From an uncultured bacterium (GTDB taxonomy: Bacteria > Acidobacteriota > Aminicenantia > Aminicenantales > Saccharicenantaceae), in assembly GCA_963827635.1 (NCBI GenBank), contig CAWHBV010000009.1:394548-458547 (forward strand): DNA of 64,000 bases, written 5' to 3'. Position numbers and translations under genes: made by a program. Position 1 is the stretch's first letter, and each line of letters begins with the position of its first letter. This document shows positions 1 through 64,000 of this stretch, piece after piece. The notes beneath the pieces are model-generated. The model saw only the letters and a program-made list of their open reading frames with translations, ran no database searches and was not told the origin of the DNA.

Positions 1-963
1 CGACGCTGGTGAGGATGCCGACGGGGATCTCGAACGGGGCGGCGCCGCGGGCGACGGTGTCGGCGAGGAGGAGGAGGGCGGCGCCGTAGCCGGCCGAGAG
101 GGGCACGACCTTGCGGTTGTCGGCGCCGACGGCCATCCGGACGAGATGGGGCACGATGAGCCCGACCCAGCTGACGACCCCCATGACGGCCGTGGCCGCG
201 GCCGTGACCAGGGCGGCCAGGGCGATGACGGCGATCTTGTCCCGGGTCGTGTCGAGGCCGAGCGACCTCGCTTCCTCCTCTCCCGAGCGAAAGGACGTTC
301 AGCCGCCAGCGCATGAGGATGAGGACGGCGACGCCGGCGCCGATGACGGGCAGGGTCACGGCGAGATCGCCCCATGTGGCCTGGCCGAGGCTGCCCATGA
401 GCCAGAAAACGAGCGATTGCAGGGCGTAGGGATTGGCGAAGACCTCGACGAGCGAAAGCAGGGCCTGGAAGAGGGCGGAGACGATGACGCCGCCGAGCAG
501 GATGGTCACCACCTGCGAGGCCGACCGGCCCGCGATCGCCACGACCAGCAGGACGGCGAGCAGGGCGAAGACGAAGGCGGCCGGCTGGGGCGGGACACCG
601 CGGCCGAGGAAGACGATCGAAAGGGCGGCGCCGAAGGCCGCGCCGTTGGAGATGCCCAGGCTGAACTCGAAGACGAGAGGATTCCTGAACAGCGCCTGGA
701 GCGAGGCACCGGACACCGCCAGCGCCGCGCCGGCGAAGAGGGCCAGCAGGAGCCGGGGCAGCCGGACACGGAAGAGGATGTCGGCGTACGGCGACGGGCC
801 GGAGCCGTCCCCGCCCGGGAAGACGGCCTCGGCGACGGTCGTGAAGAACGGCCTGCGGCGGAATGCGGTAGGCGCCGACGTTCAGGGCGACGAGCGAGAG
901 CACGAGGGGCAGCCCGACGGCCAGAACGGTGAGGACCGTCGTCCGTCTTATCTCGCCGTCCAC
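1..963 (-). CDS. FecCD/BtuC-family ABC transporter permease (iron-chelate/cobalamin), 3' end outside window, frameshifted
   Basis: Manual minus-strand reading: GTG start ~963 (VDGEIRRTTVLTVLAVGLPLVLSLVALNVGAY) and C-terminal LLLLADTVARGAAPFEIPVGILTSV, typical of FecCD permeases; several indels break the frame. Confidence 0.85.
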   Translation of the reverse strand, partial: MDGEIRRTTVLTVLAVGLPLVLSLVALNVGAYRIPPQAVLHDRRRGRLPGRGRLRPVAVRRHPLPCPAAPAPAGPLRRRGAGGVRCLAPGAVQESSRLRVQPGHLQRRGLRRRPFDRLPRPRCPAPAGRLRLRPARRPAGRGDRGPVGLAGGDHPARRRHRLRPLPGPAFARRGLRQSLRPAIARFLAHGQPRPGHMGRSRRDPARHRRRRRRPHPHALAAERPFARERRKRGRSASTRPGTRSPSSPWPPWSRPRPRPSWGSSAGSGSSCPISSGWPSAPTTARSCPSRPATAPPSSSSPTPSPAAPPRSRSPSASSPAS

Positions 964-2034
964 TCATGGCAGTCCAGGATGCGGCAGAGCGCCGAGAAGG
1001 CGCCCTCGACGCCGTAGAATTCCTTGAAGATGGAGTCCCCCGTCGCGACGAGGCCGGGTCCGGCCGGGGCGCCGGGCCGCAGCAGGCCCGACAGATAGAC
1101 CGTTTCGACCAGGACGAGGGCCGGGTCCCACCAGTACCAGTACCCGAAGGTGTAATGGACGCGGCCCGATCTGACCGCGCGCAGGGAGGCCAGCCGCGGG
1201 TCCCGGAGGACCGTCCCGACCGACACGCGTCTCTCCGCCGGAGGGTAGTTGCCCTGGACGAGGATGACCTCCGGGTCCCAGGCGATGAGCGTTTCGATGG
1301 AGATCGTCGCCCCGGCCGCGCCGAGGTATTCGGGCAGGACACCCGACGCGGCGTTGCGGCCGCCGGCGGCGTCGACCGGTTCGTAGGAGACCGGCGTCCT
1401 GACGAGGGAGTTCCAGAACGCGAGATAGACGGAGGGCCGGTCCCCCGGCGGATCCGGTGAGGCGGCCCGGTCCAGGGCGCGCAGCCGCTCCCGGAAGAAC
1501 GCGACGAGCTCCGCGGCCCGTCTCTTCGCGCCCGAGGATCCGGCCGAGCGTTACGATCTCCCCGAGGAGGCCGGCGAACCGGCCCATCGACGCCAAGGCC
1601 ACGACCGGGACGTCGAGCTTTCTCTCGATGGACTCGGCCATGCGGAATTCCGAAGGCGAGGCGAAGACGATGTCCGGACGGAGCCTGACGGCCTCTTCGA
1701 TCGAGAGGTCCTGGGCCTGGTTCGAGACGACGGGGAGCTTCGAGCCTGCCGGGAAGACGAGCGGGAAGAGATGATCGTGGTGCTTCAAGAAATAGTCGAT
1801 GCCCACCAGCCTGTCCCCGGCCCCGAGGGCGACGATGATCCGGGTGATCTCCGGCTCGAGGGAGATGATCCGTCCGATCCTCCCGGGGACCGACACGCTC
1901 CGGTTCAAGGTGTCGACGACCGTGATCGGCGCCGGGACCTGACCGGCGGCCCCGGCGGGCGCGGGGAAGCGAAGGACGGCCAGAGCGATCCCGGCGAGGA
2001 GCCCGGCCGTTCTCGCCGTCCGCGCGGGGTTCAT
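948..2034 (-). CDS. ABC transporter substrate-binding protein (Fe3+-siderophore/cobalamin type), frameshifted near 1510
   Basis: Signal peptide MNPARTARTAGLLAGIALAV, VVDTLNRSVSVPGRIGRIISLEPEITRIIVALGAGDRLVGID, SIEEAVRLRPDIVF (ORF 964..2697); C-terminus LRAVRSGRVH in ORF 948..1226. Confidence 0.85.
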
Positions 2035-2697
2035 GCGAAGACGATCTCGCCGAAGAATTCCGGCCGGTGGAAGTCGGGGGCCGGGGTGTCGACCGGGCTC
2101 CAGGCCCCGTAGTGGGGGAACTCGGTCTCGTCCCCGCATTTGTAGAAATTGGCCGCGGACCTGCAACCCGCGTCGATCTCCCGGCCGTAGATGCTTGCGG
2201 AACAGGGCCAGCGGGACCCGGTACTCGAGCGTCCACTCCGGCGCGCCGTGCGCTCCGTCGACGGGTCCCGCGACGGAGGAGCGGACCTCGAAACCGGCCA
2301 GGTCCTCGGGCCACAGCGGTTCGCGGTGCGACCGGTCCGGGCCGACGGCGGCCAGAAGGGTGCCGATGGCGTTGGTCTCGAAATTGACGTAGCCCCGTCC
2401 GGATCCGGGAAAAGCGTCGATGAAGAACTCGACGCAGCTGTCCTTGTAAACGGGGTCCTGGAACTTCGTGTATCGCGCCCGGATCCTCTCCTCCCCGACC
2501 CGGAACCTGACGTGGAGGAAATGGGGGGAGCGGCAGAGACGCGCTTCGGCCTCCGGCCGGTAGCCGTTGGCGAGCCAGAGGTAATGACCGATCCTGAGGG
2601 CGGGGATCTCCGCCCAGGAAAGGCCCGGGTCTCCCGGACGGAAGTCTCCGGATACGCGCCGGACCGTGTAAACCGGCCTCGCCGGATTCTCCGTCAT
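2031..2697 (-). CDS. Carbohydrate-binding family 9-like (DOMON-like) protein, frameshifted near 2190
   Basis: DPVYKDSCVEFF, YVNFETNAIGT, WTLEYRVP, then after the shift GNFYKCGDETEFPHYGAWSPVDTPAPDFHRPEFFG; ATGA overlaps at both ends. Confidence 0.8.
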
Positions 2698-4778
2698 GCG
2701 ACGGGCTCCGCGCAGGCCTCGACCAGCCGGCCGATCGCCTTGACGACGGCGAGCTCGGCGTGGCCGGCCGGTTTGGCCGCCTCGGTCAGGATATTCCGGC
2801 GCGCCTCCACCCAGGCGGCGGGCCGGCGCTCTCCCTTCGTCAGGCAGTCGAGGGACTCCAGCCCGATCTCACAGATCCGGGCCAGGTTGAGCGAGAGCGG
2901 CTCGATCTCCCGCAGGGCGGGTGACGCGGCCAGAAGGGGCAGGACCGCGGCGTGGTTGTCTTTCCAGGCCTTCAGCTTCGCCGCGAGATCCTCGCCGGCC
3001 TGCCTGTTCTTTCCGGCCAGGAAACGGCCGACCTTGTTCCCGAATGACCACGCAGCCATCGATTCGGGGGCGCAGGCGTCGACGAAGCGGGTGAAGGGCG
3101 TGAGGCTGGTGTAGGCGGCCTGCCCGTGCCGGCTGTAGCCCTCGAGAGGCTCGACGGCTTCGGCCAGGACCTTCAAGGCCTTGATGCGGGGGCCCCCGGC
3201 GAGCCGTCTCAGGAGCATGTCCCGGTTCTTGATGTGGAGAAGGCCCAGCTCCTCGAGCCTGAGACCGATGGGCCCGAGACGCCGGTACATGTCCTCGACA
3301 TCGCGGACCGAGGCCGGGGACCAGAGCCGCTCGGCGATGGCCGCCGTCCGGGGCCAGATCCTCGAATCGATCGTCTCCGAGGTCACGAGCTCGGACCACA
3401 TCGTCGCCTCCCCGCCCAGGACCAGCTTCCTCTGGGCCTCGCCGAGAGGCGAGTCCGCCGGGATGGGATCGTTGAGATAGTGGTACTCGGCCGACTGGCA
3501 CAGATCGATGTACCAACCGTTGGAGAGGATCCCCTGATAGCCCTTCCCGGCGGCTTCGACGAGGGCCTTCTGCCCGCGCCAGGAATGGATGACGATGTCC
3601 GTCGGCAGCCCCGGCTGGAAGATCTCGTCCCAGCCGACCATCTTCTTGCCGTGCTTGGTCAGGATGCGGAGCAGGCGCTTGTTGAAATAGGCCTGGAGGG
3701 CGCTGTTGTCGGCAAGTCCGTTCTTCTTCTTGAAGGCCTGGATGGCCGGATTGGCGTCCCATTGGTGGCCTTCGACCTCGTCTCCGCCGATGTGGAGATA
3801 GGGATCGGGGAAGAGGCCGGCCATCTCCTTGAAGAAGGCGTCGAAGAAGGGATAGATGCGCTCGTCGGCGGGATTGAAGGCCGGCCCGAAGACGCCGAAT
3901 CGCCTCTCGATCGTGTAGGGGCCCGGGGCGCTCGCGAACTCGGGGTAGGCGACGAACCAGCTGGTCGAGTGGCCCGGGAGGTCGAACTCGGGCATGACCC
4001 GGATGCCGCGGTCGGCAGCGTAGGCGATGACGTCGCGGATCTCGGTCTGGGTGTAGAACAGGCCGTCCGAGCCGAGCTCGTGGAGCCGGGGGAAGACCTT
4101 GGATTCGACGCGGAAGCCCTGGTCCTCGGTCAGGTGCCAATGGAGCACGTTCAGCTTGACCGCGGCCATGCCGTCGAGGTTCCGCTTGATGACGTCGACG
4201 GGATGGAAGTGCCGGCCGACGTCGATGAGGAGGCCGCGCCAGGTGAAGCGGGGTCTGTCGGAGATCTCACAGCCGGGGAAGTAGTAGCCGGCCCCGTCGG
4301 CGCTCAGGAGCTGGAGGAGCGTCTCCAGCCCGCGGAGCACCCCGATATCGGTCTTCGCGCTCAGGGCGATCCCGTCCGCGGCCACCGACAGGGTGTAGGA
4401 CTCGTCCTCGTTGGGCAGAAGCCGCCCTTCCCTTTCGTAGGTGTAACGGATGCCGCCGTCCCCGGCCGGTTTCTGGGAGGCGAGGAAGTCCTGCTTCAGA
4501 AAGAGCCCCGTCCGGCCGGCCAGCCGGGACATGAACCGGGCCGCCGCCTTGAACGACCGGCTCGTCGAAGCCCCCGGCCCGCCGATCGCGAGACCCTCGT
4601 CGATGCGGAAACGCCCGTCCCGGGGGGTCACGCTCTCGGGCACGGGCATGAGCGCCCTGAGGCCTGTCGGGGCTGAGGCGGGCGCCTGCGGCGCGGGAAA
4701 AGCGCCGGCGAAACTTCCGAGGGACAGAAGGGCCAGCGACACAAAAAGGGCCGAAACGAGACGGGAAATACGGTCCAT
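2694..4778 (-). CDS. Beta-N-acetylhexosaminidase, GH20, exported
   Basis: Intact ORF; DRPRFTWRGLLIDVGRHF, KLNVLHWHLTEDQG, PEFDLPGH, HIGGDE catalytic motif, IWPR; GGAGGAG RBS before ATG 4778. Confidence 0.95.
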   Translation of the reverse strand: MDRISRLVSALFVSLALLSLGSFAGAFPAPQAPASAPTGLRALMPVPESVTPRDGRFRIDEGLAIGGPGASTSRSFKAAARFMSRLAGRTGLFLKQDFLASQKPAGDGGIRYTYEREGRLLPNEDESYTLSVAADGIALSAKTDIGVLRGLETLLQLLSADGAGYYFPGCEISDRPRFTWRGLLIDVGRHFHPVDVIKRNLDGMAAVKLNVLHWHLTEDQGFRVESKVFPRLHELGSDGLFYTQTEIRDVIAYAADRGIRVMPEFDLPGHSTSWFVAYPEFASAPGPYTIERRFGVFGPAFNPADERIYPFFDAFFKEMAGLFPDPYLHIGGDEVEGHQWDANPAIQAFKKKNGLADNSALQAYFNKRLLRILTKHGKKMVGWDEIFQPGLPTDIVIHSWRGQKALVEAAGKGYQGILSNGWYIDLCQSAEYHYLNDPIPADSPLGEAQRKLVLGGEATMWSELVTSETIDSRIWPRTAAIAERLWSPASVRDVEDMYRRLGPIGLRLEELGLLHIKNRDMLLRRLAGGPRIKALKVLAEAVEPLEGYSRHGQAAYTSLTPFTRFVDACAPESMAAWSFGNKVGRFLAGKNRQAGEDLAAKLKAWKDNHAAVLPLLAASPALREIEPLSLNLARICEIGLESLDCLTKGERRPAAWVEARRNILTEAAKPAGHAELAVVKAIGRLVEACAEPVA

Positions 4779-4864
4779 GATCACTCCTCCGTGCGCTGGA
4801 AATGGCAAGCCCCTTTATAGCACAGAGGAGGGGCGCGGGAAAGGGCGGGCCGCCCGCCCCGGGC

Positions 4865-5131
4865 TCAGTCCCCGGTCTTCTCGACGACGATGGTCAGGTT
4901 CGAGGCCAGCGCGGCGACGGCGCCGACGGCGGCCAGGACGGGCGCGAACACGGCCCCGACGACGCCCACGGTCAACGGGATCTCCATGAAGGTCTTGCCG
5001 TGCTCGTCCTTGAGGATGATCCGCCGGACGTTGCCCTCGTGCAGGATCTCCTTGATCTTGTCGAGGAGCTCGCCGCCGTTGATCTTGAATTCCTCGAATT
5101 TCGACTTCGGGTCCTTGTTGTCTTCCGTCAT
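4865..5131 (-). CDS. DUF4342-type small protein
   Basis: EEFKINGGELLDKIKEILHEGNVRRIILK...EIPLTVGVVGAVFAPVLAAVGA matches the family pattern; AGGAGG RBS. Confidence 0.8.
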   Translation of the reverse strand: MTEDNKDPKSKFEEFKINGGELLDKIKEILHEGNVRRIILKDEHGKTFMEIPLTVGVVGAVFAPVLAAVGAVAALASNLTIVVEKTGD

Positions 5132-5196
5132 GTCCGGCCTCCTTACGGGATGATCGCCCCGCCGGCTCCGGGGAACGGGCGGGACCGCATTCCTCT

Positions 5197-5730
5197 TTAA
5201 TTACGTCCAAGCTCCGGAAAGAGTTCCTTCAGGATCGCGAGCGATTCCGGAAAGAGATCGCCGAGGCCCAGCGGTTCCCAGGCCGCGTAGGTATAGCGCC
5301 ACTCTCCGCGGGCGTCCTGCCGCAGCTCGGCCTCGAACCGGTAATATTCGCCGGTGACGCGGATGAGCTTGCGCAGGACCTCGGCGGCGCCGTGCGAGAG
5401 GACGACCTCGAATTCGACCCCGATCCGGCCGTCCGGGCCCGGCGTCCCGACGCGGGCGCCGAGCACGTGGACGACGATCCCCCGGAAGCGGTCGAGGTAG
5501 CCGGCGACGAGCCGGGCCGTGGCTTCCCTGTCCCGCCCATCCCCGTCGGTGTAATCGTCGGCCAGGAATTCCATGAACCCGGCGAGGTCCCTCTTCTCCG
5601 CTTTCGCCGCGGACTCCTTCAGGACCTCCCGGATCCGGGCTTCCGCGGAGGGCCGGCCGCAGGCATGGAACAGCAGGCAGACGCCGAGGACCGTCGGAAA
5701 GGACAGGAACCGGACCGCATTCGTCCGCAT
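5197..5730 (-). CDS. Putative lipoprotein with NTF2/SnoaL-like fold
   Basis: Lipobox LFHAC; IREVLKESAAKAEKRDLAGFMEFLADDYTD is an NTF2-like N-terminus; TGATG coupling with the upstream gene. Confidence 0.6.
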   Translation of the reverse strand: MRTNAVRFLSFPTVLGVCLLFHACGRPSAEARIREVLKESAAKAEKRDLAGFMEFLADDYTDGDGRDREATARLVAGYLDRFRGIVVHVLGARVGTPGPDGRIGVEFEVVLSHGAAEVLRKLIRVTGEYYRFEAELRQDARGEWRYTYAAWEPLGLGDLFPESLAILKELFPELGRN

Positions 5731-7621
5731 CAGCCGGCGCCCCCGCCTCCCCCGCCGCCCCCTCCTCCTCCGCCTCCCGCGCCGCCGCTGAACCCTCCCC
5801 CGCCGCCCGAGGAATAGTGGGCCGCCGAGGTGCTGGCGTCCTGGATGGCCATGGCCGTGTGCTCGATGCTGCTGATGACGTGGGAGAGGTCCATGACGGC
5901 CAGGTTCCCGGCCTGGCCGAGCCCGTCATGAGCCAGCCCGGCGTACCAGACCGGCGCAACGGCCCGCTCGTCCTGCAGGATGACGGGCAGCATCTTCAGG
6001 ATCTTCTTGGCGTTGCCGAAGAGGATGCCGTAGACGAGATAGTGCTCCCAGAGCTTGTAGGCCTCGGCCGGGATCTCCTTGAAATCGGAGAAGTCGTCGA
6101 GGAACCGCTTGAGGCCCTTCCAATCCTCGTTCTGCCGGGCCCAGGCCATCGTCCGCCGCTTGAGGCTCGGGATGAGGGCCAGGGAAAGGATGAGCAGAAC
6201 GGGGCTGAGGGTCAGGATGCCCGCCGGCACCGACGCCGCGTAGAAGATGTTCCTGGCCTTGAGGCTTTCCGGCTCGAGGAAGCCCAGCGGCGCGGCCTCG
6301 TCCCGGACCGCCTTGGTCCACTTGTTATACCAGGCCTGGAACTTCTGGGGTTTCTTTTTCAGGAACTTCTGGAGCCCGTCGACGGTGAAGGAGGCGCCCT
6401 TGACCGAACCCGCGCCCATGGCCTCCTCGAACAGGAAGGCGAGCAGCGACCGCTCGTAGGGCCGCAGGCCGCCGGCCCCCGCCAGATCCTCCTTCAGGGT
6501 GATCGACGTCTCCACGGCGTCCTTGGAACCGAACAGCCCCCGCTTGGTGACGTTCCGGTCGTCCATCTCCAGGACCTTCCGGCGGGCCAGGTCGAACAGG
6601 GTCGCCGTGAACGCCGCCGGCGTGACGGTCCGCCCCTCCCGCATGAGGGTCTGGACGATCGCCGGGGGAGGTCCGAGGGCGGCTCGCGGACGTAGTCGGG
6701 GATCCCGGCGAAGCGATAGTCTTTTCCCTTGGACGACCAGACCCGCAGGAAGACGACGAGCCACAGGAGCGGGCCGGCGATCTGCCAGACACCCCAGACA
6801 CTGACGCCCTTCAGGAGCTTCCTCTCCCTTTCGGCCTCTCTGCGCCCGATGCTCCGCCCGGGCGCTTTCCACCCGCTCGATCGTGCCCCGGACGAAGCCC
6901 TCCTCCTCGGTCTTGATGTCTTCGAGGCTGAGCCTGTCCGACGGGACGCCGGAGACGAGCCCGGACGGCCAGACCACCCGGAGCTCGAAGAACTGGCCGG
7001 AGCCGAGCTCGGGCGACGAGAAGCGGGCCGTCCGCTCGTCGACGACCTCCGCCCAGCCCGAGAGCGGGCCGTGACCCCAGACCCGGAGATCCTCTTTGGA
7101 TGCGACGGGCTCCGGCAGGACGACGGTCGCCCGGACGTTCTGCGCCGGCTTGTCCCAACCGTCGCCGATGACCTGCCAGTAGAGCTCCGTGACGTCCGGG
7201 TAGCTCGTGATCCCGCCGGAGACGCGATAATGGATATGGAAGGTCCGCCTTTCGTCCCGGGCCGTGAAGTACCACTTGGCGGTCAAGTCGCTCGCCGTCG
7301 TTGTCGATCCCGGTCACCAGGGGCGAGCCCTGCTCGTCCGTCACCGCGAACTCCGAGACGGAGACTTCGCGGGCGACGCCCTGTCGCTCGACCCGCAGGG
7401 GGACGACGATGAACGCGTAGCTGAATTTTCCCTGGAATTCGAAGGTCCGGAATTCGTCGACGAGGAACGACCCGTCGCGTTCGACGGCCACCTCGATCCG
7501 GACCTCGGGGAAATAGTAATCCTTCTCGGCGGCCCGGGCGGAACGGGGCAGGACGGCCGCGGCCACGAGCGCGGCGGCGGCGAGCGCGCCCGCCAGGGCC
7601 CTCGGTGAACTTCGGGATCAT
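5730..7621 (-). CDS. DUF2207-family membrane protein, frameshifted (about three indels)
   Basis: ELYWQVIGDGWDKP, VWGHGPLSG, WKGLKRFLDDFS, LWEHYLVYGILFG and Gly-rich tail GGGFSGGAGGGGGGGGGGGGGAG; pieces in ORFs 7283..7621, 6811..7566, 5730..7286. Confidence 0.85.
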
Positions 7622-7643
7622 GGATCCTCCCCTTCTCCGCGCG

Positions 7644-8921
7644 TCAGGGCTGTTTGAGGAACAGCTCGATGACCGGAATTTCCACGTCCGGCTTGGCGAC
7701 CGGCAGCCGCAGCGTCAGGTCTTTCTCCGAAGACGCCTCCCTCGGCCCGACCATGAATCCGCTGACCGCGCCCTTCTCCAGGAACGCGACCTCGGAGGCG
7801 TCGTGGAGGAGCTGGGCGTACTCGACCCGCCCGGCCAAGCCCTCCAGCGTCAGAAGGCCGGCCGGCCATTCGAGGACGTGGACGTAGAGCCGTCCGGTCT
7901 TCCCGTTGTAGGTCAGGAGCGTATTCGCGGGCCGGGAGATTCCTGCCGGGGCCTCCGTGCAGCCGTGGACGGCGCGGGCGTTCGACCTCATCCACGCCCC
8001 GATCCCGCGGAGCCGTTCGATGGCCCGGTCGTCGAACGTCCCCCGGCCGGTCGGGCCGACGTTGAGCAGGAGATTGCCGCCTTTGCCGACCGTCTCGACG
8101 AGCATGAGGATGAGCTGGCGGACGGATTTCCAGGTCGATTCGTCGCGGTCGTAGCCCCAGGAGCCCGAGAAGGTCTGGCAGGTCTCCCAGGGGACGGGCC
8201 GGCCGTCGACGCGGAGGCCCTCCCGCGGCATGAACTGTTCGGGTGTCCGGTAATCCCAACCGCCGGGGACGTCGAGGAGGTCGAGCCGGTCGTTGACGAG
8301 GATGCCGGGCTGGAGCCGGCGGATCGTCTCGAGCAGGCGTTCCGACTTCCACTCCTTCCGCCCCTTGCCGCCGGGGCCGGGGAAAGAATAGTCGAGGAAG
8401 AGGGAGTCGATCGGCCGTAGCCCGTGAGGAGCTCTTCGATCTGGGCGTGGAGATAGTCGGCGTACTCGCCGATGTCGCGGTTCGCGGCCCGGACCGCGAA
8501 CGTCGGGATCGTCGCGCATCGGATGGAAGGCGTCGAGAGTGTACTCGGGGTGGTGCCAGTCGAGGAGAGAATGGTAGAACCCGACCCGGAGGCCCTCGCC
8601 GCGCAGGGCCTCGACGAGCGGCCCGATGAGGTCCCGTCCCGCCGGCGTCCGGGTCGCCTTGAAGTCCGTGAGCTTGGAATCCCAGAGGCAGAAGCCGTCG
8701 TGGTGTTTCGTCGTCACGACGACGTATTTCATACCGGTCTCCCGGGCGGCCCGGGCCCAGGCGCGGGGATCGTAGAGGTCGGGATCGAACCGGGCGAAAT
8801 ACCGGCCGTAGGCTTCGTCGTCCATGCGCTCGCGGCTCCTCACCCATTCGTGGCGGGCGGCGAGGGAGTAGAGGCCCCAGTGGATGAACATCCCGAAGCG
8901 GGCTTCCGTCCACCATTCCAT
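7644..8921 (-). CDS. Alpha-L-fucosidase, GH29 (no signal peptide), two compensating frameshifts ~8420-8500
   Basis: WWTEARFGMFIHWGLYS, TTKHHDGFCLW, WETCQT, GNLLLNVGP; AGGAGG before ATG 8921. Confidence 0.92.
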   Translation of the reverse strand: MEWWTEARFGMFIHWGLYSLAARHEWVRSRERMDDEAYGRYFARFDPDLYDPRAWARAARETGMKYVVVTTKHHDGFCLWDSKLTDFKATRTPAGRDLIGPLVEALRGEGLRVGFYHSLLDWHHPEYTLDAFHPMRDDPDVRGPGREPRHRRVRRLSPRPDRRAPHGLRPIDSLFLDYSFPGPGGKGRKEWKSERLLETIRRLQPGILVNDRLDLLDVPGGWDYRTPEQFMPREGLRVDGRPVPWETCQTFSGSWGYDRDESTWKSVRQLILMLVETVGKGGNLLLNVGPTGRGTFDDRAIERLRGIGAWMRSNARAVHGCTEAPAGISRPANTLLTYNGKTGRLYVHVLEWPAGLLTLEGLAGRVEYAQLLHDASEVAFLEKGAVSGFMVGPREASSEKDLTLRLPVAKPDVEIPVIELFLKQP

Positions 8922-9002
8922 GCGAGCCTCCTTGCGACCGGACGCGGTCCTTCCCTTTTTAGCCCAGGTCGGGGAGAAATACAAGGACGCTGTTCGCCGG
9001 CG

Positions 9003-9365
9003 TCAGGACCCGGAGGCGTCCCGGGCGCCGAAAATGTGGTCCATCAGGGCGAATTCGGCCTCCGCACTCAGGGCGGTGAACTCGAGGCCGATCTCGAAGA
9101 CCTCGCCGTCGTAGATCTCGCGGACCCAGCGGACCACGGCGACGGCCCTGATCCTCCGGCGCGACCGCCCCAGGGTGAGATCCAGGCGGACGCGGTCTCC
9201 GCTCGCGAGCCGGGCCGAGGTCATGACCCGAAGCCCGCCCACGGAGACGTCCCGGGTCAGGGAATAGAAGACGGTCGGGACACCGGGGCGGACCTCGCCC
9301 GTCATCAGGGAGATGACGACCTTGTTCTCCTCGAGGACGCGGACGTCCCGGCGCCTGTCCTTCAC
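9003..9365 (-). CDS. Stand-alone PilZ-domain protein (c-di-GMP receptor)
   Basis: RRRDVR (RxxxR) and DVSVGG (DxSxxG) motifs, AVVRWVR, IGLEF. Confidence 0.85.
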   Translation of the reverse strand: MKDRRRDVRVLEENKVVISLMTGEVRPGVPTVFYSLTRDVSVGGLRVMTSARLASGDRVRLDLTLGRSRRRIRAVAVVRWVREIYDGEVFEIGLEFTALSAEAEFALMDHIFGARDASGS

Positions 9366-9472
9366 GGGCGCCTGCTCCCTCTCCGCTCGTTCATCAACTC
9401 CCTCTGTGTCGACGGTCCTGTCCGCAACTTTCCGTAACCTTTTAGTCGGACGGCGCCCCGGGCGGACGGACT

Positions 9473-9501
9473 TTGACTTTGCCCCCGGACCGGCATACGA
9501 T
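9473..9501 (+). promoter_or_regulatory. Sigma70-type promoter for the acyl-CoA synthetase gene
   Basis: TTGACT-17 nt-TACGAT, then GAGGAGG RBS before ATG 9533. Confidence 0.6.
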
Positions 9502-9532
9502 GGGGCGATCCCGCCGGACGAGGAGGCCGCCC

Positions 9533-11453
9533 ATGCCCGAGAGGACCCTGCCGCAGCTCTTCGAAGAGAGCGTCGCCGCCTTCCCCGGCAACGTCCTCAT
9601 CTGGGAGAAGACCGGGCCGAAGTACGAACCCACCACGTTCGCCGGCATGCGGACCCTCGTCCGCCGCTTCGCCGCCGGCCTTCTGGACCTCGGCCTCGGT
9701 CACGGGGACCGGGCCGCCCTGATCTCCGAGGGCCGCCGGGACTGGATCGTGGCCGAGCTCGGCATCCTCACCACGGGCGCGGTCAATGTCCCCATCTCGG
9801 TCAAAGTGGACGAGCTCGGCGACCTCAAGTTCCGGCTGGCCCACTCCGGCTGCCGGATGGCCGTCGTCTCGAAGTCCCAGCTGGGCAAGGTCCGCCAGGT
9901 CAGGAACGACCTGCCCGATCTGGCCCTGACGGTCGTCCTGGACGACGTCGAGTCGCCGGCCGGCGACGAGATCGCCGCGTCCGAAGTGTTCCGCCGGGGC
10001 GACGCCTTCCTCGCGACCCGGGCCGCGGAGCTCGAGGCGGCCCGGCTCGCCGTCCGGGAGGGCGATCCCGCCAACATCTGCTACACCTCGGGCACGACCG
10101 CCGACCCCAAGGGCATCGTCCTGACCCACCGGAACTACACGGCCAACATCGAGCAGTCCAAGGCCCTGGTCGACTGTCCCGAGCACTACGTGTCCCTCCT
10201 GATCCTGCCCTGGGACCACAGCTTCTGCCACACCTGCGGCATCTATTCGATGATGAAGAGCGGCGCGGCCATGGCCTCGATCGAGCTCGGCCGGACGCTC
10301 ATGGAGACGCTCCGGAACATCCCCGGGAACATCCGCGAGGTCCGCCCCCATCTCCTCCTGAGCGTGCCCTCGCTGGCCAAGAACTTCCGCAAGAGCATCG
10401 AAAAAGGCGTCCGCGACAAGGGGCCTCTGGCCCAAGCCCTGTTCAAGCGGGCCCTGGCCCTGGCCGTCGATTACAACGCCGAAGGCTGGAACAGGGGGCA
10501 GGGACTGAAGAAGCTGAAAAAACCCCTCCTGGCCCTCTACGACAAGCTGCTCTTCGCCAAGATCCGGGAGAATTTCGGGGGCCGGCTCGAAGTTCTTCGT
10601 CGGAGGCGGGGCCCTGCTCGACATCGAGATGCAGCGTTTCTTCTATGCCCTCGGCATGCCCATGTTCCAGGGCTACGGCCTGAGCGAGGCCGCCCCCGTC
10701 ATCTCGGCCAACAGTCTCCGGGCCCACAAGCTCGGCTCCTCGGGCCCGGTCGCTCCGGGGATCGATCTCCGCATCTGCGACGAGCACGGCGCCGAGCTCC
10801 CGGCCGGCCGGACCGGCGAGATCGTCGTCCGGGGCGAGAACGTCATGGCCGGCTACTGGAAGAACGAGAAGGCGACCCGCGAAACGGTCCGCGACGGCTG
10901 GCTCTACACGGGCGACCTCGGCTACCTCGACGCCGACGGCTTCCTCTACGTCCTCGGCCGGATGAAGAGCCTGCTCATCGCGGGCGACGGCGAGAAGTAC
11001 AGCCCCGAGGCCATCGAGGAGACGATCGGCGAGGCTTCGCCGTACATCGAGCAGATCATGCTCTACAACGACCAGTCGCCGTTCACGGTCGCCCTGCTCG
11101 TGCCCAACAAGGAAGCTCTGCTGGCCTGGCTCAAGGACAAGGGCCTCGGCCCCAAGACGCCCGAGGGCCAGGAGGCCGCCCTCCGCCTGCTCGAGAGGGA
11201 GATCGGGGCTTACCGCGAGGGCGGCCGGCACGCCGGGATGTTCCCGGCCCGCTGGCTACCGGCCGCGGTCGCGGTCCTCGGCGAGGGATTCACGGAACAG
11301 AACCATTTCCTCAACTCGTCGATGAAGATGGTCCGGGGCCGCATCACCGATTTCTACCGCAACCGCCTCGACTACCTGTTCACGCCCGAGGCCAAGGACA
11401 TCGTCAATCCCCCGAACCGGACGATCGTCGCCCGCCTCGGCGACGCGGTTTGA
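9533..11453 (+). CDS. fadD: Long-chain fatty acid--CoA ligase (AMP-dependent synthetase), frameshift near 10590
   Basis: ICYTSGTTADPKG, QGYGLSE, GEIVVRGENVMAGYW, DGWLYTGDLG; ORFs 9473..11461 and 10629..11453. Confidence 0.88.
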
Positions 11454-11518
11454 CGCATTGACAATCCGGCGACATTTGGGATATTTACAATCCTTTATCT
11501 AATGAGGAGATTCCCGAC

Positions 11519-12777
11519 ATGACGAAGACGGCACGACCCCTCGGCATCGGCATCATCGGCGGCGGCTTCATCGCCCGCTTCCACATCAGGTCCTGGGTGG
11601 GCGTCCGCGACGCCGACATCCTGGGCGTCTTCGATCCGGACGCGAAGCGGGCCCGCGAGGCCTGCGCGCTGGCCCGGTCGCTCGGCGTCGGCGAAGCCGA
11701 GCCCTTCGCCTCGATCACGGAGATGGCCGCCGACCCGCGCATCGGGGCCCTGTGGATCTGCGCCCCGAACTTCACCCGGGGCGAGGTCATGGAGGAGATC
11801 GCCCACGCCGTCATCAAGGGCCAGGCCGAGCTCACGGGAGTGGCCTGCGAGAAGCCCCTCGGCCGCAACGCCCGCGAGGCCCGCAGGATGCTCGAACTGG
11901 TCCGCAAGGCCGGGCTCCTCGACGGCTACCTCGAGAACCAGGTCTTTTCCCCGGCCGTCGTCCGGGGCAAGGAGATCGTCTGGGCCCGGGGCGCGGCCCT
12001 CTCCGGCCCCCCCTATCTGGCCCGGGCCTCCGAGGAGCACAGCGGGCCGCACATGCCCTGGTTCTGGGAGGGCACGCTCCAGGGCGGCGGCGTCCTCAAC
12101 GACATGATGTGCCACTCCGTCGAGGAAGCCCGCTACATGCTCACCGCCTCCCGGCGCCCCGCGCGAGGTCCTGACCCCGGTCTCGGTCACGGCCTACACC
12201 AACTGCCTCAAGTGGCAGGAGCCCAAGTACGCCGCGATCCTGGCGAAGAACAGCGGCGGCAAGACCGACTACCTGACGCGGCCGTCCGAGGACTTCGCCC
12301 GCTCGCTCGTCGAGTACAAGGACGAGCTCCGGAAAGACCCTCGTCGTCGAAACGACGACGAGCTGGTGCTACGTCGGCGCGGGCCTGCGCCTGAGCATGG
12401 AGCTGCTCGGCCCCGAATACGCCCTTCAGATCAACACGCTGGACGCGGGCCTCAAGGTCTTCTTCAGCCGCGCGGTCCGCGGCAAGGCCGGCGAGGACCT
12501 GGTCGAGAAGCAGAACGCCGAGATCGGGCTGATGCCCGTCGTCCCGGACGAAGCCGGCGAATACGGCTACACGGCCGAGAACCGGCACATGGTCCGCTCC
12601 TTCCTCGAGGGCGTCCGGCCCGAGGAGAACTTCTCCGACGGCGTCGCCGTGGCCGAGCTGCTCATGGCCGCCTACCGGAGCGCCGAGCTCGGCAAGACCA
12701 TCCCCTTCCCCTTCAAGGGCCTCGAGAGCTACGTCCCGCCGGTGGCCCAGGGGAAGTGGAACCCGAAATCCAAGTGA
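11519..12777 (+). CDS. Gfo/Idh/MocA family NAD(P)-dependent oxidoreductase, frameshifted
   Basis: GIGIIGGGFIARFH, ACEKPLG, GGGVLNDMMCH; C-terminus in ORF 12397..12777; TTGACA box at 11458. Confidence 0.88.
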
Positions 12778-12793
12778 GAGACCAGGAGGTCCC

Positions 12794-14264
12794 ATGAAAC
12801 GCACGATCGCCGTCCTCGCCCTGATCGTCGTCGCCGCCGCGGCCGCCGGGCCGGCCTGTCCAGGCCGCCCCGCAGATCCGGCACATCTCCCCCGAGCTCC
12901 AGAAAGCGGTGGCGGAGACCGACTACGGGAGCGTCCGCATCAAGAGCTTCCCCTTCGCCTCCGAGGCCTGGACCTTCCGCAAGTTCACGTTCGTCGAGAC
13001 CCTGGCCAAGCTCAAGGAGCTCGGCGTCGCCGCGGTCGAGGCCTTCCCCGGCCAGGCCCTGGCGGCCGAGTTCCCCGGCGCCCGTTTCGACGAGGCCATG
13101 ACCGACGAGCAGGTCGCCTTCGCCAAGGAAGCCCTGAAAGCGAGCGGCGTCACGCTCTACGGCTACGGCGTCGTCGACATCGGCACGACCGAGGCGAGCA
13201 TGCGCAAGGTCTTCGATTTCGCCCGCAAGATGGGCATCCGGATCATCGTCTGCGAGCCGGCCGACGACGACTTCACGCTGCTCGAGAAGCTGGTCCGGGA
13301 ATACAACATCAAGATCGCCATTCACAACCATCCCGCGCCCTCGAAGTACAACCTGCCCGAGACCGTCTTCAGCCACGTCGACGGCCGGGACCCCCGCATC
13401 GGCTCCTGCGCCGACAGCGGGCACTGGATGCGCGGCCTGAACGATCCGCGGGAGGCCTTCAAGCTGCTCCGGGGCCGCATTCTCGACGTCCACCTCAAGG
13501 ACCGCAGCGATTTCGGCACGGCCAAGGGCGTCGACGACGTCGCCTGGGGCTCCGGCAAGGGCCGCATCCGCGACCTGCTGGCCGAGCTGACGCTCCAGGA
13601 CTACGACGGCTACCTGACGATGGAGTACGAGAACGAGTCCGAGGTCGGCGATCCCATGCCGGCCTTCCGCAAGAGCATGGCCTACGTCAAGAGCGTCACC
13701 TACTACGACGGCTGGACCCAGATCCTCCGGCGCGGCGGGAGCGGCTACGAGAAGCACGGCTGGAACCATTACGGCCCGGGTCACTTCGAGTGCGATCCGA
13801 AGACGGGCGTCCTCAAGGGCCAGGGCGGCATGGGCCTGCTCTGGTACGGCCGGAAGCTCAAGGACTTCGTCTTCGAGTGCGAGTTCAAGTGCTCGACCCC
13901 GACGACGAACTCCGGCATCTTCCTCCGCGTGCCCTCCGTCCCCGTGAGCGACGAGTACATCTACCACGCCATCGAGATCCAGATCGACGACACGTCGACG
14001 GGCATCCACCACACCGGGGCCGCCTACGACATCGAAGCGCCCAAGGTCCTGGCCTCCAAGCCGACCGGCGAGTGGAACCATCTCCGGATCGAGTTCAAGG
14101 GCATGCGCCTGAAGGTCGACCTCAACGGCCGGACGGCCCTGGATTGGGAAGCCCGCCCGGGCGGAAAGGTCCGCGACCTTTCCCCCGAAGGCTACATCGG
14201 CCTCCAGAACCACGACAGCCAGTCGCCGCCCTTCTTCCGGAACGTCTATCTCAAGGAGCTGTGA
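12794..14264 (+). CDS. Exported fusion: xylose-isomerase-like TIM barrel plus DUF1080 (3-keto-disaccharide hydrolase) domain, frameshift after the signal peptide
   Basis: Signal MKRTIAVLALIVVAAAA; WTFRKFT, IAIHNH, CADSGHW, DVHLKD, TMEYE (metal TIM barrel); then KDFVFECEFK, NSGIFLR, EIQIDD, GEWNHLRI, GYIGLQNHD, FRNVYLKEL (DUF1080). Confidence 0.85.
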
Positions 14265-14301
14265 CCGGCCCCGGAGCGGCGCGTCCCAAGGAGATCCGAA
14301 C

Positions 14302-15631
14302 ATGACAGAGACAAAAAGCCCGCGCAACAAGCTGTTCCTCATGATGGTCATGGAGTTCTTCATCTGGGGGGCCTGGCTGCCGCTCATCTTCGGCTACCTG
14401 CCCAGCCTCGGGTTCACGCCCGTCCAGCAGGCCTGGATCCTGAACGCCTTCCCTCTTTCCGCCATCGTCGGCATGTTCTTCAGCAACCAGTTCGCGGACC
14501 GCCATTTCGCCGCCGAAAAATTCCTCGGGTTCAGCCACCTCGTCGGCGGCCTGGCGATCCTCGGGCTGGGATTCACCCGGCAGTTCTGGCCCTTCTTCCT
14601 CCTGATGCTCGTGCACTGCCTGTTCTACGTCCCGACCATCTCGATCGCCAACTCGATCGCCTTCGCCCACATGAAGGACGCGAAGAAGGAGTTCGGCCTG
14701 GTCCGCATGGGCGGGACCTTCGGCTGGATCCTCGCCGCCTGGCCGTTCACGTTCATCTTCGTGGACTGGGCCCGGGTCAAGGCCGCCGCGCCCAAGGGCT
14801 TGGTCGATTGGCTGGGAACGGCCCTCGCCTCGGGGCTCACGGGCCAGGCGCTGAAGCAGGCGACGCGCTGGACGTTCATCGTGGCCGGCATCGTCTCCCT
14901 CGTCCTGGCCGCCTACAGTCTGCTTCTCCCTCATACGCCCCCGAAGAAGAGAACGGCGGGGACATCGTCCGCGGAACGCTTCGCCTGGCTCGAAGCGGTC
15001 AAGCTGCTCAAGCATCCCTTCGTCCTGATCCTCTGGCTCATCACGTTCGTCGACGCGTTCGTCCACAACCTCTATTTCAACTGGACCGGCACGTTCCTCG
15101 GCACCGGCCCCGAGGCCGGAGGCGTGGGCATCGCCGGCAACTGGATCATGCCCGTCATGAGCCTGGGCCAGGTCTCCGAGATCCTGACCATGCTCGTCCT
15201 GGGCGTGGTGCTGAAGAAATTGGGCTGGCGGTTCACGATGCTGATCGGCATCCTCGGGCACGCCGCCCGGTTCGCCGTCTACGCCTTCTTCCCCTCCCAG
15301 CCGTGGATGATCGTGGCCATCCAGGTCCTGCACGGGATCTGCTACGCCTTCTTCTTCGCCACGGTCTACATCTTCGTGGACACCTATTTCCCCAAGGACG
15401 TCCGCTCCAGCGCCCAGGGATTGTTCAACGTGATGATCCTCGGCCTCGGCGTGCTGGCCGCCAACACGCTGGGCCCGTGGCTGATCCAGTCCGTCTTCAC
15501 CGCGGGCGGCGTGACGGACTTCCGGTCGATGTTCCTGCTCCCCTGCCTGACCGCGCTCGGCAGCCGCGATCGTCCTGGCCGTGGCCTTCAAGCCGCCGGC
15601 CCAGGTCGAGACGGATCAAGGCCGGCTCTGA
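14302..15631 (+). CDS. MFS transporter, nucleoside:H+ symporter (NupG/XapB)-like, frameshift near the 3' end
   Basis: MEFFIWGAWLP, QFADRHFAAEK, FGLVRMGGTFGW, MSLGQVSEIL, LHGICYAFFF, RSSAQGLF. Confidence 0.88.
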
Positions 15632-15725
15632 TCCGACCGGGCGCGCGCGACCCCCGACCGGGGGTGCGGGTCCGTGGATTGTGATAGAATGGACGCGGCA
15701 GAGAGGGAGACAGGCTGAGGCGACG

Positions 15726-17510
15726 ATGAAGATCCGCTATCTCGACGGCAACCGCCTCTACTACGCCTTTCTCGCCGGCGGCCAGGCGGTCATCCGCGAC
15801 CAGTCCTATCTCAACAGGATCAACGTCTTCCCCGTGCCGGACGCCGACACCGGGACCAATCTCGCCTCGACGATGCGGGCGATCGCCGAAAAGGCCCGGC
15901 CCCACCGGTCCGCCACGCCGCCCTGGGCTCCATCGCCGACGCGGCCCTGGTCGGGGCCCGGGGCAATTCCGGCCTGATCTTCGCCCAGTTCCTCTACGGC
16001 CTGAGCCAGGAGGTCCGCGGCGAGCACCGCCTGACGGTCCACCGGTTCGCCGAGAGCGCGCGGCGGGCCGTCCAGCACGCCCGCCGGGCCGTCATGACGC
16101 CCGTCGAGGGCACGATGATCACCGTTCTCCACGACTGGGCCGAAGCTCTCTACGAGCAGCGCCAGAAGATGACCGACTTCGCCGAGCTGCTGGCCTACTC
16201 GCTGCCCGTCGCCGAGAGATCGCTGGCCGACACGCCCAGGAAGCTGGCCGTCCTGGCCCGGGCCGGGGTCGTCGACGCCGGCGCCCGGGGCTTCTTCGAT
16301 TTTCTCCAGGGCGTCGTCGCTTTCATCCGCAAGGGCAGCATCAAGGACATCCGCGCGGCCGAGGCCGCCGACCTGCCCCTGCCCCGGGAAGTCCCGGCGG
16401 CGCGCGCGACGGTGACGAAACGGTACTGTTCGGAAGCCCTGCTCGTCGGCGAGGCGATCGACGTCGCCGCGGTCGAGGCGATCGTCCGCCGGGCCGGGGA
16501 CTCGGCCGTCGTCGCCGGCTCGCCGCGCAAGCTCCGCCTCCACGTCCACACCGACGACGCGGCCGCGGTCTTCTTCGAGCTCCAGAAGCACGGCACGATC
16601 CAGGACATCAAGGCCGACGACATGCTCCGGCAGTACGAGGCCGCCCACGAACGCAAGGCGCGGATCGCCGTCCTCACGGATTCGGCCTGCGACCTGCCCC
16701 GCAGCGTCCTCGACGACCACCAGGTCCACGTCGTGCCCTTCAACCTCTTCTTCGGGGACAGCCTCTTTCTCGACAAGGTGACGATCGAGCCCGACCGGTT
16801 CTACGATCTCCTCCGGACGCGGCGGGACGTGCCCAAGAGCGCCCAGCCGTCCCAGGCGAACGTCCAGCGGGCCCTGGAGTTCCTGGCCGGCCACTACGAG
16901 GCGATCGTCGCCGTGTCGATCTCGGGCGGCCTGACCGGATTCCACGATCAGCTGCTCAAGGCCCGCGAGGCTCTCGGGCTCGACGCTTCGCGCGTGGCCG
17001 TCGTCGATTCCCGGCACCTGTCGGTCTCGGAGGGCTTGATCGTCCTCCGGATCGCCGAGGCGGTCCGGGCGGGGCGGCCGTTCGACGAGATCGCCCGGGA
17101 CGCCGAGAGCTGGGTCGGGCGGACGCGTCTGTGGGTCGACGTGAAGACGCTGAAGTACATGGTCCGCGGCGGCCGGGTCAGCCCGCTCAAGGGCCTTCTG
17201 GCCGCGGCGCTCAACATCAAGCCCATCGTCACGCTGGACTCCGCGGGCAAAGCGGCCATCCTGGGCAAGTCCTTCAGCCGCGGGGCCAACATGAAGAAGA
17301 TCCTCGGCCTCATCCGCGCGGCGACGGCCGGCCGGCCCGTTTGGAACTACGGCCTCGTCCACGCCCAGAACCCCTTCCGGGCCCTGCGCTACGCCGAAGC
17401 CCTCGAGGCGATGCTGGGGAAGAAGGCCGCTTTCATCTCCGACAGTCTCGCCCGTCGTGGGGGCCCACAACGGCATCGGCGTCGTCGGGGTCGCCCTGAC
17501 CTTCGAATAG
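15726..17510 (+). CDS. DAK2 (FakA-like)-DegV (FakB-like) fusion protein, frameshifted
   Basis: LNRINVFPVPDADTGTNL, GARGNSG, PVEGTMITV, VVDAGARG, LHVHTD, then IAVLTDSACDLP, PKSAQPS, SISGGLTG, LKYMVRGGRV, LNIKPI. Confidence 0.9.
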
Positions 17511-17537
17511 CCCATCGCCGCGCGGATCGGCGCGGAG

Positions 17538-18332
17538 ATGAGGAGGCCGATCATGACCGGATTCGTGAACGCCTGGGCCGCCTGCGCGGTCCTGGTCGCG
17601 CTCTACATGACGGCCTGGTTCGCCCTGGCCCTGGTCAGGAAGGACAATTCCATAGCCGACATCGCCTGGGGCCTCGGATTCGTGCTCGTCGCCGTCTTCA
17701 CGTTCTTCCGGAGAGGCTCGCTCTTCCTGCCCCTCCTCGTCACGGCGCTCGTCGTCGCCTGGGGCGCGCGGCTCGCCCTCCACATCCTCGCCCGGAACAG
17801 AAAGCGCGGCGAGGACCCCCGCTACGCCGCCTGGCGCGAAAAGTGGGGCCGTTCGTTCGTGTGGCGGAGCTACCTCCAGGTCTTCCTGCTCCAGGGCTTC
17901 TTCCTGCTCGTCATCGTCTCACCCGTCATCCTCGTCAACGTCGACCGGAGCTACCCGTACGCGAGCCGGTTCTGGCCGGCCGGCCTCATCGTCTGGGTCC
18001 TGGGGTTTCTCTTCGAAGCCGTCGGGGACGCCCAACTGGCCCGCTTCAGGCGCGATCCGGCGAACAAGGGCCGCATCATGGACCGCGGGCTCTGGAAGTA
18101 CACCCGGCACCCGAACTACTTCGGCGAATCGATGATGTGGTTCGGGATATGGCTCATCGCCCTGGAAGTGCCTTACGGCTGGACGACGGTCGTCAGCCCG
18201 GTCCTCATCACTTTCCTGCTGGTCAAGGTTTCGGGCATCCCGCTGCTCGAGAAACGGTACGCCGGGAACGCCGCCTTCCAGGCATACGCCCGCCGCACGA
18301 GCGCCTTCGTCCCCTGGTTCCCGAAAAAATAA
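17538..18332 (+). CDS. DUF1295 / steroid 5-alpha-reductase-like membrane protein
   Basis: NSIADIAWG, EDPRY, EAVGDAQL, GLWKYTRHPNYFGE, VSGIPLLE. Confidence 0.9.
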   Translation: MRRPIMTGFVNAWAACAVLVALYMTAWFALALVRKDNSIADIAWGLGFVLVAVFTFFRRGSLFLPLLVTALVVAWGARLALHILARNRKRGEDPRYAAWREKWGRSFVWRSYLQVFLLQGFFLLVIVSPVILVNVDRSYPYASRFWPAGLIVWVLGFLFEAVGDAQLARFRRDPANKGRIMDRGLWKYTRHPNYFGESMMWFGIWLIALEVPYGWTTVVSPVLITFLLVKVSGIPLLEKRYAGNAAFQAYARRTSAFVPWFPKK

Positions 18333-18343
18333 GGGGACGCCCG

Positions 18344-19089
18344 TCAAAAGCTCAGGGTCAGGCCGGCGAAGGCGTAATTGACCAGGGCGAAGGTGTAGAC
18401 CTCGTCGTTGTCGGCGCCGCCCTCGAGGAGGCGATAGCCCGCTCTCAGCCGGAGCGACTTCGACAGGTCCGCCCAGACGGAGAGCGCGACGTCCTCGGCC
18501 CGCCCCTGCGGCGCGGCCAGGGCGTCGCCGTCGAAGAGCAATCCCCAACCCGCGCCGAGCCGCCAAAGCAGACGGAAGTTGACGAGCGGCACGACGCCCA
18601 GGTCGGTCTTCTCCGCGCTTTGCCCGGCGTTCTCCAGACGGATGAGGGCGTCGCGGACCTTGACGGTCAGTCCGAGCCCGAACTCGACAGCGGGGCCGGC
18701 GCACGAGGCTGTAACGCCAGGTCAGGCGGTAGGAGTTGAAGACGTAGGTCCCCTGGATCTCCTGGCCGGCCGGAAAGACCCTGTCGACGAAATGGATGTC
18801 CCGGTCCAGGGTCCCCACCGACGGAAAGCGGAGCGGGGCGTAGAGGACGGACAGGGTGTGGCGGGGATGGAACTGCCAGCTGAGACGCAGGCGTCCGAAA
18901 GCCCGCGTTTCCGGCCTGAGGTCGCGCCGCAGGGACAGGAGGGTGCCGGTGTCGCCGGGGATGCGGACGTCGTTGTACCCGCTCCAGGCGATTCCGCCCT
19001 CGGCGTCCAGGCTCCATTGGGCCACGGCGGGCGCGGCCAGGACCAGGATGAACAGAATCGATCGGGACCGCCGCTTTGGCTTTGCTCAT
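18344..19089 (-). CDS. Putative outer-membrane beta-barrel protein, frameshifted
   Basis: Signal-like N-terminus, GYNDVRIPGDTGT, YVFNSYRLTWRY, GYRLLEGGADNDEVYTFA, C-terminal aromatic LTLSF. Confidence 0.65.
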
Positions 19090-19135
19090 CTCGTTCCTCC
19101 CCTTCTCCGTTTCATGAAAACAGAAACCCGAGTTC

Positions 19136-19175
19136 AAAAAGAGGGCGGGAACGCCTGCCGGACGTTCCCGCCCTC
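19136..19175 (-). terminator. Rho-independent terminator of the Omp85-fusion gene
   Basis: 13-bp stem GAGGGCGGGAACG/CGTTCCCGCCCTC followed by TTTTT on the minus strand. Confidence 0.8.
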
Positions 19176-19189
19176 ACGATCGTCTTCGC

Positions 19190-22100
19190 TTAGAAACCGG
19201 GACTGATGCTCACCTGGAAATGCCAGCCGCGGACCGGCCTGTCCATCGGGTAGACGTAGTTGAGCCCGAGGATCAGGTAGCCGAAGAGGTTGGTCCTCAG
19301 GCCGATGCCGTAGCTGCGCAGGGGCTTGCGCTCGCCGCCGGAGACGAACCAGGGCTTGACCTTGCCGGGGACGGGATTCCCCTCCTCGTCGTAGCCGCCC
19401 CACCAGTAGCCGGGATTCGAGGCGTAGGTCAGGCCCCAGTCGAAAAAGCCGTAGAACTCGAGCGGCCAGGCGCCGTAGTAGCCTTTGCCGAGCCCCAGGA
19501 GGCCGAGCAGCGGGAAGCGCAGCTCGACGTTGGCCAGCATCATCTTGCTGCCGTAGAGGCGGCGTGAAGTCGAAGGCGCTCGAGGGATCGGCGTCGTAAG
19601 CGGTCAGCTCCTCGTTGCTGTAGGATTCGTAGCCCCGGACGAGGTCCCAGTAGGCGATGTAGAGAGGGTAGAACCGCTGGTCCTCGGAGTCCTTGCCGTA
19701 ACGGCCGAGGTGCATGGCCCGGAAGGCCAGGGTGAACGGCCGGATGGGCATGACGTATTTCCGGAAATCGATGTTCACGGTGTTGAAGGTCATCTTGCCG
19801 ATGGCCGGGCTGATCGAGACGCCGAAGTTCTGGCCCAGGATGGGGCTCGTCGCGCCGAACATCCCCGTGTCGTAGAAATACCCGGCGGTGAGGTAGGCGT
19901 AGTTCATGCTCGGGGGCGTGTCCCCGGGCTTGTATTTCTGGTAATCGAGCAGGTAGCCGTTGAGGTCGTAGATGCGCTGGTAGACGGTGTGGTTGAATTC
20001 CTGGATCCGGTAGCCGCCGCTGAGCTGGAAGCGGCTGACCTGGCTCAACGGGTACTGGCCGAAGACGGACACGTCGTAGTTGATCAGCCGGTAGACGTCC
20101 TCGACCTCGTAGATGAGGTCGCCGTCCTGGTAGAAGGAATAATAAGGATAGGGATAGACCAGGCGCTGGGCCGCCGCGCCCCAGTTGAAGCGGGACTTGT
20201 TGTTGAGGTAGGCCAGGACGCCGGACGTGTCGATGAGCCGCGAGCCCGTGAAGGCGGTGGTGACGACGGTGTGGTAGCCCAGCATGTCGCTCCAATAGGC
20301 CGAGAGCCCGCCCGCGCCGTAGGTGCCGTAGCGGTCGACGCCGACGGCGATGTTGGGCGGCGAGACGTAGTCCAGGCCCAGCTTGGGCTTGTAGTCGGCG
20401 ATCGTGAAGTTCTGGTCCTTGGGCAGGCCGAAGAGCGGGTTCTTCAGGAGGCCGAGCAGGGAACCCTCGGGCTCGGTGCGGGGGGCCAGGATGCCGGGGT
20501 CGCGCTCGAACTGGGCCAGGAAGGACTGTCCTTCGAGGGTCGCCGGATCGTCGAGGGCGTAGACCGTATAGTAGCTGTCGAGATAGCCGGAGAAGACGAG
20601 GCGGCCCGTCTCCTGGGCGACGGAGATGGACGGGCTGAGCTCGGTGATGCCCGCGACGCCCGTGTACAGGTTGGTCACCTGGGTGATCTTGGCCGAGGCG
20701 ACGTCGATCCGGTAGATGTCGGTCTTGCCGCTCTGGTCGGAGAGGAAGTAGAGGGCCCGGGAGTCCGGGGTCCACTGGGGGTTGATGTTCTTGCCGTTGG
20801 GGAAGGCCAGCAGCTTCTGGATGCGCCCCGATTCCACGTCGAGGAGGGCCAGCTCGTAATTGCCGACGTCGACCCATTCCATGTTGGTCGAGAACCGCTC
20901 GGTGACGAAGGCGATGGTCTTGCCGTCGGGCGACCAGGCGGGCTGGAGGTCGCCGAACACGTCCCGGGTCATCTGCTTGAGCACGTTGTCGCGAAGGTCG
21001 TAGATGAAGATGTCCGAGACGCCGCCGGCCAGGCCGCAGAACGTGACGTAGCGGCCGTCCGGCGAGAAGGCCGGGCTGAGGATCTCGGCCAGCTCCCGGA
21101 AGGGGATCTCCCGGTCGATCTTGCCGCTCTTCGCCTCGACGATGGTCAGCCCGGGCCGGCCCTTGGAGACGCTGCCGAAGACGAACTTCTCCCCCGTCGC
21201 GTCCCAGGATCCGGCCGACTTGATGAACTGGATGCTCTCGAAGTGGGGATCGATCGCGGTCGAGACGATCTTCTTCCGGATCTTGCCCGTGTCGGCGTCG
21301 GCGAGAAAGAGGTCGATCGAGAACAGGTCCCGCGTCGAGAGGAAGATGATGGACTTCCCGTCGGGACTGATGGTCGGGGCGATGTTGTAGGGATTGGACT
21401 CGGCGCCTTTGAACAGGGCCTTGGCGAACTTGTCCACGGGCTGGGTCTTCTCCAGGACGGGCCCGTAGGCGTCCTGCATCGACTTGTGCCAGTCGGCCGA
21501 GAGCTGCTTCAGCTTGATGCCCAGCACGCTCTCGAGGATGATCTCGTAATCGCCGGCCCGGCCGACGGATTTCATCGCCTTGCCGATGACCTCGTCGCCC
21601 CAGCGGCCGGTGATGTAGGCCCAGACGGCCTGGCCCCAGCGGTAGGGGAAGAACTTGTAGGAGTTGTCGAGCTTCTTGAGCGGAGGCAGCTGCTTGCGCC
21701 GGACGGCATCGCGCATCCACATCGAGGTGTTCGGATCGACGGGACCGATCGACAGATACTCGGCCATGCCCTCGATGAACCACAGCGGGATGCGCAGGGC
21801 GGCGTCGTTGCCCCGGGCCTGATCGGAGTGGCCCATGGGCCATGATGTCGTACTGGAAGGCGTGGACGAGCTCGTGGCCGATGACGTGGTCGGTCTCGGA
21901 CAGAGACGCCCCGTAGGGCAGGACGATGCGGCGCTTGAACGACTCGGTGAAGCCGCCCGTGCCCTCGCCGAGGACCTCCTGGGTGACCGTCGTCTGCTGG
22001 AACTCGGGGCTGCTGCCGTAGAGGATGAGGGGCTGGCGGCCCTTGAGCTCGTGATTGAACATCCGGGACAGGCGGGCGTACCAGCGCTCGGCCATGAGAC

Positions 22101-22302
22101 AGGCCATCTTGACCGTCTCCTGATCCTGGAGATAGTAGTAGACGTCGTAGTGCCGGGTCTTCATGATCTTGAAGTCGAACTTCTGGTACTGGACCTTGTT
22201 CCGGCCGTACCACTGGGCGCCGAGGTCCGGCGCCGCGATCCCGGCGATGAACCCGGCCAGGCAGAGGGTGATGAGGATCTTGGTCAAAGCGGAAGTCCGC
22301 AT
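19190..22302 (-). CDS. Fusion of an MA-clan metallopeptidase-like domain, TolB/PD40 beta-propeller and Omp85/BamA-type barrel; two frameshifts (~21840, ~19555)
   Basis: Signal peptide; GHELVHAFQ (HEXXH) with PLWFIEGMAEY; PD40 repeats SPDGK, PAFSPDG, PAWSPDG, PQWTPD; VRGY lid motif, NVELRFP, SYGIGLR, C-terminal F. Confidence 0.85.
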
Positions 22303-22482
22303 GATGTTCCTCCTTCGATGGGCATATTGTAGCGGAAGACGGAACGGATGGGAAATACCCTCCCGGACGGGAGGTTCTGATGCACGCATAGGTCGAAACT
22401 CCTTTCGACCCCTTTCCTCGGATATCTTAGCCGAATGGAACCGGCTTGTCTACAACGCCGGAAGAACCCGGCCCGTTGCCAG

Positions 22483-22512
22483 TTGACCCCGCCGCCGCGA
22501 TTCGGGTAAGAT
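22483..22512 (+). promoter_or_regulatory. Sigma70-type promoter of the permease/peptidase operon
   Basis: TTGACC-18 nt-TAAGAT ending 12 nt before ATG 22525; no Shine-Dalgarno. Confidence 0.55.
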
Positions 22513-22524
22513 GCCTGTCTCGAC

Positions 22525-23834
22525 ATGATCACGCAAATCGTCATCGTCCTCGCGGTCATGGTCGCCGCCTACGTCGCGGCCAAGGCCGCCAAGCTGTCCG
22601 TCGAGCTCGGGATCTTCGCCTCGGCCGTGGCCGGGGGGCTGGCCGGCGCCTTCCTCAAGACCCCTCCCCTCGGAGAGCTCGGCCGCCATCTCGTCGAGGG
22701 CTCGACCACCTACCTCGACGTGATGCTCGTCTTCTTCACGGCGACGCTCTTCATGTCCATCGTCGACGAGTCCGGCGGCGTCGTCTACGTCGTCCGGGCG
22801 ACCCTCCGGGCGTTCGGCGACAAAAGGGTCCTGGCCCTGCTCGTCCTGATGGTCATCGTCCTCATCCCGGGCGCCCTGACCGGGGCCGGGAGCGTCTCGC
22901 TCCTCGTCGTCGGGGCCCCTGTGGCCATGGCCCTCACCCGCCTCGGCATCGGCCCGAAGAGGGTCGCCGCCATCCTCTTCATCGTCGCCGGCCTGAGCGC
23001 CGCCGCGCCCCCGGTCAACATCTGGGCCATGATCCTCTGCGCCGGCACGGCCATCCCCTACGTCGGATTCGAATTCACCCTGGGCATCCCCGTCCTCCTC
23101 CTGGGGGCCTTCACCGTTCTCGTCCTGGGGCTCAAGAAGGAGAAAGGCGCCTCCGCGGGCCCCGTCGAGCTGCCCGAGCCGCCGCCCGGAATGACCCTGT
23201 GGCGGGTGCTCGTCCCCTTCCTCGTCTTCTTCGGTCTGGTCGCGGCCTACCGGATCTGGCCGTTCGCCACGCCGATCCTGGGCCTTGTCGCTCGAGTTCG
23301 TCATCGCCGCGGCCGCGGCCCTGCTCTTCAGCCCGAAGAGGATCGCCGTCCTGCCGCTGGCCCGGAGCACGGTCAAGAGGCTCCTGCCGCTTGCTCGCGA
23401 CCACGGTCGTCGTCGGCATGCTCCAGCAGATCATGACCGTGACCGGCGTCCGGGGCCTGGTCTCCTTCGCCGTCATCTCCACGCCGCTCCTGCTCCTGTT
23501 CTTCCTGCTGCCGGTCATCATCCCCTTCTCCGAGGGGGTCCTGACCTACGGCGCCGCGGCCATCATCGGCATCCCGCTGATCTGGTACCTGGATTCGATC
23601 GGCTTCCACGCGACGGTCGTCATCGCCGGGCTGAGCCTGCTCTGGCCCCTCGGCGACGGGCTGCCGCCGACGGCCCTGATCGGCCGTCTCAGCAACATGG
23701 TCTCCGGCTACAAGGGAACCTACCGGGATTTCCTCAAGGCCACCTGGCTGCCCTGGCTGGTCATCACCGCCGTGGCCATGGGCATGATCGTCTTCAGCTC
23801 GAAGCTGGCCTTCCTGGTCAAATGGAGCATGTAG
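22525..23834 (+). CDS. Ion-transporter-superfamily permease, TRAP large subunit (DctM)-like, frameshifted ~23290-23400
   Basis: About 430 aa and highly hydrophobic; hairpin motifs PGALTGAG, AAPPVN, LPPTALIG; ORFs 22525..23436, 23285.., 22446..23834. Confidence 0.75.
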
Positions 23835-23853
23835 GCATGCGAGGCACCCTCCG

Positions 23854-24003
23854 ATGATCATGTTCGCCTATTACGTCATCACGGCCCTCCTCCTCTTCCT
23901 GGCCGGCTGGAACCTCGTCCGCGAGAAGGAACGCCGCCAGGACGTCGTCCTCTACCTGCTCGTGATGATCCCCCTCGTCCTCAGACTCCTGCGGTGGAAG
24001 TGA
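23854..24003 (+). CDS. 49-aa two-helix membrane microprotein (absent from the ORF track)
   Basis: Manual translation MIMFAYYVITALLLFLAGWNLVREKERRQDVVLYLLVMIPLVLRLLRWK; strongly GC3-biased codons; fills the gap between operon genes. Confidence 0.8.
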   Translation: MIMFAYYVITALLLFLAGWNLVREKERRQDVVLYLLVMIPLVLRLLRWK

Positions 24004-24014
24004 GAGGGCGCGCC

Positions 24015-25181
24015 ATGAAAAAAGACACTCTTTTCAAGGCGGTCCTGTCGGGAGCCGCCCTCGGCCTGGCCCTCTGGGGCGGGTCTGCCGCTCCTTCATC
24101 ACCGGCACCACGGGGTCCCCGTCGTCAAGGGCCCGGGCGTGACGGCGGTCCTCCGCCTCAGCGAGTTCTCGCCGAAGCTCGCGGGCACGGCCGGTGACAC
24201 CTCCGTCTTCGTCCTCGAAGGGAAGGAGCCCGGGGGCAAGGCCCTGATCATGGGCAACACCCACTGCCAACGAGCCCGAAGGCATGCTCTCCGCCCTGAT
24301 CATCATCGAGAACGCCGTCGTCGAGAAAGGGACCCTCTTCGTCATCCCCTTCTTCAACAACAGCGGCAGCCGCAACACCCGCGCCGGCGACGGCTACCCG
24401 CTCTACTTCGACGTCCAGACGGATTGGGGCGCCCAACGTTTCCGCTACGGCAACCGCGACGCCTCGCCCCTCGACCAGTGGCCCGACCCGGACGTCTACA
24501 TCCACTACCCGGAGCGCCAGCTCCTCTCCTACATCGACGTCCGCAACACCAACCGGACCTGGCCCGGACGCGCCGGCGGGCCGCTCATGGAGCGGGTGAC
24601 GTTCGGGGCCATGGAGCTCATGCGGCGGGAGAAGATCGACGTCGCCGTCGACGTCCACGGCGCCGAGACGATGTTCCCCGTGACCAACTGCATCGTCGCC
24701 CCGGAGAAATCGGTCAAGATCGCCACGTTGGCCTCGCTGACCGTCAAGGCCATGGAGGGGTTCGAGAACCACGTCGAGGCGTCGCCCGCGGGCTTCCGCG
24801 GCCTGTCCCACCGGGAGATCGGCGACCACGGCCCGGCCATGCCCTTCCTCCTCGAGGCGCCCATCCCCTTCCTCGACCAGCCGACGGGGCCCAAGACGGT
24901 CGAGTTCCTCCTCGACGGCAAGGACCCGTTCCTGCTCAGCCTGTCGAAGAAGAAAAAGCTCTTCGTCCCCTACGACGAATCCGGCTGGCCGCTCGCCAAG
25001 AGGGTCGGCCAGAACCTGTCCGTCACTTTGGAGATCCTTCGCCAGTTCTCCAAGAAGACCGCCGGACCGGCCCATCGCCGTCCGCGGCGTCCCCCGCTAC
25101 GCCGACGTGGTCAAGAACGGGGTCGGCCGCTACCTCGCCGACCCGGCCAAGGCCGCGCCCGGCGGCGTCGTCATGAATTGA
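24015..25181 (+). CDS. Succinylglutamate desuccinylase/aspartoacylase (M14-like) zinc deacylase with N-terminal signal/anchor, frameshifted
   Basis: GNTH(A)NEPEG (HxxE across an indel), FVIPFFN, RNTNRTWP, VDVHG, FLLE; hydrophobic N-terminus. Confidence 0.8.
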
Positions 25182-25215
25182 TCGGGGCCGCCCCAGCCCG
25201 CCCCGGGAGGTGTCC

Positions 25216-26941
25216 ATGTCGTTCGACAGAAAAGCGTTCTTGGCCGCTCTGGCCGTCGCCGCCGTGCTCGTCTGCGCGGGAGGCCTGAGTCTCGACCGTC
25301 CCGCCGCCGCGGCCGACGGCTCCGATCCCGACCCGGCTTCCGAAGCCTGCACCGTCATCATGGTCGGCCGCGAGGCCTCGACCGACGGCTCGGTCATGAG
25401 CACGCACGCCGCGGATTGCGGCGTCTGCGATTTCACCTGGCGCCACGTCCCGGCCGCCGACCACAAGCCGGCCGAGAAGCGCACGCTCTACCACATCGAC
25501 CAGATCCGGACCTGGCCGCCCGCCGAGGGCGGCAAATGGGCCATGGTCCTCAAGGACCCCACCGGGATCGAGATCCCCCAGGTCGCGCACACCTACGGCT
25601 ATCACCACGCCGTCTTCGGCTACATGAACGACCAGCAGCTGGCCATCGCCGAGTCGACGATCGGCAACGTCCGCAAGCTCGGCAATCCCACGCCGACGCC
25701 GGCGACGAACATCACCATGCTCACGCTGCTGGCCATGGAGCGCTGCCGGACGGCCCGCGAGGCCATCCGGCTGATGGGCTCCCTCGCCGAGGAGTACGGC
25801 TACGGCTACCACGACGGCGGCGAGATGCTGGCCGTCTCCGATCCCACGGAGATCTGGATCTTCGAGATCATGCCGGTCGGACCGCTGTGGACCCCCAAGT
25901 CGGGCAAGCCCGGCGCGGTCTGGGCGGCCCAGCGCGTGCCCGACGACCACGTCGCGGTCTGCCCGAACGAATCGCGCATCGGCGAGATCGACCTCGGCAA
26001 CCCCGACTATTTCCTGGCCTCGGCCCACGTCGAGTCCTTCGCCGTCGAAGCCGGCCTCTACGATCCCAAGAGCGGCAAGCCGTTCAACTGGAAGAGGGCC
26101 TACTCCCCCGCCGAGGGCTCGGCCGCGAGCTCCGAGGGCCGTCGCTCCCGGATGTGGCGCTTCTTCGACCTCGTCGCCCCGTCGAAGAAATTCAAGGCCG
26201 AGACGCCCAACATGGACTTCCCCTTCTCCGTCAAGCCCGACGCGAAGCTCTCGCCCCAGGACGTCATGGCGCCTGACCCGGGACAAGTCCGAGGGCACGG
26301 TCTACGACCCGGTCCGGGGTCTGCGCGGCGGCCCGTTCAGGAATCCCAATTACTACAAGGGGACCCGCCTGATCAGCGTGCCCAACGTCGAATACACGAC
26401 CCTGACCCAGTGCCGTTCGTGGCTGCCGGACCCGATCGGGGGCATCGTCTGGGTCGCCCTGGGCGCCCAGGACACCTCCTGCTACATCCCGTTCTACGGC
26501 GGCGCGACCGACATCCCCAAGTCGTTCTCGATCGGCGACCACTTCGTCCTCGACCGGGGCTCGGCCCGCTGGGCCTTCGATTACGTCGATTTCCACGTCC
26601 AGGTCGCCTACAACGCGGCCATCGAGGACGTCAAGGCGGCCCGGAAGGAGTGGGAGGACGGGGCCCTCGGGCGCATCGCCGAGATCGACCGGCTGGCCGG
26701 CGACCTCTACAAGCGCAGCCCCAAGGAGGCGGTCAAGTACGTCACCGGCTTCTCGCTCAACAACGCCCAGAACGTCGTCGCCGCCTGGTGGAAGCTCGGC
26801 GACGACATCTGGGTCAAATACAACCACCTCGGCCTCTACGATACCGACAAGCGGCGGAGCGGCCGCATCCCGACGGCGAATCCGGACTGGTGGAACAAGG
26901 CCGTTCGGGCCTTCGATGTCCTGAACGAGCCCGGAAAATAA
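25216..26941 (+). CDS. Exported C69-family dipeptidase (Ntn cysteine hydrolase), copy 1, frameshift ~26270
   Basis: Signal peptide, ACTVIMVGREASTDGS nucleophile motif, MNDQQLAIAEST, LAMERCRTAREAI, WAAQRVPDDH, NESRI, FPFSVKPD. Confidence 0.9.
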
Positions 26942-26951
26942 GGAGCTGTCC

Positions 26952-28688
26952 ATGAAGAACGCGTTCCGATTCAGCGCCGTGCTCGGCGCGATCGTCCTGG
27001 CCCTCGTCCTGGCCGGCCACGGCCCCGCCTCCGCGGGCCAGGCCCCGCAGGCGGCCGCCGACGTCGTCGCCGGCGAAGCCTGCACGTCCATCCTCGTCGG
27101 CCGGGACGCCTCGACCGACGGCTCGATCATGACCACGCACACCTGCGATTGCGGCACCTGCGACTGGACCTGGCGGCACGTCCCGGCGGCCGACCACAAG
27201 CCGGGCTCGACCCGGAAGATCTACCACATTTCCCAGTACAAGACCTGGCCGCCGGCCGAGGGCCTCAAGTGGGACATCTACAAGAAGGATTTCGCCGGGC
27301 TCGAGATCCCCGAGGTCGCCCACACCTACGCCTATCATCACGGCATGTTCGGCTACATGAACGAGAAGCAGGTCGCGATCGGCGAGTCGACCATCGGCTG
27401 CCAGCGCAAGCTGCAGAACCCGACCCCGTCGGCCAAGCTCGACCTGACCATGCTGACCCTCCTCGGGCATGGAGCGGGCCGCGACGGCCCGCGAGGCCAT
27501 CCAGGTCATGGGCTCGCTGGCCGAGAAGTACGGCTACGGCTTCCACGACGACGGCGAGATGCTGGCCGTCGCCGATCCGAAAGAGGTCTGGATGTTCGAG
27601 ATCATGCCCGTCGGACCCCTCTGGACCCCCGAGAGCGGCAAGCCCGGGGCCGTCTGGTGCGCCCAGCGCGTCCCCGACGACGAGGTCAGCGTCTGCCCCA
27701 ACGAATCCCGCATCGGCGAGATCGACCTCGAGAAGAAGGATTTCTTCATGGCCTCGCCGAACGTCGTCTCGCTGGCCGTCGAGATGGGCTTCTACGACCC
27801 CAAGAGCGGCAAGCCGTTCAACTGGAAAAGGGCCTACTCGCCCGTCGAGGGCAGCGCCGTCGAGCACGCAACGGGCCGGCGTCCAGCGGCTGTGGCGCTT
27901 CTTCGACCTCGTCGCCCCGTCGAAGAAGTTCAAGCCCGAGACGCCCAACATGGACCTGCCCTTCTCCGTCAAGCCGGACCGCAAGGTCTCCGTCCAGGAC
28001 GTCATGGCCATGACCCGGGACAAGCAGCCACGGAACGATCTTCGACCCGGTCCAGGGCATCCGCGGCGGCCCGTTCCAGAACCCCACTACTACAGGGGAC
28101 CCGGCTCATCGACGCGTGCCCAACGTCGAGTACACGACCCTGACCCAGTGCCGGTCGTGGCTGCCGGACCCCATCGGCGGCATCGTCTGGATCGCCTTCG
28201 GCGTCCCAGGACACCTCCTGCTACATGCCGTTCTACGCCGGCATGACCGAGATGCCCAAGTCATTCACGGTCGGCGACCACTTCGATCTTCAGCCGCGAT
28301 TCGGCCCGCTGGGCCTTCGACTATGTCGACTTCCACGTCCAGGTCGCCTACAACGCGGCCATCGAGGACGTCAAGGCGGCCCAGAAGGAGTGGGAGGACG
28401 GAGCCATCACCCGCATCGCCGAGATCGATCGGCTGGCCGGCGACCTCTACAAGCGCAAGCCGGCCAAGGAAGCCGTCAGAGTACCTGACCGGCTTCTCGC
28501 CTCAACAACGCCCAGAACGTCGTCGCCGCCTGGTGGAAGCTCGGCGACGACCTCCTCGTCAAGTACAACCACCTCAGTCTCTACAACGCCGAGAAGCGGC
28601 AGCGGACCCGCATCCAGTCGGCCACCCGGATTGGTGGAACAAGGCCGTCAAGGCCTTCGACATCCTCATGGAACCCGACAAGAAGTAA
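26952..28688 (+). CDS. Exported C69-family dipeptidase, copy 2, multiple frameshifts
   Basis: ACTSILVGRDASTDGS, MNEKQVAIGEST, ERAATAREAI, WCAQRVPDDE, LPFSVKPD; colinear paralog of copy 1. Confidence 0.88.
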
Positions 28689-28701
28689 AAGGAGAGATCA
28701 C

Positions 28702-29352
28702 ATGAACAAGAGGATCCTTCCGGTCCTGGCCGCCGTCGCGGTCCTGGGCCTGTCCCTTCTCTTCGCCGGCCAGGCCGTTCCCAAGGCCGGCCTCCCGGTG
28801 CTGACGACCTCGGCCGGGCAGAGCACCGACGTCACGACCCTCAACATCGTCCTCGACGAGGCCGCCATCACCTACGACTACTGCGACGTCCCGACACCCG
28901 AGATGGTGGCCGACGGCGTCGGCCTCGGCGGCCGCGAGTCCGGGCCCGGCTTCCACGTCGAGGTCACGACCGACCTCGACAAGTACCCCGCCGGGACGCC
29001 CTACAAGGCCGTCATCTTCGCCATCGGAGCGAGCCTGAAGGGCATGGGCGCCTCGGGCCTGACCCTCGACGCCGAGGAGGCCCGCCTGAAGAAGCTCATC
29101 GCGCTCTGCAAGCAGAAGAAGATCTTCGTCATGGCCGTCCACATCGGCGGCGAGTCGAAGCGCGGCCCGGCCGGCAGCGACAACGAGCGGATGATCGACG
29201 CCGTCGCCCCCCTGGCCGACTACATCGTCGTCACCAAGGACAGCAACAAGGACGGCCGGTTCACGAAGCTGGCCGCCGCCGGCAAGATCCCGATGACCGA
29301 GATCGAGTACGCCCTGGGGCTCGTCGACATCGTCAAGCAGGTCCTGCAGTAA
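28702..29352 (+). CDS. Exported DUF6305-like protein
   Basis: Intact ORF with signal peptide; PVLTTSAGQS, IGASLKGMGASG, HIGGESKRG, DSNKDGRF recalled as DUF6305 motifs; AAGGAG RBS. Confidence 0.7.
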   Translation: MNKRILPVLAAVAVLGLSLLFAGQAVPKAGLPVLTTSAGQSTDVTTLNIVLDEAAITYDYCDVPTPEMVADGVGLGGRESGPGFHVEVTTDLDKYPAGTPYKAVIFAIGASLKGMGASGLTLDAEEARLKKLIALCKQKKIFVMAVHIGGESKRGPAGSDNERMIDAVAPLADYIVVTKDSNKDGRFTKLAAAGKIPMTEIEYALGLVDIVKQVLQ

Positions 29353-29381
29353 GACGGACCGGAGAGGTCCGTGGCGCCGGG

Positions 29382-30303
29382 TCAGCGGACCCGGGAGACG
29401 GTCGTCAACGCCCAATCAGGGTCGGAGTGGATCCCGACGGCCAGACGGGTGCCGGTCTCGGCGAAGGCGACGTAGAGTCCTTTCGCGTCCCGGAAAACGA
29501 CGGCATCCGCCAGATAATTATCGGGCCGCTCGAACCGTTCCGACCTGTCCAGCTCCGCGCAGAGCTCGAGCCAGGCCGCGTGCCGGGCTTCGGCCGAGCC
29601 GTAATCCAGGACGATCAGGCTCTCTCCGCTGTCGTAGACGACCCCGCACGGCGTCCGTGAAGGCGAGGCCCCGGGCCGTGTAGAAGGGGTAGACATTATT
29701 GAGCCCGAGGAGACCCTTGAGATACTTGACGCTCCCGGGCCGGAGGCCCTCCGCCGGCAGGGCGGAGACGAGAGCGGGTGCCTCTCCCCCTTCCGGGAGC
29801 TTGGAATCCACGATCCGGCCGATCGCCTGGAGGCCTTCGATCGTCTCCGCCGCTTCGTCGAAACCGGTCAGGGTCACGAGGAACCGGCCCTTCCAGAAGT
29901 TCATGTAGTAGGCTTCGAGCTCGGCTCCGGCCCCCAGGGCCAGGGGCTTGCCGCCGCCCGACCTCTTGAAGGTGAACATCCCGAAGGCGGCGGCCGGCGT
30001 CTCCATCTCGAAGATCTCGAGCGACACGGACTTGCCCCGGGGGTCCTCGTAGTCCTGGACGACCACCCGGCGGAACCCGTATTCCTGGTAGATCTCGGCC
30101 CCGCCGTCGATGTAGGTGTAGAGGTCCTCGCCCTCGAATTCCTGGGGAGCGCCGTCCTTCGTCCAGCCGGCCGCGGCGTTGTCGGCCGGAAGATAGATCC
30201 TGAGCGGGCCCTCCGGCGAACGGACCGCCGGCGCGCCGGCACCCGGCGCGAAGAGCCCCGCGACGACGAGGGCCGCGAGCGCCCACCGGGCCCCGGCCGT
30301 CAT
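29382..30303 (-). CDS. Exported DUF6599-like protein, frameshift near 29630
   Basis: EDLYTYIDGGAEIYQEYGF, LEIFEMETPAAAFGMF, FWKGRFLV. Confidence 0.7.
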
Positions 30304-30335
30304 TCCCCTGGCTTGCATCCGATCTCCCGGGCGCG

Positions 30336-31265
30336 CTAGACGGCCGCTTCCCTGACGACGACCTTCCGCAGGTCCATCACGCCGAGGCCCTGCTCCGAAG
30401 CCCTCTTGATCTGGACGATGTCCTCCGCCTTGAGGCCCCAGAGCGAGGCGCAATAGGCGTCGACCGCGACGCGGTCCGTGCCGGCGACGACCTTCCGGGG
30501 CTTGATGATCTCACCGGGCCCGAAGGGACCGTTGGTGACGATGAACTCGGTGGCGTCGACGATGTTGAGGACCGGCTTGACGGCCTTGTTGAGGTCGACG
30601 ATCGACTGTTCGAGGTGGGCGACGTCGTCGGGGTCCGTCTTCCAGTTCGGCCTGTGGAAGGTCCGGTTGCTCACCGGCGAGTTCAGGCCCATCAGGTTCT
30701 TCATGGTCCCGGTGAACTTGTTGCCGGCGTGGTCCTTGGTGATGGGCATATTGATGAGGACGTCGTGGTCGTAGAGCGCGGCCAGGATCCGGGCCTCGAG
30801 GAGGGCCTGTCCCCCGGGGACGGGAACGGCCTTGAAGAGCGATTCGTCCTTCTCGAAGATCTTCAGCCCGGCGCCCGTCTCCTCGATGACGGCCTTGAGC
30901 CCGGTGTCCTCCCACTGCTTGACCGTTTGCCAGCTCAGGCAGTCGATCTCCTTGGCCCCGGCCTTCCGGCAGAGGCGGATGACCTCCCGCAGGATCTCGG
31001 GCTTGGTGAAGGAGCCCGGGTGACGGCTCTGGACGTTGGGCAGGAGCGCGACCCTGGCTCCCTTGGGCACGAACTTCGTCATGCCGCCCAGGATTTCCAC
31101 GGCTTTGGCCGCCGCCTTGCCGTAGTCTTCGCCCACGCCGACGGCCACGTCGACCGCCTTCACCGGGCGCCCCGACGACGCGGCGAGCTTCCGGCCCAGG
31201 GCCAGGGTCAATCCGGCCTGCGCGCCGGTCCTGAAGAATTCCCGTCTGCCTATCTTGCGAGCCAT
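30336..31265 (-). CDS. Tat-exported DUF362-domain protein
   Basis: GRREFF twin-arginine signal; LGGMTKFVPKGARVALLPN, TKPEIL, INMPITKDH, TGTMKNLMG, DRVAVD. Confidence 0.85.
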   Translation of the reverse strand: MARKIGRREFFRTGAQAGLTLALGRKLAASSGRPVKAVDVAVGVGEDYGKAAAKAVEILGGMTKFVPKGARVALLPNVQSRHPGSFTKPEILREVIRLCRKAGAKEIDCLSWQTVKQWEDTGLKAVIEETGAGLKIFEKDESLFKAVPVPGGQALLEARILAALYDHDVLINMPITKDHAGNKFTGTMKNLMGLNSPVSNRTFHRPNWKTDPDDVAHLEQSIVDLNKAVKPVLNIVDATEFIVTNGPFGPGEIIKPRKVVAGTDRVAVDAYCASLWGLKAEDIVQIKRASEQGLGVMDLRKVVVREAAV

Positions 31266-31410
31266 GTGTCCTCCTTGCGAATGATCGGAGTTCATTTTCT
31301 CACAGCGCCGAGCGGGGACGCAAGAGGGAACGGACCGGCGCGGCCGGCGGAGTTGGCGTCGGCCGGCCAACTGTGATAGAAAAATCAGGAGATCCGAGAG
31401 GAGGACGCTC

Positions 31411-33738
31411 ATGAGACAACGACTTCAGCGTTTCACCCGGCCGCTGGCCATCGGGGCCGCGGCGGCCCTCCTATTACCGCTCCTGGCGGCGTCCCTCCCG
31501 GCCGCCCCCCGGGCCCGGTACCTGGCCTACGCCCGGTCGTCCGCCGACTGGACCTACGCCCACAGGGACGAGCTCATCGCCCAATGGAAGAAGACGTTCG
31601 ATCCCCTCAACGTCTTCGGCTACCGGGCCCCGGGCGGACTCCTCGAGATGGCCGTCATCTACGCCTATCTCTACGAAAAGGAGAAAAAGCCGGAATACGC
31701 CGCCCGGGCCAAGGAGGTCCTCCTGACCTACGGCGACTACCGGTCCGCCTACCCCGAATCGTCGATCGCGCTCAGGTCCGACTACGCGGGGGGCGGCGTC
31801 CCGGCCCTGCCGGACTTCTTCACGACCATGCGCTACATCCGGACCTACGACACCCTCCGCCGCCTCGGCCGTCTCTCCCCCGCCGAAAAGGACAAGGCCT
31901 CGGACCTCATCGCCGGGAGCATGCGCTACCTTCTGCGGACCGCGGAATGGGGCCCCATGAACCGTTCGGCGCTCCGGGCCGAGTCGCTGGCCTGGGCCGT
32001 GCGGGCCCTGCCCGAGCACCCCGACGCCGGCCGCTGGGAGATGCAGAGACGGGCCCTCGGCGACGACAACTGGGGCAACTGGCAGATCGAGGACGCCACC
32101 ATCTACAACGGGGTCTGGCTCTATTCCCTGCTCGGCTACGCCGACGCCCTCGACCGGATCGCCGCGATGTTCGCGACGCCGGAGATGTATTACTACTCCC
32201 GATATTACGTGAACCTGATGTGTCCCGCCGGGATGGTCCCCGACCTCGGCGACGCCCACTGGACCTCCAACTGGAACCACTTCCTCGTCTTCTTCGAGGC
32301 CGCCGCGGCGGCCCTCGGCGATCCCGGCTGCAAGTGGGCGGCCGAGACGATCGCGGCCAAGTTCGTCGACTTCGCCAAGCCGACGAGCGCCGGGCTCGGG
32401 GCCATGCTCCTCGACGCCTACCGCTGGGGCTCGGATGCGGTCGAGGCCGCTCCGCCCGCCGGCCTGTCCATGGAGGTCATGGAGGACGTCCAGGGCAAGA
32501 AGATCGTCTTCCGCAACGGCTGGTCGCCGCTTTCGAGCTACCTCCTGCTCAACTACCGGGACGAGGGCGACGGCGGGCTCAACTTCCGCGATTACCTCCG
32601 CGACACCATCCCCGTCGAGGAGGAGAAGATGACCCACGGCCACGCCGACGAGAACAGCCTCGTCCTGCTGATGTCGGGCGGGTCGGTCCTCCTCCACGAC
32701 GGCGGCTACCGCGACTACATGCCGTCGGGGCCCTACGGGGCCTACCGCCAGGACTACTTCCACAACCGCCTCTGCGTCCGGCCGGAGAAGATCTTCTGGG
32801 GGCAGGGGCCGGGAGAGTTCCGCTACAGCGTCCGGGACGCGGTCCCGGGCCAGCCCCTGCTCGAGTTCATGCGCAACGCCGGGAGCTACCGCGAGGTCCG
32901 GACGCGGAAGGTCGACTTCCTGACCTTCGACGATTTCGACTACAGCCGGACGCGCGTCGTCGACGACGGCTGGGGCTATCAGGCCGACCGGGTCGTCGTC
33001 CATGTCAAGGACCCGGAGTGCTACGTCGTCTTCGACGTTTTCAAAGCGCTGCGCGAGGACTACTTCACGCTCGGCTCCTTCTGGCATACCCGGCAGGTCC
33101 ACGCCCGGGGCGAGCACTGGTACGACACGGGCTACGACCGCATCCAGAACGCCGTCCTGCCCCAGGACAAGCGCCTGCTCATCCTCTTCCCGTCGACGGA
33201 GCCCCGGATGGAAGGCGTCGAGCCGGAAAAGCGTCACTATCAGGACGAGTGGCTCGTCCACCAGTCCTGGGCCCAGCACTTCGAGCTCGGCGAGACCTGC
33301 GCCTTCGTCACGGTCCTCGTTCCGCACGCGGCCGGCGAGCCCGCCTCGGACTGGATCGGCCGCGTCACCGCCCTCCCCGCCGAGCCGTCGCGGGGCGCGA
33401 TCGGCGTCGCGATCAAGGCCGGCGACCGGGAGATCGTCGTCGGCGTCAAGAACGACCTGCGGCAGGACATGAGCCGCGACCACAGACGGCCCCGCTACAC
33501 CTACGAAGCGGGCCGGATCAAGCTCGGCGCCTTCGAGACGGACGGAGACTTCGTCTTCGGGGCCGCGCGCGGCGGGACGCTCGACTATACCATCGTCAAC
33601 CTGACCAAGGCGCTCTACGGGGGCAAGACGCTCGTCGCGGCCGAGGAAGAGCAGCACGGGCTCGGCTACGACGCGCTGCCGGACCGCGGCGGCTTCGGCA
33701 AGATGAGATACTGGCGGGAAAAAGGGGTCGCGAGGTAG
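31411..33738 (+). CDS. Exported heparinase II/III-like (polysaccharide lyase-like) protein
   Basis: Intact 775 aa with signal peptide; helical N-terminal half; PDLGD, HGHADENSLVL, LLHDGGY, HN motifs of the heparinase II/III C-terminal domain. Confidence 0.6.
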   Translation: MRQRLQRFTRPLAIGAAAALLLPLLAASLPAAPRARYLAYARSSADWTYAHRDELIAQWKKTFDPLNVFGYRAPGGLLEMAVIYAYLYEKEKKPEYAARAKEVLLTYGDYRSAYPESSIALRSDYAGGGVPALPDFFTTMRYIRTYDTLRRLGRLSPAEKDKASDLIAGSMRYLLRTAEWGPMNRSALRAESLAWAVRALPEHPDAGRWEMQRRALGDDNWGNWQIEDATIYNGVWLYSLLGYADALDRIAAMFATPEMYYYSRYYVNLMCPAGMVPDLGDAHWTSNWNHFLVFFEAAAAALGDPGCKWAAETIAAKFVDFAKPTSAGLGAMLLDAYRWGSDAVEAAPPAGLSMEVMEDVQGKKIVFRNGWSPLSSYLLLNYRDEGDGGLNFRDYLRDTIPVEEEKMTHGHADENSLVLLMSGGSVLLHDGGYRDYMPSGPYGAYRQDYFHNRLCVRPEKIFWGQGPGEFRYSVRDAVPGQPLLEFMRNAGSYREVRTRKVDFLTFDDFDYSRTRVVDDGWGYQADRVVVHVKDPECYVVFDVFKALREDYFTLGSFWHTRQVHARGEHWYDTGYDRIQNAVLPQDKRLLILFPSTEPRMEGVEPEKRHYQDEWLVHQSWAQHFELGETCAFVTVLVPHAAGEPASDWIGRVTALPAEPSRGAIGVAIKAGDREIVVGVKNDLRQDMSRDHRRPRYTYEAGRIKLGAFETDGDFVFGAARGGTLDYTIVNLTKALYGGKTLVAAEEEQHGLGYDALPDRGGFGKMRYWREKGVAR

Positions 33739-33744
33739 GCGCGG

Positions 33745-34266
33745 TCAGAGCGGCAGGCCCTGCTGCTTGCGCTGGGCCGTTTTCTGGAGCTCCTGGCCCT
33801 CGGCGACCAGGCCGGCCAGCCGGTCGAGGGCCATGCGGATCTTGATGTTGGCCAGCTTGCGCTTGCCCGATCTCTGGGTCTCGTAGCGTTCCCGGACGTA
33901 GGCGTCGATCTCCTCCGGCGACATGAGGGTCTTGAGGAAATCGTCGGCGAGGAGTTCCTCGCGCAGTTCTTCGGCCGTCTGGCCCCTGACGATGATCCGG
34001 TTCTCGACGAGCGCGTTGGTCCGTTGCTTCTCGAAGTCCGGAGGGGCGTAGATCGGGATGGGGCCGAGGAGCTTCTTGGCGTCCAGGATGGTCCGGTCGT
34101 AAAAGGCCTTCCCCTCCTTGAGCAGGTTGCGGGCCTTGTAATACTCGGGGGCGTTGGCGGCGACGTGGCTCTCGAGATAGCCCTTGAAGGTCTGGATGGC
34201 TTCGGAGAGGACGGCGTAAGAACGGGATGCCCGGATGAATATTTCGCGCTCGATCTGGACCTGCAT
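33745..34266 (-). CDS. Hypothetical helical cytoplasmic protein (173 aa)
   Basis: Intact ORF with host-like codon bias and its own promoter; no recognisable motif. Confidence 0.75.
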   Translation of the reverse strand: MQVQIEREIFIRASRSYAVLSEAIQTFKGYLESHVAANAPEYYKARNLLKEGKAFYDRTILDAKKLLGPIPIYAPPDFEKQRTNALVENRIIVRGQTAEELREELLADDFLKTLMSPEEIDAYVRERYETQRSGKRKLANIKIRMALDRLAGLVAEGQELQKTAQRKQQGLPL

Positions 34267-34286
34267 GATCCGTGAACCTTGGCGGG

Positions 34287-34315
34287 ACGATAGCACAGGC
34301 CCCGGGCCGTGTCAA
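34287..34315 (-). promoter_or_regulatory. Sigma70 promoter with extended -10
   Basis: TTGACA-17 nt-TATCGT preceded by TG. Confidence 0.65.
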
Positions 34316-34320
34316 AGCCT

Positions 34321-35536
34321 TTATCGGGCCCGGATCGCGGCGGCGACGACGTTGGCGACCTTGCTGCGCATGGCGATGATGTCGCCCTTGTCGTCGGGGT
34401 GGACCCGGTTGGTCAGGAAGACGACCGAGGTCGAGGTCTCGGGGTCGATCCAGACGGAAGTCCCGGTGTAGCCCGTGTGACCGTACGACCGCGGCCCGAA
34501 GAGGTCCCCGCCGTTGGTCGAGTAATCCGTCTCGAGGTCCCAGCCGAGGCCGCGGCCGAACTCCCCGTACAGGGGGAAGATCTCGGTCATGCGCTCGACC
34601 GTGAGCGGCGCGAGGACGCGCACGCCGTTCCCCTGCCCCTTGTCGAGGAGCATCTGGGCGAAGACGGCCAGGTCGTCGGCCGTGGAGAACAGCCCCGCGT
34701 TGCCGGAGATACCGCCCTGGAGACGGGCCAGGGGGTCGTGGACGACGCCGCGGAGGGGCCGGCCGTCGACGACCTCGGTCGGGACGCAGGCGTCGATCAG
34801 GGCGGCCGGCGGCCGGTAGAACGTCCGGGTCATGCCCGAGCGGCTTGAAGATATTCGCCTCGGCGAATTCGGCCACGGTCATCCCCGAGACCTTGTGGAC
34901 GATATGGGCCAGGGTGATGTAGTTGAGACAGCTGTAGACGAATTCCGTTCCGACCGGGCGCTCCTTGGGGATCGCGGCGATCAGCCCGACGAGGTCGGCG
35001 GTCGTGCAGGGATCGCCCAGCTTCTTCGCCGCCTCCTTGGCGTCCGTGTAGGGCGGGAGCCCGGAGGTGTGGGTCAGCAGGTGGAAGAGCCGCGCTTCCT
35101 CGCCGGGCCGGCCCTTCTCGCCGTACCAGGTCGCGAAGCCGGGGACGTAGGCGCTGACCCGGTCCCACAGGCGTATCCGGCCGCGTTCGACGAGCAGCAT
35201 GACCGACGTCGCCGTCGCCACCGGCTTGGTGACCGAAGCCTGGTCGAAGATCATGTCCGGGGTGAGAGGCCGGGGCTCCGGAACGGTCTGGGACAGTCCG
35301 AAGGCCTTCCGGTAGACGATCTTGCCCTTGCGGGCGACGACGACGACGGCCCCGGGGAAATCCTTCCGGGCGATCGCGGCCTCCTCGATCAAGCCGTCGA
35401 GGAGGGCCAGATGACTCGAGGACATGCCGACGCTCTCCGGCTTGGCCGGGGGCAGGCCCGCCCCCGATGAAGGAACTGCGGCGGAGAGGGCCAGAAGGGC
35501 CAGGACCGCCGCGATGACGAATTTGCGCATGATCAT
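34321..35536 (-). CDS. Exported serine hydrolase, beta-lactamase class C/AmpC-like family, frameshifted
   Basis: ASVTK (SxxK), HLLTHTSGLP, YSCLNY, GVVHDP, GNAGLFSTADDL, GHTGYTG, LTNRVHP. Confidence 0.88.
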
Positions 35537-35541
35537 CCCCC

Positions 35542-36682
35542 TCACTTGGCCGCGGGACCGGGAGGGGCCTCCTTCCAGACGAGTCCGTCCTGCCGGATGT
35601 GCCAGCTCTCCCCCGTCTTGGCCCTGTAGACCGCCTCGAAGAGGCTCGGTGTCGTGCGGATCTCGGGCGGGAACGACCAGCCCTTGATCTTCAGGTCCGC
35701 GTCCTTCCCGAGGCCGAGGGCCTCGAGGCTGTCGACGAAGCCCGGCATCTCGAAGTCGCGGGCCCGCTCGGCGTAGTATATCTTGCGCAGGGCGGACTTC
35801 ACTTTCTCCTCGGGCCGGCGCACGAACTTCTCCTTGCCCTTGCCGGGGAGCTTCGACGAGAACTGGACGTAGCTCCACATCTCCGGGTAGTGGATGTTGA
35901 CGACGCCCTGCGGCGCCCAGGTCCAGTTGTCCTCCGGCAGGGGCTGGCCGGTCCCGGCGTCCTTCGTCTTGGCGTAGGTCCCGCCCCGGGTCTCCAGCCA
36001 ATACTCGACCCGGGAGAAATTGACGCGCCACTGCTCGCCCGGGGCCGGGCGTTCGGGCTTGCCCGGGATGCACTCCTTGAGGACGGCGAAGGGCAGCGCG
36101 ATCTCGACCGTCCAGGCCTTGTCCGTGTCGGACGGGTCGTTCAGCGTGCCCATGAGGTGGACGCCCGTCTTGAGCCCCTGGATGTCCCAGGCGTGGACGG
36201 CCGGCCCGCCGTCGCGGTAGGGCTTGACGAGGAGGAGGTCCCAGACCGTGTTCAGGGCGTTCATCTCCAGCTCGTAATAATTGTGGGTGTCTCCGTCGGG
36301 ATCGATGAAGACCTCGAAGTCGTTGTCCTGGAAGATGATGGAATCCCTCTCGGTCAGGGTGGCCCAGAGATGGGGCTCCTCGAGGTAGGCCCCGATGTAG
36401 AAATAGGTGTCGTCCCAGAGCATCTGGACGCGGGTCCTGTGGCGCGGGGCCGGTTTCGAAGGCCCCTCGATGTCGCCGAAGACTTCGGTCCATTCGGCGT
36501 CGGCCCAAGCGGATTCGTCGAGGCGGCCGTCGACCGTCGATCGGGCCGGGCGCACGCCGGCAGACGTACTCCGACGGGGCGAACGCGGTCTTGGGCTGGG
36601 GGATGGCGACCCGGGGCACGACGGCGGCGGCCGCCGCGGCCGATATCAGCAGGATGCCGGCGGGAACGAGCTTGGAACGCAT
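35542..36682 (-). CDS. Exported carbohydrate-binding family 9-like protein, frameshift ~36540
   Basis: VDGRLDESAW, MLWDDTYFY, DNDFEVFIDPDGD, YYELEMNA, WTVEIALP, WRVNFSRV. Confidence 0.82.
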
Positions 36683-36703
36683 GCGCAAAGCCTCCTCTTT
36701 GAC

Positions 36704-37202
36704 CTAGAGTTCCAGCCAGCGGACGTCGTTGCCGCGCGCGGCCAGGAACTTCTCGAAATCGGCGAAGGCGATCTCCAGGGTCGCCGTGTTGACGTTCGGA
36801 TGGAAGCCCAGGGCGGCGCTCGACCGGAGGGCCTCGTCGCAGACGACCCGGACGTGATGCGTCCCGTCGTTGATCAGGCCGAACGGCGAGACCGAGCCGG
36901 GCTCGACGCCGAGCCAGCGCCGCAGCCGTTCCGGCGAGGCGAAGCTGAGCCTGTCCTCGCCGAGCGCCGCGTTGAGCCGCTTCAGATCGATGCCCCGGGT
37001 GACGGGCGGCGATGACGAGGTAGTGTCGATTCCCCTTGTAGTTGCGCAGGAACAGATTCTTGCAGTGCGTGCCCTTGAGATCCGCCCAGTGCTTTTCGGC
37101 CTCCTCGACCGTCGCCACGGGAGGGTGCTCGTGGCGGACATAGGGGATGCCGAGTCCGTCCAGCTCTTCGAGGACCTTGCGTTCGATCTCGGCCACGGCC
37201 AC
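36704..37202 (-). CDS. YbaK/ProXp-ala (PrdX)-type aminoacyl-tRNA deacylase, frameshift ~37005
   Basis: HPPVATVEEA, CKNLFL, LSFAS, LGVEPGSVSPFGLIND, FHPNVNTAT; GTG start after GAGGAG. Confidence 0.88.
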
Positions 37203-37346
37203 GGTCGGACTCCTCTCTTCGGCGATCCCGTCAGCAGACACTTTAGAACAAAGGACCGGCGGCGCGCAAGCCTGATGCCGGCAGGCTGAGGTCCGTTCGG
37301 CCGCCCGGGGTATTCTCCCGCCGTCGGATACGCTAGAATACGGCCC

Positions 37347-38433
37347 ATGAGCATCCTCTTCACGCCCATCGCGGTCGGCTCCCTCACCGTCCCCAACCGT
37401 TTCGTTCGCTCGGCCACCCACGACTACATGTCCGACGACGAAGGACATGTCCGGGACGCCGGGGTCGAGCTCTTCGCCCGCCTGGCCGAAGGCGAGGTCG
37501 GGCTCATCGTCACCGGGCACGCCAACGTCCAGCCCTCGGGCAAGGCCAGCCCGCGCCAGATGGGCGTCTACGACGACCGCTTCGTCGCGGGCCTCGCCCG
37601 GATCACCGAGGCGGTCCACCGCTTCCCGTCGAAGGTGTTTCTCCAGATCGCCCATGCCGGCCGCCAGACGAAAGAGCGCGACTGCGGCACGGTCCCCGTC
37701 TCCCCTTCCGCCGTCTACGACCCCGTCTCCAAGGTCATGCCGAGGGAGCTTGCGGCCGGAGAGGTCCGGACGCTCATCGACGATTTCGTCTCCGCCGCGG
37801 ACCGGGCCAGGAGGGCCGGATTCGACGGCGTCCAGCTCCACGCCGCCCACGGCTATCTCCTCTCGAGCTTCCTTTCGCCGCACACGAACCGGCGGACGGA
37901 CGAGTGGGGCGGCCCGGTCGAGAACCGGGCCCGTCCGCTGCTCGAGATCCTCCGCGGCGTCAAGACCGCCTGCGGCCGGGATTTCCCGGTCATGGTCAAG
38001 CTGAACTCGACGGACTTCCTGCCCGGCGGCCTCGCGATCGACGACGCCGTCCGCGTCGCCGTCATGCTCGAGGCCGACGGCATCGACGCGATCGAGGTGA
38101 GCGGCGGCATGGCCGAGGCCGGACGGGGCTCGGTCTGGCCGGGACTCAGAAGCGAGGCGGAGGAGGGCTATTTCATCGAGAACGCGGCCAGGATCAAGCG
38201 GGCCGTTCGCGTTCCCGTCTCCGGGCTGGGAGGCATCCGGACGCTGGCCGTGGCCGAGCGGGCCGTCCGTGACGGCCTGGTCGACCTCATCTCGCTCAGC
38301 CGGCCCCTCATCCGCGATCCCTTCCTGGTGAAGCACTTCCGGGAGGGCCTGGCGGCGAAGTCCGAGTGCAGCTCCTGCAACAAGTGTTTCAATCCGCGCG
38401 GCATCCGCTGCGCCGAGCTCAGAGAAACGCTGA
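37347..38433 (+). CDS. NADH:flavin oxidoreductase (Old Yellow Enzyme family)
   Basis: NRFVRSATHD, QIAHAGRQ, AGFDGVQLHAAHGYLLSSFLSP, NRRTDEWGG, C-terminal CSSCNKC; true stop probably ~38433 (ORF track reads through to 38540). Confidence 0.92.
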
Positions 38434-39491
38434 GGCCGAGGTCCCTCGCCGCCGCCTCCATCAGGATGAAGAAAGCCTGGCCTTCGGTCGCCGTTCCCGG
38501 CTTCTCGAAGGTCGGCGAACCGCAGACGTCCCGGACGTAGCCGAGCCGGTCGACCTTGCGGCGCGCGGCCTCGCGCATGATCCGGGCCTCCTCGAGGTAC
38601 GGTTTCGCCAGCCAGCCGCCCTTGACGCCGCGGAAGATCGTGTACGACAGCATCTGGCCGAGGTTGGTCTCGACGAACGTCTTCGGGTCGTCGACGACGT
38701 CGTGGAAGAGGCCGTCGGAACGGCGGTGCTTCAGGCAGCCGTCGAGGACTTCGCGGACGTACCCGGCGAGCCGCTTCCGCTCGGTCCGCATGCCGTCGGG
38801 CAGAGCGCGAATGACCCGGGCCAGGCCGGCCGCGGCCCAGCCGTTCCCGACGCCCCAGAAGGCTTTTCTTTCGAAGGCTTTCTTGCCGTCGTCCCAGATG
38901 TGGGAGTAAAGCTTGGCCGGCTTGTTCCAGAGGATCCGTCGGAATCCCTCGATCTGCTTCACGGCCTCGGCCTGCGCGCCCGCGACGGCGAGGAAAGGAG
39001 GGGCCATGTACATCGAATCGACCCAGACCTGGGGTTTGTGGTCGATGTGATGGAAGGTCCCGTCGGCCGTCCGGGGCGCGGTCTTCAGGAGGTAGGAGAG
39101 CATGCGGTCGGCGGCCTCCCGGAATTTGGGATCCCCGGTGGCCTCGGCCGCGAACAGAACGCCCTCACCGTTGGCGCCCGGGTCGGTGACGCCATGGTTG
39201 TCGGAGACCATACCCAGGCGGCCGTCCTGATAGATGCGCAGGACCGCTCCGTGGGCCATCCGGACGACCGCGTCGCGGTCGCCCCATTCGAGCAGGGCCT
39301 GCATGGCCACCCCCTGCTCCCAGGCCTCCCGCTGCATGGCCAGCATGGCGGATATGACCTTCCCGACCAGTCCCGTCCCGTCCCGGTCCGGACTGGACCG
39401 CCGACAGAGCGGTCTCCGCGCCGATCGCCGCGAGCGCCGCCGATACCGCTCCCGCGGTCGCGATGTCCTTCAAGGCTTGCCGTCTGTTCAT
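38419..39491 (-). CDS. Tat-exported GH88/GH105 unsaturated glycuronyl hydrolase-like protein, frameshifted
   Basis: MNRRQALK twin-arginine-like signal; WEQGV, VWVDSMYMAPPFLA, FWGVGNGW, DGLFHDVVD; true stop probably ~38419. Confidence 0.82.
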
Positions 39492-39644
39492 GGGTTTCCC
39501 TCCTCGCCGGTCCGGTCTGCGCGACCGGACGCCGCGGCAGGGATTCTAAACCAGGTGCGGCGGATCCGCAACCCCCGGGTGTGCGTCCCTCATTGCCAAG
39601 GCTACCGGCGTCGTGCTATCGTCCCGCCGAGGGAGGACAGACCC

Positions 39645-41268
39645 ATGCCGAAAAGAACCCTTCCGGCCGTCGCTCTCGCCGGCCTGCTCGCTTTCGCCTG
39701 CGGCTGCGACAAGCCGGCCGCGTCCGACGAGCCGACGCCGGTCCGCCTGGTCTTCAACGTCAAGGACTACGGCGCGACGGGGATCAAGGAAGATCTGGCC
39801 CAGGAGGCCATCCAGAAGGCCGTCGACGCCTGCGCCGCCGGGGGCGGAGGCACGGTCCTCTTCCCGCCCGGCGATTACACGTCGGGCACCATCCACCTGC
39901 GCAGCCGCGTCCGGCTCTACCTCGAAGGCGGGGCCACGGTCCACTCCCTGCACGACAAATCCCGCTTCGACAAGGACGCCCTCCTCTACGGCGAGGACCT
40001 CGCCGGGGTCACCGATCGAGGGGCGCGGCACCTTCGACGGCGGCGGCGCCTACGACCGGCGGCTCAAGGGCGATCACGAGGACGACTTCATCCGGCCGAA
40101 CCAGGTCGAGATGGAGAAACTCGGGCTGCCGCTGATGCGGTCCTTCCCCAAGCCCGACCGGACGGGCAAGATGGTCCTCCTCGTCCGCTGCACGGACGTC
40201 CGGATCGCCGGCGTCTCCTTCGTCGATTCGCCCTCCTGGACGATCCACCCCGTCCAATGCGAGCGGCTGGTCATCGACGGGGTCGCCATCCGCACCAGCC
40301 TCCGGGACGGCGTCTGGGCCGACGGCATCGATCCCGACGGGTGCCGGGACGTCCGGATCGCCAACTGCACCATCGAGACCGGCGACGACGCCCTGGTCTT
40401 CTATTCCATGGACTGGTTCGGCCCGGCCCGGCCGTGCGAGAACATCACGGTGACGAACTGCCGGCTGAGCTCGGCCTCGAGCGCGATCAAGTTCTGCGAC
40501 GGCAACATCGCCGGGATCCGCAACGTCACCGTCGACAACTGCGTCATCACCGCCTCGAACCGGGGCATCGCCTTCATGACCTTCGACGGCGGGGCCGTCG
40601 AGAACGTCGTCCTGTCCAACCTGACCATCGACACGGTCCGGTACGAGTGGTTCTGGTGGGGCGACGGCGAGCCTTTCCACTTCAACATCAAAAAGAGGAG
40701 CGAGGTCCACGCCGGCTGGCCCGCGGAAAAGGACCGGCCGGCCGGGGCCATCCGGAACGTCAAGATCCAGAACGTCATCGCCCGCGGCCACGGTTCGAGC
40801 GTCTGCAACGGCCATCCGGATTCGTGGCTCGAGGGCGTGTCCTTCGAGAACGTCAAGCTCGTCGTCGCCCACGATCCGCAGGCGCCCTACGACAAGGCCG
40901 TCCACGGGATCCTCTTCAGGCAGGCCCGCGACCTGAGGCTGCGCGACGTCGAGGTCGTCTGGGAGGAGCCGGGCTCGGAGAAATGGGAGAGCGCCTCGCC
41001 TTCGACGAGGTCGCCGATCTCGTCCTCGACGGCGTCTCCACCGTGCAGGCTCCGGGCAACGAGTCGGCCCCTGCGGTGCTCCTGAACCAGGTCGACTATG
41101 CCGTCGTCCGGGACTGCCGGGCGAAGACCGGGGACCGGGACCTTCCTCCTGTTCACGGGCGAAGGCACGAAGGACATCCTGCTCGAGAGGAACGATTTCC
41201 GGCGGGCCCGTCTTCCCTACTCTTTCGGGAACGGCGCTTCGCCGCAGGCTTTGAAGCTGGGCTATTGA
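39645..41268 (+). CDS. GH28-like parallel beta-helix lipoprotein, frameshifted
   Basis: Lipobox-like FACGC; FNVKDYGA, AIQKAVDAC, GGGTVLFPPG, SPSWTIHP, ADGIDPDGC, TGDDA. Confidence 0.8.
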
Positions 41269-41275
41269 GCGGAGC

Positions 41276-41575
41276 TCAGCGCCGGCCCAGGAAGAACATC
41301 AGGGCCGCCACGACGAGGACCAGCAGCATCAGGTAAAAGGTCCGCCGCCGCCGGGCCTCCACGAATTCCTCGGCCGCGGACGCGTCCAGGTAGAACGTCT
41401 CCGGAGCCCGGCCCGGCCGGAAGACGTCCTTGCCCTGCATCTTCCTGAAGATCAGGTCGGGCTTGACGCCCAGATCGGCCAGCGTCCGGGCGGTCTTGGC
41501 GTCGACGGCCCCGGCGTTCCGGAACTTCCTCATGTATTCGTTCTGCTTGATGATGACGCGGGCTTCGTTCCCCAT
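41276..41575 (-). CDS. Hypothetical 99-aa protein with a single C-terminal transmembrane helix
   Basis: Intact ORF; RRRR followed by TFYLMLLVLVVAALMFFLG; TATAAT at 41615-41620 and GGAAGGGGAG RBS. Confidence 0.75.
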   Translation of the reverse strand: MGNEARVIIKQNEYMRKFRNAGAVDAKTARTLADLGVKPDLIFRKMQGKDVFRPGRAPETFYLDASAAEEFVEARRRRTFYLMLLVLVVAALMFFLGRR

Positions 41576-41657
41576 AGGCTCTCCCCTTCCTGATCGTTAT
41601 TCTCGATCCCCCCCATTATAGCTCAACTCCGCGGGTTCGCTATGCTAAAATGCGGCC

Positions 41658-43464
41658 ATGAAAAACCTTACCCCGGACCTTCCGCCGGCTGATCCCGTTC
41701 GCCCTGGCCGCAGGGCTTGCCGCCCTCGCCGCGTTGCCGCTCGATGCGTCGGTGGGCATCGCCCGCCGCGGCCGGGCCCTGGCCCGGGTGGTCGTGGCGC
41801 CGGACGCCGCGGAGACGGAGCGGTTCGCCGCCGGGGAATTGTCCCTTTTCCTCCACATCGTCACCGGGGCCGATTTCCCCGTTCGGGAGGACGCCGCACC
41901 GGAGGGATCGAACCTTCTCGTCGGCCCGGGCGCGACCCGCCGGGCCGGTCACGACACGGGCTCTCCGGGTCTCCTCCCCGAGGAGATCGTCGTCAGGACC
42001 TCCGGCCGCGATCTCGTCCTCGCGGGAGGCAGCCCGCGCGCGACCCTCTACGCCGTCTACACGTTCCTCGAGGACATCGTCGGCTGCCGCTGGTGGACGT
42101 CGACGGCCAGCCGTATGCCCCGGAGGCCGTCCCTCTCCGTCGGCAGCCTGGCGATCCGCTTCAAGCCGCCGTTCGAGTACCGGGAGCCCTATTGGTACGT
42201 CGCTTTCGACGAAGCCTGGGCGGCGCGGAACAAGGCCAACGGGACAAGGGCCGGCGGCGACGCGCTCCGGGGCGGCCGCCAGGTCTACGAGGGCTTCGTC
42301 CACACTTTTTACACCCTCATCCCGCCGGGAAAGTACTTCGACGCGCATCCCGAGTGGTTCAGCGAGATCGACGGGCGCAGGACAACGACGAACGCCCAGC
42401 TCTGTTTGACCAACGAGGACATGCGCCGGGAGCTGGTCAAGAACCTGGGCGAAAGGCTCCGCGCCAATCCCGAGGCCACCATCGCCTCCGTCTCCCAGAA
42501 CGACTGTTTCGGGAACTGCACCTGCCCGAATTGCAGGGCCGTCGACGAGGAAGAGGGCGGACCGGCCGGTTCGCTCCTGCGCTTCGTCAACGCCGTGGCC
42601 GCCGACCTCGAGGCGGAATTCCCGCAGGTGGCCTTCGACACGCTCGCCTACCAGTACACGCGGAAGCCGCCCCGCCTCGTCCGGCCGCGGCCGAGCGTCA
42701 TCGTCCGGCTCTGCAGCATCGAGTGCTCCTTCGCCCGGCCGCTCGACGACCCGAAGAACAAGGCTTTCTTCGACGACCTCGACGGCTGGTCGAAGATCGC
42801 GAGCCGGCTCTACATCTGGGACTACACGACCGATTTCTCGCACTACGTCCAGCCCCACCCCAATTACGGCGTTCTGGCGTCCAACATCCGCCTGTTCGCG
42901 GGCCGGAACGTCCGCGGCGTGTTCGAGCAGGGCGCCTATCAGTCCTGGGGATCGGAGATGGCCGAGCTCAGGGCCTGGGTCCTGGCCAAGCTGCTCTGGG
43001 ACCCGCGTCTCGACGGGGACGCGTTGCGCGAAGAATTCCTCCGGGGCTATTACGGGCCCGCTGCGGGATCCATGGACGACTTCCTGGAAACGCTCGAGGC
43101 GGCCGTCGCGCGCTCGGGCGACGCCCTCGGCTGCTATTCGCCGCCGGACGCCGGGTTCCTGTCCCTCGAGACGCTGCTGCGGTCGCAGCGGATCCTGGAC
43201 GCGGCCCGGAGGAAGGCCCGCCGCTCCGCCGAATACGGCCGTCGCGTCGCCCGGGCCGCCCTGCCGGTCGATTACGTCGTCCTCGTCCGCTGGGACGCGT
43301 TGAGGGAAGAAGCCCGCCGGACGGGGAAGCGCTGGCCCTGGCCGGAAACGAGGGCCGAGCTCCTCGACCGCTTTCTCGCCGCCGCCCGCGCGGAGGGCGT
43401 CACGATGATCGCCGAGTGGCAGACCCTGGACGACTGGGCGGCCAAGGGCGGCCGCGCGAAATAG
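41658..43464 (+). CDS. Exported DUF4838-domain protein (GH67-like N-terminal domain), frameshift in the signal region
   Basis: FAAGELSLFL, TLYAVYTFLEDIVGCRWW, HPEWF, QLCLTN, SVSQND, CTCPNC, TLAYQYTRKPP, YIWDY, AKLLWDP. Confidence 0.82.
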
Positions 43465-43480
43465 CGGCCGGCTCCGGATA

Positions 43481-45973
43481 TCAGCGGCCGAACGACCAGG
43501 CCGGCACCGGGCCCTTCTTGATGCCGGGCCCGGCCCACAGGAGGTCCAGGCCGAGGTCGCCCGTGCTCTGGAAATAGACGATCTCGATCTCGTGCCAGCC
43601 CGCCCCGAGAGCGATCTCCCCGCCCTCTTCCGTCATGCCGTGGACGCCGTCGATCGCCACGACCTCCCGGCCGGCGACCGCGAGCTTCGAGCCGTCGTCG
43701 GAGTGGAGGTAGAAGACGTAGACCCCGGGCCGGGGCGCCCGGATGAAGCCCCGGAACCTCAGGGCGAACCTCTCCTTGCCGCCGCCGGCCGCGGCGTCGG
43801 GCCTCGACACGGTCCCGCCGCGGACCGCGGTCAGGGCGCCGAAGTCCGGCAATTGGGCGAACGTCCCCTCGAAATATTCGTAGGCCAGGCCCTTGCCGGC
43901 GGGGCTCGGCCGCCGCCGCGGCGATCGGTTCCGCCCGCTCGAACGTCCGGCTCTCGATCAGGCTGGCCGTTCCGTCGGGCCAGAAGGCCCGGGCTTTGAC
44001 CGTGGTGGGACCCGTGATCTCGATGGGCTTGTCGTAAAGCGCCGACTCCGGAACGGGCTCGGCCCCGTCGACCGTGTAGCGGATGGTCGCCCCGGGCCGG
44101 GCCGCCAGCTCGACGATGAAGTAGTCCCCGGCGAAGAGCGTCTGGTCGGTCAGGAAGCGCGGCGGCGTGAAGCCCCGGTTGAGTCCGGCGAACCGCCCCG
44201 GATCGAGCTTGAGCACGGCCCGGTCGTAGGTCAGGAGACCGTTGACCTCGATCTCGCAGTCGGACGTCTGGGTGTAGACCGCCGCGGCCAGGCCCCTGTC
44301 CACGAGCGGATAGAGGTTCTTGATGAGATCGGCGTAACGCGCCTCGTAGGCGCCGATGTCGTCGAAGTTGCGGTAGCCCCAGTTCCCCTCGGGCTGCCAG
44401 AGGTGCCCGGTGAGGGGCAGGCCGAGCCCGCCGAACTCGCCCAGTACGGCCGCCCGCTTCTCTTCGAGGGGCGGCATGTCGGGGCCGGGGTAGCTGTGGA
44501 TGTCGACCGTGTCCCCGACGCCCTTGTCCGTCCAGCCGCTCGCGTTATTGACCAATCGGCGTGGGATCGTACTGCTTCGTCCAAGCCGCGATGCGCTCCG
44601 TGTCGTACTGGCCCCAGCCTTCGTTGAACGGCACCCACATGACGATCGACGGGTGGTTGCGGAGCGCGTCCATGACGGCCTTCCACTCGCTCTCGAACTG
44701 GGCATCCCTCCCGGCCAGAGACTCGGGAGTCTGAGGCGTCCCTCTTGAACAGGGCGCTCGGCATGTCCTGCCAGACCAGGAGCCCCAGCTTGTCGCACCA
44801 GTAGTAGAGCCGGTCGGGCTCGACCTTGACGTGCTTGCGGAGCATGTTCAGGCCCAGGGCTTTGATGGTCTCGAGATCGTACCGGAGGGCGGCGTCGGTC
44901 GGCGCGGTGTACAGGCCGTCCGGCCACCAGCCCTGGTCGAGCGGTCCGATCTGGAAGAGCGGTTCGCCGTTGAGGAAGAGACGGTTGAATCCCTGCCGGT
45001 CCTTGCCCAGGGCGATCTTGCGCATCCCGGCATAGCTCGTTACGGCGTCCACCGGTCGGCCCTTCTTCTGCAGCGCGATCTCGAGGTCGTAGAGCACGGG
45101 GTGGTCCGGGGACCAGAGCTCGGGCCGGTCGATCGCGAGGGCAACCGCTTTTGAAGCGGGGCCCTGGGCCGAGGCGACCGTCGTGCCCTCGAGCTTGACG
45201 GTCACCGCCAGTCGTCGCTCCCCCGGGGTCGCCGGCGACCGACGGGAGGACCGTGAGCGTCCCGCGATCGATGTCGGGCGTGATCGTCAGCCCCGAGATA
45301 TGGGTTTCGGGGACGGGTTCGAGCCAGACCGTCTGCCAGATGCCCGTGACGGCCGTATAGAAGATGCCGTGCGGCTTCATGACCTGTTTCCCGCGGGCGA
45401 TGCCGCTGTTCTGCTTCGTCCGTCGGGTCGTAGACGCGGAGGACGACCTCCTGCTTCGCGCCCCGCTTGAGGGCCCCGGTGATATCGTATGTGAACGGGT
45501 CGTAGCCGCCGCGATGGGTCCCGGCCTCGCGGCCGTTGATCCAGACGGTGCTCTCCCAGTCCACGGCCCCGAAATGCAGGAGGACGCGGCCGTCGCGCCA
45601 GGTCTTGGGGACGTCGAAGGTCCTCCTGTACCAGAGGGCCTTGTCCCCGCCGACGGGCTTGCCGACGCCGGACAGGGCCGACTCGGCGGCGAAGGGCACG
45701 AGGATCTCGCCCGTCCCAGGTTTCAGGCCGCCCGGCCTCTTTGGCCACGATGGCATAGTCCCAGAGGCCGTTGAGGTTGGCCCACTCGCTCCGGGCCATC
45801 TGCGGCCGGGGATACTCGGCGAGCGGGGCGGCGGGATCGACCTCCGCCGCCCAACGGGTCATGATCCTGTCCCCGGCCGGCTTCCAGTCCGGGGCCGCTT
45901 CCGTGCGGCACGCGGCGAAGACCAGGCTCCCGAAGACGACGGCGAGACCGAACGGGGCGAAGGTTCTCTTCAT
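43481..45973 (-). CDS. GH2 beta-galactosidase/glucuronidase lipoprotein with C-terminal Fn3-associated and PA14 domains, several frameshifts
   Basis: EYPRPQM, NLNGLW, LLHFGAVDW, TGIWQTVWLE, LDQGWWPDG, RKHVKVE, WVPFNEGWG, GEFGG, YTQTSDCEIE; IRYTVDG; SDDGSKL (PA14). Confidence 0.88.
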
Positions 45974-46051
45974 GGCGTGCACTCCTCACGCGCATTAGTA
46001 ATTCATCGGGACACGCCGTGTCAACAGCCTGCGGGGCCGCTCCGAAAATCG

Positions 46052-46080
46052 TTGAAAAGCGCCGGCTCCTCGTTTAAAGT
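46052..46080 (+). promoter_or_regulatory. Sigma70-type promoter
   Basis: TTGAAA-17 nt-TAAAGT upstream of ATG 46106. Confidence 0.55.
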
Positions 46081-46105
46081 GGTCACCTCGAGAAAGGCCG
46101 ACACC

Positions 46106-47400
46106 ATGAGCCATCAAGAATCCGTTCTCCCGCTCGATGCCCTGAATCCCACGGATCCGGTCCCGGTTCCCGATGATCGACCGGGATTCCCTGGGCCAGC
46201 CCCGGACCTATCTCAACACCGGGGCCGGCAGTCTGACCGTCGACACGGCCGCCGAAGCCGCCCGCGAGGCCCAGGGCCGGTTGAATCCGATGCCGGGAAC
46301 CGTCGTCGCCGGCGAGGCCGAGACCGCCGCCCTGCACGCCCGCGTCCGGGACCTCGTCGCCGATTTCCTCAACGCGCGGAGACGGCACCGAGATCAGCTT
46401 CCACCAGTCGGCCACGGCCGCCCTGTTCGGCCTGGCTTTCGGCCTGCGCGGGGTGCTCGGGCCGTCATCCAATCTGATCGTCACCGACCTCGACCACATG
46501 GCCAACGTCTCGCCCTGGGAAACGGTCTGGGGCGAGGGCCGCGGCTGCGAGATCCGGCGGGCGCGCCTCACGCCCGAAGGAACGCTCGACGTCGCCCATC
46601 TGCTCTCGCTCGTCGACGCCCGGACCGGCCTTCTGGCCGTGACCTCCGCTTCGAACGGAACGGGCTCGGTCGTCCGGTTGGCCGAGCTCGTCGCCGAGGT
46701 CCGCCGGAAGGCCCCCGACTGCCTCGTCGCCGTCGACGCCGTCCATCACGCCCCCCACGGCTCCCTCGACGTCGCTGCGGCCGGCATCGATTTCCTGGTC
46801 TTCTCCGGCTACAAGGTCTTCGGGCCGATGCTGGGGGTGCTGTGGGGCCGGCGGGAACACCTCGAGCGGCTTCTCCCCTATCGCGTCGAAACGAACAAGC
46901 CCGTCCTGCCGGGAAAGCTCGAGATGGGCATGCTCAACAACGCCTCGCTCGCCGCGCTCGAGGCGGCGCTCGAATACCTCCTCTGGCTGGCCGGCCTTTG
47001 CGCCGGCCCGGCGCCCCTCCCGCCCGACAGGAGCGCGAAATTCCGCTTCGTCATGGAGGCCATCGCCGGATACGAGGCGGGGCTCTCGCGACGGGTCCTC
47101 GAAGGGTTCCTCCGCTTCCCGCCGGGCCACCTGCGGTGCTTCGGCATCGCCGATCCGGAGCGCTCGACCGAACGGGTGCCGACCTTCGCCTTCGACGCCG
47201 CCGGCCTCACCGCGACGGAGACGAAGAAGCGCCTCTGGCAGGAGGCCGCGATCCAGATCGCCGACGGCAACCACTATTCGGCGGCGGTCTACCGGCACCT
47301 CGGCCGGCCCGAAGGCATCTGCCGGGCCAGCTTCGCCCACTACGACAATGCGGAGACCGTCGACCGCTTCCTCGAGGCCGTCGGCCGCCTCCGGGGCTAG
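46106..47400 (+). CDS. Class V PLP enzyme, cysteine-desulfurase-like, frameshifted in the 5' part
   Basis: TDLDHMANVSPW, ASNGTG, VDAVH, SGYKVFGP (PLP lysine), RASFAHY. Confidence 0.85.
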
Positions 47401-47425
47401 AGAGGCGTTCCTTTCGGGAAACAGG

Positions 47426-47454
47426 TTGAACAAAGGGTCCGAAATCCCTAGAAT
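47426..47454 (+). promoter_or_regulatory. Sigma70-type promoter
   Basis: TTGAAC-17 nt-TAGAAT upstream of the cyclophilin gene. Confidence 0.6.
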
Positions 47455-47472
47455 AGGTCTTCCTTGGCCAAA

Positions 47473-48068
47473 ATGAGATTGTCGAAGAAAATCCCGATCC
47501 CCGCCTGCTTCCTGGCCCTGGCCCTGACGGCCGGCGCGGCGCAAAACCCGCGCGTCGTCATCGAGACCGGGAAGGGCGCCATCGTCGTCGAGGTCGATCT
47601 CGTCCGGGCCCCGGTCACGGCGGCCAATTTCCTCCGTTACGTCGACGCCGGGCTCTACGACGGCTCGACCTTCCACCGCACCGTGACCATGTCCAACCAG
47701 CCCCGCGACGCCGTCCGCATCGAGGTCATCCAGGGCGGCCAGCTGGCCGAGGAACGGGAATTCCCTCCGATCGCCCACGAAACGACGGCGACGACCGGTC
47801 TGCGGCATCTCGACGGGAGCGATCTCCATGGCCAGGGACAAGCCGGGGACGGCCACATCGAGCTTCTTCTTCTGCATCGACGACCAGCCCGAACTCGACT
47901 TCGGCGGCCGGCGCAATCCGGACGGCCAGGGCTTCGCCGCTTTCGGCCGCGTCGTCGCCGGGCATGGACGTCGTCCGGACGATCCAGAGTCTCCCGGCCG
48001 AGGGCCAGCGGCTCGAGCCCGCCGTCGGGATCCTCTCGGTCCGCCGCCTCGAAACCGCGAAAAAATGA
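47473..48068 (+). CDS. Exported cyclophilin-type peptidyl-prolyl isomerase, two frameshifts
   Basis: APVTAANFLRYV, YDGSTFHR, IQGG, SMAR, SSFFF, FAAFGRVVAGMDVV. Confidence 0.88.
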
Positions 48069-48103
48069 AATTTCCCGGATAGGACAGTCAAAGGAGAAAC
48101 AGG

Positions 48104-50338
48104 ATGAGAAAACGCCCGATATACGTCGTCGTCACCGGTCTTCTGCTCGCCTTCCTCGCGGCCGGGCAGTCGATCGCCCAACAGGCCGCCCCCTCGCAGG
48201 CTCCGGCCCAGGAAAAGCTGGTCGGCAAAGCGCTCTACGAGAAGCTCCAGCGCGACGGCCGCCGGATGATGGGCCCTCCCGGCGGAGCCGGCGGATTCGC
48301 CTGGACGCTCGACGGCAAGGGCTCCTATGCGTTCGAGGACGGCACTTTCAAGCGGACCGACCTCGCGACCGGCGAGAAGACGCCGCTCTTCGACGACGCC
48401 AGGATCATCGCGGCGATGAACGCCATGACCGGGCGCCAGGAGGTCAAGCTGCCCTTCAACCGGTTCCAGTACCTCGACGGCGGCAAGGCGATCCAGTTCC
48501 AGGCCTTCAACAAGACCTTCCTCTACGACCTGGCCGCCGCGAAGCTCGTCTCCTACGAGCCCGAGCGCTCCATCACCGGCGTCCGGGGCCGCGGCTACGG
48601 CGACGTCCTCTCCCCGGACCTCAAGCTCCGGGCCTTCACCCGGGACTACAACCTCTTCGTCAAGGACCTGGACGGCAAGGAGACGGCCCTGACCGTGGAC
48701 GGGACCGAGGACCTGCGCAACGGCTTCCCCGACTGGGTCTACCCCGAGGAGCTGGCCCAGTACGAGGCCTTCTGGTGGTCCCCCGACTCGAAATACATCG
48801 CCTTCATGCAGTTCGACGAGAAGCCGGTGACGAAATACCCGATCGTCCACGACGTCCAGCCCATCCCGCGCTACGAGCTGCTCGGCTATCCCAAGCCCGG
48901 CGGCAACAATCCCATCGTCCGGCTGTTCGTCGTCGACGTCGCCTCGAAGAAGATCGTCCGGCTCGAGACGGGCGACGACCTCGACGTCTACCTCTACCGG
49001 GGCAAGTGGACGAACGGCGGGCGGGAGTTCACCTACCACCGCCTCAACCGGCTCCAGAACAAGGTCGAGCTCTTCGCCGCCGACCCCGTCACGGGGAAGA
49101 CGCGGCTCCTGCTCGCCGACACCGATCCCTGCTACATCGACGAGTCGACCGACCTGTGGTTCCTCGGGGACGGCCAGCGCTTCCTCTGGACCTCGGAGCG
49201 GAGCGGCTGGCGCGAGATCTATCTCTACGACATGGCGGGCAAGCTCCTCAAGCCGCTCACCAACGCCAAGCTGCCCGTGAGCGCCATCCTGGACGTCGAC
49301 GAAGCCCGGGGCTGGGTCTACTTCGGCGGCTCGGAGGCCAACGGCACGGAAAGCCACGCCTACAGGGTCAAGCTCGACGGCACGGGTTTCTCGAGACTGA
49401 CCAAGGAGCCCGGCACGCACCGGGTCTCCCTCTCCCCCACCTTCGACTACTGGACCGATTCGTTCCAGAGCTTCGACCAGCCCGCCAAGACGACGCTCTA
49501 CGCGTCGGACGGCAAAGCGGTCAAGGTCCTGAACGAGACGGTCCTGTCGAAGGAATTCCTCGATTACAAGCTCATCAAGCCCGAGCACTTCCTGTTCAAG
49601 TCGGCCGACGGCAAGTACGACCTCGACGGGATCCTCTACTTCCCGGCCCACTTCGACCCGAACGAGAAATACCCCCTGATCCTCTCGATCTACGGCGGGC
49701 CCGGCTCCAAGGGCGTCATGAACCGGTTCCTGACGGCCGACGGCAGCCAGGCCCTGGCCCAGCTGGGCTTCCTGGTCGCCGTCTGCGACTATCGCGGCGT
49801 CTCCGGGCGGGGCAAGGCCTTCCAGAACCTCCACTACATGAAGCTCGGCCAGGTCGAGCTCGAAGACCACGTCGCCTTCGTCAAGGCGCTCGGCCGGCGC
49901 CCCTACGTCGACACGGCCCGCGTCGGCATCACCGGCCACTCCTACGGCGGCTACTTCACCTGCCTGGCCCTGCTCAAGGAGCCCGACGTCTTCCACGTCG
50001 GCGTCGCCGGGGCCCCCGTCACCGACTGGCGGAACTACGATTCGATCTACACCGAGCGGTACATGCGCCGGCCCCAGGACAATCCCGAGGGCTACGACAA
50101 GGGCTCCTGCCTGACCTACGCCAAGAACCTCAAGGGCAAGCTCTTCATCCACCACGGCGCCGTCGACGACAACGTCCACCCGGGCAACACCATCCAGCTC
50201 GTCCAGGCCCTGCTCAAGGAGAACAAGAAGTTCGACCTGATGATCTACCCGGAGATGCAGCACGGCATCGGCTACGCCCGCTATCCCGAATCCCGCGTCG
50301 AGTACTTCGTCGAGCACCTCAAGCCCGTGGTCAAGTAG
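48104..50338 (+). CDS. Dipeptidyl-peptidase IV (S9B), exported
   Basis: Intact; DWVYPEE, WWSPD, YPKPG, GHSYGG nucleophile motif, YDSIYTERYM, DDNVH, catalytic His in QHGI. Confidence 0.95.
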   Translation: MRKRPIYVVVTGLLLAFLAAGQSIAQQAAPSQAPAQEKLVGKALYEKLQRDGRRMMGPPGGAGGFAWTLDGKGSYAFEDGTFKRTDLATGEKTPLFDDARIIAAMNAMTGRQEVKLPFNRFQYLDGGKAIQFQAFNKTFLYDLAAAKLVSYEPERSITGVRGRGYGDVLSPDLKLRAFTRDYNLFVKDLDGKETALTVDGTEDLRNGFPDWVYPEELAQYEAFWWSPDSKYIAFMQFDEKPVTKYPIVHDVQPIPRYELLGYPKPGGNNPIVRLFVVDVASKKIVRLETGDDLDVYLYRGKWTNGGREFTYHRLNRLQNKVELFAADPVTGKTRLLLADTDPCYIDESTDLWFLGDGQRFLWTSERSGWREIYLYDMAGKLLKPLTNAKLPVSAILDVDEARGWVYFGGSEANGTESHAYRVKLDGTGFSRLTKEPGTHRVSLSPTFDYWTDSFQSFDQPAKTTLYASDGKAVKVLNETVLSKEFLDYKLIKPEHFLFKSADGKYDLDGILYFPAHFDPNEKYPLILSIYGGPGSKGVMNRFLTADGSQALAQLGFLVAVCDYRGVSGRGKAFQNLHYMKLGQVELEDHVAFVKALGRRPYVDTARVGITGHSYGGYFTCLALLKEPDVFHVGVAGAPVTDWRNYDSIYTERYMRRPQDNPEGYDKGSCLTYAKNLKGKLFIHHGAVDDNVHPGNTIQLVQALLKENKKFDLMIYPEMQHGIGYARYPESRVEYFVEHLKPVVK

Positions 50339-50369
50339 GCCGGGCGAGATCCGAGAAAGGAGCGATCAC

Positions 50370-51458
50370 ATGGCCAAGTTCGAAGGCGTGAAATGGGCCC
50401 CCCGGCAGATGCGCTATCTGCTCCCCGGCAAGCAGTTCGCCGTCCTCGAATCCGATGCGAAGGTCTTCGCCGTCTCGCGCTCGGTCTTCTACGCGTCCTG
50501 CCTCTGCTTCGAGGGCATCCGCTTCTTCTGCAAGAAGACGCCCTCCGGACAGCTGGAGATCCATTTCCTCAACTGGCACAGGAACCTGGAGCGGCTCCGC
50601 AGGGGCATCACGTTCAACCTGAGCCGGGCCCAGGCCGACCTCGTCCCGTCCGTCGAGGAGATGGAGAGCATCATCGTCCACCAGTATTTCAAGGACCCGG
50701 CCATCCGGGCCTTCCTCGAGGAGATGGCCGAGAAGGGACTCCAGGGCTACCTCCGGCCGTTCACGGTCGACGAGGAGCAGTCCATGGGCGTGACCTTCCC
50801 GGGGCAGCCGGCCGTCCGGGCCATCTTCTGCAGCTACGACAACTACCTCGGCGAGCCGTTCACCGGGGTCGTCATCCCCCACATGGTCCGGGCCGTCGGC
50901 CTGAACAAGACCGGCTGGCTCAAGCTCGGCATCAACTACATGATCAGCCTCAAGGCCCTCGAAGCGGCCAAGGACGTCGATCCCCAGGCCGCGGCGGCCC
51001 TGTTCCTCGACGACCGGACCCATCTCCCCCTGGCCGACCGGTGCGTCACCGAGTGGGATTCCTCCTGCTGCCTCTTCGGCCTGCGGGACGGGACCGTCGT
51101 CAAGATCCCGGAGAGCGAGCTCATCCTGCCCTCGGTCACGATCCAGGGCATGGTGGCCATCCTGAGGGACATGGGCGTCAAGGTCGAGGAGCGTCCCGTC
51201 ACCTACGGCGAGCTCGTCGGGAGGGTCCGGGCGAACGAGCTCGTGGTCGCCGCGAGCATCGGCACGGCCGGCATCATGAACCGGTGCCAGAAGCTCCTCT
51301 GCGTCGACGAGAAGAACGCCGTCACGGCGACGCACCTCGTCGACACCGGCCATCCCCTCTACGCCAAGCTGGCGGAAGCCAAGACCTATTACTGGGACAT
51401 CTACAAGGAGAAGGTCAAGCTGCCTGCCGGGATGAACCTCTACAAGTACGCGCTGTAA
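50370..51458 (+). CDS. Class IV PLP aminotransferase, divergent branched-chain amino acid aminotransferase-like
   Basis: CFEGIR, YLRPF, LKLGINY (KxxxNY), ALFLD, ILPSVT, VEERPV, GTAG. Confidence 0.82.
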   Translation: MAKFEGVKWAPRQMRYLLPGKQFAVLESDAKVFAVSRSVFYASCLCFEGIRFFCKKTPSGQLEIHFLNWHRNLERLRRGITFNLSRAQADLVPSVEEMESIIVHQYFKDPAIRAFLEEMAEKGLQGYLRPFTVDEEQSMGVTFPGQPAVRAIFCSYDNYLGEPFTGVVIPHMVRAVGLNKTGWLKLGINYMISLKALEAAKDVDPQAAAALFLDDRTHLPLADRCVTEWDSSCCLFGLRDGTVVKIPESELILPSVTIQGMVAILRDMGVKVEERPVTYGELVGRVRANELVVAASIGTAGIMNRCQKLLCVDEKNAVTATHLVDTGHPLYAKLAEAKTYYWDIYKEKVKLPAGMNLYKYAL

Positions 51459-51522
51459 AAAACGAAGGGCCGTTCCGTCCGGGGGGCCGCCCCCGGAAAG
51501 AACGGCCCTTTCTCTTTCTTTT
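51457..51522. terminator. Bidirectional terminator between convergent genes
   Basis: AAGGGCCGTTC...GAACGGCCCTT stem with an A-run on the left and a T-rich run on the right. Confidence 0.75.
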
Positions 51523-51531
51523 CGCGGGGCC

Positions 51532-53236
51532 TCAGAGGCTCATGGCGATGAGCATCCAGAACTTGTCGCCGAGCTCCAGGTATCTCTGGACGGCGGACCG
51601 GGCCATGTCGTTGGTGTACTTGGTCAGGTAGGCCTCGACCGTGAAAGCCTCCTTGTCCGGCGTCTTGCTGGCCAGGATCTCCTGGACCTTCTTTTCGAGG
51701 AGCGGCAGGTCGGCGAAGGCCTTGTCCTCGAACTCGGCGACGGTCGCCTCGACCGTCTTCCGCGTCTGGCCCCACTTGAGCGTGGCCAGGCGGTTGGCCC
51801 GGCGGAAGGCCCAGGCCGCGGAGTCGAGCCGGAATCGGTGCTGGCCGCAGATCTCGAAGCCCGGGGGCAGCTCGGTCGTCCCGGCGAAGATGGGGATGCG
51901 GGCGCTCATGGCCGGATTGTCGAAGGCGAACCAGCAGATGGCCCCGACCGAAGGCGGCAGCCAGCCCCGGACCTGGAGCACCGTCGCGTAGGCGCACCCG
52001 GAGATCGGGATCGTCCGGGCGGGCACGACCCGGGGCGTGTCCGTGGCCGGCGACAGCCCGTTGACGAGGTTGATCAGGTCGCGGGACATCCAGGCGCTCG
52101 CGGCCGGGCTCTTGATCATCTGCGGTTCGGCCGGCGCCGCGGCGGGCGTCTCGCCCGGCTTGGGCCGGGGCTGGGGCCGCCGGACCAGGAGGTTCTTGGT
52201 CATGTCGAGGTCGGTCCCCTCGTAGGGATCGCGGTAGATGGCCAGGACGTCGCGGACGGAGAGCTTCTTCTCGGGCTTGACCGAGAACGGGAGCTCCGGC
52301 ATGTCCATGCTCAGCTTGAGCGAGGGGGCCAGCTTGTCGAGGACGAAGAACTCGCGCGTCGAGAAGGGCTTGCCCCTCCCGCCGCCGTAGGCCTCCCAGA
52401 ACTTGAACGGCTTGCCGCTCTTGGGGTCCCACCAGCCCATGTCCTGGGCCACCTGGAAGATGTTCTCGGAGGCCATGTACCGGTCGGGGTTCTTGAGGTC
52501 GATCTCGGGGATGCGGGGGATGTTGGCCGAGATGCCGACGTGGTCGTCGGGGATGCGGACGGCGGCCCAGACCGCGCCCTTCTCGAGCGGTCCGGCCCCC
52601 ATGATCTCGAAGTGCCAGACCTCCTTGCCGTCGGCGATCGTGATGCACTCGCCGAAGTCGCCGTAGCCGTACTGCTTGACCAGCCCGCCGATGAGCTGTG
52701 ATGGCCTCGCGGGCCGTCTTGCAGCGCTCGAGGGCGATCCGCTCGAGCTCCTCGATCATGAACATGCCCTCGTTGTTGACGAGCTCGCGGCGGCCGCCGA
52801 TCGTCGTCTCGCCGATGGCCAGGCCGTGCTCGTTGAGCGCCGGGTAGGCCGTGTTGAGGAAGCGGTAGGTCTCGGGGACCTGCGGGATCTCGCCGGTCTG
52901 GACGATGCCCCTCAGATCGGCCGTGAATTCCGTGTGCATCCGGCCGGAATAGACCTTGTTCATCGATTTGTCCGGCCACTTCTGGTGCGGGACGATGTTG
53001 ACCCACTGCCGGTAGGGGCCGTCGCAGGTGTGGCAGGTGATGACGGAGCCGTCCACGGTGGCCAGGCGCCCGACCTGGATGGACGTGCAGCTGTCGAAGT
53101 CGTCGGACCACTCCTTGCCGCCCGGCCCGGGCGACGCTCCGGGCGTCTGGGCGCCGACGAGGCCCATGACGGCGATCAGGGCGAGGGCCGCGGCGGCGCC
53201 GCGTCCCAAGGACTTCAGGAAACGTTCTGGATTCAC
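51532..53236 (-). CDS. Exported C69-family dipeptidase, third paralog, frameshift ~52700
   Basis: DSCTSIQVGRLATVDGS, LNEHGLAIGETT, ALERCKTAREAI, WAAVRIPDDH, LPFSVKPE, SAAWAF. Confidence 0.9.
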
Positions 53237-53300
53237 GAGGATCTCCTTTCGGAACGATGACGATACGGACTATGACTTTATGAAATCGGATGCGCGGCTG

Positions 53301-54395
53301 TCAACTGGTCCCCTTCGCTTCCCGGCCCAGGGACGCGACGAGGGTCACCACCAGGCCGACGATCAGGGCCGGGAAGACGATCTGGATCATGAGCCCGTTG
53401 AACGCCCGCAAAAGCGGGCTTTCCGTCGCCTTCATCACGGTCCAGACGATATAGAGGACATAGGAGCCGAACAGGACCGCGCCGTTGGCGCGGCTGATCG
53501 AGTAGCCCGTCCGGAAGAGCGGCAGGCAGGCGAACGCCACGGCGACCATCAGGGGGATATCGAAGGCCAGGACATCCGGGGCGACGGCCAGCCGGCCGCG
53601 CGACGCGAGCCCGCTGAAGCCGAGGACCGAGAGGATGTTGAAGATATTGCTGCCGACGATGTTGCCGACGGCGATGTCCCTGGCGCCCTTCAGCGCGGCC
53701 ACCACGGAGGTGGCCAGTTCGGGCAGCGATGTCCCCGCCGCGACGATCGTCAGACCGATGACGACCTCGCCGACGCCGAAGGCGCGGGCCAGGCCGACGG
53801 CACCCTGGACGAGAAACCGGGAGCCGAGAACGAGCCCCACGACCCCGGCCGCGATGAGCGCCAGATTCGGGACGAGGGCCATCCGTCTGGCGGAGGCGGG
53901 GCCCGCGACCTCCGATTCGGCGACCTCGACGGAAACCCGGACCCGGCCGCGGCGGGCTTCGGCGATCAGATAGGCGGTGTAGGCGACGACGAGTCCGGCC
54001 AGCAGAAGGCTGTCCAGGAAGCCGATGGCGCCGTCGGCGGCGAGCACATAGAGGAGGACCGAGGCCCCGATCATCACCGGCACGTCGAGCCGCACCAGTT
54101 GACGGTTGACCGCGAGCGGCGCCACCAGGGCCGAAAGCCCGAGGATGCAGAGGATGTTGAAATGGTTGCTGCCGACGACGTTGGCCACGCTCAAGGCCGA
54201 GGATCCGGAATAGGCCGCGGCGACGCTGACAGCGAGCTCCGGGGCGCTTGTCCCGAAAGCGACGATCGTGAGCCCGATGACGAGAGGCGTGATGCCGGCG
54301 GCGAGGGCCAGGCGCGAGGCCCCCTTGACGAGTCCGTTCGCGCCCAGGACCAGGATGACCAATCCCCCCGCGAGTGCGGCCCAATACCCGATCAT
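53301..54395 (-). CDS. Ca2+:cation antiporter (CaCA, YrbG-like)
   Basis: Two alpha repeats GTSAPE and GTSLPE with GSN motifs; intact. Confidence 0.93.
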
Positions 54396-55036
54396 TGAGA
54401 AACCTCCCCGGCCAGGATGCCGTACATCTCGGCGGCCGGCATCGCGGCGGTCACTCCGATCTTCGACACGGGGACGCCGAGCGCCCCGTAATGATCGAGA
54501 AGCGGCCGCGTTCGCTCCCGGTAATCCGCCAGACGCTTCCGGACCGCCTCGAGCGAATCGTCGGCCCTCCCGGACCGGTCGCCTCCCGGATCGGACCGGA
54601 TGCGTTCCAGGATGACCGGAGCCTCCGCTTCGAGCAGGACGATCCGCTCGACCGAGACTGTCTTGGCCAAACCTCTGGCTTGGCCCACGTGGCGCGGCAA
54701 CCCGTTCAGGACGAGGCGCGTTCCGGGCCGGAGCTCCCGCGCTTCGACGAACGAACGGAGGATCCCGATGATCATGGGCATGTCCCGGTCCTCGAACAGG
54801 GCCCCGGTCGCCAGGGATCCCCGTATCAGGGCCAGGTCTGCGGCGCTCAGAAGGCCTGTGCGATCCGACCCGGCGGCGAGCTTACGGAGGTTCGCTCCGA
54901 AATCGAAGTGGACGCACGGCCGGCCTCCCAGCCCCCGCCGTTCCAGCTCCTCGCCGAGAGGCGTTTTCCCCGATCCGGTGGGGCCGAGGAGAAGAAGGGA
55001 CGGCCAGAGCCCCGAGGCCCTTCGTTCAGCCCTCAT
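54392..55036 (-). CDS. Adenylate-kinase-like nucleoside monophosphate kinase, divergent
   Basis: [11 protein letters not shown]-loop, [31 protein letters not shown]...[12 protein letters not shown] (C-terminal part of ORF 54392..56116). Confidence 0.78.
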
Positions 55037-57036
55037 CCGGCGATCCCCGACGTTTCCCACTCGCCCGTCGCGAGGTAATGGAAGGCCCGGTCGATGTCCC
55101 GGTGACTGGCGACGAGGACCAGCGTGTCCTGTTCCCGGATCTCGAAATCGGCTCCCGGTCCGGTGAAGGACTCTTCGCCGCGAACGACGGCGATGACGGT
55201 CGCGCCGGTCCGGCCGCGGAGATCCAGGGCGCCGAGCGTCTTGCCGACGGGCCATCCGCCTTGGCCGACGAAGTAGGTCTCCGCCGTCCCGGACGCCAGC
55301 AGGTCGGCGATCCTCTCCGCCACGGGCCGGACGGCGCTGCAGGCCCCCCGGAGCATCCCGTAGCATTCGCCGCGCAGGACCTTGACCTGGGCGTCGACGA
55401 CGTTGCGCGGGACATGGTACTTTTCCAGGACGCGGGTGAAGATCTCGATCGAGGTCTCGAACTCCTCGGGGATGACGTCGTCGGCGCCGAGGGCGAGCAG
55501 GTCGTCGGTCTCCGCGGCATAACGCGTCCGGACGATGACGAAGATCCCCGGATTGAGCGCCTTGACCGCCTTGATCCCCCGGCGGGTCATGGCCGGGTCC
55601 GAGATGGCGAAAACGATGCCCCTGGCCTTCCCGACGCAGGCTTCGGCGAGGATGGTCGGGCTCGAGACATCGCCGAAGATGATCGGCTCGCCCTCCGCCG
55701 CGGCGGCCCGGACGGTGACGGGATTGAGCTCGAGGATGACGTAGCCGATGCCGGATTCCTTCAGGACGTGGGCCAGGTTCCTGCCGTTCAGCCCGAAGCC
55801 CGCGATGATGACGTGGCCCGCAAGATCCCGGCCCGGTTTCGTTCCGGCCTCCCCTCCCCGCTTCTTCCAGCGGAGCCTTCTCGCGCCCCGTTCGGCCAGG
55901 CCCGGAGAGGCGTGGATGAGCAGGGGCGTCGCCAGGATGGTCAGGATGGAGCTGGCGATGAAGGCCTGGAAGATATCGCCCTGGAGGAATCCGTTGGCCC
56001 GGCCGACCCCGGCCAGGACGAACGAGAACTCGCCGACCTGGGCCAGGGCCAGCCCGGTCAGGACGCCGATCCGCGATCCGTAGCCGAGCAGCCCGACCGT
56101 CAGGACGACGACGCACGCCTTGAGCGCGATGATCGCGGCGACGAGGCCGAGGACCGTCGGGAGGAAGGCGGCGACCGCCCCGACGTCGAGGAGCATGCCG
56201 ACCGAGATGAAGAAGAGGCTGTTGAACACGTCCCGGAAGGGCAGGATGTCGGAAACGACCTGATGGCTGTATTCGGACTCGGCCAGGAGCACTCCGGCCA
56301 GGAACGCGCCGAGGGCCAGCGACAGGCCCAGGGAAGACGTCAGCAGGGCCATTCCCAGGCAGAGGAACAGCGTGGCGATGAGGAAGACCTCCCGGATGCG
56401 CGTCTTGACGACGAGATGGAGGACCGCGGGCATGAGCTTGCGGGCCAGGAAGAAGGCCGCGGCGACGGCCGCGGCGCTCAGCCCGAACCGCAGGGCGATC
56501 GCCCCGACCGACACCCCGCCCGCATCGGCCAGGACCGGGACGAGCGCGATCATCGGGACGATCGCGACGTCCTGGAAGATCAGGATGCCGAGCGAGATCC
56601 GGCCCTGGGGCGAGTCGGTCTCGCCGCGATCGGCCAGGATCTTGAGGACGACGGCCGTGCTGCTCAGGGAGACGAGGAATCCGTAGAAGAAGGCCTGCCG
56701 TAAGGGCAGCCGGAGAAGGACCAGGACGACGACGGTCGCCGAGACTGTCAGCGACACCTGGAGACCGCCGCCGGCCCAGAAGTCCCTCTGGATGCGCCTC
56801 AAACGGGCCGGTTCGAACTCGAGGCCGATGGTGAAGAGCAGCATGACGACGCCGATCTCGGCCATGACACCGACCGTGCCCGTGTTCTTGACCAGGGACA
56901 GGCCGCCGGGGCCGATCAGGACGCCCGTGAGGAGGAACCCGACGACGGCGGGCAGCCTCAGCTTGTGGGAGAGGAAGATGATGAGGACCGAGGCGGCCAG
57001 GACGATGACGAATTCGGCCAGCACGTGGAGTTCCAT
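55033..57036 (-). CDS. CPA2 (Kef-type) K+/H+ antiporter with RCK_N and RCK_C domains
   Basis: AEIGVVMLLFTIGLE, LSSTA, ILIFQD, ALGAFLAG, FRDVF, QVGEFSF, IIAGFGLNG, PEEFETS; C-terminal TGATVIAVVRG. Confidence 0.93.
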   Translation of the reverse strand: MELHVLAEFVIVLAASVLIIFLSHKLRLPAVVGFLLTGVLIGPGGLSLVKNTGTVGVMAEIGVVMLLFTIGLEFEPARLRRIQRDFWAGGGLQVSLTVSATVVVLVLLRLPLRQAFFYGFLVSLSSTAVVLKILADRGETDSPQGRISLGILIFQDVAIVPMIALVPVLADAGGVSVGAIALRFGLSAAAVAAAFFLARKLMPAVLHLVVKTRIREVFLIATLFLCLGMALLTSSLGLSLALGAFLAGVLLAESEYSHQVVSDILPFRDVFNSLFFISVGMLLDVGAVAAFLPTVLGLVAAIIALKACVVVLTVGLLGYGSRIGVLTGLALAQVGEFSFVLAGVGRANGFLQGDIFQAFIASSILTILATPLLIHASPGLAERGARRLRWKKRGGEAGTKPGRDLAGHVIIAGFGLNGRNLAHVLKESGIGYVILELNPVTVRAAAAEGEPIIFGDVSSPTILAEACVGKARGIVFAISDPAMTRRGIKAVKALNPGIFVIVRTRYAAETDDLLALGADDVIPEEFETSIEIFTRVLEKYHVPRNVVDAQVKVLRGECYGMLRGACSAVRPVAERIADLLASGTAETYFVGQGGWPVGKTLGALDLRGRTGATVIAVVRGEESFTGPGADFEIREQDTLVLVASHRDIDRAFHYLATGEWETSGIAG

Positions 57037-57224
57037 GGCATTGCGCTCCGGAATATGTTCCGAACCGGCTTATAACACGGGGCTTCCCGGCCGGTCAACA
57101 GGTTCGTCCCCTTTGGGGGTTACCCCCGCCGCGGTTATCTCACCCCGGAATACACCGAAAGGGAGGATGGACGCGGGGCGGGAATGGGACTAGAATGGAG
57201 GCGAAATTCAGAAAGGAGACATTC

Positions 57225-57852
57225 ATGAAAAAGCTGACCGTCGTTCTGCTGGCTGCGCTGTGCGTGATCGCTCTCGCCCCCCGGGACCTCGCCGCCGGGG
57301 TCGGGATAAAGGGCGGCTATTCGCTGGCCAAGTTCTCCCTGACCCCCGCCGATTACCGAAGTGGAGTGGAAGTATCTGCCGTCCTGGGTGGCCGGCGTCT
57401 ACTTCGAGTATCAAGCTGGGCTTCGTGTCCGTGCAACCCGAGATCCTCTATACCCGCATGGGCGCCAAGATCGCGGACGAAGTCGAGGATTTCAGGCTCG
57501 AGTACAGGTATCGATTACGTCCAGGTGCCCGTGCTCCTGAAGTTCAACATCGTCCCGGCCGGCCCGATCCGCCCGTTCCTCTACGGCGGCGGTTACGGCG
57601 CCTATCTGGTCAAGGCCGAGGGTTTCATGCAAATGGGCGAGGAATCCGAATACGGCGGACATCATCGAAGACTTCAGCAGATACGACTACGGCGTCGTCG
57701 GCGGCGGCGGTCTGGCGTTCAAGCTGCCCGGCGTCTCCCTCTCCGTCGAGGGCCGCTACAACTACGGCCTGGCGAACATCCTCAAGGACCCGATCGAGGG
57801 CGAGGCGATGAAGAACCGGTCGATCATGGTCCTGGTCGGCGTCGGCTTCTGA
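57225..57852 (+). CDS. Porin-family/OmpA-like outer-membrane beta-barrel protein, frameshifted
   Basis: Signal peptide, GIKGG, VQPEILYTRMG, YVQVPVLLK, EGRYNYGL, C-terminal GVGF. Confidence 0.8.
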
Positions 57853-57886
57853 CGCCCGGGCTCCGAATAAGCCTTACCTCCTGTTT

Positions 57887-57920
57887 CGCCCCACCCCGCC
57901 CGGGGTGGGGCGTTTTTTTT
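57887..57920 (+). terminator. Rho-independent terminator
   Basis: CGCCCCACCCCG/CGGGGTGGGGCG stem followed by T8. Confidence 0.88.
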
Positions 57921-58006
57921 GCTCATCTCCCGATCCCAGGAAATCCCTCTCTGCGACTTCGCACGGGAATCGCCTCCAGCTCCCCCGGCCGCCGGGCAGG
58001 GTGTTT

Positions 58007-59287
58007 TCAGAGCTTGAACCGGGTGATGAGGGTTTCGAGGTAGCGCGATCTCATCTGCCTGGAGGCCATGGCCTGCTTGAGCGGGGGCAGCTTGAGGATG
58101 ACGCCGAGGATCGCGGCCATGGCCCGGTGGCTCAGAAGCGCCTGATCGTCGAAGATGAGGTTTTGCAGCTTGCCGCGCTCGATCGCCATCAGGACGGCCT
58201 TGTGGGTCGAGTTGAGAGGCGTGATGACCCGTTCGGGCCTGGAGACCAGGCCGAGGCTCCCGGCCTTGCAGACCCTGACGCAGACCGCGCAACCGAGGCA
58301 GAGCTCCTCGTCGACCTTGGCCCGCTTCTTTTTGGGACGGACCGGATCGTTGGCCGAGACCAGGGTCATCGCTTCGACGGGGCAGACGGCGGCGCACTCG
58401 CCGCAGCCCGTGCAGGATCCCGCGTCGACGGCGGGCAGGAAGTTCGTGGTGTGGACGGGATGGAGGAGGCCGAACCGGCGCTGGGCGATCATCGCTTCGC
58501 AGCAGCAGCCGCAGCAGTTGCAGATGAAATTGACCCGGTTCCTGACGTTCTCGCCGAATTGGACGAGGTTGCGGCCGCGGGCCTCGTCGAGGAGGGCCAG
58601 CCCTTCGGCGGCGTCGACGGCCCGGGCGTAGCCGTGGCGGATGAGGGACGCGGCCGTGGTGTTGAAGGTCATGCAGATGTCCATCGGGGCGTCGCAGGCC
58701 CGGCCCGCGTGCTCCATCTTGTGCCGGCAATAACACAGTCCGATGCCGCGGTGCGAAGCCGTCCTGATGACCTCGCTGGCGCGCTCGTAGTCGAGGACGT
58801 GGAGCGCGTTCTCGCCCGACAGGACGGATTCATCGACGAACACCCGGCCCAGCTGGGTCTCCCCCCGGGTGAAGAGGGCCTTGATGAAATCCTCCTCGAC
58901 GGTGACGTATTGGTAAAAGAGCTTGGCCAGGACCTTCTGGTCGAGGTCGCCGCGCAGCCGCATCATGGAGAACTCGAAGAAGCCGGCCATAGGCGGAGGC
59001 AGGACATAATACGTGTCCTTGCGGCCTGCGACGTCGACGAGGAGGGCCCGCGAAGCCAGGGCTTCGAGCGACTTCCGGGCTTCGGGCAGGCTCGTTCTCC
59101 AGGCCCGGGCGGCCGTCTTGGCGGTGAAGGGCTTCAGGGGCACGAGGGCCACGAGCGAAGCCTCTTTCTCGCTCATGAGCATTTTGAGGATGGCGTAGAG
59201 AAGATCGGAGGGCGGGGCGCCCTGCGGGGATTTGTTCAACCGCTCGACGAGAGCCGGATAGCCTGTCCTCGCGGCCAGATGGGCCAT
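58007..59287 (-). CDS. 4Fe-4S dicluster-domain protein with additional Cys-rich motifs
   Basis: CYCRHK, CDAPMDIC, ICNCCGCCC, CTGCGECAAVCP, CLGCAVCVRVC; intact. Confidence 0.88.
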   Translation of the reverse strand: MAHLAARTGYPALVERLNKSPQGAPPSDLLYAILKMLMSEKEASLVALVPLKPFTAKTAARAWRTSLPEARKSLEALASRALLVDVAGRKDTYYVLPPPMAGFFEFSMMRLRGDLDQKVLAKLFYQYVTVEEDFIKALFTRGETQLGRVFVDESVLSGENALHVLDYERASEVIRTASHRGIGLCYCRHKMEHAGRACDAPMDICMTFNTTAASLIRHGYARAVDAAEGLALLDEARGRNLVQFGENVRNRVNFICNCCGCCCEAMIAQRRFGLLHPVHTTNFLPAVDAGSCTGCGECAAVCPVEAMTLVSANDPVRPKKKRAKVDEELCLGCAVCVRVCKAGSLGLVSRPERVITPLNSTHKAVLMAIERGKLQNLIFDDQALLSHRAMAAILGVILKLPPLKQAMASRQMRSRYLETLITRFKL

Positions 59288-59388
59288 GGCTCCCTTTTAC
59301 CCGATTTCCCGCTCCTTGGCAACCGGGGCTCCTCTTTACCCCGGCCCGAAGATTGGATTATGCTGTCCCCCGAACGGAGGGACAGAGC

Positions 59389-60543
59389 ATGAAGACGATC
59401 AAGGTCGGGCTCATCGGAACAGGCTATATCGGGGTCGTCCACCTGGAGATGCTGCGCCGGCTCGGCGGCGTCGAGGTCGTGGCGGTCGCCGATCCCAACG
59501 AGGATCTCGCGCGGCGGACGGCGGAGCGGTTCGGCGTCCCGAAGGTCTATGCCGACGCGGCGTCTCTCATCGCCGACCGGGAGGTCGAGGTCGTTCACGA
59601 CTGCGCCCCGAACAACGCGCACTTCGAGATCAACGCCGGTGCCATCCGGGCGGGGAAAGAGGTGCTTTCGGAGAAGCCGCTGGCCCTCGATTCCAAGGAA
59701 TCGGGCGAGCTCGTTGCGCTCGCCGAAAGTCACGGCACCCTGACCGCCATCGATTTCTGCTACCGCTACTATCCGGTCGTCCAGGAGGCCGCGGCGAGGG
59801 CGAGGCGGGGCGACCTGGGCGTCGTCCGGGCCTTCGCCGGGCATTTTCTCCAGGACTGGCTTCTCTTCGAGACGGATTATTCCTGGCGGCTCGATCCGAC
59901 GGTCGCCGGCCGGGCCAACGTCGTGGCCGACCTGGGCAGCCACTGGTGCGACCTCGTCCAGTTCGTCACGGGTCAGAAGATCGTCGAGGTCATGGCCGAG
60001 CTCCACACCTGCGTGCCGAAGCGTCTGAAGCCGAGGGGCGGCGTGCTGTCCTTCGGCGCGGGGCGGGCGGGCGAGACCGAGGAGGTCGCGATCACGCTCG
60101 ACGATTACGCCGCCCTTTTCCTCAAGCTCGAGAACGGGGCCCGGGGGAACTTCACGACCTGCCAGGCCGCGGCGGGTCGCAAGGTCGACCTCGAGATCCA
60201 GGTCTTCGGCTCGAAGGAGTCCTATGCCTGGAGCCACGTCCATCCCAACGCGCTCTGGATCGGACACCGCGAGAAGGCCAACGAGGTCTTCTACGAATCG
60301 TCCCTCCTGCAGGAGGAAGGGACCCGCAGGTACGCGACGCTGCCCACGGGCCACCCCATGGGCTATCACGACGCGGTCTTCAACCTCTTCCGTGATTTTT
60401 ACGAGGCGGTCGCGGCGAAACGCGAGGGCAAGCCCCATCGGGCGACCTGCCCCGATTTCCGGACCGGCCACGAGATGATGCGCATCGTCGATGCGGCCGT
60501 CGAGTCGGACAGGCTGGGGAGGTGGGTCAAGGTGGGGGGCTGA
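59389..60543 (+). CDS. Gfo/Idh/MocA family oxidoreductase
   Basis: VGLIGTGYIG, SEKPLA, YRYYP, QDWL, WRLDP, DLGSHWCD; GGAGGG RBS. Confidence 0.92.
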   Translation: MKTIKVGLIGTGYIGVVHLEMLRRLGGVEVVAVADPNEDLARRTAERFGVPKVYADAASLIADREVEVVHDCAPNNAHFEINAGAIRAGKEVLSEKPLALDSKESGELVALAESHGTLTAIDFCYRYYPVVQEAAARARRGDLGVVRAFAGHFLQDWLLFETDYSWRLDPTVAGRANVVADLGSHWCDLVQFVTGQKIVEVMAELHTCVPKRLKPRGGVLSFGAGRAGETEEVAITLDDYAALFLKLENGARGNFTTCQAAAGRKVDLEIQVFGSKESYAWSHVHPNALWIGHREKANEVFYESSLLQEEGTRRYATLPTGHPMGYHDAVFNLFRDFYEAVAAKREGKPHRATCPDFRTGHEMMRIVDAAVESDRLGRWVKVGG

Positions 60544-60570
60544 ACCGCTTTGGACGGCGAGGGGACGGCC

Positions 60571-60630
60571 TAAAAAGAACGGGCGGAGAAGCCGTCATCC
60601 CTTCGAACGGAATGACCGCCTCCCCGCCCG
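60571..60630 (-). terminator. Probable terminator of the kelch-repeat gene
   Basis: Long imperfect hairpin GGGCGGGGAGGCGGTCATTCC...GGATGACGGCTTCTCCGCCC followed by TTCTTTTT on the minus strand. Confidence 0.6.
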
Positions 60631-60651
60631 CGGCGATCCGGAATTATGTTC

Positions 60652-62102
60652 CTATCGAACGTACTTCCACAGGTCGTTGATATAGTTCCTGGCGCCGTCC
60701 GCATCGTATCCGTCCCCGCCGAAGAGCCACAATTCGCCGCTCGCATTGATCCAGGTGGCGAAGTGGTCCCGGCCGCCGGGATTGTTGGACAGATACCGCT
60801 TGCCCAGGGCCCCGTAGGTGCCCCGGCGGTTGGACGTCTTGCTGCCCGCGGTCCACGTCCATTGCACCGTCGCGGGATCGAACTTCCACAGGTCGTTGAG
60901 CATGCCCAGCGTGCCGACGGCGTCGTAGCCCGTCCCGCCGAAGAGCCAGAGCTTGCCGGTGGGATCGACCCAGCCGGTCGCGCCGTGGTTGCCGCCGGGA
61001 TTATTGGATGCGGCCGCCGTGCCCAGGGTGCCGAAGACGCCCGCATGATCGACCGTGTTGTCGCCGGAGATCCACGTCCACTGGTTCGTCGCCGGATCGT
61101 ACATCCAGAGATCGTTCAATTGTCCGACGACGGCCGCCGCGCCGTATCCTTCCCCGCCGAAGAGCCAGAACTTGCCGGTCGCGTCCTGCCAGGCCGCCGC
61201 AGCGTCCCTGGCCCCGGGAACGTTGGCCGGAGCGGCCGCGCCCTTGGTCCCGTAGGTCCCGGTCTGGTCCCGGACTTCGCTCCCGGAGACCCAGGTCCAC
61301 TCGAGGGTCGCCGGATCGAATTTCCACAGGTCGTTGAGCCCGCCGACGTGGCCGGTCGCATCTCTTCCGAAGCCGCCGAAGAGCCAGAGCTCGCCGCCGG
61401 AACCCAACCAGGTCACGGGCCGGTACCGCGCTCCGGGGACGTTGGCCGGATCCGCCGTGCCCTTCGTCCCGTAGATCCCCGTCTGGTCGGCATTCATGCT
61501 GCCCGACATCCAGGCCCACTGGTTGGTCGCCGGATTGAACATCCACAGGTCGTTGAGGGTGCTGTCGTCGGTGCCCGTCGATTCGTAACCGAATCCGCCG
61601 AAGATCCAGAGCCGTCCGCTCGAGTCGCGCCAGGAACCGCAGGAATCCCTGGCCCCGGGAACATTGGCCGGTGCGGCCGTGCCCTTCGTCCCGTAGGTCC
61701 CCAGTCCGCTCGCCAGGTTGCTGCCCGAAACCCAGGTCCATTCGTGGCTCGCGGTGTTGTATTTCCACAGGTCGTTGAGCTCGTCGGTGGCACCCGTCGA
61801 GTCGAATCCGTGGCCTCCGAAAAGCCAGAGCGTTCCGCTCGGATCGTAGAAGAGGTGGTGGTAGCCGCGGGCGCCGGGCCTGTTGGCTGCGGAGGCCGCT
61901 CCCTTCGTCCCGTAGATACCGGATTGGCCGACGGTATCGCTGCCCGCCTCCCAACTCCAGCCATAGGTCGACTCGGGCTCGTCGGTGTCCTTGTCTTCGA
62001 TGATGCAAGCCGACATCAAGGATAGACCAGCGAAATGGCCGTCAGGACGGACAGCCAAGCGCCCCATTTCCGGAGGTTTTTCGTCGAACGTGTCTTTGCC
62101 AT
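60652..62102 (-). CDS. Kelch/galactose-oxidase-type six-bladed beta-propeller lipoprotein
   Basis: Six ~73-aa repeats PG(A/G)x...LWLFGG...NDLW...WTWVSGS...YGTKG; lipobox LMSAC; probable ATG at 62102 with one indel in the signal peptide. Confidence 0.82.
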
Positions 62103-62350
62103 TGCTGACTTTCCTTTCACTCCAGAAAAATGAAAAGTTCAGAGAAGTCGCCGCAATATCGACGAAGAAGTGAAACCGAATAAACGATTCTTCTACGCTC
62201 GCTTTTCCATTGACTCCCTTGGCGCTTCCTGCATATTAATTAACCCATTCTTCGGAAAAGTCAAGGGCTATTGTTTGCAGCGAGTTGGCTCCTCATTTCG
62301 GGGCGGCCGGGACCGACCGGGCGAGGCTCAGAGGCAGGAACGCTCCCGTG

Positions 62351-63679
62351 CTAGTTGAATTTCCGGAAAACGGGCTTGACGGGCGCCCCGACGAGATATT
62401 TCCCGATCCCCTCGTCGAGGGCCTTCCTGTAGACGACGAGGGCCTCGGAGATCCTCTCGACCGTCCGGTCGATGTCCGCGTCGGAATGGGCGTAGGAGAC
62501 GATGCTCGAGGGCATCAGGAGACCCCGCTTCATGGTTTCCTGCAGGAACAGCGTCCGGAAGGGCTGCGAGGGCTGCCCGGCCTCGTCCCGGGTCGTGTAA
62601 ACGGAGCAGCAATCCGGACCGATGACGGAGACGTGGTCCGCGAGGCCCAGTTCCGCCGAGGCCTTGTTGACGCCGTCGGCCAGCCGCCGGCCCTGCGCAT
62701 ACAGCGTTTCGACGACGGGATTTTCCCTGTAGAACCTCATCACGGCCATGGCCGCGGCGAGGGCGTGGTTCTCGGCTCCGTGGGTCGCCGAGAGGAGGAA
62801 GACGCGCTCTTTCGCATGGTCCAGGCCGCCCAGTTCCATGATGTCCCTCTTCCCGGCCAGGGCCGAGACGGCGAACCCGTTCCCGAGGGCTTTGCCGAAC
62901 GCCGACAGGTCGGGAACGATGTCGTATTTCTTTTGGGCTCCTCCGAGGTGCCAGCGGAATCCGGTGATCATCTCGTCGAGGATGAAGACCGCCCCGTTGG
63001 CGTGGGCGAGCTCCTTGAGCTCGTGCAGGAAATCCGCGGCCGGAGGCTCGTACTTCTCGGCCTCGAGGATGACGCAGGCGATACGGCCCGGGTACGCGCC
63101 GAAGAGCTCTTTCACGCTCCCGATGTCGTTGTAGCGGAACCCCACCGTGAGGTCTTTCGTGCAGGCCGGAATGCCCGCCGACATCGGCGTGCTGCCGATG
63201 AACCAATCGTCGACGGCGAAGAACGGCTGGTCCGCGCAGACGGCCACCATGTCCCGGCCCGTGTAGGCCCGGGCCAGCCTGACCGCGCCGCTCGTCGCAT
63301 CGGACCCGTCCTTGCAGAACTTGACCATGTCGGCGCCGTCGACGATCGAGAGGAAGGCCTCGGCGCACTCGAGCTCGATCCGGGCCGGCCGGACGTAGTT
63401 GTTGCCCAACTGCATCTGGCGGTACGCGGCCTCGACGACAGGCTCGAACGCGTGACCCAGCGTCACCGTCCTCAGGCCCAGGCCGTATTCGATGTACTCG
63501 TTGCCGTCGAGATCCCAGACATGGGACCCCTTGCCCCGCGCGATGTAGACGGGCATGGACTGGGGATACTGGTCGTCCCCTTTCGCGTAGGTGTGGCACC
63601 CGCCGGGGACGATCTCCCGGAACCGTTTCTGGATCTTCAGGGAATTCTCGAACTTCATGGGGCGACTCTTATGGACCAT
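62351..63679 (-). CDS. Class III PLP aminotransferase, glutamate-1-semialdehyde aminomutase-like (polysaccharide-locus type)
   Basis: HTYAKGDDQYP, WDLDGNEYIEY, KDGSDAT, FILDEMITGFR, FGKALGNG; intact. Confidence 0.85.
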   Translation of the reverse strand: MVHKSRPMKFENSLKIQKRFREIVPGGCHTYAKGDDQYPQSMPVYIARGKGSHVWDLDGNEYIEYGLGLRTVTLGHAFEPVVEAAYRQMQLGNNYVRPARIELECAEAFLSIVDGADMVKFCKDGSDATSGAVRLARAYTGRDMVAVCADQPFFAVDDWFIGSTPMSAGIPACTKDLTVGFRYNDIGSVKELFGAYPGRIACVILEAEKYEPPAADFLHELKELAHANGAVFILDEMITGFRWHLGGAQKKYDIVPDLSAFGKALGNGFAVSALAGKRDIMELGGLDHAKERVFLLSATHGAENHALAAAMAVMRFYRENPVVETLYAQGRRLADGVNKASAELGLADHVSVIGPDCCSVYTTRDEAGQPSQPFRTLFLQETMKRGLLMPSSIVSYAHSDADIDRTVERISEALVVYRKALDEGIGKYLVGAPVKPVFRKFN

Positions 63680-63696
63680 ATGTCCGTGTCATCCGC

Positions 63697-64000
63697 TCAT
63701 GGGCTGCATGCACCCTTCGTCCGGAAGAACCTGATGCCGTAACGCCGGAGGAAGAGGGCCACCTCTTCCGCCAGGTCGTTGGTCGCGAAAGCCCGTTCCT
63801 TGACTTCGACGTCGAACCAGACCGTTCCGCTGCTCGTCGAGTCTCCGTCTTTCGTCCGGTGCGATCCGGCCGAAGCTCACCAGGACGTCGACATCCCCGG
63901 CCGGCGGGTCCGCCGGCGCGCCCGCGACGGACGCCGGGGCCACGCGAAGGCGCCATTTCCGGGAGCGCCCCAAGCCGTGCTTGACCGCCCTGGAAACGAA
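63697..64000 (-). CDS. 3' end of a hypothetical protein, start outside window, frameshifted
   Basis: Open reading FVSRAVKHGLGRSRKWRL...DVDVLVSFG, then VWFDVEVKERAFATNDLAEEVALFLRRYG...stop just before the aminotransferase. Confidence 0.5.

Follow-up and report, generated by a model that had tools for sequence, protein, structure and literature searches.

A conserved gene set of a TRAP-M-like permease, a microprotein, an anchored zinc hydrolase and DUF6305, probably a periplasmic cleave-and-import module

The window analysed here, a stretch of 64,000 nucleotides from an uncultured sediment bacterium, carries a cluster of six genes on the plus strand between positions 22525 and 29352. The cluster comprises the following features.

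22483..22512, plus strand: promoter-like site TTGACC-18-TAAGAT, a consensus match only, 13 nt 5' of the permease start codon
22525..23834, plus strand: permease, ion-transporter superfamily, predicted fold TRAP-M-like; about 435 aa if read across its two frameshifts (near 23286 and 23392)
23854..24003, plus strand: microprotein of 49 aa, intact; two hydrophobic helices, LRLLRxK tail at the C-terminus (from hydropathy and alignment)
23994..25181, plus strand: AstE/AspA-type zinc hydrolase ('deacylase'), about 392 aa, a single membrane helix at the N-terminus; three frameshifts (near 24080, 24264 and 25062); start (23994-24015) and end approximate
25210..26941, plus strand: C69 dipeptidase #1, exported (signal sequence), Cys in EACTVIMVG; one frameshift near 26271
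26952..28688, plus strand: C69 dipeptidase #2, exported (signal sequence), Cys in GEACTSILVG; at least four frameshifts (27465, 27870-27882, 28025/28111, 28623)
28702..29352, plus strand: DUF6305 protein (PF19823), 216 aa, intact; signal sequence at the N-terminus, followed by a predicted single Rossmann-like domain

A preliminary description of this DNA had reported six same-strand genes with gaps of 10-35 nt behind one promoter. The genes are real and their close spacing stands. Indeed, the gaps between those ends and starts that can be placed are 19 nt (23834 to 23854), 10 nt (26941 to 26952) and 13 nt (28688 to 28702), and an intact orthologous locus (L074) has gaps of 19, -4, 40, 28 and 33 nt, a range of -4 to 40 nt. 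The single promoter is a candidate found by consensus match, three such sites being present in the region against a mean of 0.6 in shuffled sequence. The hydrophobic N-termini of both C69 proteins, DUF6305 and the deacylase bear out the further claim that four products are exported or anchored.

At least 10 single-base frameshifts are spread over four of the six genes (two frame changes in the permease, three in the deacylase, one in C69 #1 and at least four in C69 #2), so that the microprotein and DUF6305 are the only two genes read here in an unbroken frame. Contigs from three DNA runs of three studies have one base fewer at 24080, 24264, 25062, 26271 and 27465. Contigs of one run have one base fewer at 27870/27872/27882, 28025 and 28111, and an additional G behind 28623 is likewise found in contigs of one run; within the permease stretch 23005-23440, other-run contigs show two gaps. 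Since these single-base differences fall where the frame switches, the frameshifts are errors of this assembly and the genes are not pseudogenes. All six are unbroken in a same-genus genome.

The window's permease piece matches Pfam DctM (PF06808) with an E-value of 3.7e-4 and 19.9 bits, under the cut-off of 23.8 bits. An intact paralogue gave weak matches to NhaC, DctM and DcuC, reaching 23.2 bits for DctM against the same cut-off; the true DctM of the same genome, on contig C2, scored 245 bits. A phmmer search returned 488 representative clusters at E <= 0.001 among 1.84 billion, and by these comparisons the permease constitutes a small family of its own. An AF2 model of a same-genus orthologue (pLDDT 91.9) had as its best Foldseek rows IseQM (9pym, TM 0.73) and HiSiaQM (8thi, TM 0.72), and the M chain of PpSiaQM (7qha) aligned with TM 0.68/0.69. 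TRAP membrane components are the best fit to this model, which describes a secondary permease of the elevator type whose fold resembles TRAP-M. The earlier assignment of the permease as TRAP-like is thus supported by the modelled fold (TM 0.73), though its DctM score remains under the cut-off.

TRAP-type permeases are thought to require P and Q partners. In this genome, which is 81% complete, the only match to DctP (C2:1915-2745) and the only match to DctQ (PF04290; C2:1395-1721) lie beside the canonical DctM of contig C2, and a search for TAXI proteins gave no match. Both matches belong to that canonical neighbourhood, in agreement with the statement that neither DctP nor DctQ is encoded at the cluster. 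Like the TRAP systems DctPQM, SiaPQM and IseQM, with which the predicted permease fold is shared, the cluster encodes a small membrane protein beside the large one and a strictly linked exported protein. In contrast to TRAP, the permease scores below the DctM cut-off, the small protein is 47-49 aa long with two helices and lies 3' of the permease without a DctQ match, the exported partner is modelled as a single Rossmann-like domain with neither DctP nor TAXI fold, and a membrane-anchored zinc hydrolase is an invariant additional part.

The microprotein is always directly 3' of the permease, and Y6, L43 and R44 are invariant in an alignment of 39 copies. The window's copy had no family match in Pfam or NCBIfam; a dedicated profile search recovered copies in four loci where tblastn gave none. 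Because it is strictly conserved as a neighbour, the microprotein is a plausible small transporter subunit. To this extent the proposal that it replaces DctQ is supported; it differs from the four-helix DctQ in having two helices and no match to that family.

The frameshifted deacylase pieces of the window gave no family match in Pfam because of their frameshifts, but all 35 intact relatives matched AstE_AspA_cat (PF24827) at E <= 0.01. These matches are weak, the best having an E-value of 1e-12 and the window's orthologue one of 6e-4, with 19.8 bits under the 25-bit cut-off. In the alignment, H88, E91, H219, E285 and several arginines are invariant, and the HxxE...H zinc ligands and catalytic Glu are kept throughout. 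The nearest solved chains in a profile search were 2qj8 (9.8e-11) and DoeB 6twm (1.9e-10). The deacylase therefore has PF24827, the zinc ligands and the catalytic Glu in common with AstE/AspA zinc hydrolases such as succinylglutamate desuccinylase, aspartoacylase and DoeB; it differs from them in its N-terminal membrane helix and in being always encoded after the permease and the microprotein. Charge counts on a few N-termini suggest that its catalytic domain lies on the periplasmic side, a prediction that is ambiguous for the window's type. To our knowledge, the characterised members of the family are cytoplasmic.

The two C69 genes match PF03577 with up to 143.6 bits, from residue 46, and the Cys sits at the start of the mature domain, after the signal sequence. 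They share both traits with C69 dipeptidases and differ in that both copies carry signal sequences and hence are exported. The score of 110.5 bits against the NCBIfam C69 dipeptidase model (cut-off 250) was obtained with a 363-aa fragment only, which makes the shortfall little informative.

Comparison of related loci revealed a conserved core composed of the permease, the microprotein, the anchored zinc hydrolase and the exported DUF6305. Of the 40 DUF6305 loci identified in 24 other genomes, 37 have all four parts and the remaining three are cut by a contig end. Among 80 named loci of the window's type, 67 hold all core parts, 12 are truncated by the end of a contig and one exception (L107) has the deacylase with no permease within 4.2 kb upstream. 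The gene order permease-microprotein-deacylase is kept in every complete locus (37/37 and 67/67), and the remaining neighbourhood is variable. When 401 genomes of the phylum were searched, DUF6305 was found in 26, the permease in 26 and both in 25, that is, in 25 of the 27 genomes having either; the two single-part genomes each have a contig-end hit and are 79-81% complete. Furthermore, each of the 16 sampled genomes of the order carries one to four copies of DUF6305. Throughout the order, the four parts are thus met again and again as one set. When their pairwise identity matrices were compared over 32 loci, they correlated with r = 0.80-0.96 (r = 0.91 for DUF6305 against the permease), and, since related genomes are non-independent, these counts and correlations overstate the support. 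Co-occurrence across genomes had been set beforehand as the test of the claim that the genes form one system, and this claim held, with 25/27 genomes and 37/40 loci.

In the permease tree, three groups defined by gene arrangement each occupy one side of a branch, with supports of 100/100, 100/100 and 100/98. The module exists as three paralogous types, each with its own exported hydrolase. A gamma-glutamyltranspeptidase adjoins 15/15 modules of type A, an M28 peptidase is found beside 3/9 modules of type C, and one or two C69 genes accompany 79/80 loci of the window's type. C69 is outside the invariant core and constitutes the variable hydrolase of one of the three types. In types B and C, DUF6305 adjoins this variable hydrolase and not the permease.

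Such an arrangement could also be a co-regulated peptide-catabolism operon and nothing else, in which the permease works alone and its neighbours are independent, uncoupled periplasmic enzymes. Peptidase genes (MA-clan, M28, TldD/PmbA) are indeed common around all three module types. We nevertheless consider this explanation improbable: the order of permease, microprotein and deacylase is fixed in all complete loci while the surroundings vary, the four parts have diverged in step in the three paralogous types, even inside single genomes, and it is not obvious what a conserved membrane protein of 47-49 aa would do without the permease.

The DUF6305 protein of the window matches PF19823 with 134 bits (cut-off 25), and all 43 aligned members match this family too; no paper naming DUF6305 was found in the literature. 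Its model (pLDDT 93.4) consists of a single alpha/beta/alpha domain of about 185 residues behind a signal helix, with neither two lobes nor a hinge. Its structural matches are unspecific, in a flat list whose best Z is 9.1, and no periplasmic binding protein is present in the best 50 rows of either structural list. These data do not support the proposal of the preliminary description that DUF6305 replaces DctP. They also weigh against a true tripartite transporter, with DUF6305 as the binding protein in place of DctP, the microprotein in place of DctQ and transport strictly dependent on DUF6305. The TRAP-M-like permease fold, the lack of a spare DctP, DctQ or TAXI copy in the genome, the export of DUF6305, its near-constant company with the permease (25/27 genomes) and its divergence in step with it (r = 0.91) are all consistent with such a transporter, as is the pairing of binding proteins with other elevator-type carriers described in PMC12344293. 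Besides the one-domain model and the structural lists, the gene arrangement of types B and C, where DUF6305 has the variable hydrolase and not the permease as its neighbour, speaks against it, and a search for a DUF6305-permease fusion, weak evidence in itself, found none. Taken as a whole, a strictly DUF6305-dependent transporter seems unlikely.

An alternative is that DUF6305 is an enzyme, either a serine-type hydrolase or another small-molecule converter, acting in series with the variable hydrolase beside which it is encoded, while the permease and the microprotein import without a binding protein. The alignment shows invariant polar residues (S37, Q40, S111, K113, E125, R128, H147 and D184), among which S37, S111, H147 and D184 each follow directly on the C-terminus of one of four parallel strands in the model, the usual location of the active site in Rossmann-like enzymes. 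The top of the Foldseek list is taken by SGNH esterases (7c2c, E 1e-3, TM 0.30), and two SGNH entries have Z-scores of 8.0 and 7.9. On the other hand, sugar kinases and glycosyltransferase halves match the model as well as the SGNH entries do, and hhalign of DUF6305 (A1) gave probabilities of 6.9% against 24 GDSL sequences and 0.7% against 18 S51 sequences. The DxxH block of SGNH/GDSL proteins was not seen in the DUF6305 alignment, and peptidase S51 is absent among the structural rows listed. This enzyme-in-series scheme is possible but doubtful. For DUF6305 itself, our tentative first choice is a ligand-handling function, in a non-canonical binding or hand-over role, with an enzymatic role as a close second.

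Collectively, we suggest that the cluster probably represents a conserved 'cleave-and-import' module of the periplasm, with hydrolysis there coupled to uptake as its likeliest function. Outside the cytoplasmic membrane, the exported hydrolases would cleave substrates such as small peptides, gamma-glutamyl compounds or N-acyl amino acids. The zinc enzyme, anchored with its catalytic domain facing the periplasm, could then free an amino acid or organic acid beside the permease, which would import this product. The microprotein may extend the permease scaffold, as DctQ does in TRAP systems, and the conserved pocket of DUF6305 would handle the ligand on the periplasmic side. The leading guess for the released product is an acidic amino acid (glutamate or aspartate, for example), because of the activities of AstE/AspA and gamma-glutamyltranspeptidase family members elsewhere. 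A bolder and rather unlikely extension would make the module an additional class of secondary transporters built from several components, alongside TRAP, TTT and TAXI-GltS, in which the four parts form one complex, periplasmic cleavage is mechanically coupled to uptake and the feeder hydrolase is swapped (gamma-glutamyltranspeptidase, C69 or M28).

That secondary carriers of the elevator type can recruit a periplasmic partner without being canonical TRAP systems has a precedent in TAXI-GltS of Bordetella pertussis, which is argued from gene linkage and ligand binding and presented as part of an emerging theme of binding proteins paired with other elevator-type carriers (PMC12344293). TAXI-GltS combines a recognisable TAXI binding protein with the carrier GltS (PMC12344293), whereas here the partner is DUF6305, modelled with no known binding-protein fold, and hydrolases belong to the unit. 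The permease described here appears to represent a sister family with the TRAP-M fold that has swapped its P and Q partners for unrelated proteins and gained an anchored hydrolase. If the parts cooperate, they would widen the known ways of feeding elevator carriers and provide a function for DUF6305 and for a conserved microprotein outside Pfam and NCBIfam models. Since 16/16 sampled genomes carry DUF6305, the module is probably central to the way in which the bacteria of this order, widespread in sediments and soils, feed on peptides and the remains of dead cells. For specificity, a ready-made comparison is offered by the three paralogous types. As regards their surroundings, an MA-clan protease is encoded beside the window's type, and M28 and TldD/PmbA genes lie near type C.

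The interval 22525-29352 holds six genes on the + strand, preceded by a promoter-like site, as follows:

22483-22512: promoter-like site
Gene 1, + strand: permease, matching Pfam DctM weakly (E 3.7e-4, 19.9 bits against a cut-off of 23.8)
Gene 2, + strand: microprotein of 49 aa, no Pfam match
Gene 3, + strand: deacylase in pieces, no Pfam match
Genes 4 and 5, + strand: C69 peptidases by Pfam, up to 143.6 bits
Gene 6, + strand: DUF6305 (PF19823), 134 bits

Only the microprotein and DUF6305 genes are open in the window. When intact proteins from a genome of the same genus were mapped on it, two frame changes were found in the permease gene, three in the deacylase gene, one in the first C69 gene and at least four in the second. 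In the orthologous locus of that genus, L074 (82.5% DNA identity over 6931 bases), all six genes are open and encode proteins of 435, 49, 392, 574, 574 and 216 aa. Contigs from three DNA runs of three separate studies were compared with the window. A single base is missing at 24080, 24264, 25062, 26271 and 27465, each time in the contigs of two or three of the three runs; bases are absent at 27870/27872/27882, 28025 and 28111 in one run, and an extra G follows 28623 in one run. These differences coincide with the positions of the frame switches. The same kind of breakage affects other genes, such as an upstream protease gene and the deacylase gene of a paralogous cluster. Since the runs differ exactly where the frame switches and other genes are likewise broken, the gene breaks in the window are errors of this assembly. 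Contigs from an RNA library (X17) overlap parts of the cluster; since DNA carry-over is possible there, no expression is claimed. Two bases past the DUF6305 stop codon, a 7-bp hairpin (ACGGACC / GGTCCGT) without a T run occupies 29354-29372 (+), and one base is missing at 29372, in this hairpin 3' of DUF6305, in all three DNA runs.

The permease, the microprotein, the deacylase and DUF6305 are strictly linked as one module, and the four have diverged in concert. The preliminary description had proposed that these genes belong to one system, and they do co-occur across genomes: the permease, microprotein and deacylase genes are present in 37 of 40 DUF6305 loci fetched from 24 other genomes, the remaining three loci stopping at a contig edge next to a C69 gene. 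Among 401 genomes sampled from the phylum, PF19823 was detected in 26, with 16/16 positive in the same order; the permease profile likewise matched 26 of these 401 genomes, and both proteins occur together in 25. One genome, G235, has DUF6305 without the permease and another, G074, a permease fragment without DUF6305; in both the hit lies at a contig end, and these genomes are 79-81% complete. Relatives of DUF6305 are encoded in 544 stretches of the species-genome collection, and the best 80 of them, all of the window's type, were surveyed in detail. The full set is present in 67 and cut by a contig end in 12. The exception is L107, the sole uncut locus of this type in which the deacylase, two C69 genes and DUF6305 are present with no permease or microprotein detected within 4.2 kb upstream. 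Metagenome bins carrying the label Candidatus Aminicenantes, Acidobacteriota, are the source of near-identical proteins and loci. The protein atlas contains a DUF6305 cluster of 768 members, most frequent in Thermotogota, which shows that the family extends beyond the phylum, and perhaps also to cultured organisms.

Comparison of the loci revealed three paralogous module types, in which the order permease-microprotein-deacylase is invariant, DUF6305 adjoins a variable exported hydrolase, and this feeder hydrolase varies by type. Type A has the order DUF6305-permease-microprotein-deacylase, with a gamma-glutamyltranspeptidase gene (PF01019) adjoining in 15/15 loci, mostly directly upstream. Type B, that of the window, is arranged permease-microprotein-deacylase-C69-DUF6305; among the best 80 of 544 loci, 46 carry two C69 genes, 33 carry one and one carries none. 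In type C, 0.8-8 kb separate DUF6305 from the other three genes, and an M28 peptidase adjoins in three of nine loci. A relation of the latter to glutamate carboxypeptidase II was considered and dropped, because the match was limited to the M28 domain. A maximum-likelihood tree built from 37 permeases separates each group defined by its arrangement from the rest by a single branch (support 100/100, 100/100 and 100/98). The pairwise identities of the four parts correlate with r = 0.80-0.96 over 32 loci, figures that are inflated by the kinship of the genomes; even so, in each of the four families the paralogues of a single genome group according to type. Type A modules lie within a conserved same-strand gene run (L043:15196-16554 and L038:4936-9642). 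Upstream of the module, this run includes genes for tryptophanyl- or tyrosyl-tRNA synthetase, ScpA, ScpB and gamma-glutamyltranspeptidase; LytB and ribosomal protein S1 are encoded downstream, and L043 also has a glutamate dehydrogenase gene close by.

The window's own genome (2.9 Mb, 25 contigs, 81% complete) encodes three copies of DUF6305. On contig C5, DUF6305 is followed by an intact permease of 422 aa, a microprotein of 47 aa and an AstE_AspA_cat hydrolase (PF24827, 5.8e-9); the C-terminus of this microprotein, VLRLLLVK, resembles that of the window, VLRLLRWK. On C23, the permease-microprotein-deacylase trio is 2.9 kb away from the third DUF6305. Contig C2 begins with the sole canonical TRAP operon of the genome, DctP-DctQ-DctM (G000:C2:95-2745, -). 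Apart from this set, no DctP, DctQ or full DctM was found in the 81% complete genome, nor was any TAXI protein. The earlier suggestion that the permease has no DctP or DctQ of its own thus holds, the genome's only matches sitting beside the canonical DctM.

Annotation of the permease is inconsistent across sources (NhaC, GntP or TRAP large permease), and the intact paralogue gives weak matches to NhaC (5e-7), DctM (3.6e-5) and DcuC (3.6e-5). A phmmer search returned 488 clusters at E <= 0.001 among 1.84 billion representatives, and the permease therefore constitutes a separate, small family. Its structural model (pLDDT 91.9) predicts a TRAP-M-like fold: the best fits are TRAP membrane components, IseQM (TM 0.73), HiSiaQM (0.72) and the M chain of PpSiaQM (0.68), with DASS carriers, AbgT proteins and an MleN model ranking lower. 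The invariant proline motifs A161-P162-P163 and P380-P381 lie within hydrophobic stretches and could form the tips of the hairpins in an elevator-type carrier. The microprotein comprises two hydrophobic helices and a tail LRLLRxK; its 39 copies align with no large gaps, and Y6, L43 and R44 are invariant. Prediction of a complex of permease and microprotein with mature DUF6305 as partner gave scores of 0.00 and 0.00 without controls and is uninformative either way.

DUF6305 has a signal sequence and is modelled as one alpha/beta/alpha domain (pLDDT 93.4); a ~30-residue insert is present in the window-type proteins and absent from the other types. The invariant residues S37, G39, Q40, G109, S111, K113, G114, H147, G150 and D184 are located at the C-terminal ends of four parallel strands in the model. 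In such folds, these strand ends are the ligand-binding or catalytic place. Foldseek gave no match to the model below E 1e-3, and the structural aligner returned a flat list (best Z 8.9-9.1) of sugar kinases, glycosyltransferase halves, epimerases, a B12-binding domain and two SGNH entries, with no periplasmic binding protein among the matches listed. The Ser-His-acid spacing looks similar to that of S51 peptidases; hhalign assigned a probability of 0.7% to this family and of 6.9% to SGNH hydrolases, so that the profile comparisons support neither. Pfam echoes of PucR (12/43 members, best E 0.0022), Hpr_kinase_N and DRTGG span one strand-helix-strand stretch only and were regarded as noise. 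The sequence had no match below E 0.03 among solved structures and no usable one in the protein atlas outside DUF6305 itself; no fused or longer forms turned up among 7999 candidates, a result of little evidential weight. The role of DUF6305 may be to bind a ligand and pass it on, or it may be enzymatic.

All soluble parts bear export or anchor signals. Both C69 proteins have a signal sequence and retain the Cys with which the mature domain begins. Each deacylase copy carries one N-terminal helix; in type A positive charges precede it, which would place the enzyme domain outside, and in the window type the N-terminal charges are ambiguous as to side. PF24827 is matched by 35/35 deacylase relatives, and among solved chains 2qj8 and 6twm, a DoeB deacetylase, come nearest. 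The zinc site is intact, with H88, E91, H219 and E285 invariant, as are R148, R152, R181, N182 and R185. A third C69 peptidase gene of the window (51553-53191, -), split over two frames and 32-46% identical to the first, has no DUF6305 adjoining.

Among known systems, TRAP transporters are the closest (PMC9352664, PMC9971032), followed by the recently described TAXI-GltS pair (PMC12344293). The carrier fold and the logic of accessory parts are common to TRAP transporters and the module, whereas three of four features of TRAP membership were not found in the module and an anchored hydrolase is added. A search of 8.4 million papers and preprints, supplementary files aside, found no mention of DUF6305; searches for an operon of gamma-glutamyltranspeptidase, aspartoacylase and a transporter, and for the TRAP transporter elevator with the Q subunit as scaffold, found nothing, as did the accessible portions of the literature on Aminicenantes peptidases, transporters and amino acids with regard to the module. 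We propose that the hydrolases would cut small peptides, gamma-glutamyl or N-acyl compounds outside the membrane, and that the anchored zinc enzyme would free the product for transport, with the microprotein acting, by analogy, as a scaffold in the DctQ role. In view of the roles of the AstE/AspA and gamma-glutamyltranspeptidase families in other systems, this product could be an acidic amino acid. In one type C locus (L056:12510-17361), an MR_MLE enolase-superfamily enzyme and a class I/II aminotransferase are encoded between DUF6305/M28 and the permease, a hint that the substrate may be racemised or epimerised.

Divergent from the cluster, the gene at 19134-22389 (-), frameshifted in the window, encodes a protein of ~1067 aa with an orthologue at L074:16755-19958; its metalloprotease region has an HExxH motif and matches Peptidase_M9 and MA weakly, and PD40 beta-propeller repeats are also present. 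Past the DUF6305 end of the same-genus locus, on the opposite strand, lie DUF362, DUF6599 and beta-lactamase-family genes (L074:7634-9530).
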